From the IMG/VR virus record IMGVR_UViG_3300020281_000010: a DNA stretch of 64,000 nt; one strand, 5' to 3'. The notes under the pieces were generated by a model. That model was given only the letters and a program-made list of their open reading frames with translations. It searched no databases and had not been told where the DNA came from. A program made the position numbers and the translations under genes. Origin of the DNA: a virus. Shown here in pieces: positions 1-64,000 of the stretch (positions are counted from its first letter, which is position 1; every line of letters starts with the position of its first letter).

Positions 1-1
1 C

Positions 2-505
2 CCTCTAGTCTGTACTGGTCACTATCATATGAAATCTAGGAGAGGTAATATTCAATACCTCGGTAATCCGTACCAACTCTACTGGAATGATTACGGTCAG
101 AAGCGTGGGTTTCATATCCTAAATACTGATACATTAAAGTTAACGTTTGTTAAAAATCCATACGACATATTCTGCAAATTATATTATGACGATTCTAGAA
201 ATGATTACGATGATATTCCAGACTTGTCTCCACTCAAAGGAGCATTCGTCAAACTAATCGTTCAGAATCGATCTAATCAAAAGTGGTTTGATCGTATGAT
301 TAAAGCAATTCAACAGGCAGATGTAGCAGATCTAAAAATTATTGAGGATCTGACACTAGATGCACCCGAGGTTAATGAAGACGTGAAGATGGAAGATACG
401 ATGAGTATCTTAGAGACTTACGTTATGGACTTGGAAGAATCTGTTGATAAGAAAAACGTCGTTAACATTCTGAAGTCCTTATACGTGGAGTCTCTCAACC
501 TATAA
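2..505 (+). CDS. g47: Recombination endonuclease subunit gp47 (Mre11/SbcD-like), 5'-truncated by window edge
   Basis: Frame is open from nt 2 (PLVCTGHYHMKS...YLGNPYQ); GHYH phosphoesterase motif; lies upstream of g46. Confidence 0.9.
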   Translation, partial: PLVCTGHYHMKSRRGNIQYLGNPYQLYWNDYGQKRGFHILNTDTLKLTFVKNPYDIFCKLYYDDSRNDYDDIPDLSPLKGAFVKLIVQNRSNQKWFDRMIKAIQQADVADLKIIEDLTLDAPEVNEDVKMEDTMSILETYVMDLEESVDKKNVVNILKSLYVESLNL

Positions 506-777
506 TGTTCATTCTCACAGACGAAAAAACTGGCGGTGTGTATGCTGTAACTCCTAAAGGGAAAGAGAATCCTAAGGGTCCAAAAGCAGTGCAGATCTTT
601 GTTGACAAGGATGATGCAGTACGTTATAATTTAATGCTAGAGGCAAACGATTATGCCCGTAAGTTAGATGTGCTTGAGGTTGACTTCGATCTCGTGGTAC
701 AGAACTGTCTTGCACATCGTTATGACTATGTTATTGTAAAACCAAATCAGGTAGTGGTACCACCCGAAGACGATTAA
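505..777 (+). CDS. Hypothetical protein
   Basis: 90-aa ORF coupled to g47 stop and g46 start. Confidence 0.75.
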   Translation: MFILTDEKTGGVYAVTPKGKENPKGPKAVQIFVDKDDAVRYNLMLEANDYARKLDVLEVDFDLVVQNCLAHRYDYVIVKPNQVVVPPEDD

Positions 778-779
778 CT

Positions 780-2498
780 ATGATTGTATTTGAGAAACTT
801 CGATGGCGAAATTTTTTATCAACTGGAAATAATTTTACTGAACTAGATCTCATCGATACTTCCTCAACTCTTGTTGTTGGTCCTAACGGTGCAGGTAAGT
901 CAACGATGTTGGATGCCCTGTGTTTTGGATTGTTCAATAGACCTTTTCGTAAGGTGTCCAAATCACAGTTGGTAAATACTATCAACGAAAGAGATACCCT
1001 CGTTGAGATAGACTTTAGTATTGGATCTGTTTCGTACAAAGTCGTACGAGGGATGAAACCTAATGTATTTGAGATTTGGAGAAATGGTTCCCTCGTGGAT
1101 CAAGACGCTGCCAATCGAGACTATCAAAAATACCTTGAACAATCAATACTTAAACTTAACTTCAAGTCTTTCACTCAAGTTGTTATACTTGGAAGTTCAA
1201 CTTTTGTTCCTTTTATGCAGTTGTCTGCACCGCATCGAAGGGAGGTTATCGAAGATCTACTGGACATTCAGATCTTCTCGCAAATGAATATGCTCCTCAA
1301 GGAGCGGATGAAAGATAATAGAGAACAACTGAAAGAGTGTGAACATCAGTTGCAACTTGCAGAACAAGCAATCAACGCTCAAAAGAAAACTGTTGATAAG
1401 TTGTCAGCAGTAAATGATGAGCGTATTACTAGACAGCAAGAAAAATTCAAAGAGAATGAAGATAGAATGATGGAGATCAAAGGAGAGATCTCTCTCATTG
1501 AAACTCGTGTGGTCGGACTCAAGTCTATGCAAGAGGAGTTGCTGAAGCACGAAGGTATGCTGATGAAGCAAAATAAAATCAAATCTAAACTGGAAGACAA
1601 AGGTAAGAAGTCTCTCAAAGATAAAGCATTCTTTGAAAAGAATACAACCTGTCCTACCTGCTCTCAGGACATTGAAGAATCATTTAGAAATATGAAGGTT
1701 TCTATCTATTCAGAGAAATACGAAGAGATGCGTAAGGCAGTGTCTGAACTTGACACACAGATTGCAGATACTATGTCACTTTGTACAAGCATTCGGAAAG
1801 AGACAGATCAACTCACTGAAGATCAATTTGAGATCCGCCGTTTGTATAACGAAGAAAAGAATTTGATGAAGGAGAACAGTGAGATCTTATCTCACGTTCA
1901 ACGTCTAAATACATTGCCTGACATCAAGAAGGAGAGAGATCAACTAGTTGTACTCCAACAAACTTATGACGAGAAGGAAGAATCTTGTTCTAAAGTTACA
2001 AAGGAAACCTTGGATTACAAACTGGTTGGTAACCTCCTCAAGGACGGTGGTATCAAGGCAAAGATTATCTCAAAATATATTCCTATCATCAACCAAAGGA
2101 TCAATAAGTACCTAGGTGATATGGATACCTTCGTGAATTTTACCCTTGACGAAGAGTTCAGTGAGGTGATAAAGTCTCGACATCGCGACAAGTTCTCCTA
2201 TGCCTCATTCTCTGAAGGCGAAAAGCAGAAGATTGATCTGTCACTCCTATTCACTTGGAGATACGTTGCGAAACTAAAAAACTCTGTTGCCACTAATCTC
2301 CTCATCCTAGATGAGGTATTTGATTCATCACTAGATAATCAAGCAACTGATGAACTCTTAAAAATTCTTAAGAGTCTAGGTAGTGAAACAAACTTCTTTG
2401 TTATCTCACATAAAGGTGAGGTTCTTCAAGATAAGTTTGAAAAACAAATCCGTTTTGAAAAGATCAACGGTTTTAGTAAATCATTCAGTTACGAATAA
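780..2498 (+). CDS. g46: Recombination endonuclease subunit gp46 (Rad50/SbcC-like ATPase)
   Basis: Walker A GPNGAGKST, coiled coil, CPTC zinc hook, FSEGEK signature, LILDEVFD Walker B. Confidence 0.97.
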   Translation: MIVFEKLRWRNFLSTGNNFTELDLIDTSSTLVVGPNGAGKSTMLDALCFGLFNRPFRKVSKSQLVNTINERDTLVEIDFSIGSVSYKVVRGMKPNVFEIWRNGSLVDQDAANRDYQKYLEQSILKLNFKSFTQVVILGSSTFVPFMQLSAPHRREVIEDLLDIQIFSQMNMLLKERMKDNREQLKECEHQLQLAEQAINAQKKTVDKLSAVNDERITRQQEKFKENEDRMMEIKGEISLIETRVVGLKSMQEELLKHEGMLMKQNKIKSKLEDKGKKSLKDKAFFEKNTTCPTCSQDIEESFRNMKVSIYSEKYEEMRKAVSELDTQIADTMSLCTSIRKETDQLTEDQFEIRRLYNEEKNLMKENSEILSHVQRLNTLPDIKKERDQLVVLQQTYDEKEESCSKVTKETLDYKLVGNLLKDGGIKAKIISKYIPIINQRINKYLGDMDTFVNFTLDEEFSEVIKSRHRDKFSYASFSEGEKQKIDLSLLFTWRYVAKLKNSVATNLLILDEVFDSSLDNQATDELLKILKSLGSETNFFVISHKGEVLQDKFEKQIRFEKINGFSKSFSYE

Positions 2499-3076
2499 TG
2501 TTTAGTCATCCATTTTTTACTAGTAACAATGGGTATGCCAAGCACGATGAGTTGAAGTTTGATCTTCTAGAAAATCGTGACAAGATCTGTCAAGATTACA
2601 ATATTTTCTATGGCACTGGGTACTCAACTGTTCATACTAACCCTGAATATCATCTATTGTATCCAGACTTTGCAGATTGGGTACTCCAGAATATTCACCC
2701 TTTTGATGAAGAACTCCAGATTGAGCAGATGTGGGTCAACGTCAATCCTAAAGGTGGGTTCCAAATGCGTCACAACCACGCAGATGCAGATATGGCAGGG
2801 ACTTACTATGTCAAGGTACCACCAGGCGACACTGGAGACATATATTTCTATCATCCCAACCATACTGTCGAAACGTTAAATAGAATACAACCTTATTGGG
2901 CATACACACATTGTCAGATCCCAAGAGAGCGTGATCTATACTTCTGGCCAGGTTATAATGACCACGAAGTCAGGCAAAATTATGAGAACCAAGAACGATG
3001 GTCAATCAGTTTTACTTTGAAAATACCCCAGAAAGTCCGAGAAGTAAGATTTCCAAATTTACCCAAGACTTCCTAA
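2498..3076 (+). CDS. 2OG-Fe(II) oxygenase-like protein
   Basis: MWVNVNPKGGFQMRHNH...GTYYV, HxH/D...H...R-x-S pattern (HEV...RWSISF). Confidence 0.8.
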   Translation: MFSHPFFTSNNGYAKHDELKFDLLENRDKICQDYNIFYGTGYSTVHTNPEYHLLYPDFADWVLQNIHPFDEELQIEQMWVNVNPKGGFQMRHNHADADMAGTYYVKVPPGDTGDIYFYHPNHTVETLNRIQPYWAYTHCQIPRERDLYFWPGYNDHEVRQNYENQERWSISFTLKIPQKVREVRFPNLPKTS

Positions 3077-3081
3077 CTCCC

Positions 3082-3633
3082 TTGCAACATTGTAAGACGG
3101 AGTTATTTCCTACAACTCTGTATGTTTTTTCACATAATAATGACTCGATTATTAAAGAGATTGAGTCAATACCTGACGATCCTGAGGTTCTATCCCACCT
3201 CTCACCAGGTGCAAAACCAAGTATTATCGAAGGATCCCACAACGGGATGTATGGTCTTCAACTATTCAAAAGATATGAACTACCAACCTTCAGTCAGTTC
3301 GTACACGACTGTCTGGAAAAAGTATATCCAGAGTCACAAATTTTCCAGTCGTGGATAAATAGATTACCTAAGGGGTCTAAGCAAGCAGTTCATACTCACG
3401 CGAACTCGGTTGTATCTGGAGTCTATTATCACGAGACCACATCCGATATGGGTGGTATCGTTTTTATGAATCCAAATCCATTCTCCAAGATGGCAATGTG
3501 GGGTACTGAAGAAGGCAGGTTCTTTCCTGCTACACCCAATACTCTAGTTTTGTTTCCATCTTGGTTGGAACATAAAACATCTGAGAACAGATCTAATATG
3601 CCACGAGTATCCATAGCATTCAACGCGAAGTAG
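3082..3633 (+). CDS. 2OG-Fe(II) oxygenase-like protein (start uncertain; TTG 3082 preferred over ATG 2998)
   Basis: ELFPT N-terminus, SWIN...HTH..SVVSGVYY, LFPSWLEH, RVSIAFN. Confidence 0.8.
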   Translation: MQHCKTELFPTTLYVFSHNNDSIIKEIESIPDDPEVLSHLSPGAKPSIIEGSHNGMYGLQLFKRYELPTFSQFVHDCLEKVYPESQIFQSWINRLPKGSKQAVHTHANSVVSGVYYHETTSDMGGIVFMNPNPFSKMAMWGTEEGRFFPATPNTLVLFPSWLEHKTSENRSNMPRVSIAFNAK

Positions 3634-3643
3634 ACAGTTAATA

Positions 3644-3688
3644 AAGTGTCCACTCAACCCTTACGCAACCACGTAGGGGTTTTATAAT
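3644..3688 (+). promoter_or_regulatory. Promoter: AAGTGTCCAC box, hairpin (3656-3681, may double as terminator), TATAAT -10
   Basis: Box G at 3646; inverted repeat AACCCTTACG/CGTAGGGGTT; TATAAT at 3683-3688. Confidence 0.6.
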
Positions 3689-3710
3689 GTGTACATAGAC
3701 AAGGAAACAA

Positions 3711-5891
3711 ATGACCGTAAACACAGGAGTCAAAGGTACACTCGCTAAGTTGCTCGCAACTGAAGACCTTATCATTGAGCACAAGAACTGCCAGACAGCA
3801 TCATTCGATGTCAAGCGTCGTGTTCTTACACTTCCTATCTGGGACAAAGCAAGTGAGACTGTATATGACTTGCTCGTATCTCACGAGGTAGGTCACGCTC
3901 TATTCACTCCTTCTGAGTGGACAGAGAATCAGTTCAAGTGCCCTCAGTCCTACGTCAACGTTACTGAAGATGCTCGCATCGAGAAGTTGATGAAGCGTAA
4001 GTATGCAGGTCTTCCAAAAACTTTCTACAGAGGTTACGCTGAACTAGATGCTCAAGATTTCTTCCAAGCATCTGACTCACACAAACTAAACCTTATCGAT
4101 CGTATCAATCTTCACTTCAAGATCGGTAACTACAGAGACATTCCTTTCTCTGCAGAAGAGCAAGTATTCGTAAAGAAGACTGGTAACGCTGAGACCTTCC
4201 AAGAAGCGTGTGACGTTGCTAACGAGATCTTCGAGTTTATGAAGGAGAAGCAAGAGCAGATGGAAACAGTTGCTGCTCCTGCTCCTAAGGAAGGTGCTGA
4301 GTCAGGTGCACCTGCAGGTGACTTCATCCCTGCTGATTCATCTAACAATGATCAGGAAAAGTTCCAAGAAGAAATCAATCCTGAGGCAGACATCGATTCT
4401 CCTCAAGAAGAATCTGAGGTAAAGCAAGGTGAATCACAAACACCACAGCAACCAACTGGTGCTTCAAACGAAGGTTCTAATGAGAACTACAAACCAGATC
4501 CTATGGAAGCATTGACTGACAAAGCATTCCAAGAAGCAGTCAAGGAACTTGTAGACAGCACATACGACTCTGAGTACATTCAGATTCCTGTTGTTGACCA
4601 CAAAAAACTTGTTGTTGGTTGGGAAGACGTTGTTCAAAAGTCTGAAGATTTCTGGAATGCTACTGAGTGTGAGCACGAGAAAGCAGATCTTGCTAAGTCT
4701 GTGACTGAGTACAATGACTTTATCAAAAAGTCTCAGAAAGAAATCAACTTCCTGATCAAAGAGTTTGAGTGCAGAAAAGCAGCAGACTCCTATGCACGTT
4801 CACTTACATCTAAGACTGGTGTTCTCAACACTACTGTGTTGCACCAGTACAAGTACAACGATGACATCTTCAAGCGTGTGACTGTTGTACCTGATGGTAA
4901 GAACCACGGTATGATCTTTCTTCTTGACTGGTCAGGTTCTATGGCAGGTTGTTTGTTCGATACTGCCAAGCAAGTCCTACAACTTGCACACTTCTGCAGG
5001 AAGATCAACATCCCATTCCGTTGCTATGCTTTCAACTATGCTTGGAATGCATTCCACAATCAGGATCTACCTCAGTCAGAGCGTTTCATCCCACAGTACG
5101 GTGACATCTCTTACGCTAACGGATTCTGCCTTGTAGAAATGCTTTCCTCTGAAGCAAAGAAGAAGAAAGACTTCGAGCGTTCTTGCTTGACATTCTGGAG
5201 AAACGTTGCATCTAACTGCAGCGGTAACGGTCACTGGTATGGTCGTCACTACAACTTCCAACACTGCCCTGGTCTTGGTCTTAGTGGCACTCCACTCCTT
5301 GAGGCAATCTCTGCAATGCATACTGTCATCCCTCAGTTCAAGAAAGAGACTGGTGCTCAGAAAGTATCTCTCTCAGTCTTGACTGACGGTGAGTCTGGTC
5401 CTGCATCCTACTTTGCTGAGCGTACAAACCTCTTCTCTGGAAGGTTGTTTGAGAATACATACGGACGTAGGTGCCAACTTCGTGACCGTAAGATCGGCAA
5501 GATCTATGAGAAAGAAGATCATCCTTCTTACCAACTCAACGTCTTCCTTGAGAACCTCAAGGATAGGTTCCCTGAGGTAACTACTATCGGGTTCCGTCTC
5601 ATCTCTCCTCGCGACACAGCATCTTACCTTCGTCAACTTGGTTATATGGGTTGCCTTAAGAGAGTTGATATTGCTCACGATAAGTTCAAGAAGGAGAAGT
5701 TCGTAGAGATCACTGAGTCTAAGTACGATGTACTCTATGTTCTTCCTACAAACAATCTTGAAGAGTCTGAGTCTATCGATGTTGCTGACGGTGCAGAACT
5801 CAAGCAGATCCGTGCCGCCTTCAAGAAACTTTACAAAGGCAAGAACAGCAACAAGAAAATGCTTTCTTCTCTTAGTAAGACAATCGCATAA
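3711..5891 (+). CDS. Zn-metallopeptidase (HEXXH) / vWA-domain protein, partner of MoxR-type ATPase
   Basis: LVSHEVGHA, NVTEDARIE, acidic linker, MIDAS motif LLDWSGSM...TP...LTDGE. Confidence 0.85.
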   Translation: MTVNTGVKGTLAKLLATEDLIIEHKNCQTASFDVKRRVLTLPIWDKASETVYDLLVSHEVGHALFTPSEWTENQFKCPQSYVNVTEDARIEKLMKRKYAGLPKTFYRGYAELDAQDFFQASDSHKLNLIDRINLHFKIGNYRDIPFSAEEQVFVKKTGNAETFQEACDVANEIFEFMKEKQEQMETVAAPAPKEGAESGAPAGDFIPADSSNNDQEKFQEEINPEADIDSPQEESEVKQGESQTPQQPTGASNEGSNENYKPDPMEALTDKAFQEAVKELVDSTYDSEYIQIPVVDHKKLVVGWEDVVQKSEDFWNATECEHEKADLAKSVTEYNDFIKKSQKEINFLIKEFECRKAADSYARSLTSKTGVLNTTVLHQYKYNDDIFKRVTVVPDGKNHGMIFLLDWSGSMAGCLFDTAKQVLQLAHFCRKINIPFRCYAFNYAWNAFHNQDLPQSERFIPQYGDISYANGFCLVEMLSSEAKKKKDFERSCLTFWRNVASNCSGNGHWYGRHYNFQHCPGLGLSGTPLLEAISAMHTVIPQFKKETGAQKVSLSVLTDGESGPASYFAERTNLFSGRLFENTYGRRCQLRDRKIGKIYEKEDHPSYQLNVFLENLKDRFPEVTTIGFRLISPRDTASYLRQLGYMGCLKRVDIAHDKFKKEKFVEITESKYDVLYVLPTNNLEESESIDVADGAELKQIRAAFKKLYKGKNSNKKMLSSLSKTIA

Positions 5892-5934
5892 GTGGCACAC
5901 TGACCTACCATCTGTGCCACAGATGCCCTATACT
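5890..5934 (+). promoter_or_regulatory. Promoter: AAGTGGCACAC box, hairpin 5909-5925, TATACT -10
   Basis: Box G at 5892; CATCTGT-GCC-ACAGATG; TATACT at 5929-5934. Confidence 0.6.
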
Positions 5935-5963
5935 TAATTCATACAAACAAACACACTAAACAA

Positions 5964-7055
5964 ATGCCTTTCGATCCCATCCCTTACACAACCGAAGACT
6001 TCTTCAACTATCTTGTAGAGAACTTCGGACCAGAAGTTTCTGTTCCTAATCTTCTCGCTGCTTCCGATCACTTCGGATGTTCTCTTGCTACTGTCAAGAA
6101 ACGTATGAAGCAGTACAAAACTGGATACAACAAGTGGCAACTCACAGTTGCTGAGGCACGTAAGCAATTCGAGGCAGCAGTTGCACCACAAGTATCTCTT
6201 GTTCCTGCAGCAGACCCTAACTACGTTCCTTTCGGTAACTACAGCACAATCAAAAAAGTTATCAAGAGCAAAGCGTTCTACCCTACCTACATCCAAGGTC
6301 TGTCAGGAAACGGTAAAACTCTTGGTGTTGAGCAAGCGTGTGCTTCTCTAAATAGGGAGTTGATTCGCGTTAACATCACGATTGAAACCGACGAAGATGA
6401 TCTTATTGGTGGGTTTCGTCTTGTTGATGGTAATACTGTCTGGCACAATGGACCAGTCATCGATGCTCTGGAGAAAGGAACTGTGCTGCTTCTAGACGAA
6501 GTAGACCTTGCATCAAACAAGATTCTCTGTCTCCAGTCTGTTCTTGAAGGCAAAGGTGTATTCCTTAAGAAGATTGGTCGCTATGTAAAACCCGCCCCTG
6601 GATTCAATGTTATTGCAACTGCAAATACTAAAGGTAAAGGCAGCGATGACGGTCGCTTTGTTGGAACCAATGTTCTCAATGAAGCATTCCTAGAGCGTTT
6701 TGCTATTACCCTCGAACAGGACTACCCATCTGTAGTTACTGAAACTAAAATCCTTAAAGGTATCTGTGATGATGCTGACTTCTGTAAGCGTCTTGCTGAC
6801 TGGGCATCCATCATCCGCAGGACTTTTGCTGAGGGTGGTATCGATGAGTTGATCTCAACTCGTAGGTTGGTTCACATTGCCAAGGCATTCAACATCTTTG
6901 GTTCTAAGGAAGATGCTATCAAGTTCTCCATCAATCGTTTCGATGAGGAAACTAAGCAAGCATTCTTTGAACTCTATGATAAGATTGACGCGGACTTCGC
7001 ACCCGAAGGTGACAAGGTTGTACCTCTAAACGGAACTGATGTTGACTTGGGGTGA
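5964..7055 (+). CDS. cobS: MoxR/CobS-like AAA+ ATPase
   Basis: Walker A GLSGNGKT, EDDLIGG, LLLDEVD Walker B, ATANTKG, AFLERF, STRRL sensor II. Confidence 0.9.
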   Translation: MPFDPIPYTTEDFFNYLVENFGPEVSVPNLLAASDHFGCSLATVKKRMKQYKTGYNKWQLTVAEARKQFEAAVAPQVSLVPAADPNYVPFGNYSTIKKVIKSKAFYPTYIQGLSGNGKTLGVEQACASLNRELIRVNITIETDEDDLIGGFRLVDGNTVWHNGPVIDALEKGTVLLLDEVDLASNKILCLQSVLEGKGVFLKKIGRYVKPAPGFNVIATANTKGKGSDDGRFVGTNVLNEAFLERFAITLEQDYPSVVTETKILKGICDDADFCKRLADWASIIRRTFAEGGIDELISTRRLVHIAKAFNIFGSKEDAIKFSINRFDEETKQAFFELYDKIDADFAPEGDKVVPLNGTDVDLG

Positions 7056-7070
7056 TTACTCTGTTAAACT
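7042..7070 (+). promoter_or_regulatory. sigma70-type promoter
   Basis: TTGACT-17 nt-TAAACT with extended TG. Confidence 0.55.
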
Positions 7071-7081
7071 AATAGCATCCT

Positions 7082-7246
7082 ATGGATCTCCCAATTAATG
7101 ATGAGGAACTCCTCACTGTAGTCGCTGCCCTTAAACTGGGTGGCGACACTGCCCTTCATAACAAACTCAAACTTGTTACTGAACTAAGAGCACTGGGAAA
7201 ACCTTACAAAAAAATCCTTCGAGAACAGTACGGTTATGTCGTGTAA
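7082..7246 (+). CDS. Small hypothetical protein (54 aa, not in ORF track)
   Basis: MDLPINDEELLTVVAALKLGGD...GYVV*, directly after promoter, overlaps next start. Confidence 0.7.
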   Translation: MDLPINDEELLTVVAALKLGGDTALHNKLKLVTELRALGKPYKKILREQYGYVV

Positions 7247-7523
7247 GTATGATGAAGTGGCAACACTTCAAACATTGAAAGACTACATCACAGGAACATA
7301 TCAAGGTCACTATTCAGCAGGCAATGATCAGATTCAAACACTTGATCTAATTGAAGCGTGTGGTGATGCCGAGGCATTCTGTAGGAGTAACATCCTAAAG
7401 TATGCCTCTCGTTATGATAAGAAGGGGTCCTCTAAAATGGATCTCCTCAAGGTGATGCATTACGCAGTCCTTCTATATCACTTCTCTCAAAAAGAAAAAA
7501 TCACTGAACAGTATCCTCAATGA
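7236..7523 (+). CDS. Conserved phage protein (DUF3310-like)
   Basis: HYS...IQTLDLI...FCRSNILKYASRYDKKG...DLLKVMHYA. Confidence 0.75.
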   Translation: MSCKYDEVATLQTLKDYITGTYQGHYSAGNDQIQTLDLIEACGDAEAFCRSNILKYASRYDKKGSSKMDLLKVMHYAVLLYHFSQKEKITEQYPQ

Positions 7524-8203
7524 GCACAGTCAAGATCTCCAAAAAAACACAATCAATCCTCAAAAACTTTGCTACTATCAATAAGTCGATCGTTATCGAT
7601 CCTGGCAGTAGGATCCGTACGATCTCTGTCAACCGCAACATTTATGCTTCTGTCGAAGTTGCTGAAAAGTTCCCTCAGCAAGTCCCGATTTATGACTTGG
7701 GTCTTTTCCTCTCTGGTCTCTCGCTGTTTGAGAGTCCAATTTTTGACTTCAGTGACCCTCAGAAACTTGAGATCAAAGACGAGATCCACCAAGCAAGGAC
7801 GCAGTATTATTACTCGGACCCCGACATCATCACGAAACCTCCGTCCAAGGAACTGGACATCCCTGGGGTAGATGTTGAATTTAATCTTCGTACTGATACT
7901 CTTGCTGACCTTCTCCGCGCTGCTTCCGTCTACCAAGTGCCTGATCTATGTCTGTACAATGGTGGTGGGAACATTAACCTGATGGTATGCGACAAGAAGA
8001 ATGAGACTAGCAACACGTTCAGTGTTCCTGTAGGTACTCTCAAAGATCCTGACGATGAGTTCTGTTATTGTTTCAAGGTTGAGAACCTCAGACTCCTCCC
8101 AGGTGATTACAAAGTTCGTATCGCCAAGAACAAGATCGGACACTTCCAGTCTACTGGAACTCCACTTGAATATTACATTGCTCTAGAACCCAAAGGCAAA
8201 TGA
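7520..8203 (+). CDS. g45: Sliding clamp gp45
   Basis: ILKNFATINKSI, IYDLGLFL, YYIALE C-terminus; synteny with g44/g62. Confidence 0.95.
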   Translation: MSTVKISKKTQSILKNFATINKSIVIDPGSRIRTISVNRNIYASVEVAEKFPQQVPIYDLGLFLSGLSLFESPIFDFSDPQKLEIKDEIHQARTQYYYSDPDIITKPPSKELDIPGVDVEFNLRTDTLADLLRAASVYQVPDLCLYNGGGNINLMVCDKKNETSNTFSVPVGTLKDPDDEFCYCFKVENLRLLPGDYKVRIAKNKIGHFQSTGTPLEYYIALEPKGK

Positions 8204-8772
8204 AGCAAACTGACCTCTTCAAAGTTCCAGTTTATATCCACTCAGTTCGTGACTGGGAAACTATCAAGATGTATTTCTTGAACAAGATTGACTGGAACGA
8301 TCCAGAGTGTCAGGATTTGATGCAAGATGATTATCTCAATGGTGGGTATAGCGATTTCCACAAGTATTATGCTCAAGGACGCAACCCAGAATACTATGAA
8401 GAATTGATGACAATCTTGCACGAACCGCTTCAAGATTTTGCTAGTATGAATCCTGGGGCATTTGTGTCTAATGCGTGGTGCCAAAAGTATCCCGCTAACA
8501 CCTGTCACGCTGCACACAATCACGGTGCAGTTGGATACTCCGCTGTGTTCTATGCTCAACTGGGCAGAGCACACAAACCCACATCATTCTTCTCACCGTT
8601 GATTGATCCGTGGACTGGACAAATCGAATCGATTGAACCAGAATGTAGGGAAGGTGATATAATTTTCTTCCCATCCTATCTTATCCACCAGTCACAACCA
8701 CATCGTGCATATGAGGATAAGATTATCTTTTCATTTAATCTACATCTCTCTGGAGATACTATTTCATTATGA
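8200..8772 (+). CDS. 2OG-Fe(II) oxygenase-like protein
   Basis: LFKVP, AWCQ...HAAHNH..YSAVFY, FFPSYLIH, IIFSFN. Confidence 0.8.
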   Translation: MKQTDLFKVPVYIHSVRDWETIKMYFLNKIDWNDPECQDLMQDDYLNGGYSDFHKYYAQGRNPEYYEELMTILHEPLQDFASMNPGAFVSNAWCQKYPANTCHAAHNHGAVGYSAVFYAQLGRAHKPTSFFSPLIDPWTGQIESIEPECREGDIIFFPSYLIHQSQPHRAYEDKIIFSFNLHLSGDTISL

Positions 8773-9710
8773 GTGATTTTCTTTGGTGCGAACAATATCG
8801 TCCTCGTAAGATTGACGATTGCATCCTGCCTGAGAATATCAAGAGTGTACTAAACAAATTTGTGGAGAAGGGTGAGATTCCCAATCTGCTGCTGTCTGGA
8901 CCTCCTGGTATTGGCAAGACAACAGTAGCAAAAGCATTGTGTGAACAACTAGAAGCAGACTACTATGTCATCAACGGATCAGACGAAGGACGATTTCTCG
9001 ATACAGTCAGAAACAATGCGAAGAATTTCGCTTCGACCGTATCGCTTACTGCAACTGCTAAACACAAAGTCATCATCATTGACGAGGCAGATAACACAAC
9101 CCCTGATGTTCAACTCCTCCTACGGGCAAGCATTGAGGAGTTTAGTGGCAACTGTAGATTCATCTTCACCTGCAACTACAAAAACAAAATCATCGCGCCC
9201 CTCCATTCTCGTTGCTCAGTTGTTGACTTCTCCATCACAGGAAAAGAAAAGCAACAACTCGCAGCAGAGTTTTTCAAGCGTGTCCAGTCCATCCTTGACG
9301 AAAACAAAGTCGATGCTGAACCTCGCATTCTGGCGGCGCTAGTACAAAAATATTTCCCTGACTTTAGACGTACTCTCAATGAACTCCAACGTTATTCTTC
9401 CATTGGTAAGATTGACAACGGTGTTCTTGCTGCTGTATCTGATACTAAACTTGACGACCTAGTAAAGTTTCTCAAAGAGAAAGAGTTTACTAAGATGAAG
9501 AAGTGGGTTGTTCAGAATCTGGACAATGAACCTACACAGATCATTAGGAATGTTTACGACAGTCTCTATACATATCTGTCACCTCAGTCTATTCCTGAGG
9601 CAGTCCTCCTGATTGGTGAGTATCAATACAAGGCAGCATTTGTTGCCGACCAAGAGATTAACTTGGTTGCTTTCCTTACTGAACTTATGATGAGGTGTCA
9701 GTTCAAATGA
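8769..9710 (+). CDS. g44: Clamp loader large subunit gp44
   Basis: LWCEQYRP, GPPGIGKTT, IIIDEAD, LHSRC, PDFRR. Confidence 0.97.
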   Translation: MSDFLWCEQYRPRKIDDCILPENIKSVLNKFVEKGEIPNLLLSGPPGIGKTTVAKALCEQLEADYYVINGSDEGRFLDTVRNNAKNFASTVSLTATAKHKVIIIDEADNTTPDVQLLLRASIEEFSGNCRFIFTCNYKNKIIAPLHSRCSVVDFSITGKEKQQLAAEFFKRVQSILDENKVDAEPRILAALVQKYFPDFRRTLNELQRYSSIGKIDNGVLAAVSDTKLDDLVKFLKEKEFTKMKKWVVQNLDNEPTQIIRNVYDSLYTYLSPQSIPEAVLLIGEYQYKAAFVADQEINLVAFLTELMMRCQFK

Positions 9711-10294
9711 AACTCCGTTATCCAAAAGAGTACAACTTCGTAGATGCTCTGACAGATATTAGATCAGCAGTCTTGTTGATCGGACTCCACGGTAAAGATC
9801 TTATTGGTCTAGAACTTGGAGTCTTTCGTGCAGAAAGTCACCTGACTATTTTGCAGAACTGTCCTAACGTCAAGAAGTTGTATGGTATTGATAACTGGGA
9901 ACCATACACAGACTGGATGAATCCTGATGGTGATGGTCCTTTGAACTCTACCTCTCCTGCACAGATGGAGACACACGAATGGATCGCTAAGCACCATATC
10001 AAATGGTCTGGTTGCTCTGACCGTTCAGAACTTTGGAAGGGTAATACAGAGACTCTTCATTTGAGTTGTGACGATGAGACATTCGACTTTATTTTCTTTG
10101 ATGCTTGGTTGGATTACGAACAAGTAAAACGTGAACTGAATGATTGGTATCCTAAACTTAAAAAGGGTGGTCTATGCATCGGTCACGATTACAATGCTGA
10201 ACCAGTGAATGTTGGTGTAGCAGAGTTCAGAGATATAAATGAAATTAACAGTCATATGGCAACGTATGATTCTATGTTCGCTTGGAGAAAATGA
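9707..10294 (+). CDS. Class I SAM-dependent methyltransferase
   Basis: LELGVFRAES, YGIDNW, FDFIFFDA, LKKGGLCIGHDY. Confidence 0.8.
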   Translation: MKLRYPKEYNFVDALTDIRSAVLLIGLHGKDLIGLELGVFRAESHLTILQNCPNVKKLYGIDNWEPYTDWMNPDGDGPLNSTSPAQMETHEWIAKHHIKWSGCSDRSELWKGNTETLHLSCDDETFDFIFFDAWLDYEQVKRELNDWYPKLKKGGLCIGHDYNAEPVNVGVAEFRDINEINSHMATYDSMFAWRK

Positions 10295-10374
10295 ATCACA
10301 TTGGATTAGAAATTGTTTTTTGGACAACACTTACAGTCTATCTGTTCGCTAGACTCGGAGTCTTCAAGAAATGA
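10291..10374 (+). CDS. Small membrane peptide (27 aa, not in ORF track)
   Basis: MNHIGLEIVFWTTLTVYLFARLGVFKK*; ATGA overlaps at both ends. Confidence 0.6.
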   Translation: MNHIGLEIVFWTTLTVYLFARLGVFKK

Positions 10375-11021
10375 AAAAACACGAGATCTTTCCTGTTGAG
10401 ATCTTTACCTTTGAAAGACCTGATCTTGTAGATCCTATCTTGGATGCTCTTGATCCTATTGAACGTGGTATGTTTAACTTCCCACATCCTGTACAGTCTA
10501 CTAAAGGTAACCTTCAAAACCTTCCTGCATTTCGACCACTTACAACTTGGATCGAAGAATGTCTAGAAGAGATCAAGAAGGATCAGGAGTTTGAGATGTG
10601 GGGTAAGTTTGAAATCTCTATGATGTGGGGCAACGTATCAATGCCACACTCTGAAGGGATGCATCAACCACACAGACATCCTCTTTCATACTGGTCAGGT
10701 ATCTTCAATCTTACTGAAGGTCACCCTACACAGTTCCAAGACCCCTGTTGGGTCCGTTCTTTCAATCAGATGGAAGTAGTCTCATCAGCATATAAGAACG
10801 CTTGTAGCGCCCCTGAGTGGCGTCCTGGGACACTAGTAGTCTGGCCAAGTTGGTTAATTCACTTCTCAACACCTCACGTGGGTGATAAATACCGTGCAAA
10901 CATTGCGTGGAATGCACTTCCAACTGGTCCTATTAACTTCGGACCCTTTGGACAAAATATGACCAACATCAAGTTGGTTCAAGATGACCCTGTTATGCAA
11001 CCAAATCCAGATGAAAGTTGA
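10371..11021 (+). CDS. 2OG-Fe(II) oxygenase-like protein
   Basis: IFPVEI, MWGN...HQPHRHPLSYWSGIF, VWPSWLIH, RANIAWN. Confidence 0.8.
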   Translation: MKKHEIFPVEIFTFERPDLVDPILDALDPIERGMFNFPHPVQSTKGNLQNLPAFRPLTTWIEECLEEIKKDQEFEMWGKFEISMMWGNVSMPHSEGMHQPHRHPLSYWSGIFNLTEGHPTQFQDPCWVRSFNQMEVVSSAYKNACSAPEWRPGTLVVWPSWLIHFSTPHVGDKYRANIAWNALPTGPINFGPFGQNMTNIKLVQDDPVMQPNPDES

Positions 11022-11181
11022 CAGATTTTATGATCCATACGAAGATCTTGAAAAGGAAATCCTTGCAGATCTAGAGTATGCAGCACAGCGAATCGGTGGT
11101 AAAATGACTAGAAGTCGTAAAGTTGAATCCAACGGACGGTCTTCTAAAGTAATTACTATTGAATATGATGTCACCCAGTAG
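11011..11181 (+). CDS. Hypothetical protein
   Basis: MKVDRFYDPYEDLE...VITIEYDVTQ; fills gap between genes. Confidence 0.65.
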   Translation: MKVDRFYDPYEDLEKEILADLEYAAQRIGGKMTRSRKVESNGRSSKVITIEYDVTQ

Positions 11182-11182
11182 T

Positions 11183-12022
11183 ATGAAATCATACAAAACA
11201 CCACTGCGTTACCCTGGTGGTAAGTCACGTGCTGCTGCGAAACTGTATCCTAAGTTTCCTGACCATATCAAAGAGTTTCGTGAACCATTCCTCGGTGGTG
11301 GTTCTATGGCAATTCATTTCTCTAAGTGTAATCCAGACACACCTGTATGGGTGAATGATACTTACTATTATCTGTATAACTTCTGGGTTGTACTACAAGA
11401 TCGTGGATATGATTTGAGTAATACTCTGATGGGTATCAAGAATATGCACGATACAGAAGAGAAAGCGAAAGATCTATTCCTCAAATGTAGAGAGGACATC
11501 GACAAAGTATCTGAGTATCAACAAGCAGTTTACTTTTACATTCTTAATAAGTGTTCATTCTCTGGACTGACAGAGAACAGTTCATTTTCTAAGCAGGCAT
11601 CAGTATCAAACTTCAGCAAGAAAGGTATCAAGAAACTGGCACACTATGGTCAGATCATTGAGCACTGGGAGATCACTAACGATGACTACTCAGAACTGAT
11701 GACTGATGATCGTGATGTATTCTGTTTCCTAGATCCTCCATACGACATCAAAGATTTCCTGTATGGAACCAAAGGTTCTATGCACAAAGGATTCGATCAT
11801 AAACGTTTCGCACGTATATGTGATGAGTCCACTTGTAACTGGATGATCACGTACAACTCAAACGAGAACACTCGTGGTCTATTCACAGGTTATAATCAAA
11901 CAGAATGGGATCTCACATATACAATGAGATCTACAGGCAACTACAACAAAGAACAATCTAAACGTAAAGAACTTCTCATCACCAACTATGTCAAAGCACC
12001 ACAAGGACTACCCTTTAACTGA
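11183..12022 (+). CDS. dam: DNA adenine methyltransferase (Dam family)
   Basis: PLRYPGGKS, EPFLGGGS, FLDPPY, ELLITNY. Confidence 0.93.
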   Translation: MKSYKTPLRYPGGKSRAAAKLYPKFPDHIKEFREPFLGGGSMAIHFSKCNPDTPVWVNDTYYYLYNFWVVLQDRGYDLSNTLMGIKNMHDTEEKAKDLFLKCREDIDKVSEYQQAVYFYILNKCSFSGLTENSSFSKQASVSNFSKKGIKKLAHYGQIIEHWEITNDDYSELMTDDRDVFCFLDPPYDIKDFLYGTKGSMHKGFDHKRFARICDESTCNWMITYNSNENTRGLFTGYNQTEWDLTYTMRSTGNYNKEQSKRKELLITNYVKAPQGLPFN

Positions 12023-12398
12023 TTACCTCAATAGTATTAACCATACTAAAGAGGATCTTCGTGAGCGTGGTGACGATTGGATGAAGAAGTATCCTCCATT
12101 CATTGTCAACAAATGTTTTAGTGGATTCAAAGAGACAGTTCTATATGCCAATGCTCTCAATGAGTTTCACCAACTTGATAACGATCTTCAATATTCATTT
12201 TATCTAAATAGTCTGAGAAAGAAACGTCGTTTCTCTCCCTGGCAACGTAAGGACAAGATTGAAAACCTTGACCTCATCAAAAAATACTTCAAGTATTCAG
12301 ATGAAAAAGCACGGGATGCACTTAGGATTCTGACTAAGGATCAGATTGAATTGATTAAATTAAAAATGAATACTGGAGGTAAAACCAATGGCAGGTGA
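11988..12398 (+). CDS. g62: Clamp loader small subunit gp62
   Basis: YLNSIN, YPPFIVN, QYSFYLNSLRKKRRFSPW; between g44 and regA. Confidence 0.92.
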   Translation: MSKHHKDYPLTDYLNSINHTKEDLRERGDDWMKKYPPFIVNKCFSGFKETVLYANALNEFHQLDNDLQYSFYLNSLRKKRRFSPWQRKDKIENLDLIKKYFKYSDEKARDALRILTKDQIELIKLKMNTGGKTNGR

Positions 12399-12810
12399 GA
12401 TCGAGATTTCTTGGTCCCCCGATATGATGGTAGAGGTTAGTCTCAAGCAACCTGATGACTTCTTGAAAGTCAGAGAGACACTTACCAGAATCGGTGTAGC
12501 ATCGAGAAAAGAAAAGAAATTATTTCAGAGTTGTCATATTCTTCATAAGAAGGGTAAGTATTATATCGTACACTTTAAGGAGTTGTTTGCGTTGGATGGA
12601 AAGCACGCGAACCTAACTTCTAATGACGTAGAACGTCGCAACAGAATTACTAAACTACTATCCGACTGGGGACTTGTAGATATTGTTGAAGAAGAGATCG
12701 GTGAACTTGCACCACTGAATCAAATCAAGGTAATCTCTTACAAAGACAAGGGTGAATGGATCCTAGAGTCGAAGTATAATATCGGGAAGAAACGTACAGT
12801 CGCTGAGTAG
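12388..12810 (+). CDS. regA: Translational repressor RegA
   Basis: DDFLKVRETLTRIG, QSCHILHKKGKYYIVHFKELFALDG. Confidence 0.97.
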   Translation: MAGEIEISWSPDMMVEVSLKQPDDFLKVRETLTRIGVASRKEKKLFQSCHILHKKGKYYIVHFKELFALDGKHANLTSNDVERRNRITKLLSDWGLVDIVEEEIGELAPLNQIKVISYKDKGEWILESKYNIGKKRTVAE

Positions 12811-12832
12811 ATATATATAGTAGTCCTATAGA

Positions 12833-13276
12833 GTGACTATGGCAGAAGATCCAAAGAAAAAACAACCAGAGAAACCAAAAGGTTTTTTTGGTCGCCTAAA
12901 GGAGGCATCAGAAGATAAGGAAGAACAACTCGCGATCCTATCTACGTTCGTGAGACTTGGTATTCTTGTCTGGTCTGGTGGTATCCTGACTTTAGCGTAC
13001 GTTGATCTGCCGAAGGCACTCAACTTTCCCGAACAGGATCTCGATCCAACCTTCATAGCCAGCGTGTTTACTGGGGTTTTAGCGACGTTCGGGGTTCAAA
13101 CCGCCAAAAAGAACAATGGCGGTGGTAATGCTGCAGGTGGTGGCAGTATCACAAAGGCAGATATGGAAAGACTAATTCAGGCAGCGTCACAGACTGCTCC
13201 TGCACAGATCATCCGTGTCGAACAAGCACCTTTGAAAATCACTACCGAAACTGACCCTAAAAAGTATGAGATGTAA
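12833..13276 (+). CDS. Hypothetical membrane protein (2 TM)
   Basis: Hydrophobic LGILVWSGGILTLAYV and FIASVFTGVLATFGV. Confidence 0.75.
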   Translation: MTMAEDPKKKQPEKPKGFFGRLKEASEDKEEQLAILSTFVRLGILVWSGGILTLAYVDLPKALNFPEQDLDPTFIASVFTGVLATFGVQTAKKNNGGGNAAGGGSITKADMERLIQAASQTAPAQIIRVEQAPLKITTETDPKKYEM

Positions 13277-13278
13277 TT

Positions 13279-13533
13279 ATGTTCCAAAAAGTAATTAACA
13301 CATTTGTTGTGTTCAACTTTATTTTTGCAGGTACTATCACTGGTGCAAGTGTTTACACTTGGGTGAATAGAGAAGCACTTGCAGAAAAATCAAGAGAAAG
13401 ACTTGCAGGTTTTGTTGCAGAGGCAGTTGGTAGTATGGTCCCTGGTCTTGTGGATTCTAAAATGCCAGACGTTTCTGGTCCTGCTATTCCTCCTGTTAGT
13501 CTACCCGTTCCTTCTAGTCCTCTAGGAAAATGA
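13279..13533 (+). CDS. Hypothetical membrane protein, Pro-rich tail
   Basis: N-terminal TM, C-terminal PAIPPVSLPVPSSP. Confidence 0.7.
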   Translation: MFQKVINTFVVFNFIFAGTITGASVYTWVNREALAEKSRERLAGFVAEAVGSMVPGLVDSKMPDVSGPAIPPVSLPVPSSPLGK

Positions 13534-14069
13534 AATGGTTTTATGCTAGTGCAGGTGTAATCCTAGGTATTTCACATCTAGGAATGATCGGTATCATAGC
13601 AAACAAATCAACTCTTCCAACTCTTAACCCACCTGTAGGTCCATATAGTTCCTACAGTGCTGAGGTTGGGAAGGATGGTTATCGCATTACCTACAAAGGA
13701 AATGATCCAAAGGTTATGGCAGAGAATCAGTTCATTGACAAGACCAATGGATTCTTTGGTATCGGTGGTAAGTCTGTAGTCAGAAAAGAAAACCAGTACA
13801 CAATGGATGGTGCACGTCATCTAGGAGGTGGTGGTCTGGGAAAGTTGTCTGCCAAAAAGATCGAGTGTATCAAGGCGGCAGGTGGTGGAGAACAGACAGG
13901 TGCAGTGATCGGCGCTAGTATCGGAACTGCTGCTGCTCCCGCTGTGGCAGGTGTCCCATTCGTGGGTCCAGTCTTAGCAGGTGGTATTGCTCTCTTTGCA
14001 GGTGACCAAGGTAAACAGATTGGTGGAGAAATTGCACAACAACTAGCAGACTGCGAAGGGGTTGAATGA
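13530..14069 (+). CDS. Hypothetical protein with N-terminal TM and glycine zipper
   Basis: GAVIGASIGTAAAPAVAGVPFVGPVLAGG. Confidence 0.75.
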   Translation: MKWFYASAGVILGISHLGMIGIIANKSTLPTLNPPVGPYSSYSAEVGKDGYRITYKGNDPKVMAENQFIDKTNGFFGIGGKSVVRKENQYTMDGARHLGGGGLGKLSAKKIECIKAAGGGEQTGAVIGASIGTAAAPAVAGVPFVGPVLAGGIALFAGDQGKQIGGEIAQQLADCEGVE

Positions 14070-14326
14070 TCGGTCCCTTCCTCAAAAAGTTAATTAAGTA
14101 TTACCTTGAGAAACTTTTGATGTGGTTGAGAATGCTAAAATTTAATTATGAACTTGACTCAGAGATCGACGAGTATCATAAAGCACTAGATAAAAGAGAT
14201 AAAGAACGTAACTTACCCAAAGTAATTGAGGAAGGAGTCTTCGGTGAAGATGGGTGGTCTATTTCAATAGGTTCAGATTATGACAGAGATTCCAGAGATC
14301 GGGGTGAGGAACCTACAGATACCTGA
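14066..14326 (+). CDS. Hypothetical protein
   Basis: Coupled 86-aa ORF. Confidence 0.6.
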   Translation: MIGPFLKKLIKYYLEKLLMWLRMLKFNYELDSEIDEYHKALDKRDKERNLPKVIEEGVFGEDGWSISIGSDYDRDSRDRGEEPTDT

Positions 14327-15050
14327 CATCCAGAGTTACGACTGGATCAATAGTATCCCTGCAGCAATTCCTATCTACCCACCTGTTACTACACAGGTTG
14401 GTGTACCTATTATCAACATCCCAGGATGTGTAGAGGCACACGAACTGGATGAAGGTAAGAATGAAAATTTAACAAAGGACGATCCTAAAGGAGCGAAGGT
14501 TTATTGTGATGCACAGACTCCTTCGTTTACTCCTATTGACTATGCTCCTGAAGGGTTGACATTCTCTGGACCACCAGTAGAACCACCTAAGTTTGAGAAC
14601 CAACAACCAGACTTAAAGGTTCCCGAAACAAAAATCCCTAAGACAGAGACTCCTAAATGTCCTACTAGGGCACAAGAATTAAAAAACCCCATAGGAAAAA
14701 TCCTAGAGGGTAATAAAAAGATTGTTGCTTACGAACTCGTAGGCAAAGAATGTATTGAAGTAACAGAGAAACTTAATCTTCAACAACAGATTGTAGAAAA
14801 CATCCCTTCAGCAGGGTTGGTAGTTACTACAGGATCTATCGCCGCAGTTGCTGCCACCTCTGCACTGCTCGCAAAACCGCTTGCTGATCTTCTTTTGAGA
14901 GTGGTGAAACCTGCTGTGAAGAAGACTGTTCAGAAGATTGGGATTGCTCTTGGGAAGGTTCCAAAACTTCAGTCTCTACGGGACCGCCAAGATCATCAGC
15001 GGATGAGGACTCGGGCACTGAGAGAACTTCGGAGGATGAAGAAGAGGTAG
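14280..15050 (+). CDS. Hypothetical Pro-rich protein with C-terminal hydrophobic and basic segments
   Basis: 256-aa ORF; VVTTGSIAAVAATSALLA followed by basic tail. Confidence 0.7.
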   Translation: MTEIPEIGVRNLQIPDIQSYDWINSIPAAIPIYPPVTTQVGVPIINIPGCVEAHELDEGKNENLTKDDPKGAKVYCDAQTPSFTPIDYAPEGLTFSGPPVEPPKFENQQPDLKVPETKIPKTETPKCPTRAQELKNPIGKILEGNKKIVAYELVGKECIEVTEKLNLQQQIVENIPSAGLVVTTGSIAAVAATSALLAKPLADLLLRVVKPAVKKTVQKIGIALGKVPKLQSLRDRQDHQRMRTRALRELRRMKKR

Positions 15051-15855
15051 GTAATTTCGGGAAAGTGTGGTTATGTTGTGGTATATGATTCACATTCATA
15101 ACCAATACATCGGAGCATACAGCATAATATTTTGACCCAGGTTTGAACATAATTCCTGCCTTCATCAATTCACCACAATTCTTGAGTCTCGCGATCTCAA
15201 AATCTAATCGCTTGTTAGCAATTAGTTGTCTCTGCATATCATTCTGTGTATTCGCTGCTCTCTTACAATCCTCTTGTGCTTTCTTATCAAGTGGAATAGA
15301 CCACGTAGCACTTACACCAAGAGATAGGTTATATGTATCCTTCTGTCCTGTTCTTACAGGAACTTGATATAACACTGAACCAGGATTGTCTGGTGCTCCA
15401 TCATCATTTAGATCTCGCATATCATATACATTATCCCACCATTCATCTTCCCAAGGTTTCTGTCCAGATGCACTACCAGTGACAAATGGTGTGATGTTAA
15501 GTGTACTACCTTGACACTGAATACCATTACCATAAGTGTTGGTAATATATGGTCCTTGTAAAACCTGAATTGCCTGATTGGTCACTGAGCCACTGCTATT
15601 TGCGATGGGCGCTGCAGTAGCAGATACACCACCAACAGTCTCTGCACGCAGTGGTGTTGACAATAAAGATAGAGCAACTGCTCCTACTGTTGGAAGATAG
15701 AAGTTGTGTCGGTTACGCTTGTAACCTCGGTTACCCTTTGAATAATAGTTTGGTTTTGCAAACCAGGACCTGAATAGGTCTCTGTAAACTGGAATGCCTG
15801 TCCTACATTGTTCTGAGTCCAGTTTGGTTTTTGATTTACATTTAGTCCTGTCCAT
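14836..15855 (-). CDS. Hypothetical secreted protein (start uncertain)
   Basis: Signal-like VGAVALSLLSTPLRA then ETVGGVSATAAPIANSSGSVTNQAIQVLQG; overlaps both neighbours. Confidence 0.7.
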   Translation of the reverse strand: MDRTKCKSKTKLDSEQCRTGIPVYRDLFRSWFAKPNYYSKGNRGYKRNRHNFYLPTVGAVALSLLSTPLRAETVGGVSATAAPIANSSGSVTNQAIQVLQGPYITNTYGNGIQCQGSTLNITPFVTGSASGQKPWEDEWWDNVYDMRDLNDDGAPDNPGSVLYQVPVRTGQKDTYNLSLGVSATWSIPLDKKAQEDCKRAANTQNDMQRQLIANKRLDFEIARLKNCGELMKAGIMFKPGSKYYAVCSDVLVMNVNHIPQHNHTFPKLPTSSSSSEVLSVPESSSADDLGGPVETEVLEPSQEQSQSSEQSSSQQVSPLSKEDQQAVLRAVQRWQQLRR

Positions 15856-16118
15856 TTTGAAGTCACACCATCAATAGTTTGAGTTTCACTTGTAACACCT
15901 GGTGTCATAGATGCACCATCGTGTTTTACGTTTGTACCACTGACTGAGTAAACCCACCCTGTAGCATAATCCATCGAGTTGATTGTCTCAGTCACCTTAG
16001 AAGTAGTCTCAGTATGAGACGTCATCGAGCCTTGAGTAAAATTAGGCACCACAGGCACTGCTATCACTGGAGTTCCAGCGAATGTAAACAGTGCCAAGAT
16101 GACTAGTTTTAGTCTCAT
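15684..16118 (-). CDS. Hypothetical secreted Thr-rich protein
   Basis: Signal peptide MRLKLVILALFTFAGTPVIA; predicted beta-rich. Confidence 0.8.
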   Translation of the reverse strand: MRLKLVILALFTFAGTPVIAVPVVPNFTQGSMTSHTETTSKVTETINSMDYATGWVYSVSGTNVKHDGASMTPGVTSETQTIDGVTSKWTGLNVNQKPNWTQNNVGQAFQFTETYSGPGLQNQTIIQRVTEVTSVTDTTSIFQQ

Positions 16119-16123
16119 CAGTC

Positions 16124-16627
16124 TTACTGTCCGATAGTAATCTCGGAGACGAACTGACCTACAGCACTAGTACCCGCTCCGCCTGCGGTTAGTGCCATCG
16201 TTCCTGAGGTATCGATTGTACCTGCTAATGTGTCTTTTGTACCTGCAGCAGTTGAGGTCACATTGGAGTAGTTAGGCACAGCACCTGCAGAAACTGCACT
16301 ACTTTCTAATGCGTCCCCTTGATAGAATGACTGAGTAAAGCTGAAACTTTCCCCTGCAGTTGCTTGGGTCGCTGACAACGTAGGGATCGCTCCAACGCCT
16401 GAACTGATGGTAAGAGAACCAATAGATGACGTAGCAGATCCACCACTAGGTGTGTATTGTGTAGTCACATTATTACCACTTACACTGTAAGTAGTACCGA
16501 CACGCTGTACATTTGTTGCTGCCGCGTCCACAGTAAGTTGTACTGAAGAAGATAATTTATGTGTAACATCGGCATATGCAGGTGCCGTCATCAAACTCAT
16601 AACAAAAAGCATCGCTGCTCTTTTCAT
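16124..16627 (-). CDS. Hypothetical secreted Ser/Thr/Gly-rich protein
   Basis: Signal peptide MKRAAMLFVMSLMTAPAYA; CTAAATA late-type motif on - strand at 16659-16665. Confidence 0.8.
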   Translation of the reverse strand: MKRAAMLFVMSLMTAPAYADVTHKLSSSVQLTVDAAATNVQRVGTTYSVSGNNVTTQYTPSGGSATSSIGSLTISSGVGAIPTLSATQATAGESFSFTQSFYQGDALESSAVSAGAVPNYSNVTSTAAGTKDTLAGTIDTSGTMALTAGGAGTSAVGQFVSEITIGQ

Positions 16628-16725
16628 TTTGCTCTAAAATACGAGGTCTATGTAAGCCTATTTAGCGTCGTATAAACTGTACATATGATACCGTTTTAAC
16701 CGAACCCCAAATCCATTGCTATCAT

Positions 16726-16733
16726 TATAAATA
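16726..16733 (+). promoter_or_regulatory. T4-type late promoter
   Basis: TATAAATA upstream of hsp20. Confidence 0.75.
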
Positions 16734-16788
16734 TTGATGTCGCCTTCGGGGACAACACATAAACTCTCGCTTTTAAGGAGCAGTACAA

Positions 16789-17229
16789 ATGAACCATTTC
16801 ACATCAAGTGATCTAGATAAAATCCTACAGGCATCTAGGTCATACTCAGTCGGACTCGACAACATCTTCAACAGACTAGAGGCACGAGCACTAGCGGATC
16901 ACGAGAAAACATCCTATCCTCCATACAATCTGATCAAAGAATCAGAAACTAAATGGAAGATCGAAGTAGCACTAGCAGGATTCAAGAAGGAAGAGTTCGA
17001 GGTCGCAACAGAAACTAACGTCCTATCAATCAGGACAGTCAAAGAGAAGAACGATGACCACAGAGGATACCTACACAAAGGTGTAGCGAAACGTACCTTT
17101 GCTAGGACATTCACACTCTCAGATGACGTAGAGGTTGGCAGTGTTAATTACCAAGATGGTCTTTTGACCATAGAACTTAACAAAATCGTACCTGACAGTC
17201 ACAAGAGAAAGGTATATAATATTGAGTAG
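16789..17229 (+). CDS. hsp20: Small heat-shock protein (IbpA/Hsp20)
   Basis: YPPYNL, IEVALAGF, YLHKGVAKRTFARTFTL, GLLTIEL. Confidence 0.95.
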   Translation: MNHFTSSDLDKILQASRSYSVGLDNIFNRLEARALADHEKTSYPPYNLIKESETKWKIEVALAGFKKEEFEVATETNVLSIRTVKEKNDDHRGYLHKGVAKRTFARTFTLSDDVEVGSVNYQDGLLTIELNKIVPDSHKRKVYNIE

Positions 17230-17241
17230 TCGCTATGACGA

Positions 17242-17418
17242 ATGAAAAAATTGCTATCGAACCCAGTAGTACACCTGATTCTAATCTTCGGTGGAACATT
17301 GGCACTTATTGAGTTTGTTCATACAAAAGCACATTTTCATTACGAAGTTGATGTTCACGGTTACGTGAAACAATACTGTGCTAAGAATGACTGCTCACAA
17401 TTTGTTGATGACTGGTAG
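17242..17418 (+). CDS. Small hypothetical protein (58 aa, N-terminal TM; not in ORF track)
   Basis: MKKLLSNPVVHLILIFGGTLALIEFVHTKAH...DDW*. Confidence 0.65.
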   Translation: MKKLLSNPVVHLILIFGGTLALIEFVHTKAHFHYEVDVHGYVKQYCAKNDCSQFVDDW

Positions 17419-17437
17419 CATATATAATGTACAACTG

Positions 17438-17464
17438 AAGAGACCCTCGGGTCTCTTTTTTTTA
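17438..17464 (+). terminator. Rho-independent terminator
   Basis: AAGAGACC-CTCG-GGTCTCTT + T run. Confidence 0.85.
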
Positions 17465-17477
17465 TGGAGTTTTTTTA

Positions 17478-17717
17478 ATGAATCACTATGTGAACTGTGC
17501 TCCAAGGGGGAGCACTGACTATGAATCGATCACACTAGATGTCGCTTCCCAAAATGTCGATGAGGTGCTACAATACGCTAGGACCCTTGCCGATGAACAT
17601 AACGTGAGTGCAAGAAGAGCATTCGCAGACATCGTTCGTGGTGTTTACAATAACCTAACAGAAAATTATGACCGTAAAAATCGTAAGAATGATCAACGGA
17701 GAAGACGTAATCGCTGA
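17478..17717 (+). CDS. Hypothetical protein
   Basis: 79-aa ORF with GGAG RBS. Confidence 0.6.
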   Translation: MNHYVNCAPRGSTDYESITLDVASQNVDEVLQYARTLADEHNVSARRAFADIVRGVYNNLTENYDRKNRKNDQRRRRNR

Positions 17718-18018
17718 TGTGCAAGAAGCGTATCCTGAGAAAGATTCTTACTCTCCTATTGGATATTTTATGAAGGATCCCTATCAGGTAAACCTGCACG
17801 CTGCAGCAGAAATGCTATTCGAAGGGACACAGGAGACACCACAAAAGATCAACGATCTAAACTTGGAACTATTCCCTTGGATCCCATTGTCTTCGAATAA
17901 TGCTACACTAGTAGTATTGAGCAACGTCGCTACAATCTACAATCCACACCCTGAGGTGGAATCAAAATGGAAAACTTGTATCAAAGGTAATGACACCACT
18001 AAAGATAATCCTTCTTAA
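17668..18018 (+). CDS. Hypothetical protein (Sm-like fold suspected)
   Basis: MTVKIVRMINGEDVIADV...FPWIP. Confidence 0.7.
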   Translation: MTVKIVRMINGEDVIADVQEAYPEKDSYSPIGYFMKDPYQVNLHAAAEMLFEGTQETPQKINDLNLELFPWIPLSSNNATLVVLSNVATIYNPHPEVESKWKTCIKGNDTTKDNPS

Positions 18019-18226
18019 GGATCATACGCACCTAATGGGTGCAGTCACAGAACTAGATGAGGAACCCTCTTACCTTATCTCTGACTGTATGAAAATCGAA
18101 GAAGGAGAATACAAGAGGTATCCCTTCTACACGAACCAACGTGACATCTTCTTGACTTCTGACGTGGTTTTGACTATAGTTGAACCGTCTGAAGAGACCG
18201 TAACCAACTACAAGAAGGCACTTTGA
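17990..18226 (+). CDS. Hypothetical protein (Sm-like fold suspected)
   Basis: MTPLKIILLKDHTHLMGAVTE... Confidence 0.65.
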   Translation: MTPLKIILLKDHTHLMGAVTELDEEPSYLISDCMKIEEGEYKRYPFYTNQRDIFLTSDVVLTIVEPSEETVTNYKKAL

Positions 18227-20703
18227 GTTCAGTCTATACAAACGTAACACTGCTAGGTGATGCTATCCTCTGTCGTGGATATGAGGATGGTGTCCCTATT
18301 TCCTATAAGGAGATCATCAAACCTACACTCTATGTTCCATCACCGAAAGGTAAGTGGAAGACTCTTGATGGCGAGAAGATGGCACCTGTCAAACAAGACG
18401 GTGCTAAACGTGCTCGTGAGTTCATCGAGAAGTACAAAGGTGTTGAAGGGTTTGAGGTGCACGGTTACGAGAGATTTGTATATCAATGGATCTCAGAGAA
18501 ATACCCTCACGATATGAGGGCAAACCTAGAACAGATGAAGATCTATACGATTGACATCGAGGTTGCCTGTGAGAACGGTTTCCCTGACACTGAAGCGTGT
18601 CAAGAAGAGATGCTGCTGATCACTATTAAAGATCTTAGTAGTGGCAAGTACATCACTTGGGGTACACGTGAGGCAAAGATTGACACAGAGTATCGTGTCT
18701 TCTTTACTGAACAGGAGATGTTGTCTAACTTCCACACTTGGTGGGTAGAGAACACTCCAGATGTGGTGACTGGTTGGAACTGTAATCTGTACGACATCCC
18801 CTATATCTGTCGTCGTATTGAACGTGTGCTAGGTGAGAAGTGGCAGAAATCACTATCACCTTGGAACAAGGTCAATATGCGTGAGGTATTCATCAAGGGA
18901 CGTAAGAATCTTTCTTACAATATCCTTGGAGTTAGCATTCTGGATTACCTTGATCTATACCGTAAGTTTACATATACCAATCAGGAATCATATCGTCTTG
19001 ACCACATTGCGTTTGTCGAACTAGATGAACGTAAGTTAGATCATAGCGAGTTTGAAAACTTCAAAGCGTTCTATACTGAGGACTGGCAGAAGTTTGTTGA
19101 ATACAACATCCACGACGTTGAACTAGTAGATCGTCTTGAGCACAAGATGAAACTACTAGAACTCGCTGTGGTTATGGCATACGATGCCAAGGTAAACTTC
19201 GAGGATGTTTACTCTCAGGTTCGTATGTGGGATACACTCATCTACAACTATCTGAAGGAGCGTAAAATCTGTGTCCCTCCAAGACAAGAGAGCAACAAGA
19301 ACGATAAGTACGCAGGAGCATACGTCAAAGAACCTGTACCAGGTCTATACGATTGGGTGGTTTCGTTTGACCTTAACTCTCTGTATCCTCATCTCATTAT
19401 GCAGTATAATATTTCGCCTGAGACCCTCCTCGACAAGCGTCACCCCACCGCCTCTGTTGATGGATTGCTCAATCAAGAAGTATCCATCGGGAGTGGAGAT
19501 TACTGTGTGTGTGCCAACGGAGCACAATACAGGAAAGACATCCAAGGATTCCTCCCTGAGATGATGCAAAAGATCTACGATGAACGTGTGATCTATAAGA
19601 AGAAGATGATCAAGGCGAAGAAAGAATTTGAGAAGACTGGTAACAAAAAGTTACAAGATGATATTTCTGCCTTCAATAATATACAGATGGCGCGAAAGAT
19701 CCAGTTGAACTCTGCATATGGTGCCATCGGTAACCAATACTTTAGGTATTATAACCTAGCGAATGCTGAAGCAATCACTCTTTCTGGGCAGGTTTCTATC
19801 CGTTGGATTGAAAACCGTATGAACGACTACCTAAATAACTTACTCAACACGGAAAAGGAGGATTATGTCATTGCATCTGACACTGACTCAATCTATCTTA
19901 ACCTTGGACCTCTTGTTGATAAATTTTTTAATAGTAAGTCTGGCGATAAAGCAGCAGTTGTGGGGATACTTGACAAGATCTGCCAAGAAAAGATTGAACC
20001 CTACATTGATAAGTCTTACGCGGACCTCGCGACGTATGTATCGGCGTATGACCAAAAAATGAAAATGAAGAGGGAGACCATTGCCAACAAAGGTATATGG
20101 ACTGCCAAGAAAAGATACATTCTCAATGCCTATGACATCGAAGGAGTCAGGTTTGCTGACCCTAAACTTAAGATGATGGGTATTGAGGCAGTTAAATCAT
20201 CCACACCTGCTGCCTGCAGGACAGCAATTAAGGATGCTATGAAGGTGATTATGAATGGTACCGAAGAGGATACACAAGAATTCATTTCAAACTTCAGAGA
20301 CAAGTTCGAGAAACTATCAGCAGAAGAGATTGCATTCCCACGTGGATGCAATGGTCTGTCAAAGTTCTCAAATCCTGCTACAATATACTCAAAGGGAACT
20401 CCTATCCACGTGAGAGGAGCACTCCTATACAATTTCTATATCAAGAAGAACAAACTATCTCACAAGTTTCCTCTGATTCAAGAGGGTGAGAAGGTCAAGT
20501 TCCTCTACTTGAAGACCCCAAACAAAATCCAAGAGAACGTTGTAAGTTTCTTTCAGACTCTGCCGAAAGAATTTGGTCTTGACAAGTCCATAGATTATGA
20601 CCTACAATTCCAGAAGAGTTTCCTTGACCCACTACAGGTTATTATGGATACTATCAACTGGAAAGCAGAGAAGATTGCTAACCTAGACGAATTTTTCCTA
20701 TGA
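18223..20703 (+). CDS. g43: DNA polymerase gp43 (family B), TTG start
   Basis: Exo DIEV; [23 protein letters not shown]; no intein-sized insert. Confidence 0.98.
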
Positions 20704-21722
20704 CTACATCCTTTCTAAAAGACATTATTAAAGACATCGGCAATGACTACGCTTCAGTTGTTAGCGACGGGGTTGCTGCAGGTGATGTGTCTTCTTTTGT
20801 TGACACTGGGTCTTATATTTTCAATGCCCTTGTTAGTGGTTCGATTTATGGAGGTTTGCCTTCAAACAAGATCACCGCTATTGCAGGAGAGAGCAGCACT
20901 GGGAAAACTTTTTTTACTCTTAGTGTCGTTCGCAGTTTCTTGGAGTCTAATCCTGACGGTATTGTACTATACTTTGAATCTGAATCTGCTGTCTCCAAAG
21001 ATATGCTAGAGAGCAGAGGCATCGATGCTAATCGTGTTGCTGTTGTACCTGTCACGACTGTGCAGGAGTTCAGAACACAGGCACTCAAGACTCTGAAGAA
21101 CTATTCTAAGATGGATGAGTCAGAGCGTAAACCTATGATGTTCTGTCTTGACTCACTTGGTATGCTTTCCACTAGTAAAGAAGTATCTGATAGTGAGGAA
21201 GGTAAAGAGACTAGAGATATGACACGTGCACAGGTTGTTAAAGCAATCTTCCGTGTGCTGACTCTGGAACTTGGTCGCTGTAATGTACCTCTGATCGTCA
21301 CCAACCATACATATGATGTAGTAGGTGCGTATGTTCCAACCAAAGAAATGGGTGGAGGATCAGGTCTTAAGTATGCTGCAAGCACAATTATTTTCCTGAG
21401 TAAATCTAAGGAACGTGACTCCAAGAAGGAGATCGTTGGTAATATTATTAAGTGTACGACTGCAAAGTCACGCTTCACAAAAGAAAATTCAAAAGTAGAA
21501 ACGAGGTTATTCTATGACGCAAGGGGATTGGACAAATATTATGGACTATTGGAACTGGGTGAGAAGTATGGAGTCTTCGAACGGAGGGGGAATAGGGTTG
21601 TGGTTGGTGAATCTACCGCTTTTCCTTCTGTGGTTCTTGCCTCTCCTGAGAAATATTTCACAGAAGAAATAATGGCAAAACTTGAGGAGGCAGCGAAGCA
21701 GGAGTTCGCATATGGATCCTAA
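20700..21722 (+). CDS. uvsX: RecA-like recombinase UvsX
   Basis: [26 protein letters not shown]. Confidence 0.95.
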
Positions 21723-22269
21723 TAATTTTATTAAGGTCTATGATAATGCCTTACCCAAGGAAGTCTGTACTAATGCAATCAGATTATTCGAGGAAGAAGA
21801 ACTCGATGTCTGGGATAGAGACGGTCGTCCTACGTTTGCACAGTTCAACATCACTGAGTGCATAGAAAAAACTGAGAACAAAGACTGGGATATTATCCAG
21901 TCAGAATTCATCAAGTCTGCACACGATTACATCCAAAAATATATGGATGACTGTGACTGCAGGCAATACTTTCCACAAAGGACATCACTTGAACAGTTTA
22001 GAATCAAGAGATACAAACCAGATACAGATGATCAATTCAAATGGCACGTTGATGTGGGTGACCACGAGTCTGCTAAGAGAATGCTCGTACTGTTCTGGTA
22101 TCTAAATGATGTGGAAGAGGGTGGAGAAACTGAATTCAAACATATGAAAGTTACTCCTAAGTGTGGTAGACTATTGGTGTTCCCTCCCACGTGGACTTAC
22201 CCTCACGCAGGATTACCTGCAATCTCTAACGCAAAATACATCGCGGGAACTTACATTCATTATGTCTAA
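21712..22269 (+). CDS. 2OG-Fe(II) oxygenase (prolyl-hydroxylase-like)
   Basis: [34 protein letters not shown]. Confidence 0.85.
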
Positions 22270-23638
22270 TTCTGTAGAAGATCTAGTTGTTGCATCTTTG
22301 CTGCATAATACAGACTTCACTAGGAAAACTCTTCCTCATATCAAAAGAGATTACTTTGAAAACTATAATAATAAGGTAATCTTTGAGGAACTCTCTTCAT
22401 ATTTTACTCAGTATGATAATCTTCCTACAAAGGAAGCATTGCGTATTGAGATTGAGTCACGTAGTGATCTAAATGAAACTACATTCACTGAAGTAAAACA
22501 AACACTCGATCTTGCTACTGAAGAACCACACGAAATTGACTGGTTGGTACACACCTCAGAGAAGTGGTGTCGTGATCGTGCTATCTACAATGCACTCCTA
22601 GAGTCTATCCAGATTGCTGACGGTAATTCTGAGACAATGGGACGTGATGCTATCCCTTCTATTCTCTCAAATGCTTTATCCGTTAGTTTTGATAATTCTG
22701 TTGGGCACGACTACCTTGATGATGCTGATCAACGGTATCAGTTCTACCATAGGGTAGAAGAAAAGATTCCTTTTGATATTGAATTACTCAATAAAGTTAC
22801 CAAGGGTGGTCTATCTAAGAAGACATTGAACGTAGCACTTGCAGGTACAGGTGTTGGTAAGAGTTTGTTTATGTGTCACTGTGCTGCTGCTAATCTTGCT
22901 GCAGGATATAACGTGCTATACATCACGTTGGAGATGGCAGAAGAAAAGATTGCTGAGCGTATTGATGCTAACTTGATGAACATTCCAGTTCAGAAACTAG
23001 AGACACTACCTAAACCAATGTTCGATTCTAAGATCGAAAAGGTTCAAAACAAAACACAGGGTCGTCTCTTGATCAAGGAATATCCTACTGCATCAGCACA
23101 CGTAGGACACTTCAAGGCATTGTTGCAAGAACTTTCTATCAAGAAAGCATTTGTACCAGACATCATTTATGTTGACTACCTTAACATTTGCAGTTCGTCA
23201 CGATACAAAGGTGCTATAGTTAACTCATACACATTTGTTAAATCCATTGCTGAAGAACTACGTGGACTTGCAGGTGAACATAATGTCCCTATCGTATCCG
23301 CTACTCAAACTACTCGTAGTGGTTATGGCAATTCTGATGTTGACCTGACAGATACTTCGGAGTCATTTGGACTCCCTGCTACTGCAGACTTTATGGTTGC
23401 TCTAATCTCTACTGAGGAGATGGAAGAGTTGAATCAAATTATGGTGAAGCAACTCAAGAATAGATACAATGATCCCACAGTAAACAAACGATTTGTTGTG
23501 GGTATTGACAGAGCGAAGATGCGTCTGTATGATTGTGAAGAACAAAAGAAGATCGTGGACTCTGGACAAGAGGAAACGATTGATGCATCTGACATCCTAA
23601 CTTTCTCTAAACAAAACTTTAACGATTTCAAAATTTAA
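22262..23638 (+). CDS. g41: Replicative helicase gp41 (DnaB family)
   Basis: AGTGVGKS, LEMAEE, YVDYLN, SATQTTRSG, SESFGLP, QLKNRY. Confidence 0.97.
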   Translation: MSNSVEDLVVASLLHNTDFTRKTLPHIKRDYFENYNNKVIFEELSSYFTQYDNLPTKEALRIEIESRSDLNETTFTEVKQTLDLATEEPHEIDWLVHTSEKWCRDRAIYNALLESIQIADGNSETMGRDAIPSILSNALSVSFDNSVGHDYLDDADQRYQFYHRVEEKIPFDIELLNKVTKGGLSKKTLNVALAGTGVGKSLFMCHCAAANLAAGYNVLYITLEMAEEKIAERIDANLMNIPVQKLETLPKPMFDSKIEKVQNKTQGRLLIKEYPTASAHVGHFKALLQELSIKKAFVPDIIYVDYLNICSSSRYKGAIVNSYTFVKSIAEELRGLAGEHNVPIVSATQTTRSGYGNSDVDLTDTSESFGLPATADFMVALISTEEMEELNQIMVKQLKNRYNDPTVNKRFVVGIDRAKMRLYDCEEQKKIVDSGQEETIDASDILTFSKQNFNDFKI

Positions 23639-23640
23639 TT

Positions 23641-24207
23641 ATGACTGAGGAAAAAGCAGAGTTTCGGGAATCTGTGAACACAGAACCCGAATCTATGGAC
23701 AACCCTGCTGATCGTATCCCTAAAGAATTTAAGGGACCACAGGGATTCAAAGGCAAAGAAGTTTACGAAAAGCGTAACAAGAATGCCAAGAAGAAAGAAC
23801 CATTCACAGTCGATCTTGCCAACTATCTGAAGTTTGTAAATCAAACTACTAGCAAAGAGTCAAAAGATTTTGACACACTGATGGAACGCTATGAAACTCT
23901 CAAGGGAGAGGGATGTGACATCGAACGTCTTGACACTGCTGCCTCTGGTCTTGTTGCTGAGGGTGGTGAGTTTATGGAGATTGTCAAGAAACTTAAGTTC
24001 CAAGGCAAACCCTGGAATGATGACAACAAAGAGCATCTCATCATTGAACTTGGTGATGTTATGTGGTATGTCGCCCAAGCGTGTATGGCACTTGGTGTAG
24101 GAATCGATGAAGTTATCTTCCGTAACACAGTTAAACTGACCACACGTTATCCTGAGGGTGAGTTTACTGTTGTCAGGTCTGAAAAACGTAAGAAGGGGGA
24201 CAGGTAA
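23641..24207 (+). CDS. mazG: MazG-like nucleotide pyrophosphohydrolase
   Basis: AEGGEFMEIVKK...ELGDVMWY, KLTTRYP. Confidence 0.9.
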   Translation: MTEEKAEFRESVNTEPESMDNPADRIPKEFKGPQGFKGKEVYEKRNKNAKKKEPFTVDLANYLKFVNQTTSKESKDFDTLMERYETLKGEGCDIERLDTAASGLVAEGGEFMEIVKKLKFQGKPWNDDNKEHLIIELGDVMWYVAQACMALGVGIDEVIFRNTVKLTTRYPEGEFTVVRSEKRKKGDR

Positions 24208-24380
24208 TGGGTACAGAAATGCTTGCAGCAAAGACAACACTTGCTATGCTCGGTGGAGCAGTCAGTGCTTGGAACTCTATGTCATATGGAGAGGGATTTC
24301 TCTTCTCTCTATGGATTCTTGGGATGTATTATCTCAAACTAAAAATGGATAAGAGATTCGGGGTTGACAAAAGAAAGTAA
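24207..24380 (+). CDS. Small membrane protein (57 aa; not in ORF track)
   Basis: MGTEMLAAKTTLAMLGGAVSAWNSMSYGEGFLFSLWILGMYY...; coupled to mazG stop. Confidence 0.6.
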   Translation: MGTEMLAAKTTLAMLGGAVSAWNSMSYGEGFLFSLWILGMYYLKLKMDKRFGVDKRK

Positions 24381-24392
24381 GTCGGTTATATT
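24364..24392 (+). promoter_or_regulatory. sigma70-type promoter for ncRNA
   Basis: TTGACA-17 nt-TATATT. Confidence 0.7.
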
Positions 24393-24395
24393 ATA

Positions 24396-24590
24396 GGAGT
24401 CGGACCGATCAACCGACACGGGAGTGACTGAATAACCCTGTTGGAATTAGGCGGGGTAATGTAAACAGTCAGGGGTGGTGCCCGCTCTTCGGAGAAGTCC
24501 TTACCAGGATGACTGTTGTTGTTATGTACTAATTTTCGCACTAGCGATTCCCATAACTTGTAGGTATAATGTATTCCTACCTCCCACACA
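24396..24590 (+). ncRNA. Structured ncRNA, manA-RNA-like
   Basis: About 200 nt non-coding gap after own promoter; GGGAG(24420)/CTCCC(24581) closing stem, GTAGG/CCTAC and GTCGG/CCGAC hairpins, GACTGAATAA and GGTGGTGC motifs recalled from cyanophage manA RNAs. Confidence 0.6.
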
Positions 24591-24609
24591 CCATTACATA
24601 ATCAGGTTT

Positions 24610-25140
24610 ATGAATATCTTCGTTACTGATCCTGATCCAATAGCATCTGCCAGAGTTCTACCTGACAAGCACATTGTCAAAATGCCACTTGAAACCTGTC
24701 AGATGCTTTCTATTGTTGCATCAGAAAAGTGGGGTCACGGTTTCGGTGACCTACCAAAACTTGACGGTACTCCTTACAAAACAGACAAGGGTGCCTTTCG
24801 TAATCATCCCTGTACAGTATGGGCAAACAGTTTTGTGCTCAACTGGCGATGGTTAATCACTCACGGTCTTGCACTGTGCAACGAATACACATTACGCTAT
24901 GGCAAAATCCACTCTTGTCAATCCACCATTGAACACGCTAGTAAAATCTTTCCTACAGGTGATCCTACGGGTCGTAGTGGGAAACATCCTACTCCATTCG
25001 TCAGAGCAATGTTCGACGAGTTCAAACACGACCAGTCGATAGACACATTCACAGCATATAAAAGGTATATCGCTTCAAAACCTTGGGTCAAAGATAACTA
25101 TCTCCGTTTGCCAGAACGTAAACCAGATTGGGTTTCATAA
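24610..25140 (+). CDS. Pyrimidine-dimer glycosylase (DenV)-like family protein
   Basis: MNIFV...LPDKHIVKMPLETCQML, HPCTVW, EYTLRYGKIH. Confidence 0.7.
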   Translation: MNIFVTDPDPIASARVLPDKHIVKMPLETCQMLSIVASEKWGHGFGDLPKLDGTPYKTDKGAFRNHPCTVWANSFVLNWRWLITHGLALCNEYTLRYGKIHSCQSTIEHASKIFPTGDPTGRSGKHPTPFVRAMFDEFKHDQSIDTFTAYKRYIASKPWVKDNYLRLPERKPDWVS

Positions 25141-25161
25141 ATACTTAAAAAGTATAGCGCA

Positions 25162-25995
25162 ATGGCAAACAAGGGATTGCAATTTGAACACGCTGTGATG
25201 TACTCGGCAACGAGTCGTATTATTAATAAGAGTTCTCAGAATCAGAAAGATTTTGAGGATGCCTCAGGACGTATTAGTGGCATCCCAAATGACATAAGAT
25301 CTGCTGCGGATAGAATTGTTGAGTCTATGGCACCTACTGGTAATAATATAGAAGCAAGACAGAAATATTATCAATCATTCCAAAAGATGTCTGGTGGTGG
25401 AGAAGAACCAAAGACAGACATTATGTTTAAGTCGGGTGGTAAGACATACAAATGCTCTATGAAATGGGGCAAGTCATATCAGTTGACATCTGCAGGCATT
25501 GATAAGTCTGTAGCAGTGTTCCAAAAAGTATTATCAAAGACTGCTAAACAATGTGGCGGTGGATCTACTAACGCACAGACACTTGGTTACTTGCAGTTGA
25601 TTCTTGAGCAGATTGGAAATAAATGTGAGAACGCAAAGGGAACTGTTGATCAACCAACAGCAAAAAGAATCCTTTCAGATATTAAAAAGTCAGGTGGATT
25701 GAATGAACAGTTGCAAGAAGTGCTAGGTTCAAAAGCAAAACCTGATGGTGCTGCTGCATATGATTGCTTCAAGTATAATCTTACACACGAGTGTATGACA
25801 GGTGCTATGTTATTCAACAATGATGACAGGGCAGCGTCTCATATCCTCACTGAGGATGGTGTGAAAGAAATTGATGAGAAAGTGGTCAGAGGTGTGATGA
25901 AACAGGCAGGTGTCAGGATGGCACTGAAGGGCAGGGGTAAGGACAAAGTTACAGGTGTCCGTCAAAATGCCATTGTGATCCGATACGAGGTATAA
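25162..25995 (+). CDS. Hypothetical protein, possible PD-(D/E)XK nuclease fold
   Basis: FE...EPKTDI...CSMK pattern; TAAATA late motif upstream. Confidence 0.55.
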   Translation: MANKGLQFEHAVMYSATSRIINKSSQNQKDFEDASGRISGIPNDIRSAADRIVESMAPTGNNIEARQKYYQSFQKMSGGGEEPKTDIMFKSGGKTYKCSMKWGKSYQLTSAGIDKSVAVFQKVLSKTAKQCGGGSTNAQTLGYLQLILEQIGNKCENAKGTVDQPTAKRILSDIKKSGGLNEQLQEVLGSKAKPDGAAAYDCFKYNLTHECMTGAMLFNNDDRAASHILTEDGVKEIDEKVVRGVMKQAGVRMALKGRGKDKVTGVRQNAIVIRYEV

Positions 25996-26002
25996 TAAAG
26001 GT

Positions 26003-27196
26003 ATGGCAAAGCAAAATACCCACCTCGAACACCTTGAAGATGACATCCTAAATCAAGGTTCGAACGGAGGACGAAACGCTATCGCATTCCTCAGAGAACT
26101 TGGCAAGATGCTCACCGAACCTGTATCAGGTGTCGGTGTTACTACCAAATGGGACGGTGCTCCTGCTGTTATTTGTGGCAAGCACCCTACAACTGGTAGG
26201 TTTTTTGTTGGTACGAAGGGTGTCTTTGCTAAGATGCCAAAAATTTGTATGAATGATGAGGATGTAGATAGATTCTACAGTGGAGAACTGGCAAAAAAAC
26301 TAAAGATGTGCTTGCGTCTCCTCCCTCAGGTACCTATGAAAGGTGTACTGCAGGGTGATTTGTTGTTCACCAAAGGTGATGTGTCAACAAGGAAGATGAA
26401 TGGTCAGAAGTGTCATACTTTTATGCCAAACACCATCACATATGCTGTACCTGTTAACACACCGATGGGTAAGAAGGTAGCGACAAGTCAACTTGGTATT
26501 GTATTTCATACCACATATACTGGTGGTCCTACACTCAGGGATATGAAACCTGGGTTTGGTGTTGATGCAAAAAGAATGCAAGCATCACCCAACGTTGCAG
26601 TGTTTAGTTCAGAGTTTACAGATGCCACAGATGCATCTAGGTTTAATGCTGCAGAGAGAGGTAAGTATGATCTGCTAGTCAACCGTGCTGAAGGTTCTCT
26701 CAAGCAAGCATCTAGATTCTTGGACATCCTACAGGATCAAGGAGAGGGTAAGTTTATGCTCTCTGCTATGTTCAAAGTTTATTTCAACTCATTTATTCGT
26801 ACTGGTAAACCTATTGTCAATGCACAGAAAGTTGCAGCAGGATTCGCTGCATTCTATTCAGCAGCACTAGACAAAGAGATTCAGTCTAAGAAACAAGAAG
26901 CAACTAAGAAAAAATATCAGACCATCAAAGCAAACGGTCTGAAGTTTCTAAAGTCAAACGGACGTGCTGTGTATATGACTGTCGCATCCTATATGAATTT
27001 GATCGCTGCTAAGACTGTAGTTGTCAAACAACTAGGAAAAGTCCAAGACATCGGTACATATATTAAGACACCCAATGGTTACAGAGTCACTGCACCAGAG
27101 GGTTTTGTAGCGATCAAGTCAGGTTCTGCCCTCAAACTTGTCGATCGTTTGGAGTTCTCTAGAGCGAACTTCACAGTAGAAAAAAATTGGGGGTGA
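26003..27196 (+). CDS. Conserved cyanophage protein with ligase-like KxDG motif
   Basis: HLEHLED, TTKWDGAPA, LQGDLLF, PEGFV, KLVDRLEFS. Confidence 0.65.
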   Translation: MAKQNTHLEHLEDDILNQGSNGGRNAIAFLRELGKMLTEPVSGVGVTTKWDGAPAVICGKHPTTGRFFVGTKGVFAKMPKICMNDEDVDRFYSGELAKKLKMCLRLLPQVPMKGVLQGDLLFTKGDVSTRKMNGQKCHTFMPNTITYAVPVNTPMGKKVATSQLGIVFHTTYTGGPTLRDMKPGFGVDAKRMQASPNVAVFSSEFTDATDASRFNAAERGKYDLLVNRAEGSLKQASRFLDILQDQGEGKFMLSAMFKVYFNSFIRTGKPIVNAQKVAAGFAAFYSAALDKEIQSKKQEATKKKYQTIKANGLKFLKSNGRAVYMTVASYMNLIAAKTVVVKQLGKVQDIGTYIKTPNGYRVTAPEGFVAIKSGSALKLVDRLEFSRANFTVEKNWG

Positions 27197-27226
27197 TAAA
27201 TAGATATGGAAAACACCAGTATATCA

Positions 27227-28384
27227 ATGAAGTTCAGTCAGTTTATAACTGAAGCACGCACCGCTGCAGGTGAGGTTGCTGCTAAGAGAGGTCTCCAACA
27301 CGCAGGTCACGGTTACTATGCCGATAGGCAGGGTAACATTGTTGCTAAGTCTGAGGGAGGTAATCGTCTGGTGCCTGTCGATGGTAAAGAGGCAGAGCAA
27401 GCAAAGATAAATTCCGATCAAGGAGCAGCAGAAGACGAGCATATCAATAGTGGTGAAGGTCTGGGTACTATCGCTCTAACCTTTGGACGTTTTAATCCTC
27501 CTACTGTTGGTCACGAGAAACTACTGAACACTGTATCTGAACAGGGTGCTGACAACTATAGAATCTATCCATCACGTACTGTGGATCCTAAAAAGAACCC
27601 ACTAGAACCTGATGTTAAGATTGATTTTATGACAAGGATGTTCCCTAATCACGCTGACGCTATCGTCAACGATGGTGATATGTCTAACATCTTCAATGTA
27701 CTTTCCAACCTCAATCAGGAAGGTTACTCAGGTGTAACAATGGTTGTTGGTTCTGACAGAGTATCAGAATTCAAATCATTGCTTGAGAAATATAATGGTC
27801 AGGCATATGACTTTGAAGAACTCAATGTGATCAGTGCAGGAGAAAGAGATCCTGATGCTGAAGGTGTAGAAGGTATGAGTGCATCCAAGTTGCGAGCAAT
27901 GGCAGCAGCGGGTGACTTAGAAGGTTTTACCCAAGGTGTCCCTGGTGGGGATGTCAAACTTGCTGAACAACTAATGATGGAAGTTCGTGCAGGTATGGGT
28001 ATCGTTGAACAGGAACAGGAAGAGGTTGCTGAACTTTGGGACATCGCTCCTAAACTTGACGCAGAGAATCTTCGTGAAGCGTTCTTCGAAGATAAAGTAT
28101 TCCCTATGGGTTGTATTGTCGAACACCTAGACACAGGTATTAGAGGTACAGTCATTAGGAGAGGAACTAATTATGTAATCTTTGAAACACCAGAGCATTT
28201 CAAATTCAATGTCTGGTTAACTTCTATTATGGAAGTAAAAGAACTGCATAAGTCAGCAGACGATGGCAGTGGAAATACCTGGAAGGTCGGCACTGATACA
28301 TATAGACACGCAGTCCAAGCGATGACACCTGGACAGTTGGTCAAAAAGTTCAGTGACTTCAGAAAAACAGGGTCAACTAAATAG
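27227..28384 (+). CDS. Cytidyltransferase-like (HxGH) nucleotidyltransferase
   Basis: FGRFNPPTVGHEKL, VVGSDR, SAGERDPD...MSASKLR; start chosen by spacing from late promoter (alternative 27206). Confidence 0.85.
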   Translation: MKFSQFITEARTAAGEVAAKRGLQHAGHGYYADRQGNIVAKSEGGNRLVPVDGKEAEQAKINSDQGAAEDEHINSGEGLGTIALTFGRFNPPTVGHEKLLNTVSEQGADNYRIYPSRTVDPKKNPLEPDVKIDFMTRMFPNHADAIVNDGDMSNIFNVLSNLNQEGYSGVTMVVGSDRVSEFKSLLEKYNGQAYDFEELNVISAGERDPDAEGVEGMSASKLRAMAAAGDLEGFTQGVPGGDVKLAEQLMMEVRAGMGIVEQEQEEVAELWDIAPKLDAENLREAFFEDKVFPMGCIVEHLDTGIRGTVIRRGTNYVIFETPEHFKFNVWLTSIMEVKELHKSADDGSGNTWKVGTDTYRHAVQAMTPGQLVKKFSDFRKTGSTK

Positions 28385-28405
28385 TATTACGCAAATTTTC
28401 GACAG

Positions 28406-30499
28406 ATGGATTTAGAAACTACTTCGAAACTTCTGAAGTATTCACCTTCGGACGTACAATCAGTTACCTACGTTATTGAATACGCAGAGCATAACTTCAC
28501 TGGTGAAGCACGCTATGCTTATCTTGAGGAGCGTCTTGTCACTCCAACAGAGAAGGCAATCGCTGAAGTTATTATCGAAGGTAAGAAAGGTTTATGGGAT
28601 AACATTCACGCTAAGAGAAAGCGTGGAGAAGCACCTGCAAAACCTGGGGACAAAGACTATCCTAAAACACTCAACGTTGAGCATCACGAGAAGGATGAGA
28701 ACGGTAAAGTTATTGAGCACGATGTCGAAGATGATGTCACCGAAGGTAGTGCCTATGGTATCTACAAAGGTGATGGTGTAGATAAGATTAGAGCACCTCG
28801 TAAACAAAAAGGTGCAATGGCATATGATGGTCCTAACAAGGCAGCATCTGAAGCACGCGATAGAATCCTTGCCAAGACAAAGGCAAAGCGTGCAAAGATC
28901 AAGGAGGAAACTTCTAATGCAGCAACACTGAACAACAAACCAAGTGCTGCATCTCCTAAAATTGATACACCTAAGGAAAAGCAGTCAACCGTTGATCCTC
29001 AATGCGAGAATCAAAGATCAATCAAAGCAAAAGGTTCGACTCCTAAGACTCAGGTTGAAGAAGGACTTAAACAGGCACGTAAGAACGTCGGCGCTAGTAA
29101 GTGTTGGGACGGTTACGTTGCTAAAGGTACCAAGAAAAAGAACGGTAAGGACGTTCCTAACTGTGTACCCGCTAACGAGGAATGGGTATGGGATGTTGTA
29201 GACGAACTCGGTGAAGAGTTTGACATCCTTACAGATCAGGATCTACAAGATGTTGTTGTAGAGGCACTGTTAGATTTCGAGACAGAAGAGTATCTAACTG
29301 AAGCACTTGACATCTTGGATGGATTCGAACTACTTGTTGAATCAGATAAGTATTACGACTCTGCAGTCAAATCATCTAAGGATGCTGCAGCACGTATTAA
29401 CAGAGGCAAAAGAGCAGAGCGTTTGAAAGGCGCTGCATCTAAAGCAGGTTCTATCGTCAAGAAAGGACTTGGAATGGCAGGACGTGCTGCTAAAGCAGGT
29501 GCCAAAGCAGGTGCTAAAGGTGCAGTTCGTGGTGCAGGTTATGCATCAGGTCTTGCACAACGTGCAGCATCTTCTGCTAAGAGAGAATTCTCTCAAGGCA
29601 GAGAACGTGGACTTGGTGGTTCATCAGGTGGTTCATCAGGTGGTGGATCTTCTTCCTCAAACAATAGACCAGTACAAACCTCAGGTAAAATCGATCGCAG
29701 ACCACAACCTCAGTCTGGTGGCGGTTCTGCTCCTAAAAAGAAGGCAGGTCCAGGTCTTCTCAGTCGTGCTGCAGGTGCAGTCGGCAGAGGACTTAGAAAG
29801 GCAGTCGGAGCAGGTGCTAAGGCAGCAGGTAAAGTGGCAGTCGGTGGAGCAAAACTTGCAGGTAAGGCAGCAGTTGGTACTGCAAAGGTCGCAGGTAAGA
29901 CTGCGGTCGGTGCCGCCAAACTTGGTGGTAAGGCAGTAGCAGGTACCGCTAAAGTTGCAGGTAAAACTGCAGTTGGTGGTGCTAAACTTGCAGGCAAAGC
30001 GGTTGGTAAAACTGCACAGGCAGCAGGTTCTGTCGCTAAGGCAGGTGGTAAAGCAGCAGTAGGCACTGCTAAGGCAGCAGGTAGTGCTGTCAAGAAGACA
30101 GGTGCTGCTGTTGGTGGTGCTGTCAAGAAGACTGGTCAAGCAGCGGGTAATCTTGGTAAAAAAGTTATTGGTAAAACCTCAAGAGCAATCTCTAAAGGGT
30201 CTGATAAACTAGCAAGAAAACTCGGAGAAGAACAAATGCACGAATCAAGAGTGGACAAGGTAAGACGCCTTGCACTAGCACAAGAAACTTTCGAACACGA
30301 CATCGCACAGGCACGCAATCCTGATGCTGATTCTTGGAGAGAGCGTCTTGCATACAGCAAGTACATTGCTGAACAACCAACCCCAGAGCAGTTGAAAAAG
30401 CGTGAAGTTCTAAAACAAACTAAGGAACTCACCAACAAAGGAAAGCACAAGGAAGCATCTGAATTATTCAAGAAGAACTTCCCGAACTTTGGTAAATAG
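28406..30499 (+). CDS. Large modular protein with Ala/Gly/Lys-rich repeats; probable head-internal protein
   Basis: 697 aa, CTAAATA upstream, short modules separated by EE/E-A, 11-aa repeats. Confidence 0.75.
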   Translation: MDLETTSKLLKYSPSDVQSVTYVIEYAEHNFTGEARYAYLEERLVTPTEKAIAEVIIEGKKGLWDNIHAKRKRGEAPAKPGDKDYPKTLNVEHHEKDENGKVIEHDVEDDVTEGSAYGIYKGDGVDKIRAPRKQKGAMAYDGPNKAASEARDRILAKTKAKRAKIKEETSNAATLNNKPSAASPKIDTPKEKQSTVDPQCENQRSIKAKGSTPKTQVEEGLKQARKNVGASKCWDGYVAKGTKKKNGKDVPNCVPANEEWVWDVVDELGEEFDILTDQDLQDVVVEALLDFETEEYLTEALDILDGFELLVESDKYYDSAVKSSKDAAARINRGKRAERLKGAASKAGSIVKKGLGMAGRAAKAGAKAGAKGAVRGAGYASGLAQRAASSAKREFSQGRERGLGGSSGGSSGGGSSSSNNRPVQTSGKIDRRPQPQSGGGSAPKKKAGPGLLSRAAGAVGRGLRKAVGAGAKAAGKVAVGGAKLAGKAAVGTAKVAGKTAVGAAKLGGKAVAGTAKVAGKTAVGGAKLAGKAVGKTAQAAGSVAKAGGKAAVGTAKAAGSAVKKTGAAVGGAVKKTGQAAGNLGKKVIGKTSRAISKGSDKLARKLGEEQMHESRVDKVRRLALAQETFEHDIAQARNPDADSWRERLAYSKYIAEQPTPEQLKKREVLKQTKELTNKGKHKEASELFKKNFPNFGK
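29795..30025 (+). repeat. Degenerate 33-bp (11-aa) coding tandem repeat, about 7 units
   Basis: RKAVGAGAKAA/GKVAVGGAKLA/GKAAVGTAKVA/GKTAVGAAKLG/GKAVAGTAKVA/GKTAVGGAKLA/GKAVGKTAQAA. Confidence 0.85.
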
Positions 30500-30500
30500 T

Positions 30501-30947
30501 ATGGGCAAAAAAACAAAAATTATTATCAACCCTAAGAAGGAAGATCTAATGAAGGAATCCATCCGCGCACTTCTTCAGGCAGAACTCGCTGATCTGAAAG
30601 AAGCATCTAAAAAGAAACTTGACCCTGTAGGTAAGGAAGACAAGGACATCGACAACGACGGTGACCACGATAAGTCTGACAAGTACCTGATCAATCGCAG
30701 AAAAACTGTTGCGAAAGCGATGGGAAAGAAAACCCATCTATGTGCTAAGTATGTTGAGCACGCTGAGTATGGTTTGTGCTATACAATTCCTGAGGCACAT
30801 ACCTTGGTAGAGATGGCAGAACCTGATGAGTTCGGTCACACTCACGAGGTTACTCACTACGACATCGTAGATGAGGCAGAACAAATGTACAGTCAAGTTC
30901 CTGCTAGTGAACTCGATATGGTTATTGTTGAATCGCACAAGCACTAA
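30501..30947 (+). CDS. Hypothetical protein with DxDxDG motif
   Basis: KLDPVGKEDKDIDNDGDHDKSD; TAAATA upstream. Confidence 0.7.
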   Translation: MGKKTKIIINPKKEDLMKESIRALLQAELADLKEASKKKLDPVGKEDKDIDNDGDHDKSDKYLINRRKTVAKAMGKKTHLCAKYVEHAEYGLCYTIPEAHTLVEMAEPDEFGHTHEVTHYDIVDEAEQMYSQVPASELDMVIVESHKH

Positions 30948-31354
30948 TGAAATCTTTCGGAGAATACCTCAACGAATTGAATCGGTACGAAAAAGAAACT
31001 GGTAAGTCCACTGGCAAAGTTACTGGTCGTACTGGTCTCAATACTCCTGCCGCAGGCACACCTACTCAAAAAGGTGGTGCAGGTAAGGACTCTGCTGTTG
31101 CTAACGTCAAGCGGATGGTACGCAGTATGCAGGGTGGCAAAGAGGTAGGTCAGATCAAGAAACAGAAAGGTGCTAAGTCTACTGCAGGTACTAACAAGTA
31201 CGGAAAGATGGCATCGCATCGTGCTTCAGTCAAGGCACAGACTGAAAAGGATATGAAGAAACGTGGTTTCAAGACCACTAAAGACTATACAAATACTATG
31301 GCACGCTACGGTGGTAAAGATAACTACGACAAAGGACGTGGTTTAGGATCATAA
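30947..31354 (+). CDS. Basic hypothetical protein, probable head-internal protein
   Basis: N-terminus MKSFGEYLNE resembles T4 internal-protein capsid-targeting sequence; K/G-rich. Confidence 0.7.
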   Translation: MKSFGEYLNELNRYEKETGKSTGKVTGRTGLNTPAAGTPTQKGGAGKDSAVANVKRMVRSMQGGKEVGQIKKQKGAKSTAGTNKYGKMASHRASVKAQTEKDMKKRGFKTTKDYTNTMARYGGKDNYDKGRGLGS

Positions 31355-31390
31355 CGGTGCCTATATAGAGTAGGTTTCTCTCTATTAATT

Positions 31391-31585
31391 ATGGTAAAAT
31401 TCCTTCTTCCATTTGCAATCAAAGTTATCGACGCAGCAGTCGATAAGATTCCAGATAATCTAGATGATGTAATCAAGAAATTGCTCATCTCTCTAGCAAA
31501 AAAAGCAGTCTCAAGAACTGACAATACCGTTGACGATCAACTGGTCGCAGCACTTGAGAAGGCACTATTCCCTGTAGAGGGTTAG
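31391..31585 (+). CDS. Small hypothetical protein
   Basis: 64-aa ORF followed by terminator. Confidence 0.7.
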   Translation: MVKFLLPFAIKVIDAAVDKIPDNLDDVIKKLLISLAKKAVSRTDNTVDDQLVAALEKALFPVEG

Positions 31586-31599
31586 TCTCACAGACACTG

Positions 31600-31620
31600 G
31601 GGACCTTCGGGTCCCTTTCG
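31600..31620 (+). terminator. Hairpin terminator with UUCG loop
   Basis: GGGACC-TTCG-GGTCCC + TTT. Confidence 0.75.
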
Positions 31621-31626
31621 TGTTTG

Positions 31627-31634
31627 TATAAATA
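31627..31634 (+). promoter_or_regulatory. T4-type late promoter
   Basis: TATAAATA. Confidence 0.75.
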
Positions 31635-31664
31635 AAATATAGGAAACATTCGGAGTAAATCAAG

Positions 31665-32450
31665 ATGGCCATTCTGGGCAAAATCGACGCAGCAACGTTC
31701 TCCAATAATGTCGCGGTCACTAATGGTGACGCAACTGTTACTAAGAATGCCGCCGACACCGTTGTTGTCGGAGATGTTCTAGAATTGGGTAATGTCGCTT
31801 ACATCGTCAAGCAAGTTAACAGCACAACTTCAATCGAGTTGCACAAGAACTATGCAGGCAGCACAAACTCAGGTTTGTCTGGTGCTGTAAGGAGAACTCC
31901 TCCTAAGGCAGTTGCTGAGTATGTAGTTAAAGGTGGCGACAGTATCTCAGACTATCAACTTATCTTCGTTGATACTACTGAAGATGGTATTGCATCCAAC
32001 AAGTCCCGTGGTATTGACGGACCTGGATGGTGGTTGTACAGAACATACAACACAGCAGGTGGAACTACACGTCACAAGGCAGAAAAACTTGCAGCACTTA
32101 GAGTTGCAGCAGGTACATCTGGTGACGATGCTGATGATACAGTGGCAGCAGACGTGCTTGAGACCATTACTATTGGTACTCAACCTGCTGATCAAAACAC
32201 ATCTTCTGGTGCAGCAACATTCACTGTCGCAGCAACTGTGGATCAGTCAGGTACTATCACTTATCAGTGGCAGAAGAGAACATCTTCCTCTGGAAGATTC
32301 TCTAACGTGTCTGGTGCAACCAGTGCATCTCTTGCATTGACAGGTCAGACCTCTGCTAATACAGGCAACCAGTACAGAGTTAAAGTTAACTCAAGCAAGG
32401 GTGCCGCTGAAGTTGTAAGTAGTATCGCTACTCTAACTTTCGTTAGTTAA
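31665..32450 (+). CDS. Virion structural protein with C-terminal Ig-like domain
   Basis: ITIGTQPADQ...FTVAA...TYQWQK...YRVKV. Confidence 0.8.
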   Translation: MAILGKIDAATFSNNVAVTNGDATVTKNAADTVVVGDVLELGNVAYIVKQVNSTTSIELHKNYAGSTNSGLSGAVRRTPPKAVAEYVVKGGDSISDYQLIFVDTTEDGIASNKSRGIDGPGWWLYRTYNTAGGTTRHKAEKLAALRVAAGTSGDDADDTVAADVLETITIGTQPADQNTSSGAATFTVAATVDQSGTITYQWQKRTSSSGRFSNVSGATSASLALTGQTSANTGNQYRVKVNSSKGAAEVVSSIATLTFVS

Positions 32451-32467
32451 TTAAACCTTCCTTTGTA

Positions 32468-32839
32468 ATGCAATTTGATATTCTCACAGCGGACAACTTT
32501 ATGATGTTCGCTATGAAACACTACGATAACCCCCAGTCAGTTACATATGATGACTTCCTTGAAGATATGATGCGTTTCAAATATTTGAAGCGTCTCTTTG
32601 GGAGGTACATCAAGACTGGGGTTCTTCGTAATCATTTGATACTGAATCATTTGATCGTATTATTCAATGTGTTTGGTGATGCTGCCATACCTTTGTTAGT
32701 CTTTAAGGTTGACAAACAGTATTGGGACATCCTTAAAACATATTTACTTTATCTGAACAGATACCCCGAGACAGGATGCGGGACCTTAGATTATGTTGAG
32801 ATTGATGCATCCGTAAGTAAACAGTTGAGTGACCTCTGA
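32468..32839 (+). CDS. Conserved T4-like phage hypothetical protein
   Basis: NFMMFAMKHYDNP...RFKYLKRLF...LILNHLIVLFNVFG. Confidence 0.75.
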   Translation: MQFDILTADNFMMFAMKHYDNPQSVTYDDFLEDMMRFKYLKRLFGRYIKTGVLRNHLILNHLIVLFNVFGDAAIPLLVFKVDKQYWDILKTYLLYLNRYPETGCGTLDYVEIDASVSKQLSDL

Positions 32840-34446
32840 TGCCTGCAAAATCCGTAGCACAAAGAAGATTTATGGGAATGGTACGTGCCACCCAGAAGGG
32901 AGAGATGAAGAATCCATCGCCCGAGTTGAAACGTGCTGCAGGTGATATGTCTGCTAAGGCAGTCAACAAGTTTGCTAAAACAAAAGAAAAGAATTTACCT
33001 GATACTGTACATAAGATGCCTGATGGTACACTGATGCCAGGCAAAACACATAAGGAAGCATACGCAGTACAAGCAATGACTGTGGTTCCAGGTGGTGCAG
33101 ATCATAGCAATACCAGACAGGGAAGTATTGGTAAGAAGAAAAAGAAAGAAGAGATTAAAGAGTTTGTAGGTGCAGCAGCGGCAGGTACTGCAGGAGCACT
33201 GACTGCAAAGAAAGGTAACAGAGTTAAGAAGGCAGTTGGTTCAGGTGCAGGATACGCAGTAGGTTCTACAGTCGGTAGGAAAGTTGGTGGTGCAGTTGGA
33301 CAGGCAGTGGGTCAGGGAACTGTTCCTCTTGTTGGTGGTGCCATTGGTAAACAGGTTGGTAAAGCAATCGGTCACGGTGTAGGTGGTGCAGCAGGTGCTA
33401 TCGCAGGTGGCAAGTTAGCAACAAAGATTGGTAAGAAGAAAGAGAAGAAAGAAACAAACGAAGAGATGCAACTGGAGAAGTTCAGTGCTATCACTAAGAA
33501 GCGCATCAATAAGATGGCAGCAGATAAGAAGGTAGGTAAGGGTGAGAAGATTGGTTCTGTCGTAGGTGGTATCGGTGGAGCACTTGCTCTTGGTGCTGTT
33601 GATGGTCCTCTACCTGTAGGTGATGTGGTAGGTGGTGTTGTTGGATCTAAGATTGGTGGTAAGATCGGCAAACAATTTGATAAGAAGAAGGTAAAGAAAG
33701 AAGAGTATATGGATGAAGCAAAGTATGAGGCAGGTGCTTCAACTTATGGTAAAGCATCTATCAGAAACAAAAGAAAGTTTGGTAAGGGTGGTAACGCTGC
33801 TCCTCCAGAGGAGAGAGGTGAGATGATCGCCAAGCGAAGAGCAGAGCACAAAGCATCACGTGGTGTAAAGAAAGAAGAGATTGATAGACCATACACAGGA
33901 CCTGACAAGAAAGACAGAGCAGTTATCAAGAAGATGGATAACAAAAAGTTTGCTGCCAAACTAGCAGACTATGAAAAGAATATGGATCCTAAGAAACGTC
34001 AGGCACTTAAGGACAAAGCAACTAAGGGTATGAAGTTTGTGCACGAAGAAGGTGCACCTACTATGAATACAGGATCTAATGCTAGTGCAGCAGGATTCTC
34101 CTCTGATGCTGATGAGAACGGACCAACCGCAGGTATGGATCAACCGTTAGGTGGTACTGCCAAGTTGAAAGGTAAGGGTCCTAAACTGACAAAGAAGAAA
34201 GCAAAGTGTAAGAAGTCTCCCGATGGTATAAATAAGGTATGTGAATCTACCGAGGCAAGATACTTATCTTTCCTTGTGCAGATGGACGACGTTGAGTTTA
34301 TATTTCAGGGTAAATCACCTGCTGATGTAAAGATAAGACTTCGTAAAATTTATAGACCAGAAAGATTGAAGGGTATTAAGATTACTCGGATGCTTCCTGC
34401 TCAAGTGATGCACTATTATTGGGAGAAACGCCAGGCAGCGATGTAA
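32839..34446 (+). CDS. Large modular basic protein with glycine zippers
   Basis: 535 aa; MPAKSVAQRRFMG start; GxxxG runs; modules bounded by KKEE/HEE. Confidence 0.75.
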   Translation: MPAKSVAQRRFMGMVRATQKGEMKNPSPELKRAAGDMSAKAVNKFAKTKEKNLPDTVHKMPDGTLMPGKTHKEAYAVQAMTVVPGGADHSNTRQGSIGKKKKKEEIKEFVGAAAAGTAGALTAKKGNRVKKAVGSGAGYAVGSTVGRKVGGAVGQAVGQGTVPLVGGAIGKQVGKAIGHGVGGAAGAIAGGKLATKIGKKKEKKETNEEMQLEKFSAITKKRINKMAADKKVGKGEKIGSVVGGIGGALALGAVDGPLPVGDVVGGVVGSKIGGKIGKQFDKKKVKKEEYMDEAKYEAGASTYGKASIRNKRKFGKGGNAAPPEERGEMIAKRRAEHKASRGVKKEEIDRPYTGPDKKDRAVIKKMDNKKFAAKLADYEKNMDPKKRQALKDKATKGMKFVHEEGAPTMNTGSNASAAGFSSDADENGPTAGMDQPLGGTAKLKGKGPKLTKKKAKCKKSPDGINKVCESTEARYLSFLVQMDDVEFIFQGKSPADVKIRLRKIYRPERLKGIKITRMLPAQVMHYYWEKRQAAM

Positions 34447-34826
34447 TGTCTGATATAAACACCGCCATAATCGAAAGACTCGAACGAGTAGTTGATTCAT
34501 TGCAGGAGAACTCTGTAAAGATGGGTCAACTTCTTGCTGTACATAATGAAAAACTAACCAAGCAAGACGAGATCGATCAGGTTTTGTTTGAAAAGGTTGA
34601 CAGAATTCATCAAGACATCACCAGAGAAACGAATGCAATCAAGAAAGGATGTGAGAGAGACATCCGTCTGGTAGATGATAGACTCCGTATGATAGAGAAA
34701 AAAATGTGGACCATTGCAGGTGCACTTACAGTAATTAGTTTCCTCCTATCTCCTATAGGTCAGAGAGTTATGGGACCTATATTGACAGGAACGAATCAAT
34801 CGAGTATCATAAGAAGCGTCGAATAA
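34446..34826 (+). CDS. Coiled-coil protein with C-terminal TM
   Basis: LERVVDSL...LLAVHNEKL...MWTIAGALTVISFLL. Confidence 0.7.
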   Translation: MSDINTAIIERLERVVDSLQENSVKMGQLLAVHNEKLTKQDEIDQVLFEKVDRIHQDITRETNAIKKGCERDIRLVDDRLRMIEKKMWTIAGALTVISFLLSPIGQRVMGPILTGTNQSSIIRSVE

Positions 34827-34834
34827 AAAGTTGA

Positions 34835-35833
34835 ATGAGTTTCATTGATATTAAGTATGCTCGCATTGTTGGGAGCAGACTTGATAAGTTCAAGGAAAAA
34901 AAATCTACCCTCTACAACTTTAGATGTCCCTACTGTGGAGACTCCCAGAAACAGGCATCGAAGGCGAGAGGGTATTTCTTTACCAAACAGAATGACATCA
35001 TCTTTAAGTGTCATAACTGTGGCGTAGGGAGGACTCTTGGCAACTTCTTAAAAGACCACGCACGAGACATATATGATCAGTACGTTTTAGAGAGATACAA
35101 GGATGGTTTGACAGGCAAAAGGACAAGGGTTGCTAACCCAAAACCTGATGTGTTCAAAGCAAAACCAGTATTTAATACAGGGACTAACCTCCCAAGTATT
35201 TCTAGTCTAAATACAGAACATCCCGCAAGACAATACCTTGAACAACGTGGCATTACAGGATCAAAACTTGATCTCATTTTCTATGCAGAAAAGTTCAAGG
35301 AGTATGTCAATTCGCAGAAACATACATTTGACAACCTCCAGAATGATCGACCCCGTATCATCATTCCTCTGATTGATAAAGACGGAAAATGGTTTGGTGT
35401 GCAGGGTAGATCCCTAATGCAAAATTCCAGACTCCGTTACATTACTATTCTATACGATGAAACTAAGACAAAAGTATTCGGGCAAGACAGACTGGACCCT
35501 ACAAAACGAGTCTACCTCGTGGAAGGACCGTTTGATTCCCTCTTCTTGGAAAACGGTGCTGCTATGTGCGGGTCCGATCTTGATCCTAGGTCGCTTGGTT
35601 GGAGCGATTGTGTTTATGTTTTTGATAACGAACCAAGGAATAAAGAGATTACCGACAGGATCGCCGACACCATCGGTAGAGGTTACAAAGTAGTAATCTT
35701 TCCGTCAGGAATACAACAAAAGGACCTTAATGATATGGTTCTTGCAGGACACAACGTACAAAATCTGGTAGAATCAAACACCTACTCAGGATTAGAAGCA
35801 AAACTAAAACTATCTCAATGGAAGAAAGTATGA
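34835..35833 (+). CDS. g61: DNA primase gp61
   Basis: CPYCGD...CHNC zinc finger, RIIIP, VEGPFDS, DNEPRN, KDLND. Confidence 0.96.
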   Translation: MSFIDIKYARIVGSRLDKFKEKKSTLYNFRCPYCGDSQKQASKARGYFFTKQNDIIFKCHNCGVGRTLGNFLKDHARDIYDQYVLERYKDGLTGKRTRVANPKPDVFKAKPVFNTGTNLPSISSLNTEHPARQYLEQRGITGSKLDLIFYAEKFKEYVNSQKHTFDNLQNDRPRIIIPLIDKDGKWFGVQGRSLMQNSRLRYITILYDETKTKVFGQDRLDPTKRVYLVEGPFDSLFLENGAAMCGSDLDPRSLGWSDCVYVFDNEPRNKEITDRIADTIGRGYKVVIFPSGIQQKDLNDMVLAGHNVQNLVESNTYSGLEAKLKLSQWKKV

Positions 35834-38133
35834 ACGTAATTAAAAGAGACGGTACTCCCGTCCCTCTCAACCTTGATAAGGTACATAAAATGGTTGAGTT
35901 AGCGTGTGAAGGACTCACTGGTGTGAGTGAGTCACAAGTAGAAATGAATGCCAACATCCAATTCTTTGATGGCATTAAGACTAAAGAAATTCAAGAGATC
36001 CTGATCAGGTCTGCTAGTGATCTGATTGATATGGACTCACCTAATTATCAGTACGTTGCTGCTCGTCTTCTTCTGTTTGATGTGAGGAAGCAGGTGTTCC
36101 CTGAGTGGGCAGACGAAGTTGGTTACCCACATCTTCAAGACCACGTACAACGTTGCGTAGAAGCAGGTGTGTACGATGGTGACATTCTAAATAAGTACAG
36201 TCCTGTAGAGTGGGATTGCCTTAACAGTTATATTGATCACGAACGTTGTATGGGTTTCACCTATGCAGGGTTGAGACAGATTGTAGATAAGTATCTGGTA
36301 CAGGATAGAAGCACTGGGACTCTCTATGAGACTCCTCAGTATATGTACATTATGGTTGCGGCAACACTCTTCCAAGACTACCCTAAAAACTCTCGGTTAG
36401 AGTATGTACAACGCTACTACACAGCAACCTCCAAAGGAAAAATCAACCTCCCAACGCCAGTGCTCGCAGGGGTTCGGACGCCAATGCGTCAATTTGCATC
36501 TTGCGTTCTCGTTGATGTTGATGACACCCTCGATGGTATCTTTAGCAGTGATATGGCTATTGGTAAATACGTCGCACAAAGGGCTGGTATCGGTATTAAC
36601 GCAGGCAGAATCCGTGGGATCAACTCTAAAATCAGAGGTGGAGAGGTACAACACACAGGTGTTGTCCCCTTCCTCAAAAAGTTTGAAGCAACTGTCAGAT
36701 GCTGTACGCAAAACGGTATCAGAGGTGGTTCTGCTACAGTTCACTTTCCTATCTGGCACCAAGAAATAGAAGATATTCTTGTTCTTAAAAACAACAAGGG
36801 TACCGAAGATAACCGTGTAAGAAAACTGGATTACAGTATTCAGATTAGTAAACTATTCTACGAAAGGTTTATTCAAGGTGAAACAATCTCTCTCTTCTCG
36901 CCTCACGACGTTCCTGGTCTTTATGATGCCTTTGGCACTGATGATTTTGACGCTCTGTACACCAAGTACGAACAGGACGAGAAAATTGCTAGACGGACTG
37001 TCTCCGCCAACCAAATCATTCTCTCACTACTGAAGGAGCGTGCAGAGACTGGTCGTATTTACATTATGAATATCGATCACTGTAACTCTCACTCCTCATT
37101 CAAAGACAAGGTTAATATGTCTAACCTCTGTCAAGAGATCACTCTTCCTACAGATCCTATCTCTCACATTGATGATGAAGGTGGTGAGATTGCATTGTGT
37201 ATTCTCTCTGCCATCAACGTAGGTAAACTTCGTAACCTCAATGAGATGGAGGAACTATGTGACCTTGCAGTCCGTGGTCTGGAAGAACTGATTGACTATC
37301 AGAAGTATCCTGTGAAGGCAGCAGAACGTTCTACTCTTGCACGTCGTTCACTTGGTATTGGTTACATTGGTCTTGCACATTACCTTGCTAAGAATGGTTA
37401 CAAGTATGATGATCAGGGTGCATATGACATCGTTCATCAACTAACTGAGTCATTCCAATTCAACTTGCTCAAGGCATCAAATGCTCTGGCAATGGAGAAG
37501 GGTCCTTGTGATGGATTCCAACACACAAAGTATGCTGATGGAATTCTTCCCATCGATACATATAAGAGTGAGGTAGATGAAATTACAAACGTAGATCTTG
37601 CTTATGATTGGTCATCTCTTAGGGATTCTATCAAGCAATACGGACTCAGGCACAGCACTCTGTCCGCACAAATGCCATCGGAATCTAGTTCCGTTGTGTC
37701 AAATGCAACCAATGGAATCGAACCACCTAGAGACTACCTGTCCATTAAGAAATCAAAGAAAGGACCTCTTAAGCAGATTGTTCCAGGTTTTCCATACTTA
37801 AAAAATAAATACACCCTCCTATGGGATATGCCTTCCAATGAAGGTTACATTAAAATTGTCGCTGTGATGCAAAAGTTCTTCGACCAAGCAATCAGTGGCA
37901 ACTGGAGTTATAATCCAGGCAATTATGAAAACAACGAAGTCCCCTCTTCCGTTATGGCAATGGACCTATTGACAACTTACAAGTACGGTTGGAAGACAAG
38001 TTACTATCATAACACTTATGACAATAAGAAAGATGGTGAAGAAGAACCAACCGTACAACTAACGCAAAGCGTTGATCAACTAGTAAACGAACTTTTGGAG
38101 GCAGAGGAAGACTGTGACAGTTGCAAAGTTTAA
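35830..38133 (+). CDS. nrdA: Ribonucleotide reductase class Ia alpha subunit
   Basis: ATP cone VIKRDG, ASCVL, SNLCQEI, MPSESSS, C-terminal CDSC. Confidence 0.98.
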   Translation: MNVIKRDGTPVPLNLDKVHKMVELACEGLTGVSESQVEMNANIQFFDGIKTKEIQEILIRSASDLIDMDSPNYQYVAARLLLFDVRKQVFPEWADEVGYPHLQDHVQRCVEAGVYDGDILNKYSPVEWDCLNSYIDHERCMGFTYAGLRQIVDKYLVQDRSTGTLYETPQYMYIMVAATLFQDYPKNSRLEYVQRYYTATSKGKINLPTPVLAGVRTPMRQFASCVLVDVDDTLDGIFSSDMAIGKYVAQRAGIGINAGRIRGINSKIRGGEVQHTGVVPFLKKFEATVRCCTQNGIRGGSATVHFPIWHQEIEDILVLKNNKGTEDNRVRKLDYSIQISKLFYERFIQGETISLFSPHDVPGLYDAFGTDDFDALYTKYEQDEKIARRTVSANQIILSLLKERAETGRIYIMNIDHCNSHSSFKDKVNMSNLCQEITLPTDPISHIDDEGGEIALCILSAINVGKLRNLNEMEELCDLAVRGLEELIDYQKYPVKAAERSTLARRSLGIGYIGLAHYLAKNGYKYDDQGAYDIVHQLTESFQFNLLKASNALAMEKGPCDGFQHTKYADGILPIDTYKSEVDEITNVDLAYDWSSLRDSIKQYGLRHSTLSAQMPSESSSVVSNATNGIEPPRDYLSIKKSKKGPLKQIVPGFPYLKNKYTLLWDMPSNEGYIKIVAVMQKFFDQAISGNWSYNPGNYENNEVPSSVMAMDLLTTYKYGWKTSYYHNTYDNKKDGEEEPTVQLTQSVDQLVNELLEAEEDCDSCKV

Positions 38134-39304
38134 GATGTCATCCGACGACAATACTAAAACAGGCATTGATAAAATTACAGTATTTAATAAGGGACAACAC
38201 GATACTAAGAAACAACCTATGTTCTTTGGACAACCACTCGGTGTTCAAAGATACGATGGTTTTAAGTATCCTGTCTTTGATAGACTAACCAATTCACAAT
38301 TAGGATTCTTCTGGAGACCCGAAGAGGTGTCACTTCAAAAGGATCGTTCTGACTTTCAAGAATTAACTGATGCACAAAAGCACATCTTTACGAGCAATCT
38401 ACGGTACCAGATCCTCCTTGACTCTGTACAAGGTCGTGGTCCTGGGATGGCATTCATTCCATATTGCTCACTACCTGAACTTGAGTCTGCGATGATCGCG
38501 TGGGAGTTTATGGAGATGATCCATAGTCGCTCTTACACATACATCATCAAGAATGTTTACTCAAATCCAGAGGAAGTTTTCGATACGATTCTTGACGACG
38601 AAAGAATTCTTTCACGTGCTAGATCTGTGACTGAAGCGTATGATGAGTTCATCAACTACGCACAGGAATGGGGACAAGGTAACTGGTGGAAGACGGACTG
38701 GAAAGATTCTCCTTCTGCATACTGGGAGAAGAAAGAACTTAAGCGTAGACTCTATAGAGCAGTTATGAATGTGAATATCCTTGAGGGTATTCGCTTCTAT
38801 GTTTCATTCGCTTGTTCTTTTGGATTCGGTGAACTTAAAAAGATGGAAGGATCTGCTAAGATCATTTCACTTATTGCACGTGACGAGTCACAACACCTCG
38901 TACTCACTCAGAACATTCTTAACAAGTGGGCAGAAGGTGACGATCCTGATATGATCGACATCATCAAAGAGGAGAAAGACAACGTTGTTGAAATGTTCCA
39001 ACGTTGTGTAGAAGAAGAGAAGGATTGGGCAGAGTATCTGTTCAAAGATGGTTCAATGATCGGACTCAATGCTAAACTTCTCGGACAATATGTTGAGTGG
39101 ACTGCTAACCGTAGAATGAAAGCGATCGGCATCGATCCTATCTACGATATTCCTGCTAGAAACAATCCACTTCCTTGGACAAATCATTGGTTGAACTCTA
39201 AAGGTCAACAGAATGCACCACAGGAAACAGAGATTGAATCCTATGTTGTAGGAGCAATCAAACAAGACATTAAAAAAGATACGTTCTCTGGTTTCAAACT
39301 TTAA
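38114..39304 (+). CDS. nrdB: Ribonucleotide reductase class Ia beta subunit
   Basis: FWRPEE, EMIHSRSY, EGIRFYVSF, RDESQH, APQETE. Confidence 0.98.
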   Translation: MTVAKFKMSSDDNTKTGIDKITVFNKGQHDTKKQPMFFGQPLGVQRYDGFKYPVFDRLTNSQLGFFWRPEEVSLQKDRSDFQELTDAQKHIFTSNLRYQILLDSVQGRGPGMAFIPYCSLPELESAMIAWEFMEMIHSRSYTYIIKNVYSNPEEVFDTILDDERILSRARSVTEAYDEFINYAQEWGQGNWWKTDWKDSPSAYWEKKELKRRLYRAVMNVNILEGIRFYVSFACSFGFGELKKMEGSAKIISLIARDESQHLVLTQNILNKWAEGDDPDMIDIIKEEKDNVVEMFQRCVEEEKDWAEYLFKDGSMIGLNAKLLGQYVEWTANRRMKAIGIDPIYDIPARNNPLPWTNHWLNSKGQQNAPQETEIESYVVGAIKQDIKKDTFSGFKL

Positions 39305-39306
39305 CT

Positions 39307-39936
39307 ATGTTTATTGGTGAAGTCCCGACCACTGTGTCGGAACCCATCAAGGCAAGACTATTGAATAGTCCCTACTGGCCTTGGTATATGATTACTGAAA
39401 CAACTGGGTATGACCCTAAGTTTAATGATTCTATCCCCGATGAAATGTCGGGGGAGGATCCCCAGTTTCAGCACACAGTTGTAAACAACCACGGAGAAAT
39501 TTCTTCCCAACACGCTTGGGATATTGTGGTGGAACCACTGTGGAAATATATTTCTGAGAACTTTGCCGACGAACTAGGAGACTTTGAAAAGTTCAGACGT
39601 ATCAAAATCAATCTATTAACTAAGAAAGAATCGAAGCATCTATACCATACACCACACGTGGATTATGATTTTCCACATATGACGTTGCTGTATTATGTGA
39701 ACGATTCAGATGGTCCTACGTTCTTCTTCAATGAAACGTATGATGGATCACGTAAGAAACTGACGCTGAAAACTAAGATCGAACCACGTCAAGGTAGGTT
39801 TGTTATCTTCGATGGTCATAACTTTCACGCGAGCAGTAATCCGCAGTACAATGACTATCGATGCATAATCAACTTAAATTACATCTTAAGTTCCTCAGGC
39901 AACTTAAGCGGGATCTTAAACGAGATAAAGGTATAG
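39307..39936 (+). CDS. 2OG-Fe(II) oxygenase-like protein
   Basis: PHVD, LYYVNDSDGPT, IFDGHNFHAS, RCIINLN. Confidence 0.8.
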   Translation: MFIGEVPTTVSEPIKARLLNSPYWPWYMITETTGYDPKFNDSIPDEMSGEDPQFQHTVVNNHGEISSQHAWDIVVEPLWKYISENFADELGDFEKFRRIKINLLTKKESKHLYHTPHVDYDFPHMTLLYYVNDSDGPTFFFNETYDGSRKKLTLKTKIEPRQGRFVIFDGHNFHASSNPQYNDYRCIINLNYILSSSGNLSGILNEIKV

Positions 39937-39975
39937 GTATCCGTAGGAACAGAAAGCGTTACAAAAAGAAAGATG

Positions 39976-40004
39976 TTGCTAAATAATACAGGGTATGTTA
40001 TCAT
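39976..40004 (+). promoter_or_regulatory. sigma70-type promoter with overlapping late-type CTAAATA
   Basis: TTGCTA-17 nt-TATCAT with extended TG; predicted TSS near 40010, at aptamer start. Confidence 0.65.
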
Positions 40005-40011
40005 ATCCATA

Positions 40012-40052
40012 CGTTCATCCTCTTCGGAGGACGCAAGTAAGTCGCGGAACGG
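40012..40052 (+). ncRNA. Glutamine-riboswitch-like aptamer 1 (glnA / Downstream-peptide class)
   Basis: P1 CGTTC/GAACG, P2 TCCTC-TTCG-GAGGA, junction CGCAAGTAAGTCGCG. Confidence 0.75.
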
Positions 40053-40054
40053 AG

Positions 40055-40255
40055 CGTTCATCCCGCTTAAACCACTATGTTAATGCATTTATTGCTGTTA
40101 ATGTACCTCGATATTGAGTGTGCGGATGCGTATCGAATGGTTCGAAACGTAAACAAGCACGAACAATTATCCCCTAGGGATAAGATCGAGTTGGTTGAAG
40201 TCATTCAAGAGGCAACTCCTGAATGTCCTTGGGACGCAAACGACTAAAGGAACGG
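40055..40255 (+). ncRNA. Glutamine-riboswitch-like aptamer 2, split by an internal ORF
   Basis: CGTTCATCCC (40055-64) ... GGGACGCAAACGACTAAAGGAACG (40231-54): same scaffold as aptamer 1 with a 166-nt P2 loop. Confidence 0.65.
40077..40247 (+). CDS. 56-aa ORF nested in aptamer 2
   Basis: MLMHLLLLMYLDIECADAY...PECPWDAND*; stop codon lies in the 3' aptamer strand. Confidence 0.6.
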   Translation: MLMHLLLLMYLDIECADAYRMVRNVNKHEQLSPRDKIELVEVIQEATPECPWDAND

Positions 40256-40288
40256 GCCTAAAAATCCAATTACTTTAGGAGTATTCCA

Positions 40289-40432
40289 ATGGAACTAATC
40301 ACTTACAGAGGCGTTAAGTATAACGCAAAAGAGTACAAAGCAAAGGTACTTGCCGAGGCATCATCTCGTAGAAACCACGAAATGATGTACAGAGGCATCA
40401 AAGTTGAACGAAAGTTCGCATCTAAGAGTTGA
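40289..40432 (+). CDS. YRG-motif peptide (DUF4278-like), riboswitch-downstream
   Basis: MELITYRGVKY...MMYRGIKV; AGGAG RBS. Confidence 0.75.
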   Translation: MELITYRGVKYNAKEYKAKVLAEASSRRNHEMMYRGIKVERKFASKS

Positions 40433-40536
40433 TGTTTGACTCACCTTTAACGGTGGTCGCACTCATATCTCTGGGGTCCGCAGCATTTCTTACCATAATT
40501 TATGCAGAAGTAAAACTTTTACATCAAGGAGGATAA
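40432..40536 (+). CDS. Small membrane peptide (34 aa)
   Basis: MFDSPLTVVALISLGSAAFLTIIYAEVKLLHQGG*; TGATG coupling. Confidence 0.55.
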   Translation: MFDSPLTVVALISLGSAAFLTIIYAEVKLLHQGG

Positions 40537-40540
40537 GACA

Positions 40541-40702
40541 ATGCGACTCAGGATCTCCATAGATTATGGGTTGCCAGAGTATGACGAGGTGAAACACAAT
40601 CCCGATAAGGTATTTGCCTTCCTTTGCTATCGTGGTGTGTACTATGCCAAATGGTGTAATCTCAACTTGTCATTCAATCAACGATCGACTTGGATCAAAT
40701 AA
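40541..40702 (+). CDS. Second YRG-motif small protein (53 aa)
   Basis: ...FAFLCYRGVYYAKW...; GGAGG RBS. Confidence 0.65.
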   Translation: MRLRISIDYGLPEYDEVKHNPDKVFAFLCYRGVYYAKWCNLNLSFNQRSTWIK

Positions 40703-40714
40703 CTTTCCGAAACG

Positions 40715-40740
40715 AACACCCTGCAAAGGGTGTTTTTTTA
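40715..40740 (+). terminator. Rho-independent terminator
   Basis: AACACCCT-GCAA-AGGGTGTT + T run. Confidence 0.85.
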
Positions 40741-40780
40741 TGCTAAGATATATAATACAAGATGATAGAGGTACTGCCGA

Positions 40781-41449
40781 ATGAAAATCTTTCTCGATTG
40801 TTCGGACCCCGAACTTATCCAACACGCGATGGAAACCAATCTAATCGACGGTGTTACTACCAACCCTTCTCTTATGTTGAAGGCAGGTAGAAATCCAAGA
40901 GATGTTATTCAAGAAATTAGTGATCTCTTCTCTTGGGATGCTTCAATTTCAGCAGAGGTTATGGGTGACAATGCTGAAGAAATGCTTGAAGCAGCAAATG
41001 AATACTATAGTATCGCACCCAACGTCACAATCAAACTACCCTGTACACGTGAAGGTTTGATTGCTTGTAGTGATCTATCAGCAGATGGCATCAGTACAAA
41101 CGTAACGTTAATCTTCTCAGTCGCACAAGCAATCCTCGCTGCAAAGGCAGGAGCATCTATGATGTCTCCTTTTGTTGGCAGACTGAACGACAATTCTTTC
41201 TCAGGTATTTCATTAGTCCAAGCAATCTCTAGGGTATATCGTATGCACGATGTAGAGACAGAGATCCTTGCTGCATCTGTACGCGAAGTGCACCACGTCG
41301 CACGTTGCTTTGATGCAGGGGCAGACATTGTGACTATGCCATACGAAGTGTTCAATAAAATGTACAAACATATCCTCACAGACAATGGTCTTGAGAGGTT
41401 TGAAAATGACTGGGCAAAACTACAGGAAGAATTACACGTAGACGAATGA
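40781..41449 (+). CDS. talC: Transaldolase (TalC/Fsa family)
   Basis: KIFLD, GVTTNPSL, IKLPCT, NVTLIFS, SPFVGR, ASVR. Confidence 0.95.
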   Translation: MKIFLDCSDPELIQHAMETNLIDGVTTNPSLMLKAGRNPRDVIQEISDLFSWDASISAEVMGDNAEEMLEAANEYYSIAPNVTIKLPCTREGLIACSDLSADGISTNVTLIFSVAQAILAAKAGASMMSPFVGRLNDNSFSGISLVQAISRVYRMHDVETEILAASVREVHHVARCFDAGADIVTMPYEVFNKMYKHILTDNGLERFENDWAKLQEELHVDE

Positions 41450-41628
41450 AACTTTGGAGACAAAAAGTAAACATCCCTGAGGTTGGTGAGGTCTTCGTGG
41501 AAGCGGAGACCAAATTTCCTTGGGAAGTCAAGGGACATATTGAGCGAATCCTCAAATTTGACCACGGAGTCACAAAGTTTGATATAATGGGTGCACCCCA
41601 AGAAGTTGCACCTGATGATCTACCTTAA
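41446..41628 (+). CDS. Hypothetical protein
   Basis: 60-aa coupled ORF. Confidence 0.6.
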   Translation: MKLWRQKVNIPEVGEVFVEAETKFPWEVKGHIERILKFDHGVTKFDIMGAPQEVAPDDLP

Positions 41629-41695
41629 GGCACTTGTCTTATTTGGAACTATTGCATTTTTTTGTTACTGGGGTCTAACCTCACAAACTCTATGA
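41615..41695 (+). CDS. Small membrane peptide (26 aa)
   Basis: MIYLKALVLFGTIAFFCYWGLTSQTL*; ATGA coupling to next ORF. Confidence 0.45.
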   Translation: MIYLKALVLFGTIAFFCYWGLTSQTL

Positions 41696-41859
41696 AAAAA
41701 AGAAACCTAAAGGTTCTCATTGCTGACATAGAAAAAGCATTAGCAGAACTGAAATCTGAAGTTTACGCAGACGCTTCAGCGTATCGTATAAGTAGTGGTG
41801 ACACAGACAGGACTACTACCTACCGTGACATCAACGACGAAGACGGTCTCTGCGATTGA
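41692..41859 (+). CDS. Hypothetical protein
   Basis: MKKRNLKVLIADIEKALAELKSEVY... Confidence 0.6.
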   Translation: MKKRNLKVLIADIEKALAELKSEVYADASAYRISSGDTDRTTTYRDINDEDGLCD

Positions 41860-42301
41860 TTATGAAAACCCCTGGATTTATAACGGATCCCCTTTTCTAT
41901 CTGAGGACATTAACGATTATTTCGGTTTTGTCTATCGGATTACAAATCTCGAATCGGGGAGGGAGTATATCGGACGAAAATACTTCTGGCAAAAACGAAA
42001 ACCTAGAGGTAAGTCTAGGAGAGTTACATCTGAAAGCGACTGGAAAAAATACTACGGATCGTGCCCTGAACTTACTGCTGATATTAAGCGACTCGGTAAG
42101 GATAGATTTAGACGAGAAATCTTATCACTCCATCTCACTACAGGAAAAACAAATTATGAGGAGACTCGACAACTCTTTGTCAATGGAGTCCTCACTGAAT
42201 CAAGACACGATGGAACCCCACACTTCTACAACTCCAACATACTAGGCAGGTACTATCGGAAAGATTATTTTCCAGACCCCTTGACACAGGAAGAAACCTG
42301 A
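41795..42301 (+). CDS. GIY-YIG-like protein (start uncertain)
   Basis: YFGFVYRITNL...EYIGRK...YYGS...E...FYNSNI. Confidence 0.75.
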   Translation: MVTQTGLLPTVTSTTKTVSAIDYENPWIYNGSPFLSEDINDYFGFVYRITNLESGREYIGRKYFWQKRKPRGKSRRVTSESDWKKYYGSCPELTADIKRLGKDRFRREILSLHLTTGKTNYEETRQLFVNGVLTESRHDGTPHFYNSNILGRYYRKDYFPDPLTQEET

Positions 42302-42309
42302 TATATAGT
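42281..42309 (+). promoter_or_regulatory. sigma70-type promoter
   Basis: TTGACA-17 nt-TATAGT. Confidence 0.7.
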
Positions 42310-42337
42310 ATGCTCTGTTGGTTCGAAGGCAAGAACA

Positions 42338-42493
42338 ATGTCCTCCTTTCAAATGGATGATTACGATTCTGACAATCAGTTTCTCAACTCTACACTGGAA
42401 GTTCTCATCGATAAGATGCACGACTACCTAGAGAAAAATGAACTACACAAAGCGGAGATTATTGCAGAGCGCATTGCTCAACTAGACTCCTAG
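42338..42493 (+). CDS. Small hypothetical protein (51 aa)
   Basis: MSSFQMDDYDSDNQFLNSTLEVLIDKMH...; between promoter and tRNA. Confidence 0.55.
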   Translation: MSSFQMDDYDSDNQFLNSTLEVLIDKMHDYLEKNELHKAEIIAERIAQLDS

Positions 42494-42500
42494 CATAGAT

Positions 42501-42573
42501 GGGTCAGTAGCACAGTGGATAGTGCAACTGCCTTCTAAGCAGTCGGTCGCAGGTTCGAATCCTGCCTGACCCG
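42501..42573 (+). tRNA. tRNA-Arg(TCT), no encoded CCA
   Basis: GGGTCAG/CTGACCC acceptor stem, ACTGC-CTTCTAA-GCAGT anticodon arm, GGTTCGAATCC T-loop. Confidence 0.95.
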
Positions 42574-42615
42574 TTCCCCTTTGGGGATTATAGTCTAGTC
42601 AAAAGAGGTAGCATT

Positions 42616-42816
42616 ATGCCTATCAGTAGGAGTGATCTCTCATATTTGAGGGATGTTGTTAACGGAGACATCGCATTGGATCAAGAAAACCCCTCCTTGT
42701 TCAAGCGACTGTTCAAGTATTACGAGTCTGTTGGTGTTCAGTTCTTTGGAGACCCAGACGAGGATTACGAACTCTTCGTAGACAATCTTGCTCTAGACAT
42801 TGGATTCACTTATTAA
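42616..42816 (+). CDS. Hypothetical protein
   Basis: 66-aa ORF with GAGG RBS. Confidence 0.65.
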   Translation: MPISRSDLSYLRDVVNGDIALDQENPSLFKRLFKYYESVGVQFFGDPDEDYELFVDNLALDIGFTY

Positions 42817-42862
42817 AGTGGCACACTGACCCTCGACAAGAGGGTCTTTTTTTGTGTATAGT
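42816..42862 (+). promoter_or_regulatory. AAGTGGCACAC box + terminator hairpin (42828-42853) + TATAGT -10
   Basis: GACCCTC-GACAA-GAGGGTC-T7; box G at 42818; TATAGT at 42857-62. Confidence 0.6.
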
Positions 42863-42883
42863 AATAACAGTTAAACAAAACCT

Positions 42884-43123
42884 ATGGACCTAATCCACGA
42901 ACGTTATCCTTACAAGTATGTGACCTGTGGTTTGCTTGAGATCAATGGCAAACCAGACTGCAGGATCCTCAAGTACAATGAGTACACTGATCGGTATCAG
43001 ACGATGTACTACTGTGACAATATGGATCAGATGATGACCGCTATCGAGGACTTCGAGTACACCAAGTGGTTGGACCCTGCAGGTGTTCCTTGTTACGAAC
43101 GTGACACAGTTTCGTCACACTAG
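42884..43123 (+). CDS. Hypothetical protein
   Basis: 79-aa ORF. Confidence 0.7.
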   Translation: MDLIHERYPYKYVTCGLLEINGKPDCRILKYNEYTDRYQTMYYCDNMDQMMTAIEDFEYTKWLDPAGVPCYERDTVSSH

Positions 43124-43144
43124 TCAAGAAAAACTGACGTAGGG

Positions 43145-43173
43145 GTTGACAAAAATTTACAATCCCTATATAA
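43145..43173 (+). promoter_or_regulatory. hli promoter with HLR1-like direct repeat
   Basis: TTGACA-17 nt-TATAAT; TTGACAAA-AA-TTTACAAT. Confidence 0.7.
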
Positions 43174-43199
43174 TTGTAACAGTTCTTAATACTTGACTA

Positions 43200-43397
43200 A
43201 TGACCACAATCACTGAACAAGGCGGAAGACAAAACATCTTCGCGAAAGAACCACAGATGAGAGTAATGGATGTCGCAGTGACACACAACGAACGTGCAGA
43301 ACTCCTTAATGGAAGACTGGCAATGCTCGGTCTTGCTACAGGATTCATTTCTTATGTTGCTACAGGCAACTTCTTTTTCTTCGGACTACTTGGTTAG
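43200..43397 (+). CDS. hli: High-light-inducible protein
   Basis: AELLNGRLAMLG. Confidence 0.95.
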   Translation: MTTITEQGGRQNIFAKEPQMRVMDVAVTHNERAELLNGRLAMLGLATGFISYVATGNFFFFGLLG

Positions 43398-43446
43398 ACC
43401 GATGATTCCCTCAATGCTATCAATTCAATTTTACAGGAGACTAACA

Positions 43447-43554
43447 ATGACCCCAGAGGCAGAACGTTTTAATGGTTGGGCAGCAATGCTCGGTTTCGTA
43501 GCAGCAGTTGGTGCTTACGTTACAACAGGACAAATCATCCCAGGAATTTTCTAA
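43447..43554 (+). CDS. hli: High-light-inducible protein (35 aa)
   Basis: MTPEAERFNGWAAMLGFVAAVGAY...TGQIIPGIF. Confidence 0.95.
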   Translation: MTPEAERFNGWAAMLGFVAAVGAYVTTGQIIPGIF

Positions 43555-43555
43555 G

Positions 43556-43735
43556 ATGAGAACAAACACACAATTCTCTGTGCCCCAACAACCACAGGCA
43601 CAAGCAAGAGCAATCGCTATCGAACCTCAGAAGGTTTGGGCAGAGACTTGGAATGGCAGACTCGCAATGCTCGGTTTAGTTGCCGCTGCGTGTTCTGATT
43701 TGTTAACTGGACATATGTTCTTCGGATTATTCTGA
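43556..43735 (+). CDS. hli: High-light-inducible protein
   Basis: AETWNGRLAMLG. Confidence 0.92.
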   Translation: MRTNTQFSVPQQPQAQARAIAIEPQKVWAETWNGRLAMLGLVAAACSDLLTGHMFFGLF

Positions 43736-43767
43736 TAGAATAAATACGTTCAGCGTATTACAAATCT

Positions 43768-43920
43768 ATGGCACCGAATCCAGATCAGTTGTGGGAAGAT
43801 ATGGAAAAACTCAATGCACTCTATCAAGAGTTATGTTGGGACCCCGATGACAATCTGGAGTTCGGTCTTGCCAATGTAGACTCTGAAAATGTAATCGTTA
43901 TTAAGAAACGAAATGATTGA
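43768..43920 (+). CDS. Small hypothetical protein (50 aa)
   Basis: MAPNPDQLWEDMEKLNALYQELCWDPDD...; TAAATA upstream. Confidence 0.6.
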   Translation: MAPNPDQLWEDMEKLNALYQELCWDPDDNLEFGLANVDSENVIVIKKRND

Positions 43921-44464
43921 ATGGATCTGTGCAACGTGTACCTTCAATGAGTCAAGGGCACTACAGTATCTACAGGAGCGTCAAGGGATCAGGGATCCTC
44001 TGGCGCTTTCTGTCGTTATGGCAAACATCAAACAAGAATCAAACTTCATTCCCAATATCTGTGAGGGTGGTGCTCGGGTTGAGTATCAGGACTGTCACGT
44101 AGGTGGGTATGGTCTAATCCAATGGACATCTGAGTCACGCTATGTCGGACTTGGAATCTTCGCTGCAAGGTATGGATTAAACCCTTCAACCTTCGATACA
44201 CAGTTGAGATATATGTCCAATGAATACCAGTTCCAAAGAGCACTACTAGACTGGCAGATCCCTGGTCGTACCTACGAAGAGTACCACGATGCAGCATACA
44301 AGTGGTTGGGATGGGGAATAGAAGGACCTAGGAAGACTTATACATATAATTACCTGGATCGACTCTCAAAAGTCTCCGATGAAAAAGTTCAATCTACAAG
44401 TTCAGATCAAAAACGACTGGGTTACCTTGAGAAAATACTCGGGGTTATCGGAATTAAAGTGTAA
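43913..44464 (+). CDS. Lysozyme-like protein (phage tail lysozyme family)
   Basis: VMANIKQESNF...GYGLIQWT..R...QLRY. Confidence 0.7.
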   Translation: MIEWICATCTFNESRALQYLQERQGIRDPLALSVVMANIKQESNFIPNICEGGARVEYQDCHVGGYGLIQWTSESRYVGLGIFAARYGLNPSTFDTQLRYMSNEYQFQRALLDWQIPGRTYEEYHDAAYKWLGWGIEGPRKTYTYNYLDRLSKVSDEKVQSTSSDQKRLGYLEKILGVIGIKV

Positions 44465-44535
44465 TTTCTATACAAAGGTTTGCGAGATGGCAAAACCTTA
44501 TGTACCATACTATTGTAATGTGAGAATGATTCCCG

Positions 44536-44808
44536 ATGACAACTAACGACTGGAGATACTCTGATGATATGATGGAGTATCGAGCAACACTATTGAAGAG
44601 ATGTGTAAAACTCAACGGTGAACTGTCTAACAGACACTATAATTTTTGTGACTGGGTGATGAGCAGCGGACTTTACAAGAGACTTATTGAGATCGAAAAG
44701 ACTGACGAAAGTTTATTCACGCACGAATTGTCCGCACTCTATCTCGAATACTACTATGACACAGAAATCACTAACAAGAAAAAAAGCAGCGAAATTGCTG
44801 ATCACTAA
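44536..44808 (+). CDS. Hypothetical protein
   Basis: MTTNDWRYSDDMMEYRA... Confidence 0.6.
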   Translation: MTTNDWRYSDDMMEYRATLLKRCVKLNGELSNRHYNFCDWVMSSGLYKRLIEIEKTDESLFTHELSALYLEYYYDTEITNKKKSSEIADH

Positions 44809-44938
44809 GGCAATGAAACACCCTGAGAACTATTCTCAGGAAGATATTAACTATGCGTTTGCCACGCTTCGCCACATCAAGATCGAGAAGATCCAGAAGG
44901 CAGAAAAAGAAGTGGCACAAAGGGTTGACAATCCCTAG
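44756..44938 (+). CDS. Hypothetical basic protein
   Basis: MTQKSLTRKKAAKLLITKAMKHPENYS... Confidence 0.55.
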   Translation: MTQKSLTRKKAAKLLITKAMKHPENYSQEDINYAFATLRHIKIEKIQKAEKEVAQRVDNP

Positions 44939-44983
44939 ACCTTCAGAGTATTATATATACTGTTGAATGTTACGGAACGTAAA
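44910..44983 (+). promoter_or_regulatory. psbA promoter: AAGTGGCACA box, TTGACA, TATTAT, HLR1-like site
   Basis: TTGACA 44925-30, TATTAT 44949-54, AATGTTAC-GG-AACGTAAA 44966-83. Confidence 0.65.
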
Positions 44984-44994
44984 CAATTCAATAC

Positions 44995-45110
44995 TTCTCC
45001 CCGTAAACCGAGACCTCTAGGGAGGATAAATTACGTCTCTCATACCTCTGCCTAAGGGTGGTAGAGGAATATTATATTCACTGTTCCCTGCAGTATTACC
45101 TAACCCTTTT
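44995..45110 (+). ncRNA. PhotoRC-II-like structured psbA leader RNA
   Basis: GAGAC/GTCTC stem, CCTCT/AGAGG hairpin, AGGGA(45019)/TCCCT(45085) pseudoknot potential; position 5' of psbA. Confidence 0.65.
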
Positions 45111-45114
45111 TTCA

Positions 45115-46203
45115 ATGTCCAGTTCAACTCTTTCACGTCAGCGTGGCGGACTCCTCTCAGGATGGGATGAGTTTTGTCAGTGGGTGACATCCGTTGACAA
45201 CCGCATCTATGTCGGTTGGTTCGGTGTTCTTATGATCCCTTGCTTGCTCGCCGCTGCTACTTGCTTCATTGTTGCATTCATCGCTGCTCCTCCTGTGGAC
45301 ATCGATGGAATCAGAGAACCTGTTGCAGGATCTCTTATGTATGGAAACAACATCATCTCTGGTGCTGTTGTCCCTAGTTCAAACGCTATCGGTCTTCACT
45401 TCTATCCTATCTGGGAAGCAGGAAGTCTAGATGAATGGTTGTATAACGGTGGTCCTTTCCAACTCGTTGTCTTCCACTTCCTTATTGGTATCACAGCATA
45501 CTGTGGTCGTCAGTGGGAACTTTCTTACCGTCTTGGTATGCGTCCTTGGATCTGTGTAGCATACTCTGCTCCAGTTTCAGCAGCATTCGCTGTGTTCTTG
45601 GTCTATCCTTTCGGTCAAGGTTCTTTCTCTGATGCTATGCCTCTTGGTATCTCAGGTACTTTTAACTATATGTTCGTGTTCCAAGCAGAGCACAACATCT
45701 TGATGCACCCATTCCATATGCTTGGAGTTGCAGGTGTATTCGGTGGTTCTCTATTCAGTGCTATGCACGGTTCTCTTGTTACTTCATCTCTTATCAGAGA
45801 GACTACTGAGCAAGAGTCACAGAACTACGGTTACAAGTTCGGTCAAGAAGAAGAGACTTACAACATCGTTGCCGCTCACGGTTACTTTGGTCGTTTGATC
45901 TTCCAATATGCTTCATTCAACAACTCACGTTCATTGCACTTCTTCCTTGCTGCATTCCCTGTGGTTTGCATCTGGTTCACTGCAATGGGTGTAAGTACAA
46001 TGGCATTCAACTTGAATGGTTTCAACTTTAACCAGTCAGTTGTAGATGCAGGTGGTAAAGTCATTCCTACTTGGGCAGACATCTTGAACAGAGCAGGTCT
46101 TGGTATGGAAGTTATGCACGAGCGTAACGCTCACAACTTCCCTCTCGATCTTGCTGCTGCTGAGTCTGTGCCTGTTGCACTGACTGCACCTTCAATCGGT
46201 TGA
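45115..46203 (+). CDS. psbA: Photosystem II D1 protein
   Basis: [41 protein letters not shown]; 362 aa, no intron. Confidence 0.99.
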
Positions 46204-46230
46204 TCTTCTCATTACATTATGATATTCTAT

Positions 46231-46254
46231 AGGGACCTTACGGTCCCTTTTTTT
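46231..46254 (+). terminator. Rho-independent terminator after psbA
   Basis: AGGGACC-TTAC-GGTCCCT + T run. Confidence 0.85.
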
Positions 46255-46506
46255 ATGCCTAAAAAACTGTGGGATGTCTGGAAGTATTCACTCGGAAGTT
46301 TCTCTGATGACAAAACTGAACAGTATGATAACTACATTGTGGTTGTACGGACCATTTTATTTCTCAGTTATCTTGTCACTAATTGTTTTATTATCAGCGG
46401 AGTCGTACGACATTGGAATCCCCCAGAACAAACCCCTAAATACCTAAACAAAGTGTCAGTAGATGAGCAACCTCTCGAACGATCATTGGTTCGAACGAAA
46501 TTGTGA
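46255..46506 (+). CDS. Hypothetical membrane protein
   Basis: WDVWKYSLGSFSD...FLSYLVTNCFIISGVVRHW. Confidence 0.7.
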   Translation: MPKKLWDVWKYSLGSFSDDKTEQYDNYIVVVRTILFLSYLVTNCFIISGVVRHWNPPEQTPKYLNKVSVDEQPLERSLVRTKL

Positions 46507-49500
46507 TCCCTCAGATGTAGAACAACAGGAACAACCTGTACAATCTGGGGGTGGAGGAACTGGTGCGCCTGGTGGTGCCCCCTCCCCTAACACACTGACA
46601 GCAGTAGTGGAGCAACTCCTTGGTCAATGTTATGGCGATCAAGGTACGTTGCAACCTAACAACTTCCCTGACTTAACGGAAGAACCACTACCACCTCCAA
46701 CGTATATCAGTTGGAAACCTATTTTAGATACCATCCTAGGACTAGGACTAGATGCACCTGATACAGGTGACATTTCTATCTCAGTCATTGATAATGAGGA
46801 TGAGAACTCTGGTGACGTGTGTACCTCACCAAAGGGAACAAATAATATGACTCGTGACACAGTAGATTGTGATGACGGAAAGAACCCTGACCTTGAGGAG
46901 TGTCTTCAGAATCATCTTGACTGTCACTTCAGACCTTATGTTGGTGGTGCTTGGAAACCACCTCAGGCAGACTGTGATTCCTTTGTACCTAAGGCATCAT
47001 ATGGAATGACCAATCAGGTATGTATTAGAAATTGTGTAACAGAGAGAGTACCTATATTTGAATACCTAAAAGGTATGGGTAACACAGGTGGTGCTGTGTT
47101 CAATGGACCCAATACAATCACAGTTAGTGGTAATACTTCACAGACAATCAGTTTAGAATTTCAATGGGATGATAACCCTCGTACATATGGCACTGCTGTA
47201 GATCAGATCTCAGTTGGTGGTGCTACGTTCACTAGAAATGGAGAGAAAGGAAAGATAACAACAGCAGTCACACTCTCACCTGGGGATTACTCTATTAGTT
47301 ACTCAGGACTATCTGGTTCTGGATACTCAGTTGATAATGATAAGAACTATGGTGACAATAAGTCTATTAAATTCTTAGACAATGATGGTAACGATGCTAA
47401 CGCAAGGTTCTCTATCCTAGGTAACAATAATATTGGTAGAGATCATCGTTACGGTAAGTTTGATATACCTACCAGTGGTTATCAGATGGGTGGTATCAGG
47501 TGGTACGGTAACCTTGTACCCTCTGGTACAGGACGTAGCGTCCCTGTCTATAGAACATTCTCATCATCCAGACAGGACACTCAGTTGTTGTCTGACCCTG
47601 CAGGTGAGGGCAGTGATCTAGATGCAGGTGGTTACCAACCACGTGATGAGGTTCTCTTCTATGGTTATAGAGAGGCAGAAGATATGATCTCAGAACTGAT
47701 GGAAGGTGAGGAACCTGCTGCTCTCCATCGTTACTATAGTTTTGAAGGTGAAGATCATAGGTACTCCATTGAACCACTTGGAAACGTAGCAAGAGCACCA
47801 AATCTCAAGAATAATATATTCAGGTTTGATACCCCTGCTGAGTCTAGACTCAAGATTACTTTGAATACACGACGTGGTAGTGCATCCTATGAAAATACTA
47901 TTGGATGGTACGTCACAGATGAAAACAATGTACCTATCTTTGGTCGTGTTCTTCTAAGCAACGCTACTGATTCCTCTGGTACATTCCATAGATCTATCCC
48001 TAAGGATGAGATCAATTCTTATATGCCCTGCAACCTTGGGTTCTTTATGATTCCTGATGGTAATAATGGTGGTGCATCTGATGGTCAGGACATCACATTC
48101 TCAGCACATAACAATCAATATGGTGCAGGATACACAACCAATCAGAACAGTCACCCTAGACAGAATGGATATGTATGGTTCTCAGACAGGAGACTGAACC
48201 CTGGCAAGAAAGATATGACCAAGTGGCCAGATGCTGTTTGGCAATACTGGGAGGACTTGTGGGATGGTGATGAAGATTATAATGACACTCGCCTATCATA
48301 TAGAGTAGGTTATGGTGACAGTGAGTATTACTATGAAGGTATTGAATGTTATGTCTTCGCTGAACCTGCAGCACCAGTCTTCGCATCTATAAACACTCAG
48401 GATGATTGCGAGAAGAAAGCATTTAAGGAAGGGTCATTTGCTGACGTGATGCTGACTCGTACTGAGTGTGGAAACTATTCAGAACATCCTAAGACAGGTG
48501 CTGACCAGTGGGAGTGTGGTAAATGTAAGGGTACCTATGCGAACAGTAGGAACAGAGTACAGAGAGTTACTGTTGCAAAATCTACAACACTCAGCATCAG
48601 ATCACACGGTGGTATGACTGCAGGTTATGGTGACTGTACTAAGTTCACTTGGCAACTAAAGTTAAATGGTTTTGTGATCTATGAAGAGACATCATTAGCA
48701 TCCGAGTGGAAAACTATTGGTGCTGTCTTACATACATTCCCTGTAGAGGCAGGAGATAAACTAGTATTCAAAATTAAATCCATTGACACAGGACATTACA
48801 ATGGAAAGACATCCCCTGCCTTTGCATTGAGGGACGAGAACGAAGGCACATATGTAAACACTTGGACTGTCAACTTGATCACACAGTCACATAGTTATGG
48901 AACTGATAGTAAGGATCAGGCAGAGGGACAACCACAATCAGGTCCTGACATTACTGAACCCTGTGGTCTTCCTATCAGTGGTGAGTTATTCATCTACGAG
49001 AATGATCCTAGTCAGGTCTTAGCAGGTAGACAAATGGCAGTGACTAAAGAAGACTACACAACTGTACTTACTAACAAGGTAGTCAATCAGTCAGCGAATG
49101 TCTTTGCTAATAATGCTGACAGAGGTGCAGATAGAATGAGATATATCAATGGTAAAGACATAGCATCTTATGACAATGGGTACATAGGATACGTTGATGT
49201 CGTTGCAAAGAATGACTTCGCAGTTAGACTCAAGTTCGAGATCGATCGTCCTACATCAGGTACTTACTTTGACTGGCACGATTATAAGGTTAGATGGTAT
49301 CTCGATAGTGTTGAGGACTGGGGTAGTGGTGGTTTCAAAGTTGGTGATGAGTTTGATTTGATCATCGATAACAATGAAGAGAACTATAATAAGAGGACTC
49401 GCACTTGGTATGGTCCTAAGTATGTGAAGTTAGGATTCAAAGTGACTGGGATCAATAGTGATCAGTGTCCTGACCCTGCTGAACTTCAAGGTAGGATTCA

Positions 49501-50143
49501 AGACATCGCTCTTGATAGTTACAGTGACCTCACAGTTCCTAGACAACCTGCAGCGATGGTGATAAACAACCAGAGCACCACTGGTAACGAGTATGCAGTC
49601 AATATGAATGAGATCTTCCAGAGTTTCTTCCTATATGAAAATGGTAATGCCACATCATTCCATCAGTATTGGATGGAACAAACTACTGCAGGTAATAATG
49701 TAGTCTTTAGGACAGATTATAGAGACAAAGGTGGACTGCATTTTAGACTGAAGATCAGAGTTACATTCCAAGATCATTATGATTCTGGTGATGCATATAA
49801 GTTTGACAAGTATGGATGGTTTGGTATGGTAAGTATCTCTGACGTATTTGATTATGGTAAGAGATATGATACTGAAGATGTAATTAATATTCAGTGGCCA
49901 CCTGCAGACCTACAGTATTCTGATGGTTCAGAAGCACAGTCACCGTACTACCCTAGTCAAACTAACCTACCGAAGAAAGTTCTTGTAAGGGATGCCACGA
50001 CTGGTAGGTATAAACGTAACGCTAGGATGGCACTGTACCAAAAGATGCACGACAAAACTAGTAACATATGGTATAGTAATAGGACGCCTTATCAACCCAC
50101 ACAGATAAGGAATTTCAACATCATCATTAAAGATACTGATTAA
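46463..50143 (+). CDS. Large beta-rich protein (1226 aa), probable virion/adhesin-like
   Basis: G/N/D/T/Y-rich, Cys clusters, YWEDLWDGDEDYND motif. Confidence 0.75.
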   Translation: MSNLSNDHWFERNCDPSDVEQQEQPVQSGGGGTGAPGGAPSPNTLTAVVEQLLGQCYGDQGTLQPNNFPDLTEEPLPPPTYISWKPILDTILGLGLDAPDTGDISISVIDNEDENSGDVCTSPKGTNNMTRDTVDCDDGKNPDLEECLQNHLDCHFRPYVGGAWKPPQADCDSFVPKASYGMTNQVCIRNCVTERVPIFEYLKGMGNTGGAVFNGPNTITVSGNTSQTISLEFQWDDNPRTYGTAVDQISVGGATFTRNGEKGKITTAVTLSPGDYSISYSGLSGSGYSVDNDKNYGDNKSIKFLDNDGNDANARFSILGNNNIGRDHRYGKFDIPTSGYQMGGIRWYGNLVPSGTGRSVPVYRTFSSSRQDTQLLSDPAGEGSDLDAGGYQPRDEVLFYGYREAEDMISELMEGEEPAALHRYYSFEGEDHRYSIEPLGNVARAPNLKNNIFRFDTPAESRLKITLNTRRGSASYENTIGWYVTDENNVPIFGRVLLSNATDSSGTFHRSIPKDEINSYMPCNLGFFMIPDGNNGGASDGQDITFSAHNNQYGAGYTTNQNSHPRQNGYVWFSDRRLNPGKKDMTKWPDAVWQYWEDLWDGDEDYNDTRLSYRVGYGDSEYYYEGIECYVFAEPAAPVFASINTQDDCEKKAFKEGSFADVMLTRTECGNYSEHPKTGADQWECGKCKGTYANSRNRVQRVTVAKSTTLSIRSHGGMTAGYGDCTKFTWQLKLNGFVIYEETSLASEWKTIGAVLHTFPVEAGDKLVFKIKSIDTGHYNGKTSPAFALRDENEGTYVNTWTVNLITQSHSYGTDSKDQAEGQPQSGPDITEPCGLPISGELFIYENDPSQVLAGRQMAVTKEDYTTVLTNKVVNQSANVFANNADRGADRMRYINGKDIASYDNGYIGYVDVVAKNDFAVRLKFEIDRPTSGTYFDWHDYKVRWYLDSVEDWGSGGFKVGDEFDLIIDNNEENYNKRTRTWYGPKYVKLGFKVTGINSDQCPDPAELQGRIQDIALDSYSDLTVPRQPAAMVINNQSTTGNEYAVNMNEIFQSFFLYENGNATSFHQYWMEQTTAGNNVVFRTDYRDKGGLHFRLKIRVTFQDHYDSGDAYKFDKYGWFGMVSISDVFDYGKRYDTEDVINIQWPPADLQYSDGSEAQSPYYPSQTNLPKKVLVRDATTGRYKRNARMALYQKMHDKTSNIWYSNRTPYQPTQIRNFNIIIKDTD

Positions 50144-50400
50144 TGGATTACTGGGATCGTCGCTTTCTTAAATCTAAAATGGAATTGGATGCTGTGAAAG
50201 GAGCACTCAAATCTGGAGACCAAAGAAAGGCGGCAAAGAAACTAAAGAAAATCCGTAAGTTCTTCAAATCTCCCCTTGGAGAGGTTGCTAGACTAGACGG
50301 TTCTCTATATAATGTTAAGGATTCAACACAGGAGGAACTCAATGAAGGACAAACAGATAAGGGGGATGACCCTGCTGATCGAGAGTCTCCACAAACCTGA
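50143..50400 (+). CDS. Hypothetical protein
   Basis: Coupled 85-aa ORF. Confidence 0.55.
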   Translation: MDYWDRRFLKSKMELDAVKGALKSGDQRKAAKKLKKIRKFFKSPLGEVARLDGSLYNVKDSTQEELNEGQTDKGDDPADRESPQT

Positions 50401-50515
50401 TCCTGCGTTGAGGAATTGTGCACATAATCAGGAGTGTTATCACGAACTCCTAGGGTACCGTGATGAGGTACTAGATTATTGCCACCGCCGTTTGAAGGAG
50501 ATCCAAAACCAATGA
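50342..50515 (+). CDS. Hypothetical protein
   Basis: MKDKQIRGMTLLIESLHKPD...; GGAGG RBS. Confidence 0.65.
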   Translation: MKDKQIRGMTLLIESLHKPDPALRNCAHNQECYHELLGYRDEVLDYCHRRLKEIQNQ

Positions 50516-50721
50516 TCAATCTCGATGAATACTATCACTCCTACCTCACTGACAAGGAAAAGAAGTTCTGCATTGATGGTGTTTACGAGTCTGTAGTCTC
50601 TTATGGGTATCACTGTGACGGATCTGACATTACTGGGCACTATGTGTTGACAGATAACTATCGTTTGGTGTATGATCGCTCTGGCGTTTTCAAATACAAG
50701 GAAAAGTGGTCGAGTGGTTGA
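50512..50721 (+). CDS. Hypothetical protein overlapping tRNA-Ser
   Basis: MINLDEYYHSYL...KEKWSSG*; AAGGAG RBS. Confidence 0.6.
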   Translation: MINLDEYYHSYLTDKEKKFCIDGVYESVVSYGYHCDGSDITGHYVLTDNYRLVYDRSGVFKYKEKWSSG

Positions 50722-50784
50722 TGGCATCGGTCTTGAAAACCGACGATGTGAGAGCATCCGTGGGTTCGAATCCCACCTTTTCCG
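50700..50784 (+). tRNA. tRNA-Ser(TGA), long variable arm, no encoded CCA
   Basis: GGAAAAG/CTTTTCC acceptor stem, TCGGT-CTTGAAA-ACCGA anticodon arm, GATG/CATC variable arm, GGTTCGAATCC. Confidence 0.95.
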
Positions 50785-50806
50785 TTACACAATGAAACAT
50801 TTTGTG

Positions 50807-50814
50807 TATAAATA
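50807..50814 (+). promoter_or_regulatory. T4-type late promoter
   Basis: TATAAATA. Confidence 0.7.
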
Positions 50815-50881
50815 ACCATTCGTGCTCGAAGCGCATCGTAAACACGAATTGTCCATTCTAATTTTAAGGAGTAAATTTTCA

Positions 50882-51250
50882 ATGATTAAAACTGCATTCG
50901 CTGCTCTTGCCGCAGCAACCGCTATTGCTGCCCCATCTGCATCCATTGCAGGACCCTACGTTAACGTAGAAACCAATGCGTCTTGGACTGGAGACGATTA
51001 CACTGGTGCAACCACAGATCTTCACGTGGGTTACGAGGGTACTACTGGCACTGCTTCATACTACGTGCAGGCAGGTCCTAGTTTGATCTCAACTGACGGT
51101 GCTGACGGTGACACTGAGTTCTCAGGTAAAGGCGGGATTGGTTTCGCTGTTTCTGAATCAGTCGGAGTGTACGGTGAGGTTTCTTTCTTGACAGATGAAG
51201 TTAAGGATACTGCCTTTGGTGGCAAACTTGGAGTTAAGTACGCATTCTAA
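50882..51250 (+). CDS. Small outer-membrane beta-barrel-like protein
   Basis: Signal peptide, alternating beta-strands, C-terminal GVKYAF. Confidence 0.75.
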   Translation: MIKTAFAALAAATAIAAPSASIAGPYVNVETNASWTGDDYTGATTDLHVGYEGTTGTASYYVQAGPSLISTDGADGDTEFSGKGGIGFAVSESVGVYGEVSFLTDEVKDTAFGGKLGVKYAF

Positions 51251-51274
51251 TTGTTTCGTACTATAATAGATACT

Positions 51275-51298
51275 AGGGAGCACTCGCTCCCTTTTTTA
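51275..51298 (+). terminator. Rho-independent terminator
   Basis: AGGGAGC-ACTC-GCTCCCT + T run. Confidence 0.8.
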
Positions 51299-51312
51299 TT
51301 CTCTGAAGACTG

Positions 51313-51555
51313 ATGCCGAACAACACTATTATCTACACTCGTGAAGGTTGTCCCTTCTGTGTTAAAATTAAAAAACTCTACGAGATGAAAGGATGGAAGT
51401 TTCAAGAACAGAAACTTGATGTAAACTTTACACGTCCACAATTCTGGGAAGAGTTTGGTCGCTCTGCTACATTCCCACAACTAATCGTAGATGGGAAAAG
51501 GACTGGTGGATGCAATGAAACCATCACACAGTTTAGATCCCAAGGTCTTCTATAA
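51313..51555 (+). CDS. nrdC: Glutaredoxin
   Basis: IYTREGCPFC, TFPQL, GGC. Confidence 0.9.
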   Translation: MPNNTIIYTREGCPFCVKIKKLYEMKGWKFQEQKLDVNFTRPQFWEEFGRSATFPQLIVDGKRTGGCNETITQFRSQGLL

Positions 51556-51618
51556 ATAAATCAGAGTTATAGGAGGTCTCTATCTTGCACCCTTTGTTCA
51601 CCTTACTTGGAGAGACCG

Positions 51619-51849
51619 ATGGTCACAGCATTATATGTCTTCGGAATTATCGGAGCATTCCTCATTGGAGGACTCGTATCTTGGACAGCGAAGGAATACG
51701 TTGATGCTTACATTGATAATGCAGCATACGCGAAGTCTATCGTTCATCCTGAGATGCTAGATGAAGATGGTAATGTAGATCAATCCGAACTACTTTACTT
51801 GCGATTCACGGATAATGATGATACACTAGACGCTGAAGATGACGACTGA
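51619..51849 (+). CDS. Hypothetical membrane protein
   Basis: N-terminal TM, HPEMLDEDG; TATAAATA at 51551-58. Confidence 0.7.
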   Translation: MVTALYVFGIIGAFLIGGLVSWTAKEYVDAYIDNAAYAKSIVHPEMLDEDGNVDQSELLYLRFTDNDDTLDAEDDD

Positions 51850-51852
51850 GTT

Positions 51853-52722
51853 ATGATCCTGGTCGATATGAATCAGGTAATGATCGCTAACCTGATGGTT
51901 AGTTTGACACAATCTGAAGAACTACAGGAAGGACTGGTTCGCCATATGATCCTTAACTCACTGCGAAATTATCGCCACGAGTTTCGGAAAGAGTACGGTG
52001 AATTAGTCCTTTGTTATGACAGTAAAAACTACTGGCGACGTGAATACTTTCCTTACTATAAAGGTACGAGGAAGAAGGATCGAGAGAAGTCTAAGCACAA
52101 CTGGAACAACATCTTTGAACTACTGAATAAACTTAAGGACGAGTTCAGAGAGTCACTTCCATATAAAGTTGTCGAGGTTGATGGTGCTGAGGCAGATGAC
52201 ATCATTGCAGTTATTGTTAAGGACCAAGGTCTGAAGAACATACGACTGCAAAACAATATGCAACCTGCTCAGAAGGTCTTAATTCTCTCTGGAGATAAAG
52301 ACTTCATCCAACTTCAACGCTTTAGATTTGTCACCCAGTACAATCCTTGTCTCAAGAAATATGTGAACGGTGTAGACCCTCACATCTACATCTCTGAGCA
52401 CATCCTCAAAGGCGATAGAAGCGATGGAATCCCTAACGTCCTATCAGATGACTCCTGCCTCACAGAAGGACGCAGACAGCGCCCTCTGGCACGTAAGAAG
52501 ATAGATGTCTGGGCACAGAACATTGACTACATCCCTGAGGAAAACAAAGCAAACTACGAGAGAAACAAAACTCTGATCGACTTTTCTTGTATCCCAAAAG
52601 AGGTGGAGGAAAAGATTATAGATACCTATGAGAGTTTTAATCCTCCTGCACGTAAATACGTGTGGAAGTATCTTGTAGACAACGAACTAAATGATTTGCT
52701 CCAACAGATCGGAGACTTTTAA
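51853..52722 (+). CDS. rnh: RNase H / 5'-3' exonuclease (T4 Rnh)
   Basis: ILVDMNQ, YKGTR, EADDII, SGDKDFIQL, GDRSDGIPN. Confidence 0.93.
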   Translation: MILVDMNQVMIANLMVSLTQSEELQEGLVRHMILNSLRNYRHEFRKEYGELVLCYDSKNYWRREYFPYYKGTRKKDREKSKHNWNNIFELLNKLKDEFRESLPYKVVEVDGAEADDIIAVIVKDQGLKNIRLQNNMQPAQKVLILSGDKDFIQLQRFRFVTQYNPCLKKYVNGVDPHIYISEHILKGDRSDGIPNVLSDDSCLTEGRRQRPLARKKIDVWAQNIDYIPEENKANYERNKTLIDFSCIPKEVEEKIIDTYESFNPPARKYVWKYLVDNELNDLLQQIGDF

Positions 52723-52724
52723 CT

Positions 52725-53171
52725 ATGGCATTCAAACTTATGATCTCAGAAATTCTGCAGAAAGCACACAACGCTAAGACAAAAGCAGAGAAGGTGAAAA
52801 TCCTTCAAGAAAATAATTCACAGGCACTCAGGTCTCTGTTCATCTGGAACTTTGATGAGAGTGTACAGTCTGTTGTACCCGAGGGTGATGTACCTTACAC
52901 ACCTAACGATGCACCTCAAGGCACAGAGCATACTCTTCTAGAGAAGGAAGGACGTAAGTTCTATTACTTTATCAAGGGTGGTGCTGAGAATATCCCTCGT
53001 ATGCAACGAGAGAATATGTTCATCCAAATGTGTGAAGGTTTGCACGCAGATGAAGCAAAGATCCTCTGTCTTGTAAAGGATAAGAAACTGCACAAGAAGT
53101 TTCGCATCACAAAAAATGTAGTGAGTGAAGCATTCCCATCAATTAACTGGGGAAATCGGGGTTCTGCCTGA
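52725..53171 (+). CDS. Conserved T4-like phage hypothetical protein
   Basis: LPEG/VPY..N.AP.G, RENMFIQMCEGLH..EA. Confidence 0.75.
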   Translation: MAFKLMISEILQKAHNAKTKAEKVKILQENNSQALRSLFIWNFDESVQSVVPEGDVPYTPNDAPQGTEHTLLEKEGRKFYYFIKGGAENIPRMQRENMFIQMCEGLHADEAKILCLVKDKKLHKKFRITKNVVSEAFPSINWGNRGSA

Positions 53172-53425
53172 TGAAGTTAATCAAAGAGAATGCACGTCCT
53201 GAGGACGCGAACAATCGCGACCTTCCTAACAATGCGTATCTTGTTAATTATCTTGACGAGAACGATCAACCAAAGTATGATATAGTGATGGGAGTACAGG
53301 TCAAAATCTTTGATCATTACTACGACAAGTACAAGAAAAAGTTCAAAGGATTTGAACAAACACAAGGAAGAATTTCACCTAAATTATGGAATCCAAACCC
53401 AGAGAAACCTGGAAAGAAAAAATGA
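53171..53425 (+). CDS. Hypothetical protein
   Basis: LPNNAYLV...YDIV...FDHYYD...GRISPKLW. Confidence 0.7.
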   Translation: MKLIKENARPEDANNRDLPNNAYLVNYLDENDQPKYDIVMGVQVKIFDHYYDKYKKKFKGFEQTQGRISPKLWNPNPEKPGKKK

Positions 53426-53652
53426 TCTATATGAGGGGACAAAAAGAAGAAACCCCTGAGGTCAAGAAACCAGAATACGAAGTCACCCCCGAGCAAGTTG
53501 GAAAGTTCATCGGAGTTTTCCTTCTCGGACCGCTACTTTTGATGGTATGTTGGAATGGTTTAATGCCTTACCTCTTTGGTCTAAAGACATTGAACTATCT
53601 CCACGCATTTTGTATGATTGTTATCACTAGGTTTATTACTAATGCCGACTGA
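53422..53652 (+). CDS. Hypothetical membrane protein
   Basis: PLLLMVCWNGLMPYLFGL. Confidence 0.65.
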   Translation: MIYMRGQKEETPEVKKPEYEVTPEQVGKFIGVFLLGPLLLMVCWNGLMPYLFGLKTLNYLHAFCMIVITRFITNAD

Positions 53653-54355
53653 CCCTACTAAGGTATGCCTAGTCTCTGTCACACCTGACGCTGAGAAGAC
53701 TATCGGTTATATCGCTCGCGTAAGCAACCCAAAGAATCAGGAGAACCCTAACGTAGCAGGACTCCTTAAGTATTGTATCAAGCACGGTCACTGGTCTGTG
53801 TTTGAGCAAGCAACTATGACTCTGGAAATCAGTACGACTAGAGCAATCGCTGCTCAAATCTTGAGACACAGGTCATTCACATTCCAAGAGTTTTCCCAAC
53901 GGTATGCTGATGCGTCACAGTTGGACAACAGAATTCCTATGTTTGAACTACGCAGACAGGATACTAAGAACAGACAGAATAGTATCGATGACGTTGACGA
54001 ATACACTAAGCAACGTTATGAAATCCTAGTTCAAAAACATTTTGATGAAGCGATGGATCTCTACAAGAAAATGGTAGATGATGGGATCGCAAAGGAGTGT
54101 GCAAGATTTGTGCTTCCACTCGCTACACCAACCAAAATCTATATGACAGGTAATCTTCGTAACTGGATTCATTATATTCAGTTGCGTGAGAAGAACGGTA
54201 CGCAACTAGAACACAAACGTATCGCTGACATCGTGAAGACACACTTCATCTGTCAGTTCCCTATCATTTCTAGTGCCCTTGACTGGTGTCCAGAGGAAGA
54301 CTGTGGATGCCCTGATGGGTGGGAAGATCTACAACCTTGCTTGAGGATTGACTGA
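53642..54355 (+). CDS. thyX: Flavin-dependent thymidylate synthase
   Basis: HWSVFE, QILRHRSFTFQEFSQRY, ARFVLP, GNLRNWIH. Confidence 0.95.
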   Translation: MPTDPTKVCLVSVTPDAEKTIGYIARVSNPKNQENPNVAGLLKYCIKHGHWSVFEQATMTLEISTTRAIAAQILRHRSFTFQEFSQRYADASQLDNRIPMFELRRQDTKNRQNSIDDVDEYTKQRYEILVQKHFDEAMDLYKKMVDDGIAKECARFVLPLATPTKIYMTGNLRNWIHYIQLREKNGTQLEHKRIADIVKTHFICQFPIISSALDWCPEEDCGCPDGWEDLQPCLRID

Positions 54356-54951
54356 TGACGATGGAAGTTATTCCATTGTTTTCATCTCCTCTTTACATTG
54401 ATAATGATGGTAAGATGCCTGACGTTACTGAACTAGCGTCAGGTTTTTCATACGAGAAAGTACCTAGTGGTGGAGCACTAACGCAATACCCTAACGTTCT
54501 TGCTAGAATGCCTAAAGAGTTTGTCGAATGGACAAACCACCACATCAAACAGTATGTGTATGCTATCCAAGGTATCAGTCAGAAGCACGACATCCAAGTT
54601 ACTAATTCTTGGATCAGTAAACTGAATGATGGTGAAGCAGCGGACTCCCACGATCATACTAATAGTATGTTTAGTGGTGTCATATTCCTTACAGCACCTG
54701 AGGGATCATCTGAATTGATCTTCAATAAGAATCAGTACAAGATGATCGAACCAGACATTGACAGTTGGAATATGTACAATAGTTCCCTATATAAAGTTAC
54801 CCCTCAACAAGGTATGATTTGTATTTTTCCCTCACATCTAGTACACTATGTGCCACAGGGTACAAATCTAACCCCACGAATGAGTCTCTCTTTTAATATT
54901 TTTATCAGAGGACTGTTCGGTATTCACACTAAATCTTTGGACCTCAGATAA
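54355..54951 (+). CDS. 2OG-Fe(II) oxygenase-like protein
   Basis: LFSSP, SWIS...HDHTNSMFSGVIF, IFPSHLVH, RMSLSFN. Confidence 0.85.
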   Translation: MTMEVIPLFSSPLYIDNDGKMPDVTELASGFSYEKVPSGGALTQYPNVLARMPKEFVEWTNHHIKQYVYAIQGISQKHDIQVTNSWISKLNDGEAADSHDHTNSMFSGVIFLTAPEGSSELIFNKNQYKMIEPDIDSWNMYNSSLYKVTPQQGMICIFPSHLVHYVPQGTNLTPRMSLSFNIFIRGLFGIHTKSLDLR

Positions 54952-55182
54952 ATGCCAACCTACGAATGGATTAACAAAGAGACTGGAGAGATCACGACCA
55001 ACTTTATGAAGATCGCTGATCTCGATAAATACAAAGAAGAACATCCCGAGTTGGAAAGATACTTGGGCAACCAAACCAACGGAACTATTTACGGTAAACC
55101 TAAACAGTCCGAAGGATTCAAAAACGTGATGCAAAAGATCCAAAAGGATCATCCTGCAGCGAACCTTAGTCGCTTTACTTAA
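54952..55182 (+). CDS. FmdB-like small protein (Cys-less)
   Basis: MPTYEW..KETGE. Confidence 0.65.
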   Translation: MPTYEWINKETGEITTNFMKIADLDKYKEEHPELERYLGNQTNGTIYGKPKQSEGFKNVMQKIQKDHPAANLSRFT

Positions 55183-55185
55183 ACT

Positions 55186-55938
55186 ATGCCACAAAGGAAG
55201 AGAAAGACACCCTCATCATCATTTTCACGTTCAGCGAAACAGATGCGAAGAAAGAAACCTATCAATCTTGAACATCTAAAAACCATTGAACCTATCACTC
55301 CTAATCAGGAGAGAGTGTTCAAATCATATGGTGAAGGTAAGAATTTGTGTCTACACGGTGCAGCAGGTACTGGTAAAACATTTATCAGTCTGTATATGGC
55401 ACTGAAACAAGTGCTTGAACCTGATAATAATTATGAGAAGGTTTATATGGTGCGTTCTCTTGTACCTACAAGGGAGATTGGTTTTCTTCCAGGTGATCAC
55501 GAGGACAAGTCAAACCTATACCAGATTCCTTACAAGAATATGGTGAAGTATATGTTCGAAATGCCAGACGATGCTGCATTCGAAATGCTTTACGATAATC
55601 TTAGAGCACAGGAAACTATTTCATTCTGGTCAACCTCATTCATCCGTGGTGTCACGATGGATAATTGTATTGTCATCGTTGATGAGTTTAGTAACTTGAA
55701 CTTTCACGAGTTAGATAGTATAATTACAAGGGTGGGAGAGAACTGTAAGATCATCTTCGCAGGTGACTACACACAGTCTGACCTCATCAAAACAAATGAA
55801 AAGAATGGTGTCCTAGATTTTATGAAGATCATTCAAACTATGAGTTCGTTTGATTGCGTAGAGTTTGGTATTGAAGACATCGTTCGTTCTGGTTTAGTAC
55901 GAGAGTACCTGATCAGCAAAATTAATCTTGGTTTCTAA
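55186..55938 (+). CDS. phoH: PhoH-family ATPase
   Basis: GAAGTGKT, GFLPG, IRGVT, DE, GDYTQSD, VRSGLV. Confidence 0.95.
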   Translation: MPQRKRKTPSSSFSRSAKQMRRKKPINLEHLKTIEPITPNQERVFKSYGEGKNLCLHGAAGTGKTFISLYMALKQVLEPDNNYEKVYMVRSLVPTREIGFLPGDHEDKSNLYQIPYKNMVKYMFEMPDDAAFEMLYDNLRAQETISFWSTSFIRGVTMDNCIVIVDEFSNLNFHELDSIITRVGENCKIIFAGDYTQSDLIKTNEKNGVLDFMKIIQTMSSFDCVEFGIEDIVRSGLVREYLISKINLGF

Positions 55939-55940
55939 TT

Positions 55941-56612
55941 ATGTTTAACTTAGTGGGACCTCCTGTTCCACTGACTGAAATGAATGCTGTTACTAAAACT
56001 AATGGTCTTCGTTTATATGAAGTTGGTGATGGTAAATGGTATCCTTCCGTGACGACTGTCACCAGTCATCGTACCAAGGACAAGATTATGAAATGGAGGA
56101 AGCGTGTTGGAGAGACAGAGGCAAACAAGATCTCAGGTCGTGCTTCATCACGTGGCAATAAGTTTCATAGTATGGTAGAATGTTATCTGAAGAATGAAAC
56201 TGTCAAGTTTGACGACAAGAATCCTTTAGCATCCTTTTTATTCAGAACAGCAAAGGAAACTCTTAACAATATTGACAACATTCATCTTCTTGAAAGTCCT
56301 TTGTTCAGTGATCACCTCCGTGTTGCAGGTCGAGTAGACTGCATCGCTGAGTATGAAGGTGAACTAGCAGTCATTGATTTCAAAACTTCTACGAAACCAA
56401 AGAAAGAAAACTGGATTGAGAACTACTTTGTTCAAGAAACTGCATACGCTGTGATGTATTACGAGCGGTGTGGTGTCAAGGTTGATAAGATTGTAACTCT
56501 TATCGCCACTGAAGAAGGATCTATGCAGGTCATTCAGAAGACAGATCTTGATTATTACTACCAATTACTTGTTGAATACATCAACGAATTTATGCAGTCA
56601 AAACTACAATGA
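55941..56612 (+). CDS. PD-(D/E)XK exonuclease
   Basis: YPSVTT, RGNKFH, E, GRVD, IDFKT, Q..AY. Confidence 0.88.
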   Translation: MFNLVGPPVPLTEMNAVTKTNGLRLYEVGDGKWYPSVTTVTSHRTKDKIMKWRKRVGETEANKISGRASSRGNKFHSMVECYLKNETVKFDDKNPLASFLFRTAKETLNNIDNIHLLESPLFSDHLRVAGRVDCIAEYEGELAVIDFKTSTKPKKENWIENYFVQETAYAVMYYERCGVKVDKIVTLIATEEGSMQVIQKTDLDYYYQLLVEYINEFMQSKLQ

Positions 56613-56854
56613 AGGAATACAAAGACAAATTTATGACACAAGCGAAATTTTCTGCTGCTGTGGAAGAGGTTGTCAAAAACAGCAACGGACTTGTCAACTA
56701 TATTGATGCAGTCATTGTTGTCTGTGATGATCTTGACATTGAGGTGGATACTGTTAACAAACTCATCAGCAAACCGCTGAAGGATAAGATTAAGTTTAAT
56801 GCCCAAGAATTAAACTACGTTAAACGCACAAGCAGAGGAGTCCTACCAATATGA
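56609..56854 (+). CDS. g33: Late transcription coactivator gp33
   Basis: YIDAV...LISKPLKDKIKFNAQELNY...LPI; upstream of g32. Confidence 0.85.
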   Translation: MKEYKDKFMTQAKFSAAVEEVVKNSNGLVNYIDAVIVVCDDLDIEVDTVNKLISKPLKDKIKFNAQELNYVKRTSRGVLPI

Positions 56855-57192
56855 CCAACCCATTCTACGAATCAGAAGTAGTACGTGGCGAAGTACAAGA
56901 GATGGAGCAACTCTATCTCGAACTAGCAAAACTATCAGTCAAGTTTGCTGAACTCGATGAGGAAGGCAGACGACAGCATCTAGAGGGAACTCTGGAACTG
57001 ATCGCTAAACAGAAGGTATTCTATGCTAGACTTGCTTTGATGGCACATCAAGACGAGGAGGCAAGGTCCATCAAGTTCAAAATCGATACCCTTTCAGAAA
57101 TGTATTCTGGTGGGAAGCATATCAACGAGGTTCTTGATGATATGGAGACAAAACTCAAGGATATGCGTAAGAAGCACCTTGACAACGACTAA
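56851..57192 (+). CDS. Hypothetical protein (DUF1825-like)
   Basis: FYESEVV..E..EM..LY...KQKVFYARL. Confidence 0.7.
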   Translation: MTNPFYESEVVRGEVQEMEQLYLELAKLSVKFAELDEEGRRQHLEGTLELIAKQKVFYARLALMAHQDEEARSIKFKIDTLSEMYSGGKHINEVLDDMETKLKDMRKKHLDND

Positions 57193-57250
57193 ATAGTACG
57201 TTACCCTGTATGGGTAGTACAAACACACAACACACAAAGACACTAATCAA

Positions 57251-58171
57251 ATGGCATTCGCAGATCTTAAGAAAAAGTCTGGTTCATTCGCTAACCTGAC
57301 TAAAGAAATTGAGAAGATGTCCAGTGGAGGAAAGAAGGTTGATGAACGCTTCTGGAAACCACAAGTGGACAAATCAGGTAATGGATTCGCAGTAATCCGT
57401 TTCCTCCCAGAGTCTGAAGGAGCAGACCTTCCTTGGGCACAGGTTTGGAGTCACGCATTCCAAGGTCCTGGTGGTTGGTACATTGAGAACTCTCTCACAA
57501 CCCTTGGTCAAAAGGATCCTGTCTCTGCACTCAACTCTTCACTTTGGAACTCTGGTAACGAGTCAGATAAAGACATCGCACGTAAGCAAAAGCGTAAGTT
57601 GTCGTACTACAGTAACATCTACGTTATTAAGGATCCATTGAATCCTGAGAACGAAGGTAAGGTATTCCTGTATAAGTATGGCAAGCGTATCTTTGACAAG
57701 ATTATGGCAAAGATGCAACCCAATGAGAATGACTACGATCCAGAACCCGCATTCAATCCTTTCGATCTTTGGAAGGGTGCTGACTTCAAGTTGAAGATCA
57801 AGCAGGTTGCAGGTTACTGGAACTATGATGATAGTTCTTTCACTACTCCTAATGTCTTGGGTAGTTTTGATGATGATAAACTTGAGGAGATCTACACATC
57901 TGCTCACGATCTTGCAGCATTCACTGCTCCAGATCAGTTCAAGTCCTATGAAGAACTTGATGCTCGTCTGAAGTCTGTGCTTGGTCCTAAGACTGCTGCT
58001 CTGCAGATCGATGAGTCACTTGAGGATGAGTCTGAAGGACGTGGTTCATTCAACGCTGCTGACATCACTCCTACTGCTCCTGCGTGGACAGAACAGGTGA
58101 CCACTTCAACAAGTGGCACAGATGAGGATGACACTCTCTCATACTTTGCTAAACTAGCAGAAGAAGAGTAA
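57251..58171 (+). CDS. g32: Single-stranded DNA-binding protein gp32
   Basis: DERFWK, GNGFAVIRFLP, YIENSLTT, NPFDLWKGADFKLK, acidic tail. Confidence 0.96.
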   Translation: MAFADLKKKSGSFANLTKEIEKMSSGGKKVDERFWKPQVDKSGNGFAVIRFLPESEGADLPWAQVWSHAFQGPGGWYIENSLTTLGQKDPVSALNSSLWNSGNESDKDIARKQKRKLSYYSNIYVIKDPLNPENEGKVFLYKYGKRIFDKIMAKMQPNENDYDPEPAFNPFDLWKGADFKLKIKQVAGYWNYDDSSFTTPNVLGSFDDDKLEEIYTSAHDLAAFTAPDQFKSYEELDARLKSVLGPKTAALQIDESLEDESEGRGSFNAADITPTAPAWTEQVTTSTSGTDEDDTLSYFAKLAEEE

Positions 58172-58178
58172 AGAACCA

Positions 58179-58481
58179 ATGAAAAAGTTTGCCATCGCAC
58201 TCCTTGCACTTACCATCGCATCACCTGCGGTGGCAGCACATCGTCCTCGCATTAAAACTGCGGATGGATTTGAAGTACACCCATCACATTGTGTGTACGA
58301 TAAACTATTCGAGACTTGGAACTGTTGGTATTCACCAGTGAGACCAAAGCGAGAGCATCATCATCACCATCATCATCATTATCGTAGGGACTATTATCGT
58401 ACTCCTGTCTTCAGACCTAATGAGTACAACGAACACGGTGTTCCCTGTTATTTCTACAAAAAAGACGGTTGGTGTTTCTAA
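58179..58481 (+). CDS. Secreted protein with His8 run
   Basis: Signal MKKFAIALLALTIASPAVA; REHHHHHHHHY. Confidence 0.7.
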   Translation: MKKFAIALLALTIASPAVAAHRPRIKTADGFEVHPSHCVYDKLFETWNCWYSPVRPKREHHHHHHHHYRRDYYRTPVFRPNEYNEHGVPCYFYKKDGWCF

Positions 58482-58723
58482 CCGTGTAGAGCATAATCTA
58501 AAGCAAGTTTGGCGGTCGTCTTAAGTTTAGGACGCCGCCATTCTGCGTATGGAATAGTCACAAGAAATCCTAGGAGGTCTCCGTCTTCTACATCAGGAAC
58601 TCCTACTGGTTGCACAAAAAATATACCTGCGTGTGCTACTGTCTTCCAACCTATATCAACAAAACCTAACTCTCGAAGAGCACATTCTAATTTAAGAGAC
58701 TGTGAACCTTCGATGCAAAGCAT
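58478..58723 (-). CDS. Hypothetical protein
   Basis: 81-aa ORF coupled to g53 stop. Confidence 0.6.
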   Translation of the reverse strand: MLCIEGSQSLKLECALRELGFVDIGWKTVAHAGIFFVQPVGVPDVEDGDLLGFLVTIPYAEWRRPKLKTTAKLALDYALHG

Positions 58724-59718
58724 TAATATCCTCCTCCGTAGTAACCTCCACCAGAACTACTGGAACCACCACTGGAACTGGAACCACTGCTAGAGGAACT
58801 GGAACTGCTGCTACTGCTACTGCTAGAGGAACTAGAACTACTTGAGGTGTCACCACTACCAGTCTGAGTGCCAGTGTATGATCCAGAAGACGTACTCGAT
58901 GTGGATGTTGTGGTTGTAGATGCTTGTGTGTTATCTGTATCTGCATCTACTGCTGATGTCACAGCACCTGCTCCTCCACCACCAGATGAGATGAGTGCTG
59001 TAGATGATCCACCACCACGTGCAGAACCAGTTGATGCTGTGCTCTGACTTGGTTTTCTATAGTTAGTGATACCAATGAACTCCTCTGCCAATGTGGTAGG
59101 GGTTTTCTTATTACCTTTGGAATCTACTTCATCGTTAGGTAGATACTTGGCAAGTCTTCTGAACTCATTCACAAAGTCATCGATGTATGCACCACGCAAG
59201 AGATGTATGTTACGTTTGTATTCATTCTCTGCATCAAGTTTCTCAAAGTTACTGACAGGTCTACGAGAATCCTGCTTGGGATACATAGTCCCATCAGATT
59301 TAACGTATTGATAGTCCTCGTTAACAGTTATACCTTCGGGTAGAATCACATTATCATTATGATCTAGGATCTCTCTGGTTTCGTAGTGACTGACTGAATC
59401 TACATCACCAAATCTGTCTTGACATATAGCATATAATTCGTCTCTTGTTACTGGCCATTCTTCATTTACATTGATGATGTTGTTGCAAAGCAACACAACC
59501 CAGTCCAATCCAGAATCACCATACACTTTCTTGGCAACCATATCTGGACGCTCACCTTCCTTGATAGAATACTGAGTAAAACCTAGGAGTTTACCTACGA
59601 TCTTCTCCTTGATCTTAATGCGACGGAAGATATTTTTTGTAAGTTCGTAAGGATGGTTACCGTTTTGGAACGTCCTGTTTCTTACATATACGTTGGGGAA
59701 ATACTTAAAATATGCCAT
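58723..59718 (-). CDS. g53: Baseplate wedge protein gp53 with Ser/Gly low-complexity tail
   Basis: MAYFKYFP, GERPDMVA..VYGDS.LDWVVLL.NNI....EWP. Confidence 0.88.
   Translation of the reverse strand: MAYFKYFPNVYVRNRTFQNGNHPYELTKNIFRRIKIKEKIVGKLLGFTQYSIKEGERPDMVAKKVYGDSGLDWVVLLCNNIINVNEEWPVTRDELYAICQDRFGDVDSVSHYETREILDHNDNVILPEGITVNEDYQYVKSDGTMYPKQDSRRPVSNFEKLDAENEYKRNIHLLRGAYIDDFVNEFRRLAKYLPNDEVDSKGNKKTPTTLAEEFIGITNYRKPSQSTASTGSARGGGSSTALISSGGGGAGAVTSAVDADTDNTQASTTTTSTSSTSSGSYTGTQTGSGDTSSSSSSSSSSSSSSSSSSSSGSSSSGGSSSSGGGYYGGGY
58738..58990 (-). repeat. Low-complexity poly-Ser/Gly/Thr coding tract
   Basis: SSSSSSSS...GGYYGGGY; + strand repeats of actgct/ggaact. Confidence 0.8.
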
Positions 59719-60797
59719 TATGCTCCGAACATATCGTTTGTAATGAACTGAGTTTCTTTGAAGGTCATCGTCAAAGTGTATGCAACAGGACCATAGTCCC
59801 AAGTGTTGTTAGCAATGTCTCTCAGTGTATTCATAAAGTTATCAGGTGAAGAACTCAATGAAAGATTCTCAAGCACAACTTTCGTTGGGAAGTTATGAAT
59901 CTGTTTAAGGAACCCACCTTTACCAGTGATCGTAAGATCATCACCTGTCTCAGTCTCTTGTGCTTTCACACGAACAACAGACAGACGATAATGGTGAGGA
60001 ATGTTTAGGAACCTAGCGTTGTTAGCAGTCTGACCATCTTTAACTGCCACAAAGTCTGCTGCTTTCTCTGCAGTTGTACCATCACCTTCAGTCTTCTCAT
60101 TCTTACCGTCTATACCAAACATCTTATTGACTGCATCCTCGTTACCACCTGACACAGAGGGGTGCATAGTGATTCTTAGTAGTTTGAATATTCTTAGTGC
60201 TTCTTCTGCCTCAGATGCATTACGTGGTGCAATCTTAAAGTTAAATGTATGGTTTCTATATGCCACACCTTTGAATGTTACTTCTTGATATGGGTTGAAA
60301 ATTTTCTTAGTTGTAAGAGCAGACAGAGCGTTGCCATCAATGTCACCACCTGCACCTAGACCAGAGTTAACTGTACCGAGAGCAGATGATACTGAGTTCA
60401 TCAAGAACTCTGGTTTCAATGCACCTGCTGTACTTTGTAATTGATCTACAAGATTATCTTTGTTAGTTAGATCTCCCACTGCACCGATCGCACCAAGACC
60501 AACTGCACCCAGTGTTGTCTCGTTATACATTGCTTGATAACTTTCCTGCAATCCATTGGGTAAATATAAGAACACGTTACCCACTAATCCTGCAGTAGAT
60601 CTCTGAGCATTCAGTGATTTTATATCTTGTCCACCAGTTCCTGCATAAGTATAAGGGTTAGCAATCTCAGAATCAAAAACTTGAATCTTCAAATAATCAA
60701 CAAGTTCAGTCCGATATGTATCCTCAGCATCAATCTCTCTTCTACTGGAGAGGATGTCTGTTGGAAGCGTTCTTGGGTAGACTAATGGAGCAGTCAT
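59718..60797 (-). CDS. g48: Baseplate tail-tube cap gp48-like
   Basis: IFNPYQEVTFKGVAYRNHTFNFKIAPRN..EA; FKE near C-terminus. Confidence 0.8.
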   Translation of the reverse strand: MTAPLVYPRTLPTDILSSRREIDAEDTYRTELVDYLKIQVFDSEIANPYTYAGTGGQDIKSLNAQRSTAGLVGNVFLYLPNGLQESYQAMYNETTLGAVGLGAIGAVGDLTNKDNLVDQLQSTAGALKPEFLMNSVSSALGTVNSGLGAGGDIDGNALSALTTKKIFNPYQEVTFKGVAYRNHTFNFKIAPRNASEAEEALRIFKLLRITMHPSVSGGNEDAVNKMFGIDGKNEKTEGDGTTAEKAADFVAVKDGQTANNARFLNIPHHYRLSVVRVKAQETETGDDLTITGKGGFLKQIHNFPTKVVLENLSLSSSPDNFMNTLRDIANNTWDYGPVAYTLTMTFKETQFITNDMFGA

Positions 60798-61235
60798 ATG
60801 ACACAGCGTAGTTATTCAGGACGGTTCAGACCTAGTTACCCAGGAAAATACAAAGGGGATCCCACAAACATTATTTATAGGAGTTTATGGGAAAGAAAAT
60901 TAATGGTGTGGTGTGATAAGAATGAGAACGTTCTAGAGTGGGGTAGTGAGGAGATTATTATCCCGTACGTGTCACCCATCGACAATAGAATCCACAGATA
61001 TTTCCCAGACTTCTACATCAAAGGAAGAACTTCCTCTGGTACTACTAAATATATAGTGGAGGTAAAACCCAAAGCACAAACTCTTCCACCTAAGAAAGGT
61101 AGGAAGACGAAGAAATTATTGAATGAGATCGCCACTTACGGAGTCAATCAAGCGAAGTGGAAAGCAGCACGTGAGTATTGTGCAGATCGTAAGATGAAGT
61201 TTATGATCCTCACCGAAAAAGAACTCAAGGTATGA
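60798..61235 (+). CDS. g4: Head completion protein gp4 (TnsA-like nuclease fold)
   Basis: YSGRF.P..P.KYKGD, YRSLWE, WGSEE, RYFPDF, EVKP, NQAKW. Confidence 0.92.
   Translation: MTQRSYSGRFRPSYPGKYKGDPTNIIYRSLWERKLMVWCDKNENVLEWGSEEIIIPYVSPIDNRIHRYFPDFYIKGRTSSGTTKYIVEVKPKAQTLPPKKGRKTKKLLNEIATYGVNQAKWKAAREYCADRKMKFMILTEKELKV
60872..60879 (-). promoter_or_regulatory. Late promoter for g48 inside g4 coding sequence
   Basis: TATTTATA on + strand = TATAAATA on - strand, 75 nt upstream of g48 start. Confidence 0.6.
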
Positions 61236-61687
61236 CTGTCTATCAAGATCTAAGAGACCTAGCAAACTATAAATCTATGGCACCATCGTGGTGGAGGAGT
61301 CAGTTGTTCTTCTACCTTGCAGGTCGTGGTCTGGATAGTCCTGCTGTCGGTGGGGTGTGTACATTCAAGTACACAGCAGAGTATGCAGAGAAGTATCAGT
61401 TCTGGGACAAGTGTCCTATGGTGTATGTGATAGGTGAGTCATCGGAACACTTCTGGGGTGCCAACGTCCACTATCTACCACCTCAAGCACGGGTGTCAGG
61501 GTTCTCCCCGTCACCACCTCCCGTTACTCTGCATAAATACTTGAGAAGTAATGTTATTTCTCCCTATTACAGCATAGAAAACTCTGAGTGGGCAGATATT
61601 GGTTTGATTCCCTCTGAAGAATTTGTTACCACTATCAACGGAAGAAACATACCTGTACCAACGTCGGCAGTATTGAAGAAACTTTAA
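61232..61687 (+). CDS. DNA end-protector gp2-like protein (short)
   Basis: FKY......WDKCPMV...FWGANVHYLPP..R. Confidence 0.6.
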   Translation: MTVYQDLRDLANYKSMAPSWWRSQLFFYLAGRGLDSPAVGGVCTFKYTAEYAEKYQFWDKCPMVYVIGESSEHFWGANVHYLPPQARVSGFSPSPPPVTLHKYLRSNVISPYYSIENSEWADIGLIPSEEFVTTINGRNIPVPTSAVLKKL

Positions 61688-62409
61688 TGGCATACGCAGC
61701 ACCCAATTCATTTACACAGTTCCGAGACCTTGTTGCCAAAGGTGCTTGGGAACCCGTTCGTGGCAACCTGTACTCTGTAGACATTGGTTTCCCGAGAGTT
61801 CTTGGTGCAGGTGCTTTGCAACCTAATGAATTCAAACCTAGTGCAGAATATTATGATGCTATAAACTATTTTGCTGACTCAGTTACGATTCCATCTAGAA
61901 ATATTACTACAGGTGACACACAAAACTTTGGTCTTCAAAGATCATATGCTACAGGACAGACACCTAATGAACTAGCGATGTCATTCCTGGTGACTAAGAA
62001 CCAGTGGCATAGAAATTACTTTGAGACTTGGATGAATGCTATCGCACCTGATGGTGAGAACAGAGTCTGTTTCTATGATGATTACATCTGTGACATCATC
62101 GTTAGAAAGTGGGAGAGAGGATCTAATTTTAAGGTAGAGACAACCAAGAAAGATATAAAGTATGAGACACGTCTGAATAAAGCGACGGGTATCTGGAGAT
62201 TTACGGGTGCATATCCATTCAACCTAGGTACAATGAACTTTGGAAATAGTAATTCAGATGTTATGAGATTGGATGTACAGTTTAAGTTTGAGCGTTATAG
62301 ATTTACTACGAAAGAGAATAGAGTCAATGGATGGACTCAAGAAAAGATCATAAACAATATAGATAATGTGCTCGACAGTAGTGATTTCAGGACCTACGTC
62401 GGGGTCTAA
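61687..62409 (+). CDS. Tail tube / tube-initiator (gp19/gp54-like) protein
   Basis: SVTIPSR, FETWM, F.GAYP, LDVQFKFE. Confidence 0.7.
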   Translation: MAYAAPNSFTQFRDLVAKGAWEPVRGNLYSVDIGFPRVLGAGALQPNEFKPSAEYYDAINYFADSVTIPSRNITTGDTQNFGLQRSYATGQTPNELAMSFLVTKNQWHRNYFETWMNAIAPDGENRVCFYDDYICDIIVRKWERGSNFKVETTKKDIKYETRLNKATGIWRFTGAYPFNLGTMNFGNSNSDVMRLDVQFKFERYRFTTKENRVNGWTQEKIINNIDNVLDSSDFRTYVGV

Positions 62410-62438
62410 ATAGTTTTACTGAATTGTAATTTTACACA

Positions 62439-63143
62439 ATGCCTTTACCTAAACTGAGCATTCCAGATTATGAATGCGTGCTTCCTCGTGGTCAGAAAGT
62501 TACCTACAGACCTTTCCTAGTAAGAGAAGAGAAACTTCTTTACCTTGCTATGGAGACACAGGATAATAAGGAGATGATCAAAGCGGTTAAAGATATTATC
62601 AAAGCGTGCACTAACATTAAGAACGTTAATGATCTTGCCACTTTTGATATTGAATATCTTTTCCTTAAAATCCGTGGTAAATCTGTGGGTGAGGTAAGTG
62701 AATTCAAAATCACTTGTCCTGATGATGAGGAAACTAAGGTTGATGTTCAAGTCAATCTCGATGAAGTTAAGGTACAAATTCCTAAGGAACATACCAACAA
62801 ACTTCAAGTCAGCGATGAAATTACCATTACTATGAAGTATCCTTCACTGGATGTGTTCGTGAAAAATAATCTAGTTGACAATCCAGGTGTAGATGATCTG
62901 TTCAAACTCGCTGCCACTTGTACTGATAGTATTGCTGAAGGCGAGGATGTATATGAAGGAAAAGATCATACAACCAAGGAACTTGTAGAATTCTACGAGA
63001 GTATGGATTCAGTACAGTTCTCTAAGGTTCAGAAGTTCTTTGAAACTATGCCTAAACTTACTCATACTATTGACGTTTTCAATCCTAAAACTGAAGTTAC
63101 ATCACCCATCGTGCTTGAAGGACTAGCAAGTTTTTTCGCGTAG
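62439..63143 (+). CDS. g26: Baseplate hub assembly protein gp26-like
   Basis: MPLPK, YRPFLVREEK, FDIEYLFLKIRGKSVGE, FFETMPKL, LEGLASFF. Confidence 0.88.
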   Translation: MPLPKLSIPDYECVLPRGQKVTYRPFLVREEKLLYLAMETQDNKEMIKAVKDIIKACTNIKNVNDLATFDIEYLFLKIRGKSVGEVSEFKITCPDDEETKVDVQVNLDEVKVQIPKEHTNKLQVSDEITITMKYPSLDVFVKNNLVDNPGVDDLFKLAATCTDSIAEGEDVYEGKDHTTKELVEFYESMDSVQFSKVQKFFETMPKLTHTIDVFNPKTEVTSPIVLEGLASFFA

Positions 63144-63163
63144 CCCTAGCGCACGACTCCTTG

Positions 63164-63337
63164 ATGAATATGTTTGAGACTAACTTTGCTTTGATGCAAC
63201 ACCATAAGTATAGTCTCACTGAGTTAGAAAATATGATGCCCTGGGAACGTGATGTTTATGTGAATCTTCTGATGCGTTATCTACGTGAAGAAGAGGCAAG
63301 GCAACGACAACAGTCGGGTCAACATCAATCACTTTAA
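63164..63337 (+). CDS. g51: Baseplate hub assembly catalyst gp51-like (possibly reached by -1 frameshift)
   Basis: NFALMQHHKYSLTELENMMPWERDVY; not in ORF track. Confidence 0.8.
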   Translation: MNMFETNFALMQHHKYSLTELENMMPWERDVYVNLLMRYLREEEARQRQQSGQHQSL

Positions 63338-64000
63338 TGGCAAAAGCAGCACCCAAGTTACAAATAAGAAACTTTCTTCCTGTCACTACCTCAGGTATGG
63401 ACAAGAAAGATCCTGCTATGTCAATGACCTTGGCAGTCAATAGACTCGGAGCAACGGTAACTGATGTAGGTAAAATCCTAACCAGTTCACATCAAGCGAG
63501 ACTAGATGCAGCGTATCAGGTGCAAGGAAGAAGATCTTTAGCACAAGACAGGGCGAGAGAGAAACAGATTGAGAAGAAGACAGCAGAAAATATTGACAAG
63601 GAGTCAGAAGCAAGAGGATATAAGAAGGGTGGCAGTGGTATCTTTGGACTGCTATCACCACTGATCGAACCTCTAATTCAATTTGCAGGTACTCTTGCAA
63701 CGTTCTTTGCATTGGATTTCTTATCCAAGAAAGAGAACCGACAGGCGATCGAGACTGGTTTCTCGTGGATCGGTAAGTGGTTGGGAACCGTATGGAAAAT
63801 TGGATCGAAGGGTTTCTCTATGCTCTACGATGGTCTGTTCGATCCAGATGGCAACGATGGACCTCTAATGAGAGCACTGAAAGTTGTAGGTGGTCTCGCA
63901 AGTATTTTTGTAGCAGGTAGAATATTAAGACCGTGGAAGATAGCGGGAGACATAGGCAAACTATCTAAACTATTCTCAGGAAACAGAAAGGCAGGAGTAA
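63337..64000 (+). CDS. Tape-measure / baseplate-hub-like protein, 3'-truncated by window edge
   Basis: Open frame MAKAAPKLQIRNF... to window end; helical and Gly-rich; follows g26/g51. Confidence 0.65.
   Translation, partial: MAKAAPKLQIRNFLPVTTSGMDKKDPAMSMTLAVNRLGATVTDVGKILTSSHQARLDAAYQVQGRRSLAQDRAREKQIEKKTAENIDKESEARGYKKGGSGIFGLLSPLIEPLIQFAGTLATFFALDFLSKKENRQAIETGFSWIGKWLGTVWKIGSKGFSMLYDGLFDPDGNDGPLMRALKVVGGLASIFVAGRILRPWKIAGDIGKLSKLFSGNRKAGV

Follow-up and report, generated by a model that had tools for sequence, protein, structure and literature searches.

A putative interlocked glutamine riboswitch wrapped around a small gene at the 5′ end of a cyanophage mRNA

The 5′ end of the mRNA of a small early operon in a marine T4-like cyanomyovirus probably forms an interlocked glutamine riboswitch in which two cores wrap a translated gene of 56 codons, and glutamine is proposed to control both this gene and the one that follows it. 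Judged by its sequence, the RNA is a relative of the known glutamine riboswitches, and a widespread and structurally well-supported variant of them. It lies in the window, i.e., the whole stretch of 64,000 nucleotides that was analysed (IMG/VR record IMGVR_UViG_3300020281_000010), between an oxygenase gene and talC. The composite RNA occupies positions 40012–40254 (about 245 nt), and reaches up to about 450 nt in relatives. A preliminary description of this DNA had listed a promoter, two aptamer units and a nested open reading frame (ORF), all of which are indeed present at the coordinates given below.

38114–39304: nrdB
39307–39936: 2OG-Fe(II) oxygenase gene, the upstream neighbour of the RNA locus
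39976–40004, + strand: sigma-70-type promoter TTGCTA-17-TATCAT with a TG-extended −10 box, found by sequence scan (9/12 positions match)
40012–40016, + strand: CGUUC, 5′ strand of the outer P1, pairing with 40250–40254 (100% of cells paired)
40018–40031, + strand: UCCUC-UUCG-GAGGA, P2 hairpin of the outer core, with rich covariation in its short and long-range forms
40032–40039, + strand: CGCAAGUA (CGCAAGTA as DNA), core strand after P2 with the AGUA half of the E-loop, invariant in 208 loci
40036–40039, + strand: AGUA half of the E-loop, within CGCAAGUA
40040–40044, + strand: AGUCG, 5′ strand of P3, pairing with 40241–40245, with double changes
40047–40059, + strand: inner helix GAACG-GAG-CGUUC (GAACG at 40047–40051, GAG, then CGUUCA at 40055–40060), a triloop hairpin and the predicted P1-equivalent of the permuted inner core
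40061–40065, + strand: UCCCG, 5′ strand of the inner-core P2, pairing with 40230–40234 across the ORF
40077–40247, + strand: nested gene for a phage-only two-cysteine small protein of 56 aa (PHROG 504), from the ORF list, dN/dS and the PHROG match
40230–40240, + strand: UGGGA, 3′ strand of the inner-core P2 ((U)GGGA, 40230–40234), and the CGCAAA core strand (40235–40240), also coding for W-D-A
40241–40245, + strand: CGACU, 3′ strand of P3, overlapping the Asp codon and the U of the stop codon
40244–40249, + strand: CUAAAG, anti-SD strand, pairing with 40273–40278 in the alternative fold
40250–40254, + strand: GAACG, 3′ strand of the outer P1, pairing with 40012–40016
40273–40281, + strand: CUUUAGGAG, partner of the anti-SD strand, overlapping the SD AGGAG (40277–40281), from covariation and the fold of a mini-construct
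40289–40432, + strand: downstream gene of 47 aa with the YRG motif twice, DUF4278/IF17-like
40781–41449: talC, on the downstream side of the RNA locus

The predicted transcript start in the window falls 0–2 nt ahead of the first helix strand. A promoter-like site whose −10 box ends 7–9 nt 5′ of the first CGUUC was present at 173 of 203 related loci, and with this spacing the outer P1 strand would essentially be the mRNA 5′ end. Where the first hairpin houses a gene, the leader of that gene is only about 12 nt long. No canonical NtcA box was found at the window locus. Many relatives carry GTA-N8-TAC upstream of the RNA.

The arrangement recurs far beyond chance. The region was matched by blastn in 427 phage records, and 208 distinct loci with the tandem junction were gathered from IMG/VR. 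The second unit was split by an ORF at 207 of these loci, the remaining one (L263) having a 3-nt loop in its place, and the first hairpin was split as well, by a paralogous gene of about 66 aa, at 98/208 loci. The length of the P2 loop ranged from the 3 nt of L263 to 230 nt. The same order of elements was found in six reference phages of six genera (ACG-2014b, P-RSM1, S-SKS1, S-SSM4, S-SSM5 and S-P4), in which an ATG directly follows CGTTCATCCC and opens an ORF of about 54 aa annotated as hypothetical. The 20-nt junction was absent from any genuine host genome. The motifs common to both validated glutamine classes were invariant across phage genera with saturated synonymous sites (dS above 1).

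At the gathering threshold, an Rfam scan of the whole window returned a manA RNA, a PhotoRC-II RNA and two tRNAs, and nothing at the riboswitch site. A permissive scan of 551 nt detected the first unit only, with 29.8 bits for Glutamine-II (cut-off 33) and 28.9 bits for Glutamine (cut-off 35). The split part is invisible to Rfam because its loop is longer than the model allows. As stand-ins for the window RNA with its ORF removed, we used L263, a natural ORF-less relative, and ViennaRNA folds of an in-silico mini-construct. As a composite, L263 scored 46.4 bits against RF01739 (cut-off 35), and its second unit alone 28.1 bits. This score and the DUF4278-like ORF at 40289–40432 bear out the earlier assignment of the RNA to the relatives of glutamine riboswitches that lie 5′ of a YRG/DUF4278 gene. 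In the RF01739 alignment of L263, the first CGUUCA is followed by the first hairpin, by CGCAAGUA and by P3 as AGU...ACU with a 41-nt insert, and GAAGGAACG of the second unit closes the structure. In the window, CGCAAGUA (40032–40039) agrees with the RF01739 consensus ACGGAAGUA, the post-P2 strand is CGCA, which is the type-2 consensus and not the type-1 CGGA, and the 3′ half of the E-loop deviates, being AAA where UGA-type relatives have GAA.

The two units had been described as separate aptamers placed side by side. This topology is contradicted by the strand changes among relatives, according to which the first CGUUC has the last GAACG as its partner, and the second CGUUC the first GAACG. 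In the whole of IMG/VR, every variant contig with CAACG as the first 3′ strand had the compensating CGUUG as the second 5′ strand (64/64 contigs, 36 of them distinct, in many backgrounds), and contigs with only one side of the inner helix changed numbered zero. The outer strands among these 64 contigs were CGUUC and GAACG (36) or CGUUU and AAACG (9), and CGUUU in the outer 5′ strand was accompanied by AAACG in the outer 3′ strand in 9/9 contigs. Thus, L115 and L120 combine a CAACG first 3′ strand with a CGUUG second 5′ strand, and L026 has, in addition to CAACG/CGUUG, CGUUU as the first 5′ strand and AAACG as the last 3′ strand.

The same topology emerged when fold models were scored against 500 shuffles on a random alignment of 40 sequences (A2). 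All cells of the nested fold (100%) were paired, and in three of its pairs both partners had changed, a result that 0/500 shuffles reached, whereas the side-by-side fold contained broken cells. Of the minimum free energy (MFE) folds of 40 loci, 28 contained the inner helix, 24 the outer P1 and likewise 24 the long-range P2, as compared with a single fold for each of the side-by-side helices. When the complete 245-nt RNA of the window was folded, the helices of the nested fold were missing from its MFE structure. A tandem riboswitch would consist of two complete aptamers, each with a P1 of its own; here, the P1 strands were swapped, with compensation across the units in 64/64 cases. Moreover, both halves of the E-loop (AGUA/GAA) occur only in the composite, unit 1 having only AGUA and unit 2 only GAA. 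These results indicate that the fold under selection is one outer type-1 (glnA-type) aptamer with a second core inside its P3 loop. The outer core, as shown by covariation, comprises P1 (40012–40016/40250–40254), its own P2 hairpin, the AGUA/(G/A)AA E-loop and P3 (40040–40044/40241–40245). The core in the P3 loop (GAACG-GAG-CGUUC-A-P2-CGCAA) carries all the motifs shared by both validated glutamine classes, in a circularly permuted order, and we infer that it would bind glutamine as well.

The P2 helices were examined by an anchor-based comparison, in which the strand that follows CGUUCA was set against the one that precedes CGCA, with partner shuffles and slid registers as controls. Among 115 distinct strand pairs of the second unit, position 1 was UA in 110 and CG in 5, position 3 was CG in 109, UG in 3, UA in 2 and mismatched in 1, and position 4 was CG in 93, UA in 14, UG in 5, AU in 2 and mismatched in 1. 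These three positions were 99–100% paired, a fraction that was reached by 0–3 of 1000 shuffles. In the split first unit, position 3 was CG in 35 pairs, UA in 23 and UG in 3, with no mismatches, and long-range helices such as UCUUAUG/CAUAAGA, UCUCAUG/CAUGAGA and UCUCAC/GUGAGA take in the start codon. Both controls stayed well under the observed pairing. The compensatory changes of TCCC/GGGA in relatives, from UA to CG and from CG to UA, confirm the earlier view that the second hairpin closes across the ORF, with its two strands 165 nt apart in the window, and the data indicate that the long-range hairpins around both nested genes are real. As for P3, double changes to AGUCA/UGACU were seen twice and to AAUCG/CGAUU once, all single changes were wobble-compatible, and the RF01739 alignment of the ORF-less L263 pairs the AGUCG/CGACU columns as P3. 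The pairing of AGUCG with CGACU had been proposed before as an inter-aptamer pseudoknot; it covaries as proposed, but as the ordinary nested P3 of the outer aptamer.

The preliminary description had taken the nested ORF for a leader peptide. That it is conserved and coding holds, as it is present at 207/208 loci and the second-unit ORF has a median dN/dS of 0.29 (dS 1.3), with diversities of 0.39, 0.21 and 0.51 at codon positions 1, 2 and 3; the paralogous ORF of the first unit has a dN/dS of 0.13. The label of leader peptide does not, since the ORF belongs to one diverse family of proteins of 50–75 aa with two invariant cysteines about 34 residues apart. The window ORF ends with TGG GAC GCA AAC GAC TAA (W-D-A-N-D-stop), an ending which, as had been suggested, also serves as the 3′ strand of the aptamer. 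In the last 18 nt of the second-unit ORF, diversity dropped to about 0.02 at all three codon positions, synonymous sites included, which points to a constraint at the RNA level on top of coding, because the same nucleotides form the sensor core. Together, these patterns indicate that the 56-aa nested ORF is a real gene.

The proteins of this family have a hydrophobic N-terminus, which is clearly signal-peptide-like in some members, and the AlphaFold2 model of the nested protein is a helical hairpin (pLDDT 85.6). The family is matched by PHROGs 504 and 6471, both of unknown function. The nested protein had no match in Pfam, and none with E below 1 in a Foldseek search of the PDB. Among 417 related clusters from profile searches, none had a functional name, and the few that bore a name were called ‘hypothetical protein’ and came from cyanophages and marine metagenomes. 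A sample of 200 genomes from the host family contained no homologue, except on one 194-kb contig that resembles a mis-binned phage. When loci were retrieved by protein similarity alone, both aptamer halves flanked the family in 61/66 and 68/72 of them. At 194/204 and 73/96 loci the AUG is placed 10 nt downstream of where CGUUCA begins, and it is often paired in relatives (UCCCAUG/CAUGGGA). In the window, a 12-nt insert places the AUG 11 nt past the P2 helix and outside it, so that burial of the start codon would be weaker there than in most relatives. The GGAG of the inner helix may act as a weak SD in relatives. The nested ORFs always end at stops embedded in the core (UAA in AAGUAAGU; UAA or UGA in GACURAAGG) or at the 3′ strand of P2.

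The downstream protein scored 23.9 bits against Pfam DUF4278 (cut-off 25.3) and matched PHROG 5049 with an E of 2e-21; in S-SSM5, the homologue carries the annotation of a DUF4278 protein. The nested stop lies in the strand CU(A/G)AAG, whose complement, CUU(U/C)AG, overlaps with the SD (AGGAG) of the DUF4278 gene. In the window, the CUAAAG strand contains both the nested stop UAA (40245–40247) and an E-loop position. Where the nested stop was UAA, its partner was CUUUAG at 59/60 loci, and the A-C combination never occurred; where the stop was UGA, the partner nucleotide was C at 75 loci and U at 44. In all, 94.6% of cells of the anti-SD/SD helix were paired, with 16 double-change cells. This helix, CUAAAG:CUUUAG, encloses GAACG and covaries. 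In tandem loci, some of its nucleotides also belong to P3 and the E-loop, which covary as well, so that the two folds would be mutually exclusive. We read it there as an alternative (OFF) fold; in solo units such as L041 it may be part of the H-type pseudoknot of type 2, in which GGAACG, placed in the loop of a 3′ hairpin, pairs with the 5′ CGUUC.

The aptamer part alone of the mini-construct, i.e., the window sequence with the interior of the ORF replaced in silico, took the nested fold at −25.1 kcal/mol. With the platform added, the anti-SD state became the MFE (−31.5 kcal/mol), 3 below the nested fold at −28.5. In UAA-type loci, including the window, the nested fold leaves the SD open to pairing with a second copy of CCUAAA (40258–40263). 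In the type-1 switch of gifB, glutamine binding frees the ribosome site (PMC6212724), and by analogy we infer that the DUF4278 gene would be under a glutamine on-switch.

In the mechanism that we propose, CUAAAG would pair with CUUUAG when glutamine is lacking, covering the SD of the DUF4278 (IF17-like) gene. Upon glutamine binding, P3, the E-loop and P1 would take up the anti-SD strand, the SD would be freed and the downstream gene would be turned ON; in this bound fold, the inner helix and P2 would lie on or beside the nested AUG and bury the region in which nested translation starts. A ribosome on the last six nested codons would cover P2, the core strand, P3, the E-loop and P1, and such a footprint over the sensor would make its folding and translation mutually exclusive. 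On this one RNA, the sensing of nitrogen probably competes with nested-gene translation, as ribosomes that translate the nested gene or terminate in it would have to melt the sensor. The outcome would be reciprocal control, with low glutamine favouring the nested gene and high glutamine favouring DUF4278; bistability would be possible, and glutamine sensing would depend on how heavily the nested gene is translated. The 3′ half of the sensor is transcribed about 170 nt after the AUG, and the first ribosomes could therefore load before the sensor folds. Terminating ribosomes could also open the anti-SD helix, in which case the downstream gene would be ON without glutamine and the switch would be blurred.

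The interlocked riboswitch might instead control DUF4278 only, the small genes sitting in its loops merely because insertions are tolerated there and the genome is compact, with nested translation a nuisance or of no relevance, and neither an input nor an output. The freedom of the P2 loop length (3 nt in L263 to 230 nt), the diverse paralogues in either loop, the AUG of the window outside the helix and the frequent overlap of coding and RNA signals in phages would all suit such a passenger. We nevertheless consider it unlikely, as the family is almost exclusive to these loops (61/66 and 68/72), the AUG is fixed at +10 (194/204 and 73/96) and paired in many lineages, the ORFs always stop within the conserved core or at the P2 3′ strand, and a ribosome on the last codons is physically incompatible with P2, P3 and P1. 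It appears highly improbable that the RNA has lost glutamine sensing altogether and is now a degenerate or repurposed relative, with a role as protein-binding site or RNA-stability element, or a scar left by recombination at the borders of mobile small-gene cassettes. The appeal of this view lies in the scores of the window below the Rfam gathering cut-offs, in CGCA in place of the type-1 CGGA, and in the position of the aptamer halves on either side of the small genes of one family, as at the ends of a cassette. However, CGCA is the type-2 consensus, the shared motifs of both validated classes are invariant despite saturated dS (above 1), the covariation of the helices implies selection on the fold, and the regulated DUF4278 gene is of a type typical of glutamine riboswitches (PMC6212724).

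The two side-by-side aptamers, at 40012–40051 and 40055–40254, each with its own CGUUC/GAACG and joined by an AGUCG:CGACU pseudoknot, follow, for unit 1, the register of the 2010 glnA alignment (Weinberg), in which the ORF is taken as the downstream gene. The strands are identical in the window, where both registers are possible, and solo units that necessarily close on themselves do exist (L041, L042 and L146). Unit 1 is also self-closed in the OFF-state MFE fold of the mini-construct, and could be so as a co-transcriptional intermediate. Against this stand the C-C and G-G mismatches that the side-by-side fold creates in the 64 CAACG+CGUUG contigs, with two more in the 9 CGUUU+AAACG contigs, the absence of one E-loop half from each unit alone, and the 46.4 bits of the L263 composite as compared with 28.1 bits for its unit 2. 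As the final fold under selection, the side-by-side arrangement is disfavoured by covariation, and on the whole we find it improbable. We prefer the interlocked riboswitch, with control of both genes by glutamine.

A bolder form of this proposal is conceivable, although we regard it as doubtful. Cyanophages would carry a group of ‘gene-wrapping’ riboswitches, bistable devices with two glutamine pockets and with helices around one or two translated genes, in which a polysome-covered nested gene would keep the sensor open, and a glutamine-locked sensor would silence the nested gene and turn on an IF17-like inhibitor of the host glutamine synthetase. The phage would thereby switch between small-protein programmes by the nitrogen status of its host, and the inner core would be the first natural circularly permuted riboswitch aptamer.

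Riboswitches are regarded as rare in phages. Earlier work has described glutamine riboswitches, shown that they occur in tandem and recorded them from a few cyanophages (PMC2864571, PMC9481103, PMC5473149, PMC9964418), including two glutamine aptamers in cyanophage genomes in a survey of 2017 (PMC5473149). The 2010 glnA alignment includes metagenomic sequences of this kind, with only the first unit aligned and the nested ORF marked as a downstream gene. Neither the nested gene nor the swapped strands turned up in our full-text literature searches or in the 2010 supplement. The present analysis recognises one layout in hundreds of cyanophage records, which standard scans miss because the aptamer is split by a gene. 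Its regulatory logic is plausible. The RNA would be a natural example in which the fold that binds the ligand and the translation of a real gene exclude each other on shared nucleotides, and also one in which strand swapping interlocks two sensor cores; the two ideas bear on RNA design and on the practice of riboswitch searches. It would tie early phage gene expression to host glutamine, the signal of the cell's nitrogen status, and points to two unstudied phage families, the IF17-like peptides and the two-cysteine helical hairpins, as candidate nitrogen-dependent effectors.

Among known systems, Glutamine-I (RF01739), exemplified by the leader of Synechocystis gifB (IF17) (PMC6212724), shares with the phage RNA the CGUUCA...GGAACG P1, P2 followed by ACG(C/G)A, the AGUA/GAA E-loop and P3. 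Both lie 5′ of a DUF4278 gene, and like the gifB switch the phage RNA is likely a translational on-switch that frees the ribosome site. In the phage RNA, however, P3 is interrupted by an entire second core, the inner P2 (and in relatives often the outer P2 too) encloses a translated gene, and the nested coding sequence and its stop codon are part of the core, a form that standard scans miss; its length of about 245 nt, and up to about 450 nt, compares with about 60 nt for the known form. With Glutamine-II (Downstream-peptide, RF01704), the phage RNA has in common CGUUCA, the hairpin, CGCA...CGA and GGAACGG, and also a helix on either side of GGAACG that extends to the start region of a YRG-peptide gene, and the solo split units such as L041 resemble this class most. 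It differs in scoring below the cut-off of 33 (29.8 for unit 1 of the window, 28.1 for unit 2 of L263), in the gene carried by its hairpin loop and, in tandem loci, in the strand of the type-2 helix, which is common to P3 and the E-loop of the outer type-1 core.

Like tandem riboswitches, such as glycine doublets and the 157 glutamine doublets (PMC9481103), the phage leader contains two cores of the same class, which could sharpen the response. The published glutamine doublets are serial units with expression platforms of their own. In the phage RNA, by contrast, one core is lodged within the other and their P1 strands are exchanged; there is one platform, and a gene separates the halves.

Group I introns with homing-endonuclease ORFs, such as that of td in phage T4, also carry a gene in a peripheral loop, around which long-range helices close, and translation and folding interfere in them. 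Those elements, however, are ribozymes with the ORF of a mobile element, not ligand sensors, and have no sequence in common with the phage RNA. In the Mg2+ leader of Salmonella mgtA with mgtL and in leaders with attenuation peptides, the position of the ribosome on the leader ORF decides the RNA fold, and a small-molecule signal is in this way combined with translation. The ORFs of mgtL and attenuation type are short sensor peptides without a function of their own, located between alternative hairpins, whereas in the phage aptamer it is its own hairpin loop that is filled, by a conserved and functional-looking protein gene.

In 98 of the 208 related loci with the tandem junction (L-numbers denote related loci; L013:446-681, L025, L047 and 95 others), the first riboswitch hairpin likewise wraps a gene, of approximately 66 codons' worth of protein (~66 aa). 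This gene, whose product follows the pattern MFSILLALTLAHH...C...C, is a paralogue of the nested gene of the window; its AUG lies within the covarying long-range helix, and just ~12 nt separate this codon from the predicted 5' end of the transcript. The nested coding sequence of the window also contains a 7-bp palindromic hairpin, UUAUCCC-CUA-GGGAUAA (40167-40183), which a terminator scan flagged on the minus strand.

Between the riboswitch and the Shine-Dalgarno (SD) sequence of the downstream DUF4278 gene, a subset of relatives (L013, L016, L025, L035, L047, L063, L071 and L005) has an extra conserved element, AACGGAUCC-hairpin-GAGAAGGUUAA, located directly 3' of the last GGAACG; this element is missing from the window. 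At 40258-40263 the window has the anti-SD sequence once more, as CCUAAA, which is able to pair with UUUAGG (40274-40279) even when the aptamer is folded. Such a second copy is typical of loci in which the nested stop codon is UAA. Beyond the DUF4278 gene, the operon continues as follows:

40429-40536, 35-aa hydrophobic ORF, next in the operon
40541-40702, 53-aa ORF with YRG (PHROG 6192), a further operon member
40714-40735, strong terminator, the operon end, ahead of talC

Two other structured RNAs are present in the window, both scoring well over their Rfam cut-offs:

24398-24590, manA RNA, 124.9 bits
44984-45080, PhotoRC-II RNA, 79.5 bits

Upstream of the RNA, about 120 of 202 related loci carry a perfect, NtcA-box-like GTA-N8-TAC located 52-60 nt 5' of the first CGUUC, which corresponds to approximately 39952-39965 in window terms. 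The window lacks GTA-N8-TAC: its GTTGCTAAATAATAC at 39974-39988, which overlaps the -35 hexamer, has a spacing that is off by one base. In many relatives, e.g., L011, L016 and L075, the -10 box is spanned by the palindrome GGTCTATAATAGACC, which could be an operator; the -10 region of the window reads GGGTATGTTATCATATCC at this place.

The phage junction together with the nested gene was also present on contigs assigned to two MAGs, one of Synechococcus and one of Euryarchaeota (L274, on the 194-kb contig 1 of G001; L279; L280). These contigs appear to be cyanophage DNA that was placed in the bins of cellular genomes.

Split units occur solo as well (L041:570-749, L042 and L146:1063-1245), each as one CGUUCA...ORF...GGGACGCAAACGACUGAAGGAACG without a first unit upstream, and the aptamer of such a solo unit must close on itself across its gene. 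As a natural control we used L263 (minus strand, 6358-6447), the only one of the 208 loci whose second hairpin encloses no gene, its loop being 3 nt long. Compared with the Rfam model RF01739, the composite of this locus scored 46.4 bits, which is above the cut-off.

Follow-up and report, generated by a model that had tools for sequence, protein, structure and literature searches.

In an uncultured T4-like cyanophage, the gene known in its relatives as gp26 and the short gp51-like reading frame behind it appear to form one decoding unit. Judging from the sequence, a -1 shift near the end of gp26 fuses it to the gp51 domain and thereby yields a short and a long tail assembly chaperone (234 and 299 amino acids) in the manner of the G/GT pair; we would put the probability of this reading at about 85%. 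The same fusion had been proposed in the initial annotation of this DNA, and that part of the proposal gains support here from a slippery heptamer held in fixed phase, from selection on the -1 frame, from relatives in which the second reading frame lacks a start codon, and from the composition of gp51 in T4 itself.

The accompanying claim, that such a pair had not been described in T4-like myoviruses, must be withdrawn. The tail assembly chaperones (TAC) of T4-like phages were identified by Vladimirov, Gautam and Davidson (Virology 2022; 566:9-15), according to two later papers (PMC10885494, PMC12846349). The PRFect paper (PMC10885494) cites this work for T4-like phages that have one short and one long fused TAC gene and no frameshift, and PMC12846349 cites it for poly-T -1 frameshift signals in the TAC-N genes of T4-like phages. 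As far as these citing papers convey it, the published system shares with ours the PF12322 family, the short/long pair and a poly-T -1 signal at the 3' end of TAC-N, and we can point to no difference between the two. Our direct literature searches on gp26, gp51 and frameshifting returned no description, and the prior paper is known to us through the papers that cite it only. The frameshift signal is real, but the core of the idea is, by these accounts, already known and was published in 2022.

Anatomy of the locus

The DNA that we analysed, called the window below, is a stretch of 64,000 nucleotides from an uncultured T4-like cyanophage. It belongs to an IMG/VR record (IMGVR_UViG_3300020281_000010) of 104.7 kb, which is about 57% complete and whose closest cultured relatives are Kyanoviridae cyanomyoviruses (~68% nucleotide identity). 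The features of the locus are listed in Table 1.

Table 1. Features of the chaperone locus, in coordinates of the window
Feature	Position	Strand	Remarks
Tail-tube-like gene	61687..62409	+	240 aa; phrog_45 tail tube 3.4e-43, PF23849 Phage_TTP_2 8.8e-08
Short chaperone gene (TAC-N)	62439..63143	+	frame 0, 234 aa, from the ORF list; labelled 'gp26 baseplate hub' in relatives
SD-like GAAGGA	63117..63122	+	8 nt 5' of the heptamer; candidate stimulator only
Slippery heptamer T_TTT_TTC	63131..63137	+	X_XXY_YYZ phase; codons of Phe232-Phe233 plus the last base of AGT
Putative -1 extension, C-terminal domain of the long chaperone (TAC-NC)	63137..63337	+	66 codons + TAA; 'gp51' of relatives is the part from 63164
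Frame-0 stop TAG	63141..63143	+	one codon past the heptamer; terminates the 234-aa product
800-aa ORF, tape-measure-like	63337..64000 within the window; full ORF L174:2265-4664:-	+ in the window	weak matches

The gp26-like ORF ends AGT TTT TTC GCG TAG, with a run of six T's at 63131-63136 and a C at 63137 that completes the heptamer. In the -1 frame no stop codon occurs between a TGA at 63116-63118 and the TAA at 63335-63337, which leaves this frame open from 63119; from the slip site it reads TTT CGC GTA GCC CTA GCG CAC GAC TCC TTG ATG, and an in-frame ATG of the gp51-like part lies at 63164 (an alternative one at 63170). The heptamer is in frame 0 and within the short overlap with the open -1 frame, which is the arrangement expected of a frameshift pair. 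The predicted fusion comprises 233 + 66 = 299 amino acids with the junction ..GLASFF/RVALAHDSL... The initial annotation had described all these details correctly, namely the end of the ORF, the heptamer, the open -1 frame, the ATG at 63164, GAAGGA and both product lengths. Its argument that this ATG lacks an obvious ribosome binding site is uninformative in our opinion, since an obvious SD is equally absent from the starts of gp26, the tube-like gene and the long gene that follows.

Based on this anatomy, we would expect most ribosomes to terminate at the TAG at 63141 and to release the 234-aa TAC-N. A minority would slip back by one base, with Phe tRNAs on UUU UUC of U_UUU_UUC (tandem -1 slippage). 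The slipped ribosomes would then continue in the -1 frame with CGC GUA GCC, giving the 299-aa TAC-NC with its predicted helical tail of 66 residues. By analogy with G/GT of lambda and gp26/gp51 of T4, both forms may act on the tape measure and the hub when tails are initiated, and would not be part of the virion.

Sites of this kind are rare in the genome: in-frame TTTTTTC occurs only 3 times in the ~28,000 codons of long ORFs of the 104.7 kb. Three other T-rich heptamers in slippery phase that we examined lie inside long ORFs of the window at 812, 12883 and 20909 (one T_TTT_TTA and two T_TTT_TTT). Slips at these three positions would yield truncated products only, because a stop is reached in the -1 frame within 2-9 codons, as against 66 codons at the gp26 site. 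The occurrence of in-phase T-rich heptamers in other genes fits a site of low efficiency, as in lambda G/GT.

Conservation among relatives

For comparison we used 165 loci with a scorable gp26 ORF and slip site, with protein identity down to about 30%, which collapse to 104 distinct segments of 187 nt. In the first set, consisting of cyanomyovirus loci (62-100% protein identity), 83 of 83 have an open -1 frame and a T_TTT_TTC that is separated from TAG by exactly 3 nt; an alignment of the junctions across cyanomyoviruses had been suggested as a check of the fusion, and its outcome is favourable. In the second, five distant isolates (Stenotrophomonas DLP_6, Sinorhizobium phiM7, Vibrio D527, Aeromonas Aeh1 and Acidovorax ACP17) all keep T_TTT_TT[C/T], and their -1 ORF begins FFR or FFY. 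In the third, the stop follows the heptamer by 0-24 nt in each of the 76 evaluable environmental loci from IMG/VR (30-40% identity to phiM7). The open -1 frame encodes the same domain in all three sets. In IMG/VR, searches with the Vibrio and Acidovorax sequences returned almost no related loci.

Such a layout could in principle be an artefact or a sign of decay, if a fused gene had been split by a recent deletion of one nucleotide or by a sequencing error in the homopolymer. The break does lie in a homopolymer, a type of sequence that is prone to sequencing errors. However, the same T6 and the same arrangement of frames are found in 165 independent loci, which come from isolates as well as from many metagenomes and span a deep divergence. 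We rejected sequencing error because of these 165 loci, and the probability that we would leave to artefact or decay is close to negligible.

The distinct segments show what has been kept. T6[C/T] is invariant and always in slippery phase (104/104). The codon before TTT TTC is AGT, GCT, AAT, GAT, TCT, ACT or CAT, and its wobble base is a T in every segment; the residue before Phe-Phe varies and its wobble base is fixed, which points to conservation beyond the requirement of the protein. The frame-0 stop is 3 nt past the heptamer in 83 of the 104 segments and 0, 6, 9 or 24 nt past it in the others, while the heptamer itself is fixed.

The change of frame can be followed in the phases of conservation. 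Upstream of the heptamer, mean conservation over the 104 segments amounts to 0.33/0.73/0.99 bits in phases 0/1/2. Over the 27 nt (+7..+33) that separate the heptamer from the ATG of the window, it amounts to 0.84/1.40/0.40 bits. Because the phase-wise bits switch there, the degenerate codon phase moves by -1 exactly at the heptamer. Purifying selection appears to act on the -1 frame from +7 onward, that is, before the ATG at 63164, and the -1 peptide FFR[IV]AL.HDSL.N.Y..NF is conserved starting at the slip site. Of the 104 segments, 66 contain no ATG in the stretch from the slip site to the conserved Asn-Phe motif, and 30 contain none of ATG, GTG and TTG there. The window, unlike those 66 segments, has its own ATG.

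It is against these data that the arrangement found in the databases has to be weighed, where gp26 and gp51 are two genes and a gp51 of 57 amino acids starts at the ATG at 63164 (or 63170) with no fusion. This arrangement is not without merit, given that an in-frame ATG follows the gp26 stop at 20-23 nt in the window and in many relatives, that a separate 'baseplate hub assembly catalyst' is listed in databases, and that the adjoining genes also start without an SD. Yet it would have the codons between the heptamer and the ATG selected in a frame from which they are not read, it has no start to offer in the 30 startless relatives, several relatives have no annotated gp51, the invariant T before TTT TTC is left without explanation, and gp51 of T4 carries a full N-domain. 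We therefore consider two separate genes very improbable. Some independent initiation at the ATG of the window is possible. Taken as a whole, the pattern of conservation looks like the signature of a decoded shift, unlike that of two separate genes or of a sequencing error.

In one IMG/VR relative (L016, 2193-2420), the last ~25 residues of the extension are wholly unlike those of near-identical neighbours (..EVYVTLLVNYIKEKEQ..), which suggests a recombination breakpoint within the extension.

Relationship to gp26 and gp51 of T4

The 234-aa protein is a member of PF12322 T4_baseplate, with E 4.5e-71 and 239.4 bits (the curated cut-off is 24.5 bits) and residues 9-234 aligned on positions 2-219 of the profile; it also matches phrog_150 at 9.4e-79. 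The 57-aa ORF started from the ATG matches phrog_634 'baseplate hub assembly catalyst' (5.9e-25) over only its last 53 positions, and a Pfam search with the extension of 66-68 amino acids found no family. The extension does align with the C-terminus of T4 gp51 (E 1e-06), collinearly and free of gaps.

In T4 the two products are encoded separately. Its gp51 (249 aa) consists of PF12322 (3.9e-52) followed in frame by an extension-like tail, and its gp26 (208 aa) of PF12322 alone (8.8e-64), with a C-terminus ..RGLKEFFELL in which the Phe-Phe codons are TTC TTT and thus non-slippery. The two proteins are paralogues (E 2e-06), and their genes are divergently transcribed. Present in two copies in T4, PF12322 is found once each in S-WAM1, S-CAM8, Vibrio D527, Aeh1 and the genome studied here. 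Our locus and T4 therefore have in common the family in both products, a homologous C-terminal tail and an end of gp26 at the same Phe-Phe; they differ in that T4 has two genes without a slippery site, whereas here there is a single copy and a putative frameshift. In T4, gp26 and gp51 are listed as hub assembly chaperones, of which gp51 is required and absent from the particle (Leiman et al. 2010, PMC3004832).

Predicted structure and neighbouring genes

An AF2 model of the 234-aa protein, built from an alignment of 38 sequences (pLDDT 87.9, pTM 0.80), was compared by VIA-align with 48,161 PDB chains. Among the top matches for residues 1-90 is the HK97 TAC 2ob9 (Z 7.2, rmsd 3.8, 82 aligned), and YqbN of B. 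subtilis (3klu) scores Z 6.8, both values being below 8. The highest match, 3fgx (Z 7.6), is deposited as an uncharacterised protein, and unrelated matches have Z of 5 or less. Foldseek gave 2ob9 a probability of 0.77 but an E of 0.89; it found no match in the PDB at E 0.001 or better, and a sequence search of the PDB with the gp26 profile found no relative. According to the model, then, the N-terminal 90 residues would fold like the tail assembly chaperones of HK97 and YqbN, and this likeness is supportive, not decisive. The extension (68 residues modelled) is predicted by AF2 as a helical domain with pLDDT 78.9.

Upstream of the chaperone gene there are gp48 (on the minus strand), gp4, a gp2-like gene and then the tail-tube-like gene, a tail-tube-like paralogue immediately 5' of the chaperone gene. 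In phiM7, Vibrio D527 and Aeh1 the gene in this position goes by 'tail tube' or 'gp54', and several cyanophage records have it as 'hypothetical'. Downstream, the ATG of the 800-aa ORF overlaps the TAA of the extension (TAATG). This ORF matches phrog_790, phrog_12696 and, at 7.6e-07, phrog_167 'tail length tape measure', and it has no Pfam match. A second long ORF of 680 amino acids (L174:223-2262:-) matches phrog_167 at 2.6e-11, and neither of the two matches T4_Tape_measure PF25671. The best families of both long ORFs are labelled 'endolysin' (phrog_790, phrog_1200), and their RefSeq relatives are likewise called endolysin. The order of genes is thus a tube-like gene (phrog_45), the chaperone gene and an ORF with a weak tape-measure match (phrog_167).

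Tail chaperones made by a -1 frameshift are reportedly found as G/GT in lambda and as E/E+E' in P2, the latter said to use T_TTT_TTG. What our locus shares with these systems is a -1 shift, here a predicted one, on X_XXY_YYZ near the end of the short ORF, a gene whose neighbours are tube-like and, with weak matches, tape-measure-like, and, in the model, an N-domain fold that resembles the HK97 TAC. It differs from lambda and P2 in having no detectable sequence similarity to them, in a short form of roughly double the length (234 aa), which has additional domains past residue 90, and in that the T4 homologues of the protein are assigned to the baseplate hub. Nevertheless, a G/GT-type reading appears well supported because of the conserved heptamer, the switch of phase, the T4 paralogues, the TAC-like predicted fold and the gene order.

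How the frame may be changed

In dnaX of E. coli, a -1 shift at A_AAA_AAG is accompanied by a 3' hairpin and by an SD located 10 nt before the site. Our locus shares with dnaX a purine-rich SD-like GAAGGA 8 nt before the heptamer, to which a stimulatory role had been attributed. Most relatives have GARGGN at -14..-9; however, the same bases encode a conserved Glu-Gly, and their wobble usage fits two- and four-fold degeneracy. Such a role is thus inseparable from the conservation of the Glu-Gly codons, which account for the SD-like bases. A stem-loop of the dnaX type is not found 3' of the heptamer. RNAalifold applied to the downstream RNA of the 104 sequences gave no consensus pairs, and the 53-70 nt downstream in the window fold no better than shuffles (z +0.58 and +0.86). 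A further difference from dnaX is that the -1 frame here lengthens the protein rather than terminating it early.

Given the homopolymer, it has to be asked whether the frame is changed by the ribosome at all, or whether RNA polymerase adds one U on the T6, so that mRNAs with U7 encode the fusion. The resulting protein of 299 amino acids would be identical, and comparative protein data cannot separate the two mechanisms. That the signal is a homopolymer run, which is T7 or T8 in 9 of the 104 segments, and that no RNA structure typical of stimulators of ribosomal frameshifting was found, speak for slippage in transcription. The divergent relatives L118 and L120-L122 (around 1534) have a T8 that abuts the stop, AGT TTT TTT TAA, and it is in relatives with T8 that transcriptional slippage would be more plausible.

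Bacterial RNA polymerases slip efficiently only on runs of about 8-9 or more, but the run is exactly T6 in 95 of the 104 segments. Other ORFs of the genome contain 34 A-runs and 11 T-runs of at least 6 on the sense strand, so that slippage on 6-mers cannot be frequent. Moreover, the run keeps X_XXY_YYZ phase throughout, which is needed by the ribosome only, although the conservation of Phe-Phe partly accounts for this phase. As for a genome-wide depletion of in-phase T-rich heptamers, by which ribosomal and transcriptional slippage might be told apart, 6 of the 11 T-runs are in slippery phase and the numbers are too small. On balance, we regard transcriptional slippage as the source of the fusion as distinctly unlikely, and a -1 shift by the ribosome remains our preferred reading.

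A more specific proposal would be that either RNA polymerase slips on the six T's, or the ribosome makes use of a minimal cassette with no 3' structure, in which GARGG and the nearby stop are the sole helpers. We think this unlikely. If it is true, either mechanism would address a point that the bioinformatic work of Vladimirov et al. (2022) has apparently not settled experimentally.

Implications

The locus offers an explanation for an earlier observation on gp51 that had been put on record unexplained. In cyanophages and marine vibriophages gp51 was found to have ~20% of the T4 length and to be without ~200 N-terminal residues, and in Aeh1 it was found to be 'missing' (Sullivan et al. 2010, PMC3037559). 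If the gp51 stub is the -1 tail of gp26, both the short gp51 and the missing one of Aeh1 are accounted for. In Aeh1 (L088, 1474-1683), a gp51-type domain follows in the -1 frame after GAT TTT TTC GAC TGA; it has no start codon and is unannotated. The genomes in which gp51 is not annotated include S-CAM8, S-WAM1, ACG-2014b, Aeh1 and ACP17, and a joined CDS is present in none of the cyanomyovirus records that we inspected.

Since the core of the idea has, as far as the citing papers tell, been published, the value of the present analysis lies in confirmation and in a correct annotation for an uncultured phage. This annotation concerns hundreds of cyanomyovirus records in GenBank and RefSeq, where the tail of the putative long chaperone now appears as a 'baseplate hub assembly catalyst' of 57-64 amino acids or as a blank region.
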